Part shown: positions 1-32,000 of the stretch, piece by piece
How the letters are laid out: each line of letters opens with the position of its first letter
How positions within the stretch are numbered: the stretch's first letter is position 1
Assembly: GCA_963718585.1 (NCBI GenBank)
Contig: OY970357.1
Span: 330,001-362,000, forward strand
Length of the DNA stretch: 32,000 nt
Direction of reading: 5' to 3'
From: Candidatus Saccharimonadota bacterium
Lineage (GTDB): Bacteria > Patescibacteriota > Patescibacteriia > 2-12-FULL-60-25
The notes under the pieces: generated by a model
Told to the model about the DNA's origin: nothing
Databases searched by the model: none
Seen by the model: the letters and a program-made list of their open reading frames with translations, nothing else
Made by a program: the position numbers and the translations under genes

Positions 1-27
1 TCGGCGTCCTGCTCTGGGTCCTCATCC

Positions 28-70
28 AAAAATACAAAAAATGACCGAACGGGATCTCTCGATCGGTCAT
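28..70 (-). terminator. Rho-independent terminator downstream of the DEAD-box helicase gene
   Basis: 8-bp stem ATGACCGA (41-48) / TCGGTCAT (63-70) with a 14-nt loop. On the minus strand it is followed by TTTTTGTATTTTT (plus-strand A runs at 28-40). It lies about 40 nt past the stop at 109. Confidence 0.6.
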
Positions 71-108
71 TTCTGCATTCGTTCTATTCGTCTTTTAGGA
101 TGACGGTT

Positions 109-1332
109 TTAGCGTCGACGCGGTCCACGGCGTGCAGGTGAGCGACCGCGGGAGTGAGAGGGTCCACTCTGGAGCTCATGTCGCGGGACTGGACGATGCG
201 GGGGGAGATCCGGGAGTTCGGAGATCGGCAGATAGTTGCGTGTCAGTTTCTCGATCTCACGCACATCACGTCCCTGATCCGGCGTGGCAAAGGAGATGGC
301 GCGACCTTCGCGTCCCGCGCGTCCGGTGCGTCCGATCCGGTGGACGTAATCATCTGGGTTGTCCGGAAGGTCGTAATTGATCACGAGCTCGATCCCGACG
401 ACGTCGATGCCGCGCGCGGCGATGTCCGTCGCCACGAGGACGCGATATTTTCCGGTCTTGAATCCCTCGAGTGCATCGCGTCGTTGAGAGAGCGTCCGAT
501 CCGAGTGGATGTCTGCGGCCGTATGGCCCATGACCTTCACGGCGCGGGCGATCTTTCTGGCACCATGTTTGGTCCGCGAAAAGACGAGTACCGTCCCGTG
601 ATTCTCCTGCAGGAGTTTTTCGAGCAGGCGGAGCTTGTCCTCACGGCGGACGACGTAGATCTCTTGGCTCACCCGTTCTGCAGCCGTCCCGGCGCGCGCG
701 ATCTCCACACGGACGGGAAGCTTCATGTATCCACGTGCGATCCCGACGATCTCCGCCGGCATGGTGGCGCTGAAGAGCATGGTCTGCCGTTCGGTCGGTA
801 CGGATGTGAGGATCCGGTTGATCTGCGGCGCGAAGCCCATATCGAGCATGCGGTCCGCTTCATCCAGGACTAAGACCCGGACATCTTTGAGGCTCACGGT
901 CTTTTGATCCAGATGATCGATGAGCCGGCCTGGCGTCGCCACGATGACGTGGGGATTGGCCTTGAGCATCTTGATCTGTCGATCCATGGACGCGCCGCCA
1001 ATGAGCACGGCGGTCCGGAGGCCGATCGATTTCCCGATCTTTTGGAAGACCTCCTCGACCTGCAGGGCGAGTTCTCGCGTCGGCAGGATCACCAAGCCGC
1101 GCCCCTTGGTCTGTGCAAGGCGCTGGATAAGCGGAATCCCGAACGCGAGCGTTTTGCCCGTGCCGGTCTGTGCGATACCGATCACATCCTTTCCTTCGAT
1201 CCCGATAGGAATGGATTTTTGTTGGATCGGCGTCGGTGTCTTAAATTGAAGCCGGTCGAGGATCTCGAGCAATTTCGGCGCGATGCCGAGCCCATAGAAC
1301 CCCTCCGGAAGTGGAGTGGTGTTGTTTGTCAT
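109..1332 (-). CDS. DEAD-box ATP-dependent RNA helicase with an Arg-rich C-terminal tail
   Basis: Q motif (GFYGLGI...FKTPTPIQ), Walker A AQTGTGKT, DEAD (VLDEADRM), SAT, and HRIGRTGRAG. Start set at the ATG at 1332 (MTNNTTPLPEGF...), 12 aa before the Q-motif Phe. The ORF-track start at 1551 and the ATG at 1380 are alternatives. Confidence 0.9.
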   Translation of the reverse strand: MTNNTTPLPEGFYGLGIAPKLLEILDRLQFKTPTPIQQKSIPIGIEGKDVIGIAQTGTGKTLAFGIPLIQRLAQTKGRGLVILPTRELALQVEEVFQKIGKSIGLRTAVLIGGASMDRQIKMLKANPHVIVATPGRLIDHLDQKTVSLKDVRVLVLDEADRMLDMGFAPQINRILTSVPTERQTMLFSATMPAEIVGIARGYMKLPVRVEIARAGTAAERVSQEIYVVRREDKLRLLEKLLQENHGTVLVFSRTKHGARKIARAVKVMGHTAADIHSDRTLSQRRDALEGFKTGKYRVLVATDIAARGIDVVGIELVINYDLPDNPDDYVHRIGRTGRAGREGRAISFATPDQGRDVREIEKLTRNYLPISELPDLPPHRPVPRHELQSGPSHSRGRSPARRGPRRR

Positions 1333-1438
1333 ACGAGAGTCAGTGACCCGGTCCTTCAGCGCCACTCGTATGACGGTCATGAGGCTCGAGCCTGCATCTC
1401 CACTCCTCCCGATTGGAGACAATCTGTACTCGACGGGG

Positions 1439-1467
1439 AGTATAGTTGGAAATAGCGGTTCTGTCAA
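1439..1467 (-). promoter_or_regulatory. Sigma70-like promoter for the helicase gene (TTGACA-17-TATACT)
   Basis: On the minus strand, TTGACA is the complement of 1462-1467 and TATACT the complement of 1439-1444, with an exact 17-nt spacer. This implies a 5' UTR of about 100 nt. Confidence 0.5.
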
Positions 1468-1480
1468 TGCCCGCACCGCG

Positions 1481-1509
1481 TTGACCAGAGGAGAAAAGAC
1501 GGGTACGCT
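1481..1509 (+). promoter_or_regulatory. Sigma70-like promoter (TTGACC-17-TACGCT) directly in front of the ATG at 1518
   Basis: TTGACC at 1481-1486, 17-nt spacer, TACGCT at 1504-1509. The ATG lies 8 nt after the -10 and there is no Shine-Dalgarno, so a leaderless or near-leaderless transcript is suggested. Confidence 0.4.
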
Positions 1510-1517
1510 CGTCCAAT

Positions 1518-1952
1518 ATGTTGACCGAATTCGTGTCCATCCAGCTGTCACGAGAGGAGTTGAAGGAGCTGCACGCTGCGTTGCTCCAAAAGGCCATTGT
1601 CGAAGACGAGGTCCGGCAGGAGCGGGGGCAGGAACGCGTTGAACGGCGTGGTCTCCTCGAGCGCTTGGAGATGCTGCTGGGTGAAGGAGAAGATCGGCTT
1701 CAAGAGCTTGATCGTGAAACGGAGGACGAGTTGTGGGAATACGCCTGGTATGCGTACACGGACGAATGGGCCTGGTACCGCGCTGCGCAGGATGTGGAGG
1801 CCGAGGCTGGAAAGACGCTGGAAAAGGCCGAGTTCACCAAGCGGGTCGAGTTGCTGTATCAAAAGAAGTTCAACGAGTACATCGCAGAGATCGACATGCA
1901 CGAGGCCGCGAAGAAGCCCCGTGTGCCAAAGACCCAGAAAAGGACCTCCTAA
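1518..1952 (+). CDS. Hypothetical protein, charged and helical with an aromatic cluster
   Basis: 144-aa ORF bracketed by a promoter-like element and a strong terminator. It has E/R/K-rich helical-looking sequence and the segment ELWEYAWYAYTDEWAWYRA. No family recognised. Confidence 0.6.
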   Translation: MLTEFVSIQLSREELKELHAALLQKAIVEDEVRQERGQERVERRGLLERLEMLLGEGEDRLQELDRETEDELWEYAWYAYTDEWAWYRAAQDVEAEAGKTLEKAEFTKRVELLYQKKFNEYIAEIDMHEAAKKPRVPKTQKRTS

Positions 1953-1985
1953 AAAAACATCCTGCCGTCATGGCAGGATGTTTTT
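1951..1985. terminator. Bidirectional Rho-independent terminator between convergent genes
   Basis: AAAAAAA, then CATCCTGCC (1958-1966), loop GTCAT, GGCAGGATG (1972-1980), then TTTTT. The A and T runs on either side allow function on both strands. The stop of the minus-strand gene (1968-1970) sits in the loop. Confidence 0.75.
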
Positions 1986-2279
1986 GACCTTGATGCGATC
2001 GAGAAAGGCTTCGAACGGGGTGGGGGTTTTGACGTTGACCTGGCTCAGGTCGACCGGAGCTGATGTGAGCGGTGCACTGGAGGAGGGCGGTTCCGCTGCA
2101 GATGCGTTGTTTCCGACGGCCCAGATCCCGACTGCCGCGGCTGCATAGACGACCATAAAGGCGACCACGATGCCGATGAAGTGGCGTTCTTCCTCAATGA
2201 CGTCAGCGAGGAAGTGTTTGATGACATATGCCAGGACGAGGATGCCGAGGGCGATCAAAAGACTCCAGGGGATGGGCAT
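1968..2279 (-). CDS. Small membrane protein (2 predicted TM helices, Ser/Pro/Ala-rich tail)
   Basis: Hydrophobic segments PWSLLIALGILVLAYVI and FIGIVVAFMVVYAAAAVGIWAV. Start chosen at the ATG at 2279 because a TTGAAA-17-TATCCT promoter sits just upstream. The ORF-track start at 2363 is a TTG. Confidence 0.55.
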   Translation of the reverse strand: MPIPWSLLIALGILVLAYVIKHFLADVIEEERHFIGIVVAFMVVYAAAAVGIWAVGNNASAAEPPSSSAPLTSAPVDLSQVNVKTPTPFEAFLDRIKVKNILP

Positions 2280-2289
2280 AGGAGTGCCT

Positions 2290-2318
2290 AGGATATCAGC
2301 GTCTGGAGGACGTTTCAA
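2290..2318 (-). promoter_or_regulatory. Sigma70-like promoter (TTGAAA-17-TATCCT)
   Basis: On the minus strand, TTGAAA is the complement of 2313-2318 and TATCCT the complement of 2290-2295, with a 17-nt spacer. The ATG at 2279 follows 10 nt later with no SD. Confidence 0.4.
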
Positions 2319-2386
2319 GCCCTCTCTCTTTCCGCCCTTTCGTATCTCGCCAAAAGATCCCAAGTGCGGTAGGGTAGATCCTACTT

Positions 2387-3958
2387 ATGGCAGAGATCGC
2401 CAGGGGACTTGCGGAGCAGGTCCTGAACGCTGTGGCGCCGATCCAGTACCCGGAAGTCCCTGAAGGATCCCGGATCATCGTCCACTCGGCCGTCAGCCGA
2501 TTTTCGGTGCTGTACGAGCGCATACGCAATGCGATCGATTGGAAGGATGAGCACACGTTCCGACGCGCGGCCATCCTGCGGATCCTGCATCGTCAGCTGA
2601 TCCTTGAGAGTGACGCGGAGGTGATCGCGCATAATCTCATCCTCGAGTTGATCGCTGCGCGGTATCTCCCGAATAACGAACTGGCGGAGAGTCTTGTCAA
2701 TGATGCGGCGATCCGTGTCGCTAAATATCAGGCGGTCGCTCGCACGCGCGTCGGTCCGGAGTCGCATCTGGATTGGCTCCGACGTCTGATGGCGGTTGAG
2801 CTGGAGGAGATGCTCGTGGATGCCACGCAGGAGAAAGCGCTGGTGACTTTTTTGTATGAGCGGCTCGCCGATCGGATCCGTGTCGCCGTCCCCGGCATGT
2901 CGGAAGGGGATCTGCGTCTGCAGATCTATATCGCGTGTTATCGGACGTATCTCAAGGCAGGAGACGATGTTCTTGGATATAAATTGTTGCGTGCGTATCT
3001 GCCGGAGTGGACGCGACCGCAGGAGTGGCTGGAAGATCCGGTGCCCATCGCGGAGCGATTGATCGGCGTTCAGCGTCGGATCAAGGTGAGTCTGACGCAC
3101 CGCCTAGCTCTCAAATTCCAGCGGTCGGTCAGACCCTATGCAGTTTCTTTGGAGGTCCTGCGCGACGCCTTGTTAGACAAGCCAGAGGAGGCGGCCGTGC
3201 TGTTGTCCAAGCCAGAGGCGCTGGATGCGGTCATTGCGCGCATCGCACAACGAAAATATCAGGATTCCAAGGGCCGTCTGCGTCGAGGGGCCGTTCGGGC
3301 GACCTTCTACCTCTTCATCACGAAGATGATCGTCGCGTTCGTCTTGGAGGTGCCGCTGGAATACCTGTGGTATGGGAGCGTCGCGACGACGGCGTTGACG
3401 ATCAATGTCGCGTTCCCGCCGACGCTCATGTTCTTCGTTTCCCTGTTCATCCATGTCCCTGGTCGCAACAATACGGAACGGATCCAGGCGAATGTGAATG
3501 CCCTGTTGTCAGAGAGCGGTGTTCCGCTCCGTGAACTTCGGACTGCTCGCCGGCGCAATTCGGCGGCGCAGTTCCTGTTTACATGCGCATACGGATTGAT
3601 GTTCGTCTTCACTTTTGGATTGATCGGAGGCGTTCTCATGACCTTGCGCTTCACCTGGCTGTCTGCCGCGATCTTCTACTTCTTCCTCTGTGTGGTCAGT
3701 TTCTTCGCCTTTCGCCTCCGGATGGCGGCTCGGGAATACGTGATCGTCGCCGGACGGGACCGTTTCACGACCGTGATCTTTGATTTTCTCTCCTTGCCGA
3801 TCCTGCGTGCGGGGAAGTGGCTCTCCCGGAGCATTTCCCGCTTGAACGTCTTTTTATTCATTCTCGACTTTCTCATCGAGGCTCCGTTCAAGATCTTTCT
3901 CGGTGTCCTGGAGGAGTGGTTCGCATTCATGAAGGAAAAGAAAGAAGAGCTCCAATAG
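2387..3958 (+). CDS. Large conserved-looking hypothetical membrane protein (soluble helical N-terminal half, multi-TM C-terminal half)
   Basis: 523-aa ORF. About 300 aa of helical soluble sequence is followed by at least 4 hydrophobic helices (for example FYLFITKMIVAFVLEV, LTINVAFPPTLMFFVSLFI, FLFTCAYGLMFVFTFGLIGGVLM, LSAAIFYFFLCVVSFFAF). No catalytic motif recognised. Confidence 0.7.
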   Translation: MAEIARGLAEQVLNAVAPIQYPEVPEGSRIIVHSAVSRFSVLYERIRNAIDWKDEHTFRRAAILRILHRQLILESDAEVIAHNLILELIAARYLPNNELAESLVNDAAIRVAKYQAVARTRVGPESHLDWLRRLMAVELEEMLVDATQEKALVTFLYERLADRIRVAVPGMSEGDLRLQIYIACYRTYLKAGDDVLGYKLLRAYLPEWTRPQEWLEDPVPIAERLIGVQRRIKVSLTHRLALKFQRSVRPYAVSLEVLRDALLDKPEEAAVLLSKPEALDAVIARIAQRKYQDSKGRLRRGAVRATFYLFITKMIVAFVLEVPLEYLWYGSVATTALTINVAFPPTLMFFVSLFIHVPGRNNTERIQANVNALLSESGVPLRELRTARRRNSAAQFLFTCAYGLMFVFTFGLIGGVLMTLRFTWLSAAIFYFFLCVVSFFAFRLRMAAREYVIVAGRDRFTTVIFDFLSLPILRAGKWLSRSISRLNVFLFILDFLIEAPFKIFLGVLEEWFAFMKEKKEELQ

Positions 3959-4127
3959 GTCATAGTGAATGAACCTATTGATCGGGAACTTCTTCGGCAT
4001 CGTATGCACCGCCCTATAGGGGTGAGGGCGCGGTTGCTCGCGAAGATGTCAGAAGATCGGTCGTGATCGTTCTCATGAGAAGGTCGTCTCCTCGACATCG
4101 GAGCCGTTTTCGTATATTGTCCGGCGC

Positions 4128-5240
4128 ATGGAAAACGCGGGATTTGAACTCACGTCGAGTGGGCTGAGTGGACGCCGTGGCGTTTTGACGACTCCACACG
4201 GGGTGCTTCAAACGCCCTTTTTCATGCCCATTGCGACCCGCGCGGCCGTAAAGACGATCTCCTGCGCTGATGCCGAGCGTCTTGGTTCGCCGATCCTGCT
4301 TTCGAACACGTTCCATCTCATGCTCCGTCCGGGCATGGAGGTCATGGAGCGAATGGGCGGCCTCCATGAATTCATGGGATGGAACGGCGCGCTTTTGACC
4401 GACTCAGGAGGATACCAGGTCTTTTCGCTCGCGGATCGAAAAAAGATCGTTGAAGAGGGCGTGATGTTCCGATCGCCGATCGACGGATCGCGTCAGGCAT
4501 TGAGTCCTGAATCATCCATCGCGATCCAACGGACGCTGGGGAGTGACATCGTGATGTGTTTTGATGACGTGATCGGCCTGCCAGCCCCGCAAAAAGACGT
4601 GGAAGAGGCGATGGAGCGTTCGTTACGCTGGGCCGCGCGATGCAAGACCGCGTTCGAAAAGACGAGAGAGGGGAGTGTGAACCCGGACGCGCAACTCTTC
4701 GGAATCATTCAGGGTGGGACGGATGTTGAACTGCGGAAGCGATCGGCCGAAGGGTTGTTGAAGATCGGGTTCGATGGGTATGCCATCGGGGGCCTTTCTG
4801 TCGGTGAACCGTTCGAAGATGCGCTCACGACCCTTGATGCGTTGATGCCGCTTTTGCCGGCGGACAAGCCTCGGTACTTCATGGGCGGCGCGCAGCCGCA
4901 TCAACTGGTCGAATATGTGAGGCGCGGGGTCGACATGTTCGACTGTGTCCTTCCGACGCGAAATGCCCGACATGGACACCTGTATCGGTTCGTCCACGAC
5001 GATCTCTCCCGGCCGGATTTCTATGAAGTGGTCAATCTGACGAATGAACAATTCAAATATTCGAAAGTACCTCTCGTTGAGTACAAGAATGATGATGATG
5101 AGATCGCTAAAGAACTTTCCCAGTGTTCATTAGGATATGTCCGACATTTGTTCTCGATCCAGGAGATGCTGGCGTACCGTCTCGTCACATTGGCGAACCT
5201 TCGATTTTACCTTAGGTTGATGGATCGACTTCGGCGATAA
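4128..5240 (+). CDS. tgt: tRNA-guanine transglycosylase (queuine/preQ1 tRNA-ribosyltransferase) family, atypical
   Basis: Tgt hallmarks are present: TPFFMPIATRAAVK, LLSNTFHL, LTDSGGYQVFSL, IIQGG, GYAIGGLSVGE, GVDMFDCVLPTRNARHG. The C-terminal CxCxxC...H zinc motif is absent (see findings). Confidence 0.9.
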   Translation: MENAGFELTSSGLSGRRGVLTTPHGVLQTPFFMPIATRAAVKTISCADAERLGSPILLSNTFHLMLRPGMEVMERMGGLHEFMGWNGALLTDSGGYQVFSLADRKKIVEEGVMFRSPIDGSRQALSPESSIAIQRTLGSDIVMCFDDVIGLPAPQKDVEEAMERSLRWAARCKTAFEKTREGSVNPDAQLFGIIQGGTDVELRKRSAEGLLKIGFDGYAIGGLSVGEPFEDALTTLDALMPLLPADKPRYFMGGAQPHQLVEYVRRGVDMFDCVLPTRNARHGHLYRFVHDDLSRPDFYEVVNLTNEQFKYSKVPLVEYKNDDDEIAKELSQCSLGYVRHLFSIQEMLAYRLVTLANLRFYLRLMDRLRR

Positions 5241-5273
5241 AAACGAGGGTTGAAGGTCGGAAAAAGAAACGGA

Positions 5274-5302
5274 TTGACCTGACGAAAAAAGATTGATATG
5301 CT
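5274..5302 (+). promoter_or_regulatory. Sigma70-like promoter (TTGACC-17-TATGCT) for the 5356 gene
   Basis: TTGACC at 5274-5279, 17-nt spacer, TATGCT at 5297-5302. It is followed by a leader of about 50 nt ending in GGAGG (5345-5349). Confidence 0.5.
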
Positions 5303-5355
5303 CCCGCCCTGTTTCACTCTTGAAGCAGGGTACTTTCGAAAATCGGAGGCAACGA

Positions 5356-6744
5356 ATGGGACAAACGACCGCGACAGAGCAGGGGAATGGAAAAGGATTC
5401 GGCGTTCAGGAGAACGTGACCGGCAGCCGGAGCATCCCTCCGCCGCTCATCCACAAGACCGTGGACCTCGCTTGCATCCCCGAGGAGGATGCCGTGTTCT
5501 ACATCAAGGATCGGGAACGTTCGGCCGCGTATCAGGCCTACGGCTTCGAGCGCACCGCCTACTATGACAAGGAAGCGGCGGTGCTCATGGTGTTCACCTG
5601 CATCGACGAACGCGAATCGGATTTCGAGACGTGCATGGGGATCCCCATCGGGGCGGCGAACGTCATCCAGACCGGTGGAAGCAAGCTCGGGGAGGTGAAT
5701 CACCCGGTCCGCGCCTACATCCAGCGGAAGGTCAAGAAGGCACACGAGCGCGGCAAGGTGGTGCTGACCCTCTTCGTCACGCACGAGTCCACCGCGCATC
5801 CGGACGACGATTCCTGCGCCGCATGGAACCACGATATCGCCGCCGCAAACCAGTACGCCACGGAGCGCGTGGCCCGGTTCAACGCCGAACACGTGGACCG
5901 GAGTCAGGACGGGACGGTCTCTCGGCGCCACCTGGTGGCGATCCACATCAAGAGCTTCACGGACAGCGAAGCGCGCGTGTGGGTCGGTATGAATGGTGAG
6001 ACGCTGGATCCGCGCGAGTACGCTCACCCCAATGGGGGAGGGTCGCATGTCATCGAGGGGGTGGCGCTCGAACAGGCGCTCCACGTGCATCTGATGAAGA
6101 TCTACCCCTACGATGATCCTCGCTTCGAGGGTCTCATGCGTCCGCAGTGGATGGAGATCCTCTGGCAGTGCGCGCGGATGGCTCAGTACAACGTGGGCGT
6201 GGTCCGCAGTATGGAGACCGGACTGCGCACCGTCGAAAAGGCCGGACACAAGGGGACGCGGGTGCTGGTCGGTCGCGGGTGGGACATGTACGACGAACCG
6301 AACGCCTTCTTCAAGGTCGGGGACTTCTCCCCGGACTTCACGAAGGAGTGCCGGATCGCGGCCAAATACCTGATCCGGAACGGGCTCATCTGCGCGATGC
6401 GTGATGACGCCGTGGGCAGGTCACAGCCCGTGACCTTCCACGTGAACGTCCTGTACGAGGACGAGCCGGGCGATCGGAGCAACTCGATCGGTCACGCCAT
6501 GGACATCGCGCGGACGATCCGCACGGATCTCCGGACGATGATGAATACGGCAGAAAGCCGTGACGCGTTCGACGAAGCGCTGAGGCTGGCGATGTATCAC
6601 GAAGGAGTTCCCTGGACGGATCTGTCACTCAAGATCCGTACGACCTACCACGAAGACGCTCTGCGGGATCTCCGGATCTACGTGAGCGTCTCGAAGCGCG
6701 ACACCCGCTCGCTCGAGCTCGTCGCGACCATCGAAGACCTCTGA
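5356..6744 (+). CDS. Hypothetical protein with a beta-carbonic-anhydrase / CsoSCA-like zinc-site motif
   Basis: The ATG at 5356 is preceded by GGAGG with 6-nt spacing; the ORF-track start at 5293 is a TTG. Motifs are FTCIDER (C82-x-D84-x-R86) and THESTAHPDDDSC (H143-x10-C154). The product is 462 aa, with its own promoter and terminator. Confidence 0.8.
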   Translation: MGQTTATEQGNGKGFGVQENVTGSRSIPPPLIHKTVDLACIPEEDAVFYIKDRERSAAYQAYGFERTAYYDKEAAVLMVFTCIDERESDFETCMGIPIGAANVIQTGGSKLGEVNHPVRAYIQRKVKKAHERGKVVLTLFVTHESTAHPDDDSCAAWNHDIAAANQYATERVARFNAEHVDRSQDGTVSRRHLVAIHIKSFTDSEARVWVGMNGETLDPREYAHPNGGGSHVIEGVALEQALHVHLMKIYPYDDPRFEGLMRPQWMEILWQCARMAQYNVGVVRSMETGLRTVEKAGHKGTRVLVGRGWDMYDEPNAFFKVGDFSPDFTKECRIAAKYLIRNGLICAMRDDAVGRSQPVTFHVNVLYEDEPGDRSNSIGHAMDIARTIRTDLRTMMNTAESRDAFDEALRLAMYHEGVPWTDLSLKIRTTYHEDALRDLRIYVSVSKRDTRSLELVATIEDL

Positions 6745-6756
6745 CACGACTCAACG

Positions 6757-6793
6757 CCCCGCCCGCCGTTTCTGGTGGACGGGGTGTTTTTTT
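6757..6793 (+). terminator. Rho-independent terminator
   Basis: CCCCGCCCGCC (6757-6767), loop GTTTCT, GGTGGACGGGG (6774-6784; one mismatch and one GU pair), then TG and TTTTTTT (6787-6793). Confidence 0.75.
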
Positions 6794-6869
6794 GTCCTTG
6801 GATGCTTGACAGAGAACGAAAAATTGGGCATGCTCATTCATCGTTCTTTCACCGACCGAAGGAGGATCA

Positions 6870-7649
6870 ATGGTCATTGAAGAAACGCTCGATGCCCTGA
6901 TCGACAACCTCGATCCGGACATGGAAGAGGCGGTCGCCATGACCGCCACGGACACGATCGCCGACCTGCTCTTGAATGGTCATGCCGATGCGGTCCTCCA
7001 GCGGATCGCGGATGAACTCAAAGAGGCGGATGCGTCCTCTCTCGTGGCATGCGGGGTCCTGTGTAGTCTCGCCATCGAGATCGCCCTCGCGAATGATGAC
7101 GAAGCTTTGGCCCTGCGGTTTGCGGACGTGATCGCCGAGGACCCGGATCAACTGTGCTTTGAGTACCCGGCGTACGGATACATCAAGATCATGGAGGAAA
7201 CGGAGGATGTCGCGACCGCGCGTCAGCGTTCACTGATCGGAACACCGGTCGACCAGCTTCGGGCGTTCATGGACATCGCCGAGTTCAGCAACCAGACGGA
7301 TGATCTGGAGGACGTTCGGTTTCGCGCCGCCAGCCTCGAACGCGTCATGGATGATGTCGTGGATCGGACGTTCGCGATCCATCACGCGTACCGCGTACTG
7401 ACGGTCCTGACCGGATCGGACGATGACTTCGACGCTGTCATACGGACGTTTGGTCCCTACCAGGCGGCGATCCAGCGCAGCGATGTGCTCCTCGAGATGC
7501 TGGACCAGTTCGCTGATCAAGCAAAAGCCTTCCTCTTCAAGGTCGGCGGAACGGAGCGGAACGCCCGTTACCTCGACGCGATCACGATCCCGAGTCTCAA
7601 GACGCGGATCAACGATCTTCTCGTCGAGCAGCTTACCCTGCTCAACTGA
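6870..7649 (+). CDS. Hypothetical acidic protein
   Basis: 259-aa ORF with a strong SD (AAGGAGG 6859-6865, ATG at 6870) and its own terminator. D/E-rich and helical-looking. No family recognised. A weak TTGACA (6806-6811)-17-CATGCT promoter candidate lies upstream. Confidence 0.7.
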   Translation: MVIEETLDALIDNLDPDMEEAVAMTATDTIADLLLNGHADAVLQRIADELKEADASSLVACGVLCSLAIEIALANDDEALALRFADVIAEDPDQLCFEYPAYGYIKIMEETEDVATARQRSLIGTPVDQLRAFMDIAEFSNQTDDLEDVRFRAASLERVMDDVVDRTFAIHHAYRVLTVLTGSDDDFDAVIRTFGPYQAAIQRSDVLLEMLDQFADQAKAFLFKVGGTERNARYLDAITIPSLKTRINDLLVEQLTLLN

Positions 7650-7655
7650 ACCTCT

Positions 7656-7702
7656 GACCCGTCCTGCATCTGCCCTTTGGCAGGCCGGACGGGTCTTTTT
7701 TT
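7656..7702 (+). terminator. Rho-independent terminator (long compound hairpin)
   Basis: Outer stem GACCCGTCC (7656-7664) / GGACGGGTC (7687-7695). Inner stem CTGCC (7670-7674) / GGCAG (7679-7683) with loop CTTT. Followed by TTTTTTT (7696-7702). Confidence 0.8.
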
Positions 7703-7729
7703 GTCATCCATGCGCCGCTCCGCTACTGT
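7701..7729 (+). promoter_or_regulatory. Sigma70-like promoter (TTGTCA-17-TACTGT), leaderless arrangement
   Basis: TTGTCA at 7701-7706, 17-nt spacer, TACTGT at 7724-7729. The ATG at 7737 lies exactly 7 nt after the -10 and there is no SD. Confidence 0.45.
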
Positions 7730-7736
7730 TGCCCGC

Positions 7737-10700
7737 ATGAGCGATCTTCTCGAAGGACTGAACGATGCCCAGCGGACCGCCGTCGAACATGGCGACGGGC
7801 CGTTGCTCATCGTGGCGGGCGCCGGGACCGGGAAGACGACCGTGCTCACGCGTCGGTATGTGCGGTTGCTCACGACGCCGGCGGATGAGGGATCGTCTCC
7901 GCTGACAGCGGAGAACATCCTGGCGGTCACGTTCACGGAAAAGGCGGCCGGAGAGATGGAAGACCGGATCCTGCAGATGCTCCCGACCGGAACGTATGAT
8001 TTTTGGATCTCGACCTTCCATGGGTTCTGTCAGCGTCTCCTCGAGCAGTACGCACTCGAGATCGGTCTGCCCACGCATTTTCGTCTTTTGACCGAGACGG
8101 ATGGCTGGCTCCTGCTCAAGCGGCGGATCGAAGAGTTGCCGCTCGATCACTATCGCCCGCTGGGCAATCCGGTAAAGTTCCTCGCCGGCCTCCTCAAACA
8201 TTTTTCCCGCGCCAAAGACGAAGGCATCACGCCGGAACGGTATCTGGAATTCGCGGAGCAGGCGGTGCTCGACGGGGATGCGGATCCCGGGTCGGGGCCC
8301 GGGGCAGGATTCGTCACCGGCGAACGGGCGAGGTTGAAAGAACTCGCGGACTGTTATTTTGCATATCAGCGGATCCTGCGTGAGGAGGGAGCGCTCGACT
8401 TTGGCGATCTCATCTTGGAGACGCTCCGACTTTTGAGAGAACGACCGCACGTATTGAAAGAGCTGCGGACGCGATTCCGGTACATCCTTGTCGATGAATT
8501 CCAAGATACGAATTGGGCACAGTACGAGCTCATCAAGTTGTTGGCAGGGGAGCGACAGGCTCTGACCGTGGTGGGTGATGACGACCAATCCATCTATAAG
8601 TTCCGCGGCGCGTCGCTCGCGAATATCCTGCAGTTCCGTGATGACTTCCCAACGGCGAAGACCGTGATGCTGACGCAGAACTATCGGTCACGGCAGGAGA
8701 TCCTCGATGCGGCATACACCTCCATCACCAAGAACGATCCGAATCGCCTCGAAGTCCGGTTAAAGGACACAGGGCTCGTGAAGAAGCTTGACAGCGTCAG
8801 CGGTCCGGGTGGGTTTGTTGATGTGCAGTGGTATCAGACATTGGAAGATGAGGCGGATGGCGTCGCGCAGCGGATCCGCGATCTGAAGCAGGAAGAACCG
8901 GATCTCCGTTGGAGTGATATCGCGATCCTTTCGCGTTCCAACGACGGAGCAGAGCCGTTCGTCCGGGCGTTGGAGCGGCATGGGATCCCGTTCCGTTTCT
9001 ATGCGTTGCGCGGGCTGTACGCCAAACCAGTGGTCGTGGATCTGGCGGCGCTATTCTCGTTGTGTGACGGTCATCGCGAATCGAGTGCGGTCTGGCGCGT
9101 CATGGCATCGCGGACCTATGACTTCGGACATCGGGACCTCGCGGCGGTCATCGCGTATGCGACGCGTAAGGCCGGCAATTCCATGTGGGCCGCACTTGAG
9201 CAAGGACGGGTGATCGCTGATCTGTCAGAAGAAGGGAAAAAACGCGCAGACCGGCTCGTCACGCACGTCCGGAATCTGTCCGAGGCCGCGAAACGCGAGA
9301 CGCCACTGCGGATGCTGCACCTCGCGCTTGAAAAGACGGGATACCTCGGCGAAGTGATGAAGCTTCCCGAGCAGGAGAAGATCGACGAGATCAACGTCCT
9401 CAATGGGTTCGCGGATCGGATCCGGCGGTATGAGCTGTCCGCGAATGCGCCGACGTTGAGTGGGTTCATGGAAGAGTTCCGTCTGGAGATCGAAAGCGGG
9501 GAAGAGGGGCCGCTCAACGCGGATCCGAGCGAAGGGCCGGAGTTGGTGAAGGTGCTCACCGTGCATGCATCAAAGGGACTCGAATTCCGACACGTCTTCG
9601 TGGTCTCGATGGTGGACCAGCGGTTCCCGACGCGTCAGCGGCACGACGCCATCCCGTTGCCGGATGGGCTCGTGAATGAGCGACTGAACGAGGGGAATGC
9701 GCATATGGAGGAAGAGCGTCGTCTCTTCTACGTCGCGATGACGCGCGCCAAACAGACGCTCACGCTCACCGGCGCGGAGTCCTATGGTGGTACGCGAAAA
9801 AAGAAGCCCTCCGTCTTCCTGGGCGAGACCGGATTCGACGTCTCGCATTTGGAAGCGCGGGCAGGTTCGGATCTTTTGGCTTTGGCGCCACCGGAGCCGA
9901 TCACGATGGAAGAGCTCTTGGCCGAGCGGGAGGCATTCCCGTTGAAGCGCCGTTTCTCGTTCACGCAACTGGCCGCATTCCGGAATTGTCCGCTTCAATA
10001 CAAGTTTGCGCACGTGTACAAGATCCCGATCCTGGGGTCTTACCAGAAGAGCTTCGGACAATGCATCCATCTGACCTTTCAAGACATCCTGAACCTCCAT
10101 CTTGAACGCGGAAAGGCGCAGCAGGGGAGTCTCTTCGTCGCTCCAACGGTGCCGCCGCCGATCAGCGGATTCCGCGTGACGATGGACGAGGCGCTCAAGA
10201 TCTATGAACAGCGCTGGGGTGAGCACGATGATTGGTATGAGACGAAGGGACGATATGAGGAGTACCACGCACACGGCAAGCAAGCTGTGAAGCTCGCGAT
10301 GGAGTCGTGGCATGCCGAATCGCCGAACGTCGCGTTCCTCGAACGCCCATTCGATTGGAACTTGGGAGAACATTCGTTGCGCGGAAAGGTGGACCGTATG
10401 GACCTGCGTCCGGATGGGTCGTACGCGGTCATCGACTATAAGACCGGGCGCGCAAAGACCGAGGAGACGATCCGGACCGAAGACAAGGAGCAGCTCTGGA
10501 TCTATCAGATGGCCATGGAGGATATGGGCGCGTCGGTCACGAAGCTGTCGTATGTCTATGTCCTGACCGGAGAGACGGTCGACGTCGACCTCCTTCAAGG
10601 GGATAAGCGTGATGCGTTCCGTGAGGAGGTCGTGCGCCGGATGAAGGAGATCTTGCTTTCAAGATTCCAGCCGACCCCGTCGCCGTATATCTGCACGTAC

Positions 10701-10739
10701 TGCGATTTCAAGGATGTCTGTGAGTTTCGTCGTTTATGA
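7737..10739 (+). CDS. UvrD/PcrA-type superfamily 1 helicase fused to a C-terminal PD-(D/E)XK (Cas4/AddB-like) Fe-S nuclease domain
   Basis: Helicase motifs: AGAGTGKT, VDEFQDTN, TQNYRS, VHASKGLEF, YVAMTRAK. C-terminal nuclease: FRNCPLQYKF, DRMD...VIDYKTG, QLWIYQ, and the terminal CTYCDFKDVC (C...CxxCx5C cluster). Start moved to the ATG at 7737 (MSDLLEGLNDAQ) because the ORF-track start at 7677 lies inside the upstream terminator. Confidence 0.9.
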   Translation: MSDLLEGLNDAQRTAVEHGDGPLLIVAGAGTGKTTVLTRRYVRLLTTPADEGSSPLTAENILAVTFTEKAAGEMEDRILQMLPTGTYDFWISTFHGFCQRLLEQYALEIGLPTHFRLLTETDGWLLLKRRIEELPLDHYRPLGNPVKFLAGLLKHFSRAKDEGITPERYLEFAEQAVLDGDADPGSGPGAGFVTGERARLKELADCYFAYQRILREEGALDFGDLILETLRLLRERPHVLKELRTRFRYILVDEFQDTNWAQYELIKLLAGERQALTVVGDDDQSIYKFRGASLANILQFRDDFPTAKTVMLTQNYRSRQEILDAAYTSITKNDPNRLEVRLKDTGLVKKLDSVSGPGGFVDVQWYQTLEDEADGVAQRIRDLKQEEPDLRWSDIAILSRSNDGAEPFVRALERHGIPFRFYALRGLYAKPVVVDLAALFSLCDGHRESSAVWRVMASRTYDFGHRDLAAVIAYATRKAGNSMWAALEQGRVIADLSEEGKKRADRLVTHVRNLSEAAKRETPLRMLHLALEKTGYLGEVMKLPEQEKIDEINVLNGFADRIRRYELSANAPTLSGFMEEFRLEIESGEEGPLNADPSEGPELVKVLTVHASKGLEFRHVFVVSMVDQRFPTRQRHDAIPLPDGLVNERLNEGNAHMEEERRLFYVAMTRAKQTLTLTGAESYGGTRKKKPSVFLGETGFDVSHLEARAGSDLLALAPPEPITMEELLAEREAFPLKRRFSFTQLAAFRNCPLQYKFAHVYKIPILGSYQKSFGQCIHLTFQDILNLHLERGKAQQGSLFVAPTVPPPISGFRVTMDEALKIYEQRWGEHDDWYETKGRYEEYHAHGKQAVKLAMESWHAESPNVAFLERPFDWNLGEHSLRGKVDRMDLRPDGSYAVIDYKTGRAKTEETIRTEDKEQLWIYQMAMEDMGASVTKLSYVYVLTGETVDVDLLQGDKRDAFREEVVRRMKEILLSRFQPTPSPYICTYCDFKDVCEFRRL

Positions 10740-10745
10740 TCCGGT

Positions 10746-11051
10746 ATGCCATTTGAACCCCTGCGCAAGATCGTCGCACGATCCATCGTCGCTCCCGGTC
10801 GCAATCGGGATCTCCTCATCGCACGTGTTTTTGCGGCGGGGGCAGACGTGGTCACGCGCGTATGGGGTGAAGAGCGTGCCGTGTACGTCGCGCCGCGATC
10901 ATTCAAGGATGGTGTCTTGAAATGGGATGTTCGTTCACCTGCGGCAGCGCAACAGTTGCGCATCGATGCTCCGAAGTTGAAGAACGAGATCAATCGTCAG
11001 CTTGGCTCTGCGCTCGTCAAAGAGATCAGGATACAGACGGTCGGCTTTTGA
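10746..11051 (+). CDS. DUF721 / DciA-like protein
   Basis: 101 aa, starting 6 nt after the helicase-nuclease stop. The pattern VAPRSFKDGVLKWDVRSPAAAQQLRIDAPKLKNEINRQLGSALVKEIRIQ resembles the DUF721 core (strand, then AWAQEL-type helix, then LG..V..I). Assignment from memory of the family profile. Confidence 0.55.
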   Translation: MPFEPLRKIVARSIVAPGRNRDLLIARVFAAGADVVTRVWGEERAVYVAPRSFKDGVLKWDVRSPAAAQQLRIDAPKLKNEINRQLGSALVKEIRIQTVGF

Positions 11052-11054
11052 CCG

Positions 11055-11063
11055 TGGTACAAT
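11055..11063 (+). promoter_or_regulatory. Extended -10 promoter element (TGgTACAAT), leaderless arrangement
   Basis: TGGTACAAT at 11055-11063. The ATG at 11070 is 6 nt downstream with no SD. Confidence 0.4.
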
Positions 11064-11069
11064 GTCCGC

Positions 11070-11459
11070 ATGTCATTCCGCGGATATCTCGTCTTAATGG
11101 GATTGAGTACGGTGATCGCTTGGCTCGGCTGGGTGATCGTGCTCTTCAACATCGATCCATTCGCATCCGGCGCCGTGGGCTTTGTCTTGTTCTATATCAC
11201 CTTGTGGGCAGGTCTGATCGGGACGCTGACCATCGCCGGTCTGTTATATCGGGTCTACGCCCTTCGTCGGGGCGATCTCGTGATCCGTGAAGTGCGGGTC
11301 TCATTCCGACACGCGCTCCTCCTTTCCCTCGTGTCGATCATCGCATTGATCCTTTCTGCGCAAGGCTGGTTTTCATGGTGGGTACTCGTTGTACTCATTG
11401 TAGTTGCCGGAGTGATCGAATACATTTCCCTCGTGGTCCAGCAATCCCGACGCGGATAG
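11070..11459 (+). CDS. Small integral membrane protein (about 4 TM), hypothetical
   Basis: 129 aa and almost entirely hydrophobic helices (LVLMGLSTVIAWLGWVIVLF, VGFVLFYITLWAGLIGTLTIAGLL, LLLSLVSIIALILS, WWVLVVLIVVAGVIEYISLVV). Confidence 0.7.
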   Translation: MSFRGYLVLMGLSTVIAWLGWVIVLFNIDPFASGAVGFVLFYITLWAGLIGTLTIAGLLYRVYALRRGDLVIREVRVSFRHALLLSLVSIIALILSAQGWFSWWVLVVLIVVAGVIEYISLVVQQSRRG

Positions 11460-11472
11460 GGGTGTTTTCCTC

Positions 11473-11502
11473 TTGCGGGAACCACGTCTTCCTGCGTAAG
11501 AT
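11473..11502 (+). promoter_or_regulatory. Candidate promoter for the mre operon (TTGCGG-18-TAAGAT)
   Basis: TTGCGG at 11473-11478, 18-nt spacer, TAAGAT at 11497-11502. The ATG at 11512 is 9 nt downstream with no SD. Confidence 0.3.
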
Positions 11503-11511
11503 GGCAGCGAT

Positions 11512-12558
11512 ATGTTGCCATCCATGTTCGGACGTTTTTCCAAGGATCTCGGGATCGATCTCGGGACGGCGAATACGCTGGTCTCTGTGAAGGGACGAGG
11601 CGTTGTCATCCAGGAACCGTCGGTCGTCGCCGTGAATATGCGCAACGGACAGATCCTGGCCGTGGGAGAAGAAGCGCGGAACATGATCGGAAAGACACCG
11701 GCGCACATCCAGGTGACGCGTCCGCTCCAGCGAGGGATCATCGCGGACTTTGAAGTGACCGAAAAGATGTTGCGATACTTCATCGACAAGATCAATCGGG
11801 ATCAGACCGTATTCGTTCCGCGTCCGCGCGTCGTGATCGGCGTGCCGCTCGATGTGACCGAGGTGGAGCGGAAGGCCGTTGGCGATGCCGTGATCTCCGC
11901 AGGTGCGCGGGAGGTCTTCATCGTCGAGGAACCGATCGCCGCCGCCGTCGGGATCGGCCTGCCGATCTCCGAACCGATCGGGAACATGATCGTCGACTTC
12001 GGTGGCGGGACCACGGAGATCGCGGTGATCTCGTTGAACGGTGTCGTGACGGCCAAATCCATTCCGATCGCCGGAGACGAATTGAATAAGAACATCATCC
12101 AGTACGCCCGTGATGTGTTCAACGTCCTGGTCGGGGAACGCGTGGCTGAAGAGGTGAAGATCGCTGCCGGTTCCGCGGTCCCGCTTGAAGAGAAGATCGA
12201 GGTCCCGCTCCGCGGGCGCGATCTGCTTTCCGGTCTGCCGCGGGAGATCATGGTGAATGATCAGCAGGTCCGGGAGGCGATCTCCCGTTCCGTGAAGGCG
12301 GTCATCGAGCACATCAAGTCGATCCTGGAGATCACACCGCCGGAACTGGTCGCGGATATCTATCGGCGTGGGATCGTTCTGACCGGCGGCGGGGCTTTGT
12401 TGCGTGGGCTCGATCGGGCCATCACCGATGGGACGGGTCTGCCGGTCCGTCTGGCGGATGATCCGTTGACGGCGGTGGTCCGCGGCGCCGGTGCCTTACT
12501 TGAACAGGTCCATCTTTTGCAGGATGTGGCATTGCCATCAGCGGATCGCATGGCCTGA
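11512..12558 (+). CDS. mreB: Rod shape-determining actin homolog MreB
   Basis: FSKDLGIDLGTANTLV, VAVNMRNGQILAVGEEA, IGVPLDVTEVERKAV, DFGGGTTEIAVISL, GIVLTGGGALLRGLD. The ATG at 11524 is an alternative start. Confidence 0.95.
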   Translation: MLPSMFGRFSKDLGIDLGTANTLVSVKGRGVVIQEPSVVAVNMRNGQILAVGEEARNMIGKTPAHIQVTRPLQRGIIADFEVTEKMLRYFIDKINRDQTVFVPRPRVVIGVPLDVTEVERKAVGDAVISAGAREVFIVEEPIAAAVGIGLPISEPIGNMIVDFGGGTTEIAVISLNGVVTAKSIPIAGDELNKNIIQYARDVFNVLVGERVAEEVKIAAGSAVPLEEKIEVPLRGRDLLSGLPREIMVNDQQVREAISRSVKAVIEHIKSILEITPPELVADIYRRGIVLTGGGALLRGLDRAITDGTGLPVRLADDPLTAVVRGAGALLEQVHLLQDVALPSADRMA

Positions 12559-12580
12559 CACGGCGTGAGGAGGCGCGCCT

Positions 12581-13405
12581 ATGATCCGAAGACCCCATCG
12601 AGCTTTGATCGCCATCGGCGTCGCCGTCTTGGCCATTTTGTTACATCTTGTCGGGATCCTTCGGCCGCTTGAAGACGGGGTCCGATGGACCCTTGAACCC
12701 GCCGCGCGGGCGCTGGCGTATTTCGGGATCAAGACCGGCTCCCAGACCCGATCGGCTCCGGATGCGTCCACGTTGCAGGCGCAGGTCGCAGACCTTCAGG
12801 CGCGTTTGAGTACGATGAGCGTGGATTACGTCAAACTCAAGGCTTTGGAAGAAGAGAATCGATCTCTCAAAGAGACGGCGAAGTTCCTGACCGATTCCGG
12901 ATATGACCACGTCGGTGCGCGCATCATCGCCCGCAGTGCGGATCCGCAGAACGCGACCGTCCTGATCGATCGAGGGGCTGCGGATGGTTTAGAGACCGGG
13001 ATGGCGGTCATCGTCAACGATGGCGTCTTCGTGGGGAAGATCAGCGCGCTGGAAGAGCATGTTGCGACCGTCATGCTCGTCTCGGATCGTCGGAGTCGCA
13101 TCGCGGTCTCGCCGGCCGGGGAGCACCGTCTCTTCGGCATGGTGGAAGGGGAGGGGAATGGGGTCGCGAAGTTGACGCTCGTCCCGCAAAACGAACCGCT
13201 TGCGCCGGATGACATCATCACTACGGCCGGGACCGAAGAGAAGATCCCGCCGAACCTCGCCATCGGATTCGTGAACACCATCGAAGGGACCCAGACGGAT
13301 CCATTCAAGACCGCGACCCTCGAACCGCTGATCCAGCCGGATCGGCTCGATCTCGTCGTCGTCCTGCGACCGGACGCCTTACGTCCGACGCCATCAGCAC
13401 AATGA
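12581..13405 (+). CDS. mreC: Rod shape-determining protein MreC
   Basis: SD GAGGAGG (12567-12573). N-terminal TM, a coiled-coil (LQAQVADLQARL...LKALEEENRSLKE), then beta-rich domains (ATVLIDRGAADGLETGMAVIV, VGKISALEEHVATVMLVSD). Sits directly after mreB. Confidence 0.85.
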   Translation: MIRRPHRALIAIGVAVLAILLHLVGILRPLEDGVRWTLEPAARALAYFGIKTGSQTRSAPDASTLQAQVADLQARLSTMSVDYVKLKALEEENRSLKETAKFLTDSGYDHVGARIIARSADPQNATVLIDRGAADGLETGMAVIVNDGVFVGKISALEEHVATVMLVSDRRSRIAVSPAGEHRLFGMVEGEGNGVAKLTLVPQNEPLAPDDIITTAGTEEKIPPNLAIGFVNTIEGTQTDPFKTATLEPLIQPDRLDLVVVLRPDALRPTPSAQ

Positions 13406-13935
13406 GCATCAAAGGGATCGTGACCGCAGCGGTCATCGGACTCCTCGTCGGCTTGGTCGAGGCGACATTTTCGACGTTCTTGACCGTTCCGTGGGATGCG
13501 GTGATGCCGGTCCTGCCGATCGCGGTCTTGTACGTCGTCCGTGACCGTCCCGTCTTTGCGTATGTCCTGTGCGGATGCGCAGGCGCCATGATGGATCTCT
13601 TCACGCCGGGGATCATGACCTTCGCATTCGGACGGTTGATCCTCATCGTCGCCATTTTGGACCTCTTGTCGCGGACCGTGCTGACCAATCAATCGTTCTA
13701 TGCGGCGGTCGCCATGGCCGCAGTCGCGCGTGGCGTGGATCGGATCTGGGTAGGGATCATGTCGCTGTTGACCGATGCAACGGGGATCCGCGCCACCGTC
13801 GCGGCGATGTGGCCTATGGTCTGGCGATCGGTCCTGTGGGACATGATGCTCGTCGGGCTCGCTTTTCTCATCAGTTCTTCTATCCGCCGTCGCTTCGTGA
13901 TCCGGCCGCAGACCGCGACAAAGAGATATGGGTGA
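13402..13935 (+). CDS. mreD: Probable MreD (multi-TM protein following mreC)
   Basis: ATGA overlap with the mreC stop. 177 aa and polytopic. Assigned mainly from the mreB-mreC-X-mrdA position. Confidence 0.55.
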   Translation: MSIKGIVTAAVIGLLVGLVEATFSTFLTVPWDAVMPVLPIAVLYVVRDRPVFAYVLCGCAGAMMDLFTPGIMTFAFGRLILIVAILDLLSRTVLTNQSFYAAVAMAAVARGVDRIWVGIMSLLTDATGIRATVAAMWPMVWRSVLWDMMLVGLAFLISSSIRRRFVIRPQTATKRYG

Positions 13936-15914
13936 GCGACCGTCGCGTCATGATCCGTTCCCGTGGACTTCCGGCGGGATCGGTCTGCAGCTTGAAAAGC
14001 GCATCCAAGCTGAGATGTCGCACGAGGTCCTGTTCGAGGACGAATTCACGCATCTCAAAGATGCGCCGATGTTCCTTGGTGCGGCCCTTCCGCATTCGCG
14101 CTTCTTTTTCGCCATCGGCGCGGCGTTGCTTATCGTGGGCATCCTGTTGGGGCGCGCCTTTTGGATGCAGGTGGTCCAGGGGAACTCCTATGGCGCGCTT
14201 GCGGACAATAATCGCCTGCGTCACGAGGTCATCACCCCAAAGCGCGGCGTCATCCGCGATCGGAACGGCTCGGTCCTGGCAGAGAATGTCCCGTCGTTCG
14301 ATCTCCAGGTCGTTCCATGGCTGTTGCCGGTCGATACGGTGACGCGGGAGGACCTACTGGCGCGCGTGGGACGGGAGGCAGGGATGTCCCTTGATACGAT
14401 CGACGCGGAGATCGCCGATGCCTCAGCCCCGACCGAGAGTCTGACGTTGATGCGTGATCTTCCGTATGACCGTGCAGTCTCGTTGGAGATCTTCCTGGGC
14501 GAAGACCCGGCGATCCATGTCGTGAGCGGGAGTAAGCGCTTATATCCGGAATCTCATGACACGACCAGTCTGTCGCATATCCTTGGATATGTCGGTTCGA
14601 TCTCACCGACCCAGCTCGCCGCCCGCGAGAACGAGGGGTATCGGCAGGTGGATCTCATCGGGAAGACCGGCATCGAAGCCTCGTATGAATCCGTGCTTCG
14701 CGGTACTCCCGGCGAGAGGGTGTCCGAGGTCGATGCACATAATCGCGTGACTTCGGTCGTGCGGGATACGCCGTCCGTGGATGGAAAGGACGTGTATCTC
14801 ACGCTTGATCTGAATATCCAGAAGGCGGCGGAAGCGGCGCTTGCGGATGAATTGAAGAAGATCCATCTGACGCGCGGAGTCGGTCGTGGCCATGGACCCG
14901 CGGGATGGTTCCATCCTCGCCCTCGTCTCCCTCCCGGCGTACGACGATAACCTGTTCTCTGGAACGGTCTCGTCTACGGAATATCAAAAGCTCGTCCAGG
15001 ATCCGGACCATCCGTTGTTGCCGCGGGCATGGGCAGGGGTCTATCCGTCCGGTTCCACGGTGAAGCCGACGATCGCCGTCGCAGCGTTGTCCGAAGGGAT
15101 CATCACCCCGCAGACGACCGTGAATTCGGTCGGGGGGCTCCGGATCGGATCGACGTTCTTTCCGGACTGGAAGGCGGGTGGTCATGGGATCACGAACGTG
15201 CGCAAGGCGATCGCCTTATCTGTGAATACGTTCTTCTATTACGTCGGGGGCGGGTATGAATCGTTCATCGGATTAGGCGTGGATCGCCTGACATCGTGGA
15301 TGCGGAAGTTCGGTCTGGGTCGCCAAAGCGGGATCGATGTTCCCGGGGAAGCGTCTGGCTTCGTCCCGTCAAAAGAATGGAAGGAAAAGACGAAGGGCGA
15401 GCGATGGTATACGGGAGACACGTACAACCTTTCCATCGGACAAGGGGATCTGCTCGTGACGCCGGTCCAAGTGGCACTGTGGACCGCCGAGGTCGCGAAC
15501 GGAGGTTGGCGGGTCATTCCACATTTCGGGTGGTATGAAGGTGCACAGGCCGACGGAACGCTCCTTGCGACCTCGACACATGTAGGAGATCAGATCGCCG
15601 CACCGGATGTGATGAAGACCGTGGAACTCGGGATGCGAGATACGGTGACGTATGGTTCCGGGCGTGCGTTGGTGAATTTTCCGGTCGCGGTGGCCGGCAA
15701 GACCGGTACGGCACAATGGCGGAACGACAAACCGAACCACGCATGGTTTACCGCGTATGCGCCGTTCGACGATCCGCAGATCGTGGTGACCGTCCTGCTG
15801 GAAGAAGGGGGAGAAGGGTCCTCTGTTGCGGTCCCGGTCGCCCAAAAAGTCCTCCAGGCTTGGTATCAAGAGACGCAGACCTCATCAACGCCCGCGATGA
15901 CCCCGACGCCCTGA
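13928..15914 (+). pseudogene. mrdA: Penicillin-binding protein 2 (MrdA, elongasome transpeptidase) interrupted by a 1-nt frameshift near 14879-14886
   Basis: ORF 13928-14950 carries the TM and pedestal region (LGRAFWMQVVQGNSY..., RGVIRDRNGSVLAEN, LGYVG). ORF 14886-15914 carries the transpeptidase domain with SGSTVKP (SxxK), SVN (SxN) and KTGTA (KTG). The family junction ...HLTRG-VVAMDPRDGSILALVS... is split between frames at GGAGTCGGTCGTGGCCATGGAC. Confidence 0.85.
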
Positions 15915-15942
15915 TCGGCCTTCGAACAGGGGTGTCCTCGTC

Positions 15943-15971
15943 TTGACGAGGACCTTGGCGTCCCGTAACAT
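15943..15971 (+). promoter_or_regulatory. Sigma70-like promoter for greA (TTGACG-17-TAACAT)
   Basis: TTGACG at 15943-15948, 17-nt spacer, TAACAT at 15966-15971. The -35 is embedded in a 7-bp hairpin (GTCCTCG 15934-15940 / CGAGGAC 15947-15953). Confidence 0.4.
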
Positions 15972-16029
15972 CTTGGCGTAAAGTAAAAGCGCGCTGAGGC
16001 AACGAGGCGCGTGTTTCATTCGATCAATT

Positions 16030-16494
16030 ATGACAGACAAGCTCACGTATCTCACCCCGGAAGGCCTTGCGAAGATCAAGGAAGAATTGACGTATCTGAA
16101 GACCAAGCGAAGCCGCGAGCTCGCAGATCGGATCGACGCGGCCAAGGCATTGGGGGATCTTTCGGAGAACGCGGAATATCATGAAGCGAAGGACGCACTC
16201 GGTATGGTCATGGGCCGGGTCCGCGAGATCGAGGAGATGCTCAAGAATGTTTCCGTCATCGAGCCGGGTGGAGGTGGCGAGACGGTCGAGGTCGGTACGA
16301 CGGTGACGGTGGAGGTGAATGGGAAGTCACGCGAGTACACGATCGTGGGATCCAGCGAAGCGGATCCGATCGCCGGACGGATCTCCAACGAGTCTCCGAT
16401 CGGCCAAGCCTTCATGGGACATAAGGTCGGGGATTCGGTCTCTGTCGAGACCCCGGCGGGGAACGTCGTCTACGCCATAAAGAAGATCGCCTAA
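16030..16494 (+). CDS. greA: Transcription elongation factor GreA
   Basis: LTPEGLAKIKEELTYLK...RIDAAKALGDLSENAEYHEAKD (coiled-coil finger with acidic tip), and a C-terminal globular domain ending ISNESPIGQAFMGHKVGDSVSVETPAG. Confidence 0.95.
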   Translation: MTDKLTYLTPEGLAKIKEELTYLKTKRSRELADRIDAAKALGDLSENAEYHEAKDALGMVMGRVREIEEMLKNVSVIEPGGGGETVEVGTTVTVEVNGKSREYTIVGSSEADPIAGRISNESPIGQAFMGHKVGDSVSVETPAGNVVYAIKKIA

Positions 16495-16504
16495 GGCAGA
16501 TCAC

Positions 16505-16532
16505 AAAGAAGGGGTCGTGCCCCTTCTTTTTT
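16505..16532 (+). terminator. Rho-independent terminator after greA
   Basis: GAAGGGG (16508-16514), loop TCGTG, CCCCTTC (16520-16526), then TTTTTT (16527-16532). Confidence 0.8.
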
Positions 16533-16572
16533 GTATCCGGTCAGATGTCGTGTCGCTCTTGACGGCATCCGA

Positions 16573-16601
16573 TTGACGCTCCGGGACCGCTTCGGTACTC
16601 T
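16573..16601 (+). promoter_or_regulatory. Sigma70-like promoter for lysS (TTGACG-17-TACTCT)
   Basis: TTGACG at 16573-16578 (a second TTGACG lies at 16559-16564), 17-nt spacer, TACTCT at 16596-16601. The ATG at 16615 is 13 nt downstream, so the leader is very short. Confidence 0.4.
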
Positions 16602-16614
16602 CGCACGAGACGTT

Positions 16615-18096
16615 ATGCAAGACGAAGCCGAAGTACGGCGCCAAAAATTGGACGGACTGATCGCACAGGGGGTGGATCCATATCCGTCCGAGGCCGGACG
16701 TGACACGACGTGCGGCGACGCGATGTCGCGGTTCGACGAGATCGCCGCTGCCGGGACGACCGTCGCCCTCGCGGGTCGCATTTTGACCACGCGCGTCCAT
16801 GGCGCGATGACCTTTGCCGATCTTGCGGACGAGACAGGATCGCTCCAGATCTCCCTGAAAGAGGATGACATCGGGAAAGAGACGTATGAGCAGTTCCGGG
16901 ACAATGTGGACCCGGGTGATCTGATCGAGGTCACTGGGACGCTTTTTACGACCAAGCGGGGAGAGAAGACATTGTCGGTCGCGTCCTGGCGTATGCTCGC
17001 CAAGGCGCTCTTACCACTGCCCGAAAAATGGCACGGCCTGCAGGACGTGGAGAAGCGGTATCGGGAACGGGAGATGGATCTGTTGAGTAACCCGGACGTG
17101 CGCCATCGGTTCCTCGTCCGGTCTAAGATCGTCGCCTCGCTCCGCCGGTTCTTGGACGCGCGCGGTTTCATCGAGGTCGAGACGCCGATCCTTCAGCCGA
17201 TCCCGGGCGGGGCGAATGCGCGTCCATTCGTGACCCATCATCACGCGCTCGATGTCGATCTCTATCTTCGGATCGCGCCGGAACTCTATCTGAAGCGCCT
17301 CGTGGTCGGCGGATTTGAGAAGGTCTATGAGATCGGCCGGTGTTTTCGGAACGAGGGGATCGATCATGCGCACAATCCGGAGTTCACGATGATCGAATTG
17401 TACTGGGCGTATGTCTCGAAGGAGACGTATATCGCGTTCATGGAAACGTTGTTGACCACGGCCATCACTGACGCGACCGGAAGCCTCAAGGTCCCGCAAG
17501 AAGATGGCGCGGAGTTGGACTTCACGGCGCCCTGGCCGCGAACGACGTTCCGCGACGCCATCAACGATGCATGCGGGATCGATATCGATACGTTGAAGAC
17601 CTCGCAAGACGTCGAAGCCGCGGTACGGGCGAAGAAGCTTTCCGTTGATTTCTCCGATTGTCACGGCTTGGGGGAATACTTCGATGAGCTGTACAAAAAG
17701 ACCGCGCGTCTCAAGATGATCCAGCCGACCTGGGTCTTTGATTATCCGGTCGAGCTCAAACCGCTCGCGGCGCGTTCGGACGCGGATCCGCAAAAGAGCG
17801 CGTCTGCACAGCTCATCGTCCAAGGGACCGAGCTTGTGAATGCCTACTATCACGAGCTGCATGACCCGATCGAGCAGCGGGAGCGGCTGATGGAGCAGCA
17901 GGCGTTGCGGGAGGAGGGGAGCGAGATCGCTCAGCGCGTGGATGACGCCTTCTTGCGCGCCATGGAGCACGGGATGCCGCCGACAAGCGGGATGGGGCTT
18001 GGGATCGACCGGTTCACGGCGATCCTGACAGGCGCTCCGAATCTAAAAGAGGTGATCCTGTTTCCGACGCTGCGTCCGGAACAAAAGGAAGATTGA
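16615..18096 (+). CDS. lysS: Lysyl-tRNA synthetase, class II
   Basis: Colinear with bacterial LysS: LPLPEKWHGLQDVEKRYRERE, GFIEVETPILQPIPGGANARPF, LYLRIAPELYLKRLVVGGFEKVYEIGRCFRNEG, HNPEFTMIELY, GMGLGIDRF. Start at the ATG at 16615 (MQDEAEVRRQKL), because the ORF-track start at 16531 overlaps the greA terminator. Confidence 0.95.
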   Translation: MQDEAEVRRQKLDGLIAQGVDPYPSEAGRDTTCGDAMSRFDEIAAAGTTVALAGRILTTRVHGAMTFADLADETGSLQISLKEDDIGKETYEQFRDNVDPGDLIEVTGTLFTTKRGEKTLSVASWRMLAKALLPLPEKWHGLQDVEKRYREREMDLLSNPDVRHRFLVRSKIVASLRRFLDARGFIEVETPILQPIPGGANARPFVTHHHALDVDLYLRIAPELYLKRLVVGGFEKVYEIGRCFRNEGIDHAHNPEFTMIELYWAYVSKETYIAFMETLLTTAITDATGSLKVPQEDGAELDFTAPWPRTTFRDAINDACGIDIDTLKTSQDVEAAVRAKKLSVDFSDCHGLGEYFDELYKKTARLKMIQPTWVFDYPVELKPLAARSDADPQKSASAQLIVQGTELVNAYYHELHDPIEQRERLMEQQALREEGSEIAQRVDDAFLRAMEHGMPPTSGMGLGIDRFTAILTGAPNLKEVILFPTLRPEQKED

Positions 18097-18097
18097 T

Positions 18098-18562
18098 ATG
18101 AAAAAGATCGCTTTGTGCTTTGGGACGTTCGACGGGCTTCATGCGGGACATGAGGACTATTTTCGTCAGGCGAAGGATCTCGCGGATGAGCTGTATGTCG
18201 TTGTCGCGCGCGACGGGACGGTGCTGGACGTCAAAGGGAATCTTCCGCGTTCGTCGCAGGAAGAGCGTTTGCATGCGGTCCAGGAGCATCCGCTTGTCGA
18301 CGATGCCAGACTTGGATATGAAGACGACAAATTTCGCGTGATCGAAGAGGTGAAGCCGGATATCATCTGTCTCGGGTATGATCAAGAGGCATTTACAGAG
18401 AATATCGACGCGGAACTTGCGCGACGCGGCCTGTCCGCCGATATCGTCCGGTGTGAACCCTATCATCCTGAGACGTTCAAATCCTCCTTGTTGCGCGGGG
18501 CGCGGATGGAAGACGAGGACTTCACCGAAGCGACCTACGACGAGCGGGGACTGCCGATCTGA
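18098..18562 (+). CDS. Cytidylyltransferase-fold protein, RibL-type FMN adenylyltransferase (FAD synthase)-like
   Basis: MKKIALCFGTFDGLHAGH (HxGH nucleotidyltransferase motif), DELYVVVARD, KPDIICLGYDQ, and a CEPYHPETFKSS tail. Closely resembles my recollection of archaeal RibL (GTFDILHPGH...ELIVIVARD...KPDIIVLGPDQ). Confidence 0.6.
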   Translation: MKKIALCFGTFDGLHAGHEDYFRQAKDLADELYVVVARDGTVLDVKGNLPRSSQEERLHAVQEHPLVDDARLGYEDDKFRVIEEVKPDIICLGYDQEAFTENIDAELARRGLSADIVRCEPYHPETFKSSLLRGARMEDEDFTEATYDERGLPI

Positions 18563-18580
18563 TCCACTTCTCCTTTTTCT

Positions 18581-19849
18581 ATGTTGGACCCCAAATACAT
18601 TCGTGAGCATGCGGAAGCGGTCAAGGACAATTGTGCGGCGCGCCGCGCGGACGTTGATGTCGACGCATGGGTGAAGTTGGATGCCAAACGGCTCGATCTG
18701 CTGAAAGCGGTCGAGGACCTGCGTGCGAAGCGCAACGCGATCGCGGACCAGATGAAGTCTGCGGGGGAAGAGGATCGTCCCGCCCTGGTCGAAACAGGGA
18801 AGAAGTTGAAGGAAGAGACGGCGCAGGCCGAGGCTGGGTTGACCGAGACCGAAGCATTGTGGAAGACGGAGCTCATGCGGTTCCCGAATCTCACACACCC
18901 AGATGCCCCGAAAGGGGAGAATGACGCGGACAACAAGGTCCTTCGGAAGGTCGGCGAACCCACACGGATCGCGAAACCCCTCGATCATGTTGAGATCGCG
19001 AAGGATCTTGATCTCATCGACTTTGAGCGCGGCGCAAAGGTCGCGGGTGCGAAGTTCTATTTTTTAAAAGGGAAGTTGGCATTGCTCGAGCAGGCGTTGA
19101 TCCGGTACGGATTGGATCTGCTGGTGAAGGAAGGATATGAGGTCCTCACGACGCCGGATCTCGCCCGCGAGGCCGTCCTCATCGGAAAAGGGTTCCTTCC
19201 ACGCGGTCCGGAGTCGCAGGTCTATTACATCGAAGGACAGGACCTCGCGCTGATCGGGACATCTGAGATCCCGGTCTTGGGGTATCACATGGATGAGATC
19301 CTGAAGGGAGAAGAGCTTCCGAAGAAGTACGTTGCGTTCTCCCATTGCTTCCGTACCGAGGCGGGAGCGTACGGACGCGAGTCGTATGGCCTCTATCGCG
19401 TGCATCAATTCTCCAAGGTCGAGATGTTCGCCTTTGCACATCCGGATCAATCCGAAGCGCTCCATCTCGAGTTCCTCCGTATCGAAGAAGCGTTTTGGAA
19501 GAGTCTCGGCATCCCGTATCAGGTCGTCGATTGTAGTACCGGGGACCTGGGCGGTTCAGATTATCGTCGATATGACGTCGAGGCTTGGATGTGGGGGAAG
19601 AACGAGGGCAAGGGCGGGTACGGCGAAGTGACATCATGCTCGAATTGTATCGACTTTCAGGCACGCGGATTGAGTATCCGATATGCGAATGCGGACGGAG
19701 AGAAGGGGATGGTCCATACGTTGAACGGCACGGTCGTCGCGACACCGCGTGCCATGATCGCGATCCTTGAGAATTTCCAACAGGAAGACGGAAGCGTCAT
19801 GATCCCGGAGGTCCTCGTGCCGTACTGCGGCTTCGATCGCATCGGATGA
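18581..19849 (+). CDS. serS: Seryl-tRNA synthetase
   Basis: N-terminal coiled-coil (MLDPKYIREHAEAVKDN...LRAKRNAIADQM). Class II core: FYFLKGKLALLEQALI, LIGTSE, FRTEAG, GLYRVHQFSKVEMF, EVTSCSNCIDFQARGL, HTLNGT. Confidence 0.95.
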   Translation: MLDPKYIREHAEAVKDNCAARRADVDVDAWVKLDAKRLDLLKAVEDLRAKRNAIADQMKSAGEEDRPALVETGKKLKEETAQAEAGLTETEALWKTELMRFPNLTHPDAPKGENDADNKVLRKVGEPTRIAKPLDHVEIAKDLDLIDFERGAKVAGAKFYFLKGKLALLEQALIRYGLDLLVKEGYEVLTTPDLAREAVLIGKGFLPRGPESQVYYIEGQDLALIGTSEIPVLGYHMDEILKGEELPKKYVAFSHCFRTEAGAYGRESYGLYRVHQFSKVEMFAFAHPDQSEALHLEFLRIEEAFWKSLGIPYQVVDCSTGDLGGSDYRRYDVEAWMWGKNEGKGGYGEVTSCSNCIDFQARGLSIRYANADGEKGMVHTLNGTVVATPRAMIAILENFQQEDGSVMIPEVLVPYCGFDRIG

Positions 19850-19871
19850 CACTTTGCGCTACAATCATTCC

Positions 19872-21035
19872 ATGCCGCGTGGATCGAAGACATGGGTTGA
19901 GATTTCGAGATCCGCCCTGACGCACAACGTCAGGGCGTTTCAGCACCATCTGGGCGGAGCCGAGATGATGGCCGTGGTGAAGTCCAACGCCTACGGCCAC
20001 GGGCTCGTCGAGACCGCACAGATCGCGGATAAAGCAGGTGCCGCGTGGTTCGGCGTGGATAGCGTTGATGAGGGGATCCGTTTGCGAAAAAACCGCATGA
20101 CAAAGCCGATCCTCGTGCTTGGGTACACGCGCAATGACCGGCTCAAGGACTGCGTGGACAACGGACTTTCTTTTGTGGTCTACAACCAGGAAACGGTCCG
20201 AGCTTTGAGGGCGTTACAGCTGCCAAAGCTGGGAAAACGACCGTCAAAGAAGACGCGCGCCGCATTCGTCCATATGAAGATCGAAACGGGTACTACGCGG
20301 CAGGGCGTCGCTGGTGCGGAGCTGCGGTCACTCGTTCGGGCACTGAAGCGCACGTCGGGCGTGGTGATCGAGGGTGCGACGACACATTATGCGAACATCG
20401 AGGACACGACGGATTCAAAGTACGCGGAGCTTCAGCTGAAACGGTTCCACCAGGCGCTCGCATTGATGCGTGATGAGGGCGTGGATCCGCCATGGAAGCA
20501 TACGGCCTGCAGCGCGGCGGCGATCCTGTTCCCGGATACGCATTTCAATGTCGCGCGCGTGGGGATCGCCATGTACGGATTGTGGCCAAGTAAGGAGACG
20601 CGGGCCGTGGCGCAACGCACCAGATCCGGATTGGAATTGAAGCCGGTCTTGACGTGGAAGACCGTGGTCGCACAGGTGAAGTCCGTCAAAAAGGGAACGC
20701 ATGTCAGTTATGGTCTGACCGAGCGCGTCACGCGGAATGCGCGTTTAGCGATCCTTCCGATCGGATACTGGGACGGATTCGACCGAGGACTTTCGTCGAC
20801 CGGACAGGTGCTGATCCGCGGGCATCGTTGCAAGGTCGTCGGACGCGTCTGTATGAACATGTGCGTCGTGGACGTGACGGACGTGCCGAATGTCCGCGTC
20901 GAAGACGAGGTCGTCCTCCTTGGGAGACAAAAGGACGACGTGATCACGGCAGAAGATATTGCATCAAAGATCGGGACGATCAATTATGAGGTCGTGACGC
21001 GCATCAATCCATTGATCAGTAGGATTGTTCATTGA
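19872..21035 (+). CDS. alr: Alanine racemase
   Basis: PLP-lysine motif AVVKSNAYGHG, plus ARVGIAMYGLWPS, SYGLT, ILPIGYWDG, RVCMNMCVVDV, NYEVVTRI. Start at the ATG at 19872 (the ORF-track start at 19854 is a TTG). TACAAT at 19860-19865 lies 6 nt upstream. Confidence 0.9.
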   Translation: MPRGSKTWVEISRSALTHNVRAFQHHLGGAEMMAVVKSNAYGHGLVETAQIADKAGAAWFGVDSVDEGIRLRKNRMTKPILVLGYTRNDRLKDCVDNGLSFVVYNQETVRALRALQLPKLGKRPSKKTRAAFVHMKIETGTTRQGVAGAELRSLVRALKRTSGVVIEGATTHYANIEDTTDSKYAELQLKRFHQALALMRDEGVDPPWKHTACSAAAILFPDTHFNVARVGIAMYGLWPSKETRAVAQRTRSGLELKPVLTWKTVVAQVKSVKKGTHVSYGLTERVTRNARLAILPIGYWDGFDRGLSSTGQVLIRGHRCKVVGRVCMNMCVVDVTDVPNVRVEDEVVLLGRQKDDVITAEDIASKIGTINYEVVTRINPLISRIVH

Positions 21036-21037
21036 GT

Positions 21038-21877
21038 ATGTTGAAGAAGGTCCGACGCAGTGGGGTCTACACAGAGAAGCGCGTGGGTCTCACACGAGCG
21101 AACCGGATGATCGTGTATGCGCTTGTTTTTTCATGTATCGCCCTGACAGGCCTGTGGTATTTGTTTTTTTCCGGTTTTTGGAGCGTATCGCAGATCCAAG
21201 TGGATGGGTTACAGACCCTGGGGAGGGGAGAGGTAGTGAGTTCTACCTACGAGATCCTGGATGGAGGAGGATGGAAGCCATGGGACAAACGAAACGTGAT
21301 CCTATTGAACACGCAGGCATTAGCGTCCGCGTTGAAAGATCGACTGTTCGCAGAAAATGTAGCTGTGGAAAAGTCCTATCCCAATATTTTACGACTCAAA
21401 ATCACTGAGCGGCAGAGGAGTGTGGTATTGGCGTCGCAAAGTCAGCTTTTAAGTGTTGATACGAACGGAGTCGTCACAGGAGACGTTCCAAGCGACCTCG
21501 CGGTGCAAGTGCAGCTCCGTCTCACGGACAAGGCACTCGCAGATTTCGTCCGTCCGCCGATCGTCGTTTACGATCTACCTGAAATGGCGACGTCTGGGTA
21601 TCAAGTCGCGGATCCAAAGACCGTTCAAGCATGGATCGAGACGTATCGGGCGTTGATCTCCGCAGGCGTGACGTTCCGATACATGAAGCTTGGCGATATA
21701 AGCTCGCCAAAGGTATCCGTGGTCACGGATAAAGGCTGGGAGGCTATTTTCGACGTCTCACGACCCCTAGGACCTCAGATCGAGACATACACAGCCTTTC
21801 TCCGGTCCAAGGATAAGAATCTCCGTATATCTCAATACGTCGATGTTCGAGTGCCTGGAAAGATCTACGTGAAATAG
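21038..21877 (+). CDS. ftsQ: FtsQ/DivIB-like cell-division protein (TM plus POTRA)
   Basis: N-terminal TM (MIVYALVFSCIALTGLWYLFF), then a POTRA-like VSQIQVDGLQTLGRGEV...VAVEKSYPNILRLKITERQRSVVL. The TTG at 21032 is an alternative start. Confidence 0.65.
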   Translation: MLKKVRRSGVYTEKRVGLTRANRMIVYALVFSCIALTGLWYLFFSGFWSVSQIQVDGLQTLGRGEVVSSTYEILDGGGWKPWDKRNVILLNTQALASALKDRLFAENVAVEKSYPNILRLKITERQRSVVLASQSQLLSVDTNGVVTGDVPSDLAVQVQLRLTDKALADFVRPPIVVYDLPEMATSGYQVADPKTVQAWIETYRALISAGVTFRYMKLGDISSPKVSVVTDKGWEAIFDVSRPLGPQIETYTAFLRSKDKNLRISQYVDVRVPGKIYVK

Positions 21878-22007
21878 AAATCGTTCGACATGACGGGTGA
21901 ATCGTTTCGTACCATCAAAAAGGATAAAGGTTGCATACGTAAGGGGTTGGGAAGGATAAACGTGTGAAAATGCATATCTATTAGGTAATTGGGATTTTAA
22001 ACCCCCT

Positions 22008-22039
22008 ATGCGACGCATAACATATATTGTGCGACGCAT
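22008..22039. repeat. Two copies of a 10-bp box TGCGACGCAT (each a near-palindrome ATGCG-N-CGCAT), 21 bp apart
   Basis: TGCGACGCAT at 22009-22018 and 22030-22039, separated by the AT-rich AACATATATTG. Related half-palindromes occur at 22124-22131 (TGTGCGCA) and 22201-22218 (ATGTGCG-TCTT-CGCGCAT). Confidence 0.7.
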
Positions 22040-22064
22040 GTACTTCTAGCAAAACCGCGACTTC

Positions 22065-22101
22065 CGGTCGGTATGCCTCCCCTCCCCGACCGATTTTTTT
22101 T
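22065..22101 (+). terminator. Orphan Rho-independent terminator inside a non-coding gap
   Basis: CGGTCGG (22065-22071) / CCGACCG (22086-22092) with a 14-nt loop, then A and TTTTTTTT (22094-22101). It lies about 190 nt after the ftsQ-like stop. Confidence 0.55.
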
Positions 22102-22276
22102 GATTTTGAGTCTTTAAGACCCATGTGCGCATCTTGACTGGTCTTATATTTTTTAATGATCAGCATTGTCTGTTCTGTTCGTTTCGTTCACATCCGATAG
22201 ATGTGCGTCTTCGCGCATGGATCATCCGAACTAACGTCTCGCTTCTCTTGATCGCGAACATCCCCTCCTGAGTCTC

Positions 22277-22300
22277 AAAAAAGGCCCGTAAGGGTCTTTT
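22277..22300 (-). terminator. Rho-independent terminator for the amidase gene pair
   Basis: AAAAAAGGCCC-GTAA-GGGTCTTTT. On the minus strand the hairpin is followed by TTTTTT. It lies 22 nt past the stop at 22322. Confidence 0.7.
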
Positions 22301-22321
22301 CGTCGCTCCTCTCCCCTCTTC

Positions 22322-22960
22322 TTAATACTTTTCGTTATACAGCCAGACAGCGTTTTTACTCATGGCGACATCTGCGGGCTTGATCTCTTCCATCTGTAGC
22401 AGGAAATTCGGCGTGTTGTCATCCGAAAGGAACAGGACTTGGCTCCGCTTGTGTGGAGCGACGGCAAGATAGAACGCACGTTGTGCAAAGGTCGTACAAA
22501 CGTAGTTTTGGGTATTGATCAGTTTTTTTGCCATCTTGTAGTGTATGTTCACCCCGACCGCCCAGAGGACGAGTGACTGTAAAAAATATCCGATCAAACG
22601 TCTCATGTCATACGGTGTGTCCACGGCGTCCAAAAAGAAGCCGCGAAAGCGTTCGCGCTCTTCCTTTGTCAGGATATCGAATCGTTTGAAGCCAAGTTCA
22701 TATCGGTCGGGGTTTCGAAGATATGTATAGAGCCGGTGAACCTCGATCCCGCTGTCCTGAGCCTCGACGAGGAGAATGTCGTGTTCCGTTCCACTGATCT
22801 CAGGAACGTCAAAAACGAGCGCTACATGGCTCCAATGCGACCGCGTGAACCGCTTGACCAGGCTGGAGATCAGAGGGCCCGTCGTGCTGACCATGACGAT
22901 GTCCCCGACCTTCAAATTTCGGATCGTCTCTTCTTGGGACTGGTAAACCGTCCGCCCCAT
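22322..22960 (-). CDS. Permuted papain-like amidase, YiiX/YaeF (peptidase C92, DUF830)-like, paralog 1
   Basis: GDIVMVSTTGPLISSLVKRFTRSHWSHVALV (GD..., then the S-H-x-[AG] His motif), LVEAQ, DTPYD, and a C-terminal catalytic-type Cys in NYVCTTFAQRAFY. The His-before-Cys order indicates a circularly permuted NlpC/P60 fold. About 47-49% GC by hand count. The ATG at 22993 is an alternative start. Confidence 0.65.
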   Translation of the reverse strand: MGRTVYQSQEETIRNLKVGDIVMVSTTGPLISSLVKRFTRSHWSHVALVFDVPEISGTEHDILLVEAQDSGIEVHRLYTYLRNPDRYELGFKRFDILTKEERERFRGFFLDAVDTPYDMRRLIGYFLQSLVLWAVGVNIHYKMAKKLINTQNYVCTTFAQRAFYLAVAPHKRSQVLFLSDDNTPNFLLQMEEIKPADVAMSKNAVWLYNEKY

Positions 22961-22961
22961 A

Positions 22962-23642
22962 TCAATGCTCGTTCCAGATCCATTTGCACGCATCGCTCTT
23001 AGCGATGTCTGCAGGGGTCGTGATCTCTTGAAGCTGTATCGGTGTATAGCCGATATTCCGGAAGATCACCTTTGAACGTTCTTCCCAATCCACGGCTTCG
23101 TAAAATGCTTTTTGGATGAATCCACTGCACGAGAATCTTTGGCGGTTCAGCATCATCTTTCGAAACATTGGCGAAAGCCAGGCGAGCAGGAATTTGAATG
23201 TGTAGAGCTTGTAATACGGTGTATCGATGTTCATGAGGACGAATGCACGGACGCGTCGTCGCAGGTCGTCGTCGAGAAATGGAAAACGTTTGATCCCAAT
23301 GTCGTAGCGTTTCGGGTCATCGAGGTATTTTTCGAGCCGATGGATCTCAACACCGCTCGTATAGGCCTTTCCGATGCCATGTTGGATCGCTTCGATGATG
23401 AGGTTCGTGGCATATCCTTTTTCCGGATCTTTACCGAAGATCACCAGGGCCGAGTGGTCCCAGTAAGAATTCGTGATCCGGCGGAGAAAATACCGCATGG
23501 GTCCACCTGTACTATGCCGAACCAAGACGATGTCCCCGGTCTGGAGGTCTGGGAGATCGCCATGGACCTTTTCGAGTGCATGGCGCTTATTGGAAAGGTG
23601 TTTTTGATCTGCCGCAGATATTTTCTCACCGATGGATTTCAT
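22962..23642 (-). CDS. Permuted papain-like amidase, YiiX/YaeF (peptidase C92, DUF830)-like, paralog 2
   Basis: GDIVLVRHSTGGPMRYFLRRITNSYWDHSALV, IIEAIQ, DTPYY, RFSCSGFIQKAFYEAV. Colinear with paralog 1. Its stop is 1 nt from the paralog 1 ATG (TGAtATG). Start set at the ATG at 23642 (MKSIGEK); the ORF-track start at 23714 would overlap the divergent gene. Confidence 0.65.
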   Translation of the reverse strand: MKSIGEKISAADQKHLSNKRHALEKVHGDLPDLQTGDIVLVRHSTGGPMRYFLRRITNSYWDHSALVIFGKDPEKGYATNLIIEAIQHGIGKAYTSGVEIHRLEKYLDDPKRYDIGIKRFPFLDDDLRRRVRAFVLMNIDTPYYKLYTFKFLLAWLSPMFRKMMLNRQRFSCSGFIQKAFYEAVDWEERSKVIFRNIGYTPIQLQEITTPADIAKSDACKWIWNEH

Positions 23643-23657
23643 AGGAATATTGCGGGG

Positions 23658-23666
23658 TGATATGAT
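23658..23666 (+). promoter_or_regulatory. Extended -10 promoter element (TGaTATGAT), leaderless arrangement
   Basis: TGATATGAT at 23658-23666. The ATG at 23673 is 6 nt downstream with no SD. Confidence 0.4.
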
Positions 23667-23672
23667 GTTCAC

Positions 23673-23999
23673 ATGGCGAAAAAAGATCCATACGCGTTCA
23701 TGTTGGATGCGCATGCTTTCGTGACGGATGCATCGCCGCCTTTATACGAACTGTTCGGTTTGAAGTTTCAGAAAGATCGCAGATTTCGTTTCGATCCCTT
23801 CGTTGCACGCGAGAGCGGCGTCGTTTTTCTTCAAACAGTGTTGAATGCGTATCGAGGGGCGAAGGTGAAACGCGCCCTGATCTCCATTATACCAAAACGA
23901 GGCGTAAAAAAGTACGCATACATCAGTCTCTCCCCTGCCGAGGTCGACTCCTTAGGGCTTGTCACCGCATTGAAGGGTCGATTCGAGCTGAAGACGTGA
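23673..23999 (+). CDS. Hypothetical 108-aa protein
   Basis: ORF with an extended -10 immediately upstream and a hairpin terminator downstream. Basic, with a mixed alpha/beta-looking sequence. No family recognised. Confidence 0.5.
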   Translation: MAKKDPYAFMLDAHAFVTDASPPLYELFGLKFQKDRRFRFDPFVARESGVVFLQTVLNAYRGAKVKRALISIIPKRGVKKYAYISLSPAEVDSLGLVTALKGRFELKT

Positions 24000-24011
24000 A
24001 GCGATGAGATG

Positions 24012-24038
24012 AAAAAAGCCGCGGGAGAACCCCGCGGC
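24012..24038. terminator. Hairpin terminator between convergent genes (strongest for the minus-strand gene)
   Basis: AAAAAA, then GCCGCGGG (24018-24025), loop AGAAC, CCCGCGGC (24031-24038). On the minus strand the stem is followed by TTTTTT. Confidence 0.7.
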
Positions 24039-24047
24039 GTGTGTTTA

Positions 24048-24578
24048 TCAAAAAAGTTCGAATCGCTCCCCTATCCACCGTGCATGCGCAGGGTGTTCTT
24101 TGCAGAGATCGCGGCAACAGCCGACGAAGCGACCCATCTTTCGAAGCGTCACGGATGACGCGACATCCTTCCAGTCCTCCATCGCGAAATTCTGGAAGGA
24201 GACCGTTTCCCCGGGGAGAATCTCCTCGCCGCACGTGCAGCATTGGAGAACGGGTCCGGACAATGCCGTGACCAGACACCGCGGGCAGACTGAGTCATCT
24301 GCCTTCCCGATGTTCCAGTACTGGTCATCTTTTTTGGGATGGTGATGCGCGACGACGTTCTCGTATACTTCACGGATCGTGCTGAGATCTCCTTTCAGCT
24401 TCAGCTGGGGGTGGAGCCGTTCTGGGACGTGGATCATGAACGCCGCTGCGCCCATGTGCCCACACGCGTAACGCACATCTGGCGTGTGGGTCGCCATGAG
24501 ATACACGTTTTTCGTCGGAACGAGTTGGACGATCTCGAGCGCTTTAACCTCCGCGCCGTTGATCCCGATCGCTTTCAT
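24048..24578 (-). CDS. Hypothetical Cys/His-rich protein (176 aa)
   Basis: The ATG at 24578 is preceded by AAGGAG with 6-nt spacing; the ORF-track start at 24593 is a TTG. Contains ACGH, AHHHP, CPRC, QCCTCGEE, GCCRDLCKEHPAH, i.e. 10 Cys arranged like metal-binding knuckles. No family recognised. Confidence 0.7.
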   Translation of the reverse strand: MKAIGINGAEVKALEIVQLVPTKNVYLMATHTPDVRYACGHMGAAAFMIHVPERLHPQLKLKGDLSTIREVYENVVAHHHPKKDDQYWNIGKADDSVCPRCLVTALSGPVLQCCTCGEEILPGETVSFQNFAMEDWKDVASSVTLRKMGRFVGCCRDLCKEHPAHARWIGERFELF

Positions 24579-24605
24579 CGCGTCTCCTTTCAATGAGCTG
24601 CGCCG

Positions 24606-24634
24606 ACCCTAGCACGGTCTGCTGTGATGGGCAA
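24606..24634 (-). promoter_or_regulatory. Candidate promoter for the Cys-rich gene (TTGCCC-17-TAGGGT)
   Basis: On the minus strand, TTGCCC is the complement of 24629-24634 and TAGGGT the complement of 24606-24611, with a 17-nt spacer. Confidence 0.3.
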
Positions 24635-24664
24635 TGGATCCGTGCAGCCCTGATCATCACACGG

Positions 24665-24692
24665 TTGACGTTCTTTGGATCCGGACTATACT
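24665..24692 (+). promoter_or_regulatory. Sigma70-like promoter (TTGACG-16-TATACT)
   Basis: TTGACG at 24665-24670, 16-nt spacer containing GGATCC, TATACT at 24687-24692. Downstream are SD AAGGAG (24710-24715) and the ATG at 24726. Confidence 0.5.
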
Positions 24693-24725
24693 CGTCCTAC
24701 GCCCTTTTTAAGGAGAAGAGACCGC

Positions 24726-25136
24726 ATGACAGATCAGGATGGATTAGAGAAACTCAAAACACAGATCCGGCGGCTTCATGCGCGCGTTATCGAGTCGGCA
24801 GACTCTGAGCATGTCGCGCTGTGGCACCATCTCATCAGCATGGCGTTCACGGCCGGATCGAGGAAATCCGAAGAGAAGCGGTGCTTCATGGAGGTACGAT
24901 CCGAGCTTCAACGCGGCGTCTATAAGATGCGCAGCTACGCTCGAGATGTCCTGAAGTTCGCACCGTTTCCGAAGGTGCTCGAGATGTTCGGGGGTTCGGC
25001 TCCAGAGCAGCAGATCCGCAATCTGTCGGATCGTCTGGAAGGCTTCTTTCTCGAGTTGTGCGGCGACCTGACGTCGCACAGAGCGGTTCCGATGGATCCT
25101 GGTGCTGAAACGCCGACCATCGCTGCGACGGCGTAG
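24726..25136 (+). CDS. Hypothetical helical protein (136 aa)
   Basis: The ATG at 24726 has an AAGGAG SD, and a promoter and terminator flank the gene. No family recognised. Confidence 0.65.
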   Translation: MTDQDGLEKLKTQIRRLHARVIESADSEHVALWHHLISMAFTAGSRKSEEKRCFMEVRSELQRGVYKMRSYARDVLKFAPFPKVLEMFGGSAPEQQIRNLSDRLEGFFLELCGDLTSHRAVPMDPGAETPTIAATA

Positions 25137-25157
25137 TCCGCTCCTTCTGACTGTATG

Positions 25158-25188
25158 ACCGCCCAGGATGATCCCGGGCGGTTTTTTC
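25158..25188 (+). terminator. Rho-independent terminator
   Basis: ACCGCCC(A)GG (25158-25167), loop ATGATC, CCGGGCGGT (25174-25182), with the T run extending to 25187. Confidence 0.75.
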
Positions 25189-25194
25189 ATTTGC

Positions 25195-25800
25195 CTACTC
25201 CACTGGCGGCGCAGGATGCCAGATATTGATGTCCCACCAGGCCTTGGCGCTCGCAAAAAGATCGCGGACCCAAAACAGATCGATGTCTACATAGTGCTGG
25301 AGATCAGAGGTCACGCCGTAGGTGTCGATCCCCATGCGGTTGCACAGATACAGTGCACGGCCGATGTGGAACCGTTGCGTCACGACGATGGCGCTTTGGA
25401 TCCCCGCCTCCTTCGCATGTTTGCATGATTCATAGGTCCGAAATCCTTTCCCATCGATCAGGATGCGGTCACTGGGTACGTCGAGACCTTTGATGAAGGA
25501 ACGCATCACGTCGATCTCATCTGCATGGAATTGCCCATCATCACCGGTCAGATACACCCAGCTCACCTTTCCCTGCTTGTACAGCTCCGCGCCCACGCGT
25601 AAACGATCTGCCAACGCGTCTGAGGGGGTGCCGTCGCTTTTCACGCTTGCGCCGAGCACGATGGTAGCAGCCGAGGTCGGCGCCCGGTCCAGGGCGACGA
25701 TCCGATCGATGTACTGCTCCTGCACTTCGGCGACCACGGCCGCGATCATGGCGACGCCGAGGGCGACGATGGCCAGCGCGATGGTTATTTTCCGTTTCAT
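25195..25800 (-). CDS. SanA/YdcF-like DUF218 membrane-anchored protein
   Basis: N-terminal TM (ITIALAIVALGVAMIAAVV), then TIVLGASVKSDGTPSDALADRLRVGAELYKQGKV...YLTGDDG...DEIDVM...GKGFRTYES...AIVVTQRFHIGRALYLC, matching the SanA/DUF218 pattern. Confidence 0.75.
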   Translation of the reverse strand: MKRKITIALAIVALGVAMIAAVVAEVQEQYIDRIVALDRAPTSAATIVLGASVKSDGTPSDALADRLRVGAELYKQGKVSWVYLTGDDGQFHADEIDVMRSFIKGLDVPSDRILIDGKGFRTYESCKHAKEAGIQSAIVVTQRFHIGRALYLCNRMGIDTYGVTSDLQHYVDIDLFWVRDLFASAKAWWDINIWHPAPPVE

Positions 25801-26852
25801 TCGTCGAGAGAGGGTTTTTCGACCGTTTCTGGTTGAAGTCCGGCGGGATCTCCGGTGATACGGAGAACGTCTTTGTCGATCTTCCCCAGTTCTTTTCCGG
25901 CGAGATTGTATTGATTGACGGTCGTGCTCAAATTCTTTCCGACGCTGCGAAAGTACTGATCATATGCGGACAAGTGTCGTCCGAGATCGGTCACGCGCGT
26001 GCGGATCTCCTTGGCCTGCTCTTCGATCTTGAGCGCCCGAAGTCCCTGTAAGACCGTTTGCAGATATGCGAGAAAAGACGTCGGAGAGACGATGATCACA
26101 TGGTACTTCCCTGCTGCGCGCTGGATGAGACTTTCGGTATCTTCCGCGACCGCGCCGATCTTGTTGATGAGCAGGTCGTAATAGATCGCTTCGTGCGGAA
26201 TGAACATGAAGGCGAAATCCATCGTCCCCTCTTGCGGCCGGATGTACTTGGAAGTCTCCTTCACGCGTTCCTTGAGATCGTTGACGAACGTCCGTTCCAA
26301 CTTTTCCCTTTCCGTCGGGTTCTGTTCCTCGATGATACGGTTGTAGTTCTCCAGGCTGAATTTGGAATCCACAGGTACGATCTTGTCCTTGATGAATACG
26401 GCCGCGTCCACGATCTCTCCGTCTTTGAATGCGTATTGCATCTGGAAGCTGTCCGGAGGGAGGATGTTCTTCAGGAGCGTCTCTAGGTAATACTCGCCGA
26501 GGATGCCGCGCTGTTTGGGGTTCTTGAGCATGTCCTGCAGGCTCTGGAGCTGGGCCGTCACATCGAGGACCTGTTTGGAGGTTTCTTCCATACGGGTGAG
26601 CTTTTCGGTCACGTCGCGGACGATATTCGATGATGCCGCGAATTGTTGGCGGACGGCTTGATGCGTCTCCCCCATTCGATCCCCGATCTCCTTTTGGAGT
26701 TGGGCGATCTGGTTCTGTAATAAGACAAGGCCTTGACGGTCGGCTGGATCTTCCGTAGATTTGAGCCGCTTGACCGAACGCGCGAGCCACAGGACAGCTC
26801 CGATGAGCCCCACGATAAGGATGGCGATCAGGATCAAGAATCCTTGGTTCAT
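25797..26852 (-). CDS. rmuC: DNA recombination protein RmuC
   Basis: N-terminal TM, a long coiled-coil, then the RmuC nuclease-like core (PDSFQMQYAF...VDAAVFIKDKIVPVDSKFSLENY, DFAFMFIPHEAIYY, YHVIIVSPTSFLAYLQTV). ATGA overlap with the sanA-like start. Start set at the ATG at 26852 (MNQGFLILIA). Confidence 0.85.
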   Translation of the reverse strand: MNQGFLILIAILIVGLIGAVLWLARSVKRLKSTEDPADRQGLVLLQNQIAQLQKEIGDRMGETHQAVRQQFAASSNIVRDVTEKLTRMEETSKQVLDVTAQLQSLQDMLKNPKQRGILGEYYLETLLKNILPPDSFQMQYAFKDGEIVDAAVFIKDKIVPVDSKFSLENYNRIIEEQNPTEREKLERTFVNDLKERVKETSKYIRPQEGTMDFAFMFIPHEAIYYDLLINKIGAVAEDTESLIQRAAGKYHVIIVSPTSFLAYLQTVLQGLRALKIEEQAKEIRTRVTDLGRHLSAYDQYFRSVGKNLSTTVNQYNLAGKELGKIDKDVLRITGDPAGLQPETVEKPSLDE

Positions 26853-26963
26853 ATGGGGTCTAGCCTGCCACGGGCGCACGCTGCGGGCAACGGTCAGGAC
26901 CCCCCTTCCCATCCGCCCCGACTATCTGATATCTTTTCTTCCAACATAATCACCCTTACCCAT

Positions 26964-27281
26964 ATGATGGTCTCCTTTCTTCTCCCCGACGACGAATTTG
27001 ACGAAGAGCCGGAAGATGAGCTCGCTTCATCCGGCATGCATTTCACTGAAGGCAGTGATGATGATGTCGATGATGACAGCGTCGTCGTAGACGCCGAAGT
27101 GCCTGAAGAGGTCGATGTTGCCGTAGATGATGATGAGGATGATGAGGAGGATGAGGAGGATGAGGATGATGAGGAGGATGAGGATGAAGATGATATCCCG
27201 GACGGTCTCGAAGAGCTCGAAGAGCTCGAGCGGAAGGTCTCGGAAGAACCCACGTTCAACGGTCTCGACGACGAGGAATAG
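26964..27281 (+). CDS. Small, extremely acidic protein (105 aa) with a 23-residue uninterrupted D/E run
   Basis: MMVSFLLPDDEFDEEPEDE...DDDEDDEEDEEDEDDEEDEDEDD...LEELEELERK. Followed by a strong terminator. No SD. Coding status is supported mainly by the terminator and by the implausibility of the opposite-strand poly-Ser ORF. Confidence 0.5.
   Translation: MMVSFLLPDDEFDEEPEDELASSGMHFTEGSDDDVDDDSVVVDAEVPEEVDVAVDDDEDDEEDEEDEDDEEDEDEDDIPDGLEELEELERKVSEEPTFNGLDDEE
27126..27194 (+). repeat. Imperfect GAK-codon (GAT/GAG/GAA) trinucleotide repeat, 23 units
   Basis: GATGATGATGAGGATGATGAGGAGGATGAGGAGGATGAGGATGATGAGGAGGATGAGGATGAAGATGAT, in frame with the acidic ORF. Confidence 0.9.
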
Positions 27282-27300
27282 GCTGTCAGACGTGAGTGCG

Positions 27301-27324
27301 AAAAGCGGGTCTCCCCGCTTTTTT
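27301..27324. terminator. Bidirectional Rho-independent terminator between the acidic ORF and dedA
   Basis: AAAAGCGGG (27301-27309), loop TCTC, CCCGCTTTT, with the T run extending to 27324. Confidence 0.8.
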
Positions 27325-27343
27325 CTTCTGTTCAGATCACCCC

Positions 27344-27952
27344 TTACCCCTTCCGCGCCTCTTTCCAATGGAACCAGGCGTAGCCAAGCACTGCGCCGAG
27401 GATCAGCGCGATGATCGCGACGTTGAATCTTTCCCAATAGGGTTGGAGTGACGCCCAGTTCTCCCCCATCTTCACGCCGAGGAAGATCAAGGCGTAGGAC
27501 CAGATCCAGGATCCTAGAAAGCTCAGGAGGGCGAAGGCCCAGAACGGCGCTTCCCACACCCCGGCAATGAACGAGATGAAGGTTCGGACGATGGGGAGGA
27601 GTCGCGAGAAGAACGCCGTCGAGTCGCCGTATTTTCGCATCCATCGGTCACCAAGCGCGATCTCGCGGTGGCTCAGGAAGAACCACTTTCCATATCGATC
27701 CAAAAACGGTCGTCCGAGTTTCCGTCCCAGCCAATACGACGGTATGGAGCCCGCCAGACAGCCGAACGCCCCGGCAAGGGCGGCGACGTGGAAGTTGAGC
27801 TGGCCTTGAGAGACGAGATACCCGGCAAACGGAAGAGTGACCTCGCTGGGGATCGGGATGTTCGCTGATTCCAGAGCCATCAGTACGACGATCCCGGTAT
27901 AGCCGAATGCGCTGATGTTATTGATGATCCAAGATCCGATCATGCTGGACAT
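27344..27952 (-). CDS. dedA: DedA family (SNARE-associated/VTT domain) membrane protein
   Basis: GYTGIVVLMALESANIPIPSEVTLPFAGYL, YGKWFFLSHREI, FFSRLLPIVRTFISFIAGV. This is the classic DedA signature. Confidence 0.85.
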   Translation of the reverse strand: MSSMIGSWIINNISAFGYTGIVVLMALESANIPIPSEVTLPFAGYLVSQGQLNFHVAALAGAFGCLAGSIPSYWLGRKLGRPFLDRYGKWFFLSHREIALGDRWMRKYGDSTAFFSRLLPIVRTFISFIAGVWEAPFWAFALLSFLGSWIWSYALIFLGVKMGENWASLQPYWERFNVAIIALILGAVLGYAWFHWKEARKG

Positions 27953-27953
27953 A

Positions 27954-28622
27954 TCAACGGTGACGGAGTGGGGCGAGATTCAAGAGGATCTCCTGTCTAC
28001 GGACCGCGCCAGCCGGAATGAGTGCGTGCCAGATATTTGGGGCGATGTATCGGATCGTGAATGCGAGCGCGACCCACCAGACAAGGCTCACAAGGGCCCA
28101 GATGCGGCGATGGCGGGCGCAATAGGCCATTCCGGCGCCGAAACCGAAGACCGGAAGGGCGAGGCTCACGACCCAGTCATTCCGATCCATGGCAGAGAGA
28201 TCCGCGTTGCGCCCGAGATGCAGGAGGGCCGCTAGTCGGAGGAGAAGCGGGAAGATGAATAGCGTGGCCAAGATGAGGACGACCTGTTGGCTCCCAAGGG
28301 CGAAAAGCGCATCCGTCAAATGGGTCGCTTGTGCGTGCGTCAGGAGGGACCGCACGACGAACGGGAGCGAGACGAATGCGCCAAAGATCGGGGTGAATAG
28401 GATCCAGAAGGCCCATCGTTTCCAGATGTACCAGTACCAGACCGCGGTGCTCGGATTCACGAACATGGATCCGGCCCAGAACAACCGTTGTTTAACGCTT
28501 GATTTAGGCGTGCTGGCCGCATGGATGATCGCCCAGAGCCAGAATCCGACGTAGATGCCCACGGACACGCTGAACAGGGTGTCGAAGAAGAGGTCGCGAT
28601 CCAGGGCCAGACCAAAGAGCAT
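27954..28622 (-). CDS. Hypothetical polytopic membrane protein (about 6-7 TM), Trp-rich
   Basis: 222 aa, translationally coupled on both sides (3 nt after the cobO stop; its stop is 1 nt before the dedA ATG). No family recognised. Confidence 0.7.
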   Translation of the reverse strand: MLFGLALDRDLFFDTLFSVSVGIYVGFWLWAIIHAASTPKSSVKQRLFWAGSMFVNPSTAVWYWYIWKRWAFWILFTPIFGAFVSLPFVVRSLLTHAQATHLTDALFALGSQQVVLILATLFIFPLLLRLAALLHLGRNADLSAMDRNDWVVSLALPVFGFGAGMAYCARHRRIWALVSLVWWVALAFTIRYIAPNIWHALIPAGAVRRQEILLNLAPLRHR

Positions 28623-28625
28623 AGG

Positions 28626-29195
28626 TCAAAAGTCGAGCCCTTCACGGGCCGGTTCGCCTTGATAGAAATAATGTTTGACGATCCGCATCTCGGTCACAAG
28701 ATCCGCCCCTTCGATGAGGGAGTCCGGTGCTTTTCGGCCGGTGATGATAAGTTCGATGTCGTCGGGTTTGGCGCGAAGGGTCTCCAGCGCGGATGCTTCC
28801 GAGACGATCCCGAGAGAGATGCACGAGTTCAGTTCGTCGAGAATGATGAGGTCGTGTGCATGTTTCTCAAAAAGATCACGAACGATCTGCAGTCCCCGCT
28901 CCCCTTCCGTCTTGTCCTCTACCGTGACGCCGAAGCGGAACAGATTCGTCTTTGGATCGATCCGATCAAGGCCAGTGACAAAATATTGGATCTCTGGGAT
29001 CCGTTCACGAACGAGCGTGCGTTCGGAATAGTGAGCCTCTCCCCCTTTATCAAACGCGACGATGGCCACGCGCTTTCCCTTGGCAGCCGCGCGGATCGCG
29101 GTCCCGAGAGCGGCGGTCGTCTTCCCCTTTCCGTCACCGGTGAAGACTTGGACCATCCCCCAGCGAGGAGTGGCCGTGCGGACGGACTGGGTCAT
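28626..29195 (-). CDS. cobO: Cob(I)yrinic acid a,c-diamide / cob(I)alamin adenosyltransferase (CobA/CobO/BtuR type)
   Basis: VFTGDGKGKTTAALGTAIRAAAKGKRVAIVAFDKG (P-loop), IILDELN, LIITGRKAP, VTEM....KHYFYQGEPAREGLDF. Confidence 0.85.
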   Translation of the reverse strand: MTQSVRTATPRWGMVQVFTGDGKGKTTAALGTAIRAAAKGKRVAIVAFDKGGEAHYSERTLVRERIPEIQYFVTGLDRIDPKTNLFRFGVTVEDKTEGERGLQIVRDLFEKHAHDLIILDELNSCISLGIVSEASALETLRAKPDDIELIITGRKAPDSLIEGADLVTEMRIVKHYFYQGEPAREGLDF

Positions 29196-29200
29196 GCGTG

Positions 29201-29584
29201 TTAGTGAGGGAGCTTGAGATCAAGCATGTTGATCCCCATGGCATCGAGCTCCTCGGCGTACGGGAGGCGCGCGTCCCATTTGGCGAGCGAGAACAGCGGT
29301 TTGCCAAGCGACATTCCCATACCAAGCTGGAGAAAGGTGTTGGGACCGATATACCCCTGCATTCCGCCGCGTGGGCGGTCATTGACCGCAAGGATCGCCT
29401 CGCATTTGCCGATCTGATCGAACATGCCCTTCATGAACTCCTTCTTTGCCTGCATGCGCTCGGTCGGACGGCGATCCGACATATCGAGCGGTTCCATGAC
29501 CGCATGGCCTTGTTGGCGGAGTTCTCGACTGATCTCCTGGATACGGTCAAGGTCTCGCATGGATCCGACGACGCAGAGATTCAT
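29201..29584 (-). CDS. Nucleoside 2-deoxyribosyltransferase-like (flavodoxin-like fold) protein
   Basis: 127 aa. CVVGSMRD...GHAVMEP...CEAILAVNDRPRGGMQGYIGPNTFLQLGMGMSLGKPLFSL follows the NDT-superfamily layout (early beta-strand, late G-x-N/G-T-x-x-E/Q-L-G...GKP). Weak assignment from memory. Confidence 0.4.
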   Translation of the reverse strand: MNLCVVGSMRDLDRIQEISRELRQQGHAVMEPLDMSDRRPTERMQAKKEFMKGMFDQIGKCEAILAVNDRPRGGMQGYIGPNTFLQLGMGMSLGKPLFSLAKWDARLPYAEELDAMGINMLDLKLPH

Positions 29585-29622
29585 AGGGATGTGAGTGGGA
29601 AGTGAGGAGTGGGATCAAGGGT

Positions 29623-29651
29623 AGGATAGCGTGCGAGCAGGAGGCGGGCAA
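29623..29651 (-). promoter_or_regulatory. Candidate promoter for the NDT-like/cobO/membrane/dedA operon (TTGCCC-17-TATCCT)
   Basis: On the minus strand, TTGCCC is the complement of 29646-29651 and TATCCT the complement of 29623-29628, with a 17-nt spacer. A 38-nt pyrimidine-rich leader follows, with no SD before the ATG at 29584. Confidence 0.35.
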
Positions 29652-29655
29652 CCAG

Positions 29656-29684
29656 ACCAAAACGGCGGGCATGCCCCGCCGTTT
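29656..29684 (-). terminator. Hairpin terminator after nrdJ
   Basis: AAACGGCGGG (29660-29669), loop CATGC, CCCGCCGTTT (29675-29684). On the minus strand the stem ends in UUUU followed by GG, so the U tract is short. Confidence 0.45.
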
Positions 29685-29706
29685 GGCCGTATTCAGCGCT
29701 TTTTGA

Positions 29707-32000
29707 TCAGGAGCAGCCGCTTGTCGCTCCACAATTCAAGCACTTGTAGCAGGCTGCGTTGCGGACCATGATCGAGCCGCAGGTATCGCAGGCCGGAGCG
29801 TCCGACTGGTTGTCGATCGTCGCCGTCAGCTTATTGAGCCCTGCATCCCCTTCTTCCGATGTCGTCTTGGTGAATGAGGAGATGGCCAACTGTTCCACCT
29901 TTTGGTCCTCATCCTCGATAGATGTCGTTGATGCTTGTGGAAGGCCATTGATGCCCAGGGCGTGGCATTCTTCCTGTGTGAGGAACTTCATGCCCAACCA
30001 GCGGAAGATGTAGTCGATGACGGATTTGGCGACGCGGATGTTCGGGTTCTGCGTGAAGCCAGAAGGTTCGAAGCGGACGTGGGCGAATTTGTTCACGAGG
30101 GTCTTGAGCGGCACGCCGTACTGAAGGCCGATCGAGACCGAGGTCGCAAACGCGTCCATGAGTCCGGCAAGCGTGCTCCCCTCCTTGGACATGGTGATGA
30201 AGATCTCGCCCGGCGTCCCATCGTCGTACAAGCCGACGGTGATGAAGCCTTGGTGTGCGCCGATCTCGAATTTGTGCGTGATGGAGCGGCGTTCATCCGG
30301 CATCCGGTGACGGCGGATCTGAGATGTTGCCGGTGAGTGCGTGGACGGCAGAGCAGCCGTGGGGGCCGTTTCCTTCTTCGCTGTCCCCTTCACCTCCTGC
30401 TTGGTCGTGGTGAGCGGCTGGGAGCGTTTGCATCCGTCGCGATAGATGGCGACCGCCTTGAGTCCCAGTTTCCAGCTCTCGAAGTAGACCTTGGTGACAT
30501 CCTCCAGCGTGGCTTCAGAGGGGAGGTTCACGGTCTTTGAGATCGCGCCGGAGATGAACGGCTGGACCGCGCCCATCATACGGATGTGGCCGCGGTAATG
30601 GATCGAACGCGTCCCCTTGGCCGGTTTGAAGGCGCAGTCAAAGACCGGGAGGTGTTCGTTCTTCAGGTGCGGTGCACCTTCGATGGTGTCGTTCGTGTCG
30701 ATGTATGCGAGGATCTCGCGGATCTGCGCTTCGGTGTAGCCGAGGGCGTGAAGCGCTTCCGGGACGATCCGGTTCACGATCTTGAGCATCCCGCCGCCCA
30801 CAAGCCACTTATAGCTGACGAGCGAGATGGCCGGCTCAACACCGGTCGTATCGCAATCCATGAGGAAGGAGATCGTGCCGGTCGGTGCGAGCACCGAGAT
30901 CTGCGCGTTGCGGTAGCCAGACGTCTCTCCTCGTGCGAGCGCATCGTCCCAGGCACTGCGCGCGCGGGCATGGAGCGCTTCCGGGACGCCAGTGGCATCC
31001 ACGCGGTACGCCGCGTCGCGATGCTTACGCATGACACGGAGCATGGGCTCGCGATTGCGGGCGTAGCCGGCGAACGTCCCGACCTTCTCCGCGATCTTCG
31101 AAGACTGTTCGTACGCTGTGCCGGACATGACGGACGTGATCGCGGCCGCGACATTGCGCCCTGTATCCGAGTCGTACGGCTGGCCTGTGGCCATGAGAAG
31201 GGCACCTAGGTTGGCGTAGCCGAGGCCGAGCGGGCGGTAATCATGCGAGTTGCGTTCGATCGACGGGGTCGGATAGCTCGAAAAACCCACAAGGATCTCC
31301 TGTGCCGTGATCATGATGCGGCAGATGTGTTCGAAGGCCTTCACGTCGAATTGACCGTTTTGGTCTCGACAGGTCATGAGGTTCACGGATGCGAGGTTGC
31401 ACGCAGAGTCATTGAGGAACATGTACTCGGAGCACGGGTTGGACGCATAGATCCGGTCCGTGTTGGGACAGGTGTGCCAGTCGTTGATCGTCGTATCGTA
31501 CTGCATGCCCGGATCCCCGCATTCCCACGCAGCCTGACCGATCTCGTTCAACAGATCCTTGGCCTTGAATGTCTCGCACGTGTCTTTGGTCAGGACGTAT
31601 TTGGTCGAAAAGTCGCCCCCCTCCTCGGCGGCGGACATGAAATCGTCGGTCACGCGCACCGAGTTGTTCGCATTCTGGAAGAAGATGGACGAGTACGCTT
31701 CCCCATTGAGGTCGCCCGGATAGCCGGCATCGATCAGGGCATGCGCCTTTTTCTCTTCCCTTGCCTTACACCAGAGGAATTCTTTGATGTCCGGATGATC
31801 GACGTCGAGGATGACCATCTTGGCCGCACGGCGCGTCTTGCCGCCGCTCTTGATCACGCCCGCAAAGGCATCGAGCCCGCGCATGAACGAGACCGGGCCG
31901 GAAGACTGGCCGGATGAGTTGGAAAGCTTCTCCTTGGATGAGCGTAGCCAGGAGAGGTTGGAGCCGGCGCCGGAGCCGTACTTGAAGAGCATGCCTTCCG
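29707..32000 (-). CDS. nrdJ: Adenosylcobalamin-dependent ribonucleotide reductase, class II (NrdJ); the N-terminus lies beyond the window edge
   Basis: SNPCSEYMFLNDSACNLASVNL (active-site Cys/Asn/Glu region), LGYANLGALLM, TGVEPA, the HKFEIGAHQGFITVGLYDDGTPGEIFITMSKEGSTLAGLMDAFATSVSIGLQYGVPL block typical of NrdJ, and a Cys-rich C-terminal tail CDTCGSIMVRNAACYKCLNCGATSGCS. The reading frame stays open to position 32000. Confidence 0.9.
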   Translation of the reverse strand, partial: EGMLFKYGSGAGSNLSWLRSSKEKLSNSSGQSSGPVSFMRGLDAFAGVIKSGGKTRRAAKMVILDVDHPDIKEFLWCKAREEKKAHALIDAGYPGDLNGEAYSSIFFQNANNSVRVTDDFMSAAEEGGDFSTKYVLTKDTCETFKAKDLLNEIGQAAWECGDPGMQYDTTINDWHTCPNTDRIYASNPCSEYMFLNDSACNLASVNLMTCRDQNGQFDVKAFEHICRIMITAQEILVGFSSYPTPSIERNSHDYRPLGLGYANLGALLMATGQPYDSDTGRNVAAAITSVMSGTAYEQSSKIAEKVGTFAGYARNREPMLRVMRKHRDAAYRVDATGVPEALHARARSAWDDALARGETSGYRNAQISVLAPTGTISFLMDCDTTGVEPAISLVSYKWLVGGGMLKIVNRIVPEALHALGYTEAQIREILAYIDTNDTIEGAPHLKNEHLPVFDCAFKPAKGTRSIHYRGHIRMMGAVQPFISGAISKTVNLPSEATLEDVTKVYFESWKLGLKAVAIYRDGCKRSQPLTTTKQEVKGTAKKETAPTAALPSTHSPATSQIRRHRMPDERRSITHKFEIGAHQGFITVGLYDDGTPGEIFITMSKEGSTLAGLMDAFATSVSIGLQYGVPLKTLVNKFAHVRFEPSGFTQNPNIRVAKSVIDYIFRWLGMKFLTQEECHALGINGLPQASTTSIEDEDQKVEQLAISSFTKTTSEEGDAGLNKLTATIDNQSDAPACDTCGSIMVRNAACYKCLNCGATSGCS

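Follow-up and report, generated by a model that had tools for sequence, protein, structure and literature searches.

The CsoSCA family of carbonic anhydrases was long believed to be exclusive to carboxysomes (PMC9164163). In CsoSCA, the zinc ion is coordinated by C173, H242 and C253 (PMC12646314), and seven active-site residues have been tabulated after Sawaya 2006, i.e. C173, D175, R177, H242, C253, H397 and E399 (PMC9164163). The H397A substitution abolishes activity, and Glu399 keeps His397 in the catalytic "near" position; moreover, Cys283-Cys284 constitutes a vicinal redox switch, and the C283A/C284A mutant is locked in an inactive state (bioRxiv 10.64898/2026.04.02.716132). The Cyanobium PCC7001 enzyme (CyCsoSCA) is activated by RuBP via R266, K469 and R560 (PMC11086599). 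Free-standing homologues of csoSCA ("CsoSCA2") have been described as widespread and occur, among others, in Candidatus Uhrbacteria and five further CPR phyla; they retain the active-site residues and have two short N-terminal helices (PMC9164163). These non-carboxysomal members of the superfamily are experimentally uncharacterised (PMC9164163, PMC11086599).

Here, we describe a divergent, unannotated new member of this stand-alone type from a small-genome bacterium that is assigned as CPR/Uhrbacteria-like on the basis of synteny and the names of homologues. The gene lies in a stretch of 32 kb, which was analysed as a whole and is referred to as the window. It is on the plus strand (CDS 5356-6744), starts with ATG at 5356, stops with TGA at 6742-6744 and encodes a CsoSCA-type beta-carbonic anhydrase (beta-CA) homologue of 462 amino acids that falls into clade A of the CsoSCA superfamily. 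The sequence FTCIDER contributes C82 (5599-5601), D84 (5605-5607) and R86 (5611-5613), and THESTAHPDDDSC contributes H143 (5782-5784), 61 residues after C82, and C154 (5815-5817), giving an H-x10-C spacing. A Shine-Dalgarno sequence, GGAGG, is read directly at 5345-5349 on the same strand with the ATG 6 nt downstream. Further upstream, a candidate sigma-70-like promoter, TTGACC-17-TATGCT (5274-5302, plus strand), matches the consensus and has a TG-extended -10 element. The window contains exactly this pattern a single time, and 0/100 shuffles have it; in a generic promoter scan around the gene, the number of sites was not above chance expectation. The alternative start codon TTG at 5293 sits within the -10 element and, therefore, ATG 5356 is the sensible start; the equivalent position is also used by the homologues in the alignment. 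Downstream, an intrinsic terminator (6755-6793, plus strand) consists of a GC-rich hairpin (6755-6786) and, directly after it, a U7 run (6787-6793), and its fold of -26.7 kcal/mol (z = -4.2) was equalled by 0/200 shuffles. The open reading frame, both motifs, the promoter-like site, the GGAGG and the strong terminator are all found where the original prediction, made from this DNA alone, had placed them.

That prediction had been built on the zinc-site spacing of CsoSCA, and the profile alignments agree with it. A profile of 11 homologues matches the CsoSCA chains 2FGY, 9G4T and 9SKX (E 1.5-3.4e-9, query residues 123-395) and places H143 and C154 on H242 and C253. Similarly, a profile of 109 superfamily sequences that include this protein matches CsoSCA at E 6e-29 to 2e-27 and aligns C-m-D-g-R with C173-A-D175-G-R177; over the C-x-D-x-R region, it also matches canonical beta-CAs, COS hydrolase and CS2 hydrolase. 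Profiles were required because searches with the single sequence were either sub-threshold or empty. The sole Pfam match of the single sequence is to CsoSCA_cat (PF20686; E 0.014, 15.3 bits vs a gathering threshold of 21.5), a model that is matched by 64/109 superfamily representatives at E <= 0.01, and neither the single-sequence search of NCBIfam nor phmmer against the PDB returned anything. In the comparison with the Pfam models of CsoSCA (CsoSCA_cat PF20686, CsoSCA_C PF08936) and beta-CA that had been proposed as a check, the single sequence has this sub-threshold CsoSCA_cat match and no match to PF00484 (Pro_CA) even at E <= 10, and the family profile matches the CsoSCA structures 2FGY and 9G4T at E 1.6e-9.

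The predicted structure gives the same picture. The AlphaFold2 model has a pLDDT of 85.6 and a pTM of 0.84. In Foldseek, CsoSCA takes all of the first five places among its PDB matches (E 1.6e-14 to 2e-13, TM 0.54-0.59, 417-452 columns), and the tandem beta-CA 1DDZ comes next (E 7e-8). Based on the alignment to the zinc-coordinating residues of 2FGY and 9G4T, C82, H143 and C154 together with D84 and R86 would form one site.

The polypeptide begins with a variable N-terminal tail that is predicted to be disordered (residues 1-30, 5356-5445, plus strand; pLDDT <50) and is unconserved in the alignment. Two short helices, modelled as H43-61 and H63-72 (residues 43-72, 5482-5571, plus strand), then occupy the place of the ~107-residue N-terminal domain of CsoSCA. 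They are followed by the catalytic beta-CA domain (residues 73-297, 5572-6246, plus strand), which contains the zinc ligands C82, H143 and C154 and the D84-R86 dyad, and by a C-terminal, zinc-less second domain (residues 298-462, 6247-6741, plus strand) that aligns with residues 397-488 of HnCsoSCA of Halothiobacillus neapolitanus. In the alignment, the first residue of the second domain, His298 (6247-6249), corresponds to the essential His397, and Gly300 (6253-6255) sits at the position of Glu399. A clade-specific helical insertion of ~40 residues (about residues 394-433) is located near the C-terminus. The second half has no conserved Cys/His ligand set in the homologue alignment. The short N-terminus and the second C-terminal domain that had been suggested at the outset both follow from homology to CsoSCA; an internal duplication is undetectable at the sequence level, with a probability of 0.7% when the N-terminal half was compared with the C-terminal half by hhalign. 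In other words, the reading of the second domain as a degenerate duplicate relies on homology to CsoSCA and not on self-similarity.

The protein contains six of the seven tabulated active-site residues of CsoSCA (C82, D84, R86, H143, C154 and H298), and the seventh, E399, is replaced by Gly300. C82, D84, H143, C154 and H298 occur without exception in 19/19 clade representatives, which are at <50% identity, and almost without exception in 146 members of the superfamily. Among the 11 homologues, four of the five residues of the predicted zinc site (C82, D84, H143 and C154) do not vary, and R86 is Arg or Lys, with Lys in 3/11; across the clade, the dyad position is Arg in 15/19 and Lys in 4/19. 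Glycine is present at the Glu399 position in 16/19 clade members. At the position of R196 (R266 in CyCsoSCA), the Arg that is conserved in the other clades is likewise gone in 16/19, and this protein has Gln there. The equivalent of the loop glycine G201 and the C-A-A backbone motif are retained, and the latter is invariant. A CC dipeptide is found in 0/19 clade members, and the positions aligned with Cys283-Cys284 are Val and Ser. Because the C283A/C284A variant of CsoSCA is locked inactive and these cysteines are missing from the clade, its members must control their conformation in a different way from CsoSCA. Three of these departures from CsoSCA, i.e. Glu399 to Gly, the missing Cys283-Cys284 and the dyad Lys in some relatives, had not been part of the original prediction.

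Within the superfamily, the protein belongs to a separate clade of ~450-residue proteins (clade A), a cluster of 19 representatives at 50% identity whose named members come from Uhrbacteria/Patescibacteria MAGs. Among 5.8 billion sequences, clade A accounts for 11 clusters; its members go by the name "hypothetical protein" and have no Pfam annotation. A genome scan with one alignment gave matches in 4 species only, and a second, word-indexed protein search with the broad alignment added 1 sequence. The clade A HMM gives the protein 561 bits and the clade C HMM gives it 103; with the latter, the four published non-cso sequences covered by the clade comparison reach 374-424 bits, and pea beta-CA has no score with any of the clade models. 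The three Uhrbacteria genes of PMC9164163 may belong to either clade A or the compact clade C. Identity is ~19% both to HnCsoSCA and to the compact clade C, and the protein is equally distant from every other clade. Clade B, with proteins of ~420 residues, is related to clade A. The original prediction had regarded an orphan CsoSCA-like enzyme in a reduced genome as unusual; with CsoSCA2 already published in CPR phyla (PMC9164163), this was overstated.

By contrast, the claim that there is no carboxysome context stands for the whole window, in which genes for RuBisCO, shell proteins, CsoS2 and inorganic-carbon transporters are all absent; cbbLS, csoS2, csoS1 and csoS4 are absent from the window and from six related contigs. 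The GC content of the gene equals that of its surroundings. The gene is in a slot flanked by tgt and a gene for a UvrD-PDDEXK (UvrD-nuclease) helicase, and in related CPR contigs the slot is likewise filled, with homologues of 23-49% identity. Neighbours give no clue to function in the window, five related loci and one further contig, where they reflect housekeeping synteny (tgt, the UvrD-PDDEXK helicase, DciA, MreBCD, PBP2, GreA) or are unrelated genes, and no partner gene is conserved alongside in the related loci. ZnuABC is found ~7 kb upstream in two relatives and is treated as a coincidence because it is missing from this window. The acidic orphan downstream (6870-7649) forms a singleton cluster. 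It is related neither to the CsoSCA superfamily nor to the HhH-GPD gene that relatives have in its place. Without the N-terminal Rubisco-binding domain, Cys283-Cys284, Glu399 and cso genes, the protein is not a carboxysomal orthologue.

The protein is homologous to CsoSCA, is modelled with the same fold and conserves catalytic residues, and we suggest that it probably acts in the cytoplasm as a zinc-dependent carbonic anhydrase of the beta class, with the structural type of CsoSCA. As homology shows, one polypeptide combines a catalytic beta-CA domain with a degenerate zinc-less domain, and the latter replaces the second subunit with which an ordinary beta-CA dimerises. By analogy to CsoSCA, Cys82, His143 and Cys154 would bind one Zn2+ with water or hydroxide as the fourth ligand, and Asp84, positioned by Arg86, would orient and deprotonate the zinc water. 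Zn-OH- would then attack CO2 and, in the reverse direction, HCO3- would bind the zinc and decompose, with His298 from the start of the second domain aiding bicarbonate binding and shuttling the proton. Because it has neither a Rubisco/shell-binding N-terminal domain nor a vicinal-cysteine redox switch, the enzyme is expected to work free in the reducing cytoplasm. Its gene was probably inherited vertically in an Uhrbacteria-like CPR lineage in the fixed slot between tgt and the UvrD-nuclease helicase gene. Candidate roles are HCO3-/CO2 supply to a carboxylase or a form II/III RuBisCO, retention of metabolic CO2, and pH buffering. The losses at the Glu399 and R196 positions (16/19 in each case), the dyad Lys in 4/19 relatives, the missing cysteine pair and neighbours that offer no functional clue count against this proposal.

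These same features bear on the alternatives. The loss of Glu399, the stabiliser of the catalytic histidine, the dyad Lys in some relatives and the conditional inactivity of CsoSCA itself (redox switch, RuBP allostery) would all be compatible with a protein that is catalytically weak or dead and that either has a non-enzymatic role, e.g. as a CO2/bicarbonate or zinc sensor or a scaffold, or depends on an unknown activator, as the cyanobacterial CsoSCA is activated by RuBP. Nevertheless, ligands, Asp and His298 that stay invariant at <50% identity are the pattern left by purifying selection when an active site is functional. The Arg that contacts RuBP is missing, no partner gene is conserved next to the gene, and we consider this explanation rather improbable. 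The scaffold and the zinc site could also have been retained for another chemistry in a neofunctionalised hydrolase or hydratase for COS, CS2 or similar. Such a switch has precedent elsewhere in the beta-CA superfamily, and COS hydrolase (3VQJ) and CS2 hydrolase (3TEN) share the C-x-D-x-R/His/Cys site and match the superfamily profile at E ~8e-6. These matches, however, span just the generic ligand motif of ~37 residues; His298, the bicarbonate-binding and proton-shuttling residue, and the C-A-A motif are invariant, and sulfur-metabolism genes are absent from the window and the related loci. Changed chemistry is, therefore, quite unlikely, even though clade A has insertions of its own and two second-shell differences that set it apart from CsoSCA and the other two clades, B and C (Gly for Glu399, and the lost equivalent of R196).

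An origin as the remains of a degraded carboxysome locus, or by recent horizontal transfer from an autotroph, would be in line with the long-held view that the family is carboxysome-exclusive (PMC9164163). We reject it based on composition and synteny, i.e. a GC content like that of the surroundings and a syntenic slot that is filled in several related CPR contigs; the low identity to HnCsoSCA, the equal distance to other clades and the lack of an N-terminal domain and of cso genes also make it very unlikely. Still less credence can be given to a chance motif match in an unrelated protein. The sub-threshold Pfam score and the empty phmmer/PDB and NCBIfam searches would fit such a match, but profile E-values of 1e-9 to ~1e-28 against CsoSCA and a Foldseek E of 1e-14 over the full length argue for a CsoSCA-like two-domain beta-CA, as had been predicted; it is these homology statistics and not the counting of motifs that lift the motifs beyond chance.

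Returning to the preferred reading of a cytoplasmic CsoSCA-type carbonic anhydrase, its implications are modest. A small set of "hypothetical" CPR proteins becomes annotatable, and the non-carboxysomal CsoSCA superfamily has at least three deep branches vs the one captured by Pfam. Nothing is overturned, since the literature already contained free-standing homologues of CsoSCA from CPR phyla, Uhrbacteria among them. The clade is useful for comparisons with the newly proposed CsoSCA mechanism because it retains the essential histidine and has dropped the positioning glutamate and the cysteine redox switch. It also bears on the question whether the carboxysomal enzyme arose from a free cytoplasmic one, and it raises the modest question why an episymbiont genome of ~1 Mb retains a carbonic anhydrase of 462 residues. 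More speculatively, clades A and B, whose named members are CPR, could represent an unrecognised CsoSCA subfamily, either a pre-carboxysomal ancestral form or one with retuned chemistry or regulation, with an undescribed role in ultra-small symbionts. This idea, which we regard as unlikely, draws on the Gly for Glu399, the lost R196 equivalent, some Lys dyads and the ~40-residue C-terminal helical insertion; if true, a role in feeding a form II/III RuBisCO nucleotide-salvage pathway would be possible.

Among known systems, HnCsoSCA/CsoS3 (2FGY, 9G4T, 9SKR-9SKZ) is similar in that its zinc site (C-x-D-x-R + H-x10-C) aligns residue for residue, the zinc-less C-terminal domain can be aligned as far as residue 488, and our protein has kept the counterparts of His397, of the loop glycine G201 and of the C-A-A motif. 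Beyond the low identity, it differs at the N-terminus. Carboxysomal CsoSCA has an N-terminal domain (residues 38-144) with a disordered Rubisco-binding tail and a hook motif, none of which is present here: the protein has ~91 fewer residues ahead of the first ligand, just 72 residues precede the first catalytic strand, and alignments to CsoSCA start at or beyond the C-x-D-x-R motif. Furthermore, HnCsoSCA has Cys283-Cys284, Glu399 and R196, for which this protein has no Cys pair, a Gly and no equivalent, respectively, and our protein has ~40 extra helical residues near the C-terminus and is encoded outside any cso operon. CyCsoSCA (8THM) is the best structural match (Foldseek E 1.6e-14, TM 0.58, 452 columns) at 15-17% identity, and forms hexamers via the N-terminal hook motif that is absent here. 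DabA (DUF2309), a CA-like subunit of an inorganic-carbon pump with DabB as its adjacent membrane partner, offers no parallel, with no PF10070 match for the protein and no membrane-transporter neighbour in the window and related contigs. The canonical beta-CAs (PF00484) and the Porphyridium purpureum enzyme 1DDZ have the alpha/beta fold and the Cys-Asp-Arg...His...Cys chemistry in common with this protein, and 1DDZ is likewise a two-domain single chain. However, both halves of 1DDZ are active, and canonical beta-CAs have H-x2-C and not the H-x10-C spacing found here. Finally, the compact CsoSCA2 proteins (e.g. Moranbacteria A0A0G0F228, Patescibacteria A0A3D0Y0U6 and Chromatiaceae A0A5Q4FMJ9) differ in their length of ~340-360 residues, their H-x9-C spacing and the retention of Glu399; like the protein described here, they stand alone outside carboxysome loci, including in CPR phyla, have a truncated N-terminus with two short helices and contain the zinc ligands, the dyad and the His397 equivalent.

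The CA-like gene, which encodes the stand-alone 462-aa protein, extends on the forward strand of the window from ATG 5356 to TGA 6744. It is preceded by a consensus-type promoter-like site, TTGACC-17-TATGCT (5274-5302, +); this exact pattern occurs once in the window and in none of 100 shuffles, although generic promoter-like sites in the region are no commoner than expected by chance. On the same strand, GGAGG is read 6 nt 5' of the ATG, and a hairpin with a U7 run (-26.7 kcal/mol, z = -4.2) lies 3' of the stop codon. Because the alternative upstream TTG 5293 falls within the -10 element, we take ATG 5356 as the start. The protein contains FTCIDER (Cys82, Asp84, Arg86) and THESTAHPDDDSC, in which His143, 61 residues from Cys82, and Cys154 have an H-x10-C spacing. 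Thus, the ORF, the promoter-like site, GGAGG, the terminator and both motifs are all present in the sequence at the positions claimed in the original prediction.

Searches with the single sequence are nearly blind to the kinship of this protein. In Pfam, only CsoSCA_cat was found (E 0.014, 15.3 bits, cut-off 21.5), and neither NCBIfam nor phmmer against the PDB gave a match. A collection of 5.8 billion proteins contained just 11 relatives (41-49% identity), the sole named one being a Candidatus Uhrbacteria "hypothetical protein". When aligned, they share Cys82, Asp84, His143 and Cys154 without exception, and position 86 is Arg or Lys. The resulting profile matches the CsoSCA structures 2FGY, 9G4T and 9SKR/9SKX (E 1.5-3.4e-9, query 123-395), placing His143 on His242 and Cys154 on Cys253 and extending into the C-terminal domain. 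HMMER, run exhaustively over 1.84 billion representatives, gave 194 relatives; a profile of 109 of these, including the 462-aa protein, matches CsoSCA at E 6e-29 to 2e-27, with C-m-D-g-R aligned with Cys173-Ala-Asp175-Gly-Arg177. Of these 109 sequences, 64 reach CsoSCA_cat of Pfam at E <= 0.01. When the AlphaFold2 model (pLDDT 85.6, pTM 0.84) is compared with the PDB, CsoSCA takes all of the top five places (E 1.6e-14 to 2e-13, TM 0.54-0.59, 417-452 columns), followed by the tandem beta-CA of Porphyridium. Because profile and structure comparisons clearly point to CsoSCA, the proposal of a CsoSCA-like carbonic anhydrase is supported.

Clustering of 146 superfamily representatives and one fragment of the Halothiobacillus neapolitanus enzyme (HnCsoSCA) resulted in three large groups. 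Clade A, which holds the 462-aa protein, has 19 representatives of ~450 aa with H-x10-C and mostly Gly at the position of HnCsoSCA Glu399; clade B (31 representatives, ~422 aa) mostly retains Glu399; and clade C (84 representatives, ~360 aa) has H-x9-C and retains Glu399. Mutual identity among the clades and CsoSCA is about 19-22%. With the clade C model, four non-cso sequences published by Pulsford et al. in their PF08936 set (two Moranbacteria, one Patescibacteria, one Chromatiaceae) reach 374-424 bits, compared to 103 bits for the 462-aa protein, and these four "CsoSCA2" sequences are therefore clade C. Against a clade A model that excludes it, the 462-aa protein reaches 561 bits. Clades A and B fall outside present Pfam and NCBI annotation.

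The window has housekeeping CPR gene content: DEAD helicase, tgt, the CA-like gene, an orphan, UvrD-PD-(D/E)XK helicase, DciA, MreBCD, PBP2, GreA, tRNA synthetases, Alr, FtsQ, RmuC, CobA and class II RNR. Genes for RuBisCO, shell proteins or inorganic-carbon transporters are absent from these 32 kb, in agreement with the claimed lack of carboxysome context, and the neighbours give no clue to function. The gene does not differ from its flanks in GC content. The order tgt, X, UvrD-nuclease, DciA, MreB recurs on related contigs, with X 44-45% identical to the 462-aa protein, and again with a clade B protein as X (23% identity); downstream of that copy lies a second CsoSCA_cat-like gene, of 339 aa. 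Across 185,579 GTDB species representatives, clade A genes turn up in only four: two Uhrbacteria, one Patescibacteria and a MAG labelled Gammaproteobacteria, in which the gene's context is different. GC match, recurring gene order and narrow distribution together indicate that the gene has been passed down vertically within a narrow CPR lineage.

Several further observations were made in the window and on related contigs. What separates the CA-like gene from the UvrD-nuclease helicase varies: in the window (6870-7649, +) this slot holds an acidic 259-aa orphan, a singleton cluster without Pfam match that is related neither to the HhH-GPD glycosylase found there in L002 and L007 nor to the CsoSCA superfamily; in L005 the slot is empty, and on the P0025 contig its occupant is a second CsoSCA_cat-like gene, of 339 aa. 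An operon for zinc uptake, ZnuABC, is located ~7 kb 5' of the CA-like gene in L002 (1135-3573) and L007 (706-3111) and is absent from the window; this is probably coincidental synteny. In the Gammaproteobacteria-labelled MAG, the sole clade A homologue with that label (L011 5685-6671, +) lies amid GroEL, reverse transcriptase and RF-2, with tgt not adjoining; this may reflect an incorrect taxonomic label of the contig or relocation of the gene. In the PBP2 gene (mrdA, 13928-15914, +), a frameshift near 14875-14950 separates ORFs 13928-14950 (PBP_dimer) and 14886-15914 (transpeptidase), which correspond to residues 1-323 and 319-653 of the single 657-aa L002 orthologue; the split reflects an assembly error, a real pseudogene or a programmed shift. 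A 523-aa protein without Pfam match (2387-3958, +) has 521-526 aa counterparts in the same upstream position on all related CPR contigs and is a lineage-wide conserved unknown. Two adjoining, overlapping C92 (YaeF/YiiX) permuted papain-like amidase paralogues (22322-23714, -) occupy the window's lowest-GC stretch (0.50 vs about 0.58 elsewhere), which may be an acquired segment.

Homology, fold and conservation of the 462-aa protein are observed; its metal binding, activity and physiological role we infer. By analogy, the protein is probably an active cytoplasmic zinc beta-CA working in a CsoSCA-like mode. Cys82, His143 and Cys154 would bind zinc, the Asp84-Arg86 dyad would act on the zinc-bound water, and His298 would bind bicarbonate and shuttle protons, with neither carboxysomal targeting nor redox gating expected. 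The 109-sequence profile also matches canonical beta-CAs, COS hydrolase and CS2 hydrolase across the ligand motif; that another small-molecule substrate is handled at the same site is unlikely. The loss of Glu399 would suit a protein that is weakly active or regulated, or whose role is not enzymatic; we likewise regard this as doubtful. It is very improbable that a gene in this setting is a carboxysome remnant or a recent transfer. A chance motif match is hardly conceivable.

The CA-like gene is not new in type because stand-alone csoSCA homologues, named CsoSCA2 and called widespread, have been described from Candidatus Uhrbacteria (three genomes), Falkowbacteria, Magasanikbacteria, Moranbacteria, Pacebacteria and Staskawiczbacteria (PMC9164163), and "smaller uncharacterized non-cso isoforms" have been mentioned (PMC11086599). 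None of these has been characterised, and the CA-like gene is a divergent, unannotated addition to them. It is chiefly of use as a natural variant on which to probe the proposed His397/Glu399 mechanism, and it also bears on how the carboxysomal enzyme arose.

In CsoSCA, zinc is liganded by Cys173/His242/Cys253 (PMC12646314), and seven active-site residues are listed: C173, D175, R177, H242, C253, H397 and E399 (PMC9164163, Table 2). The 462-aa protein has six of the seven (C82, D84, R86, H143, C154, H298) and retains the G201-equivalent loop glycine and the Cys-Ala-Ala backbone motif. The H397A mutation abolishes CsoSCA activity, and Glu399 keeps His397 in the catalytic "near" position (2026 preprint, 10.64898/2026.04.02.716132); by contrast, Glu399 is replaced by Gly300 here and by Gly in 16/19 clade A members. 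The Arg equivalent to HnCsoSCA R196 (R266 in the Cyanobium PCC7001 enzyme) is also lost in 16 of the 19, and Lys replaces the dyad Arg in four. The vicinal Cys283-Cys284 pair, a redox switch that holds CsoSCA inactive in the reducing cytosol (10.64898/2026.04.02.716132), is absent from all 19. As originally proposed, the N-terminus is shorter: a disordered tail of 30 residues plus a pair of short helices replace the ~107-residue Rubisco/shell-binding domain. The predicted second C-terminal domain holds by homology to that of CsoSCA, but its presumed origin as an internal duplicate is undetectable at the sequence level within the protein. Finally, clade A has a helical insertion of its own, ~40 residues long (about 394-433).
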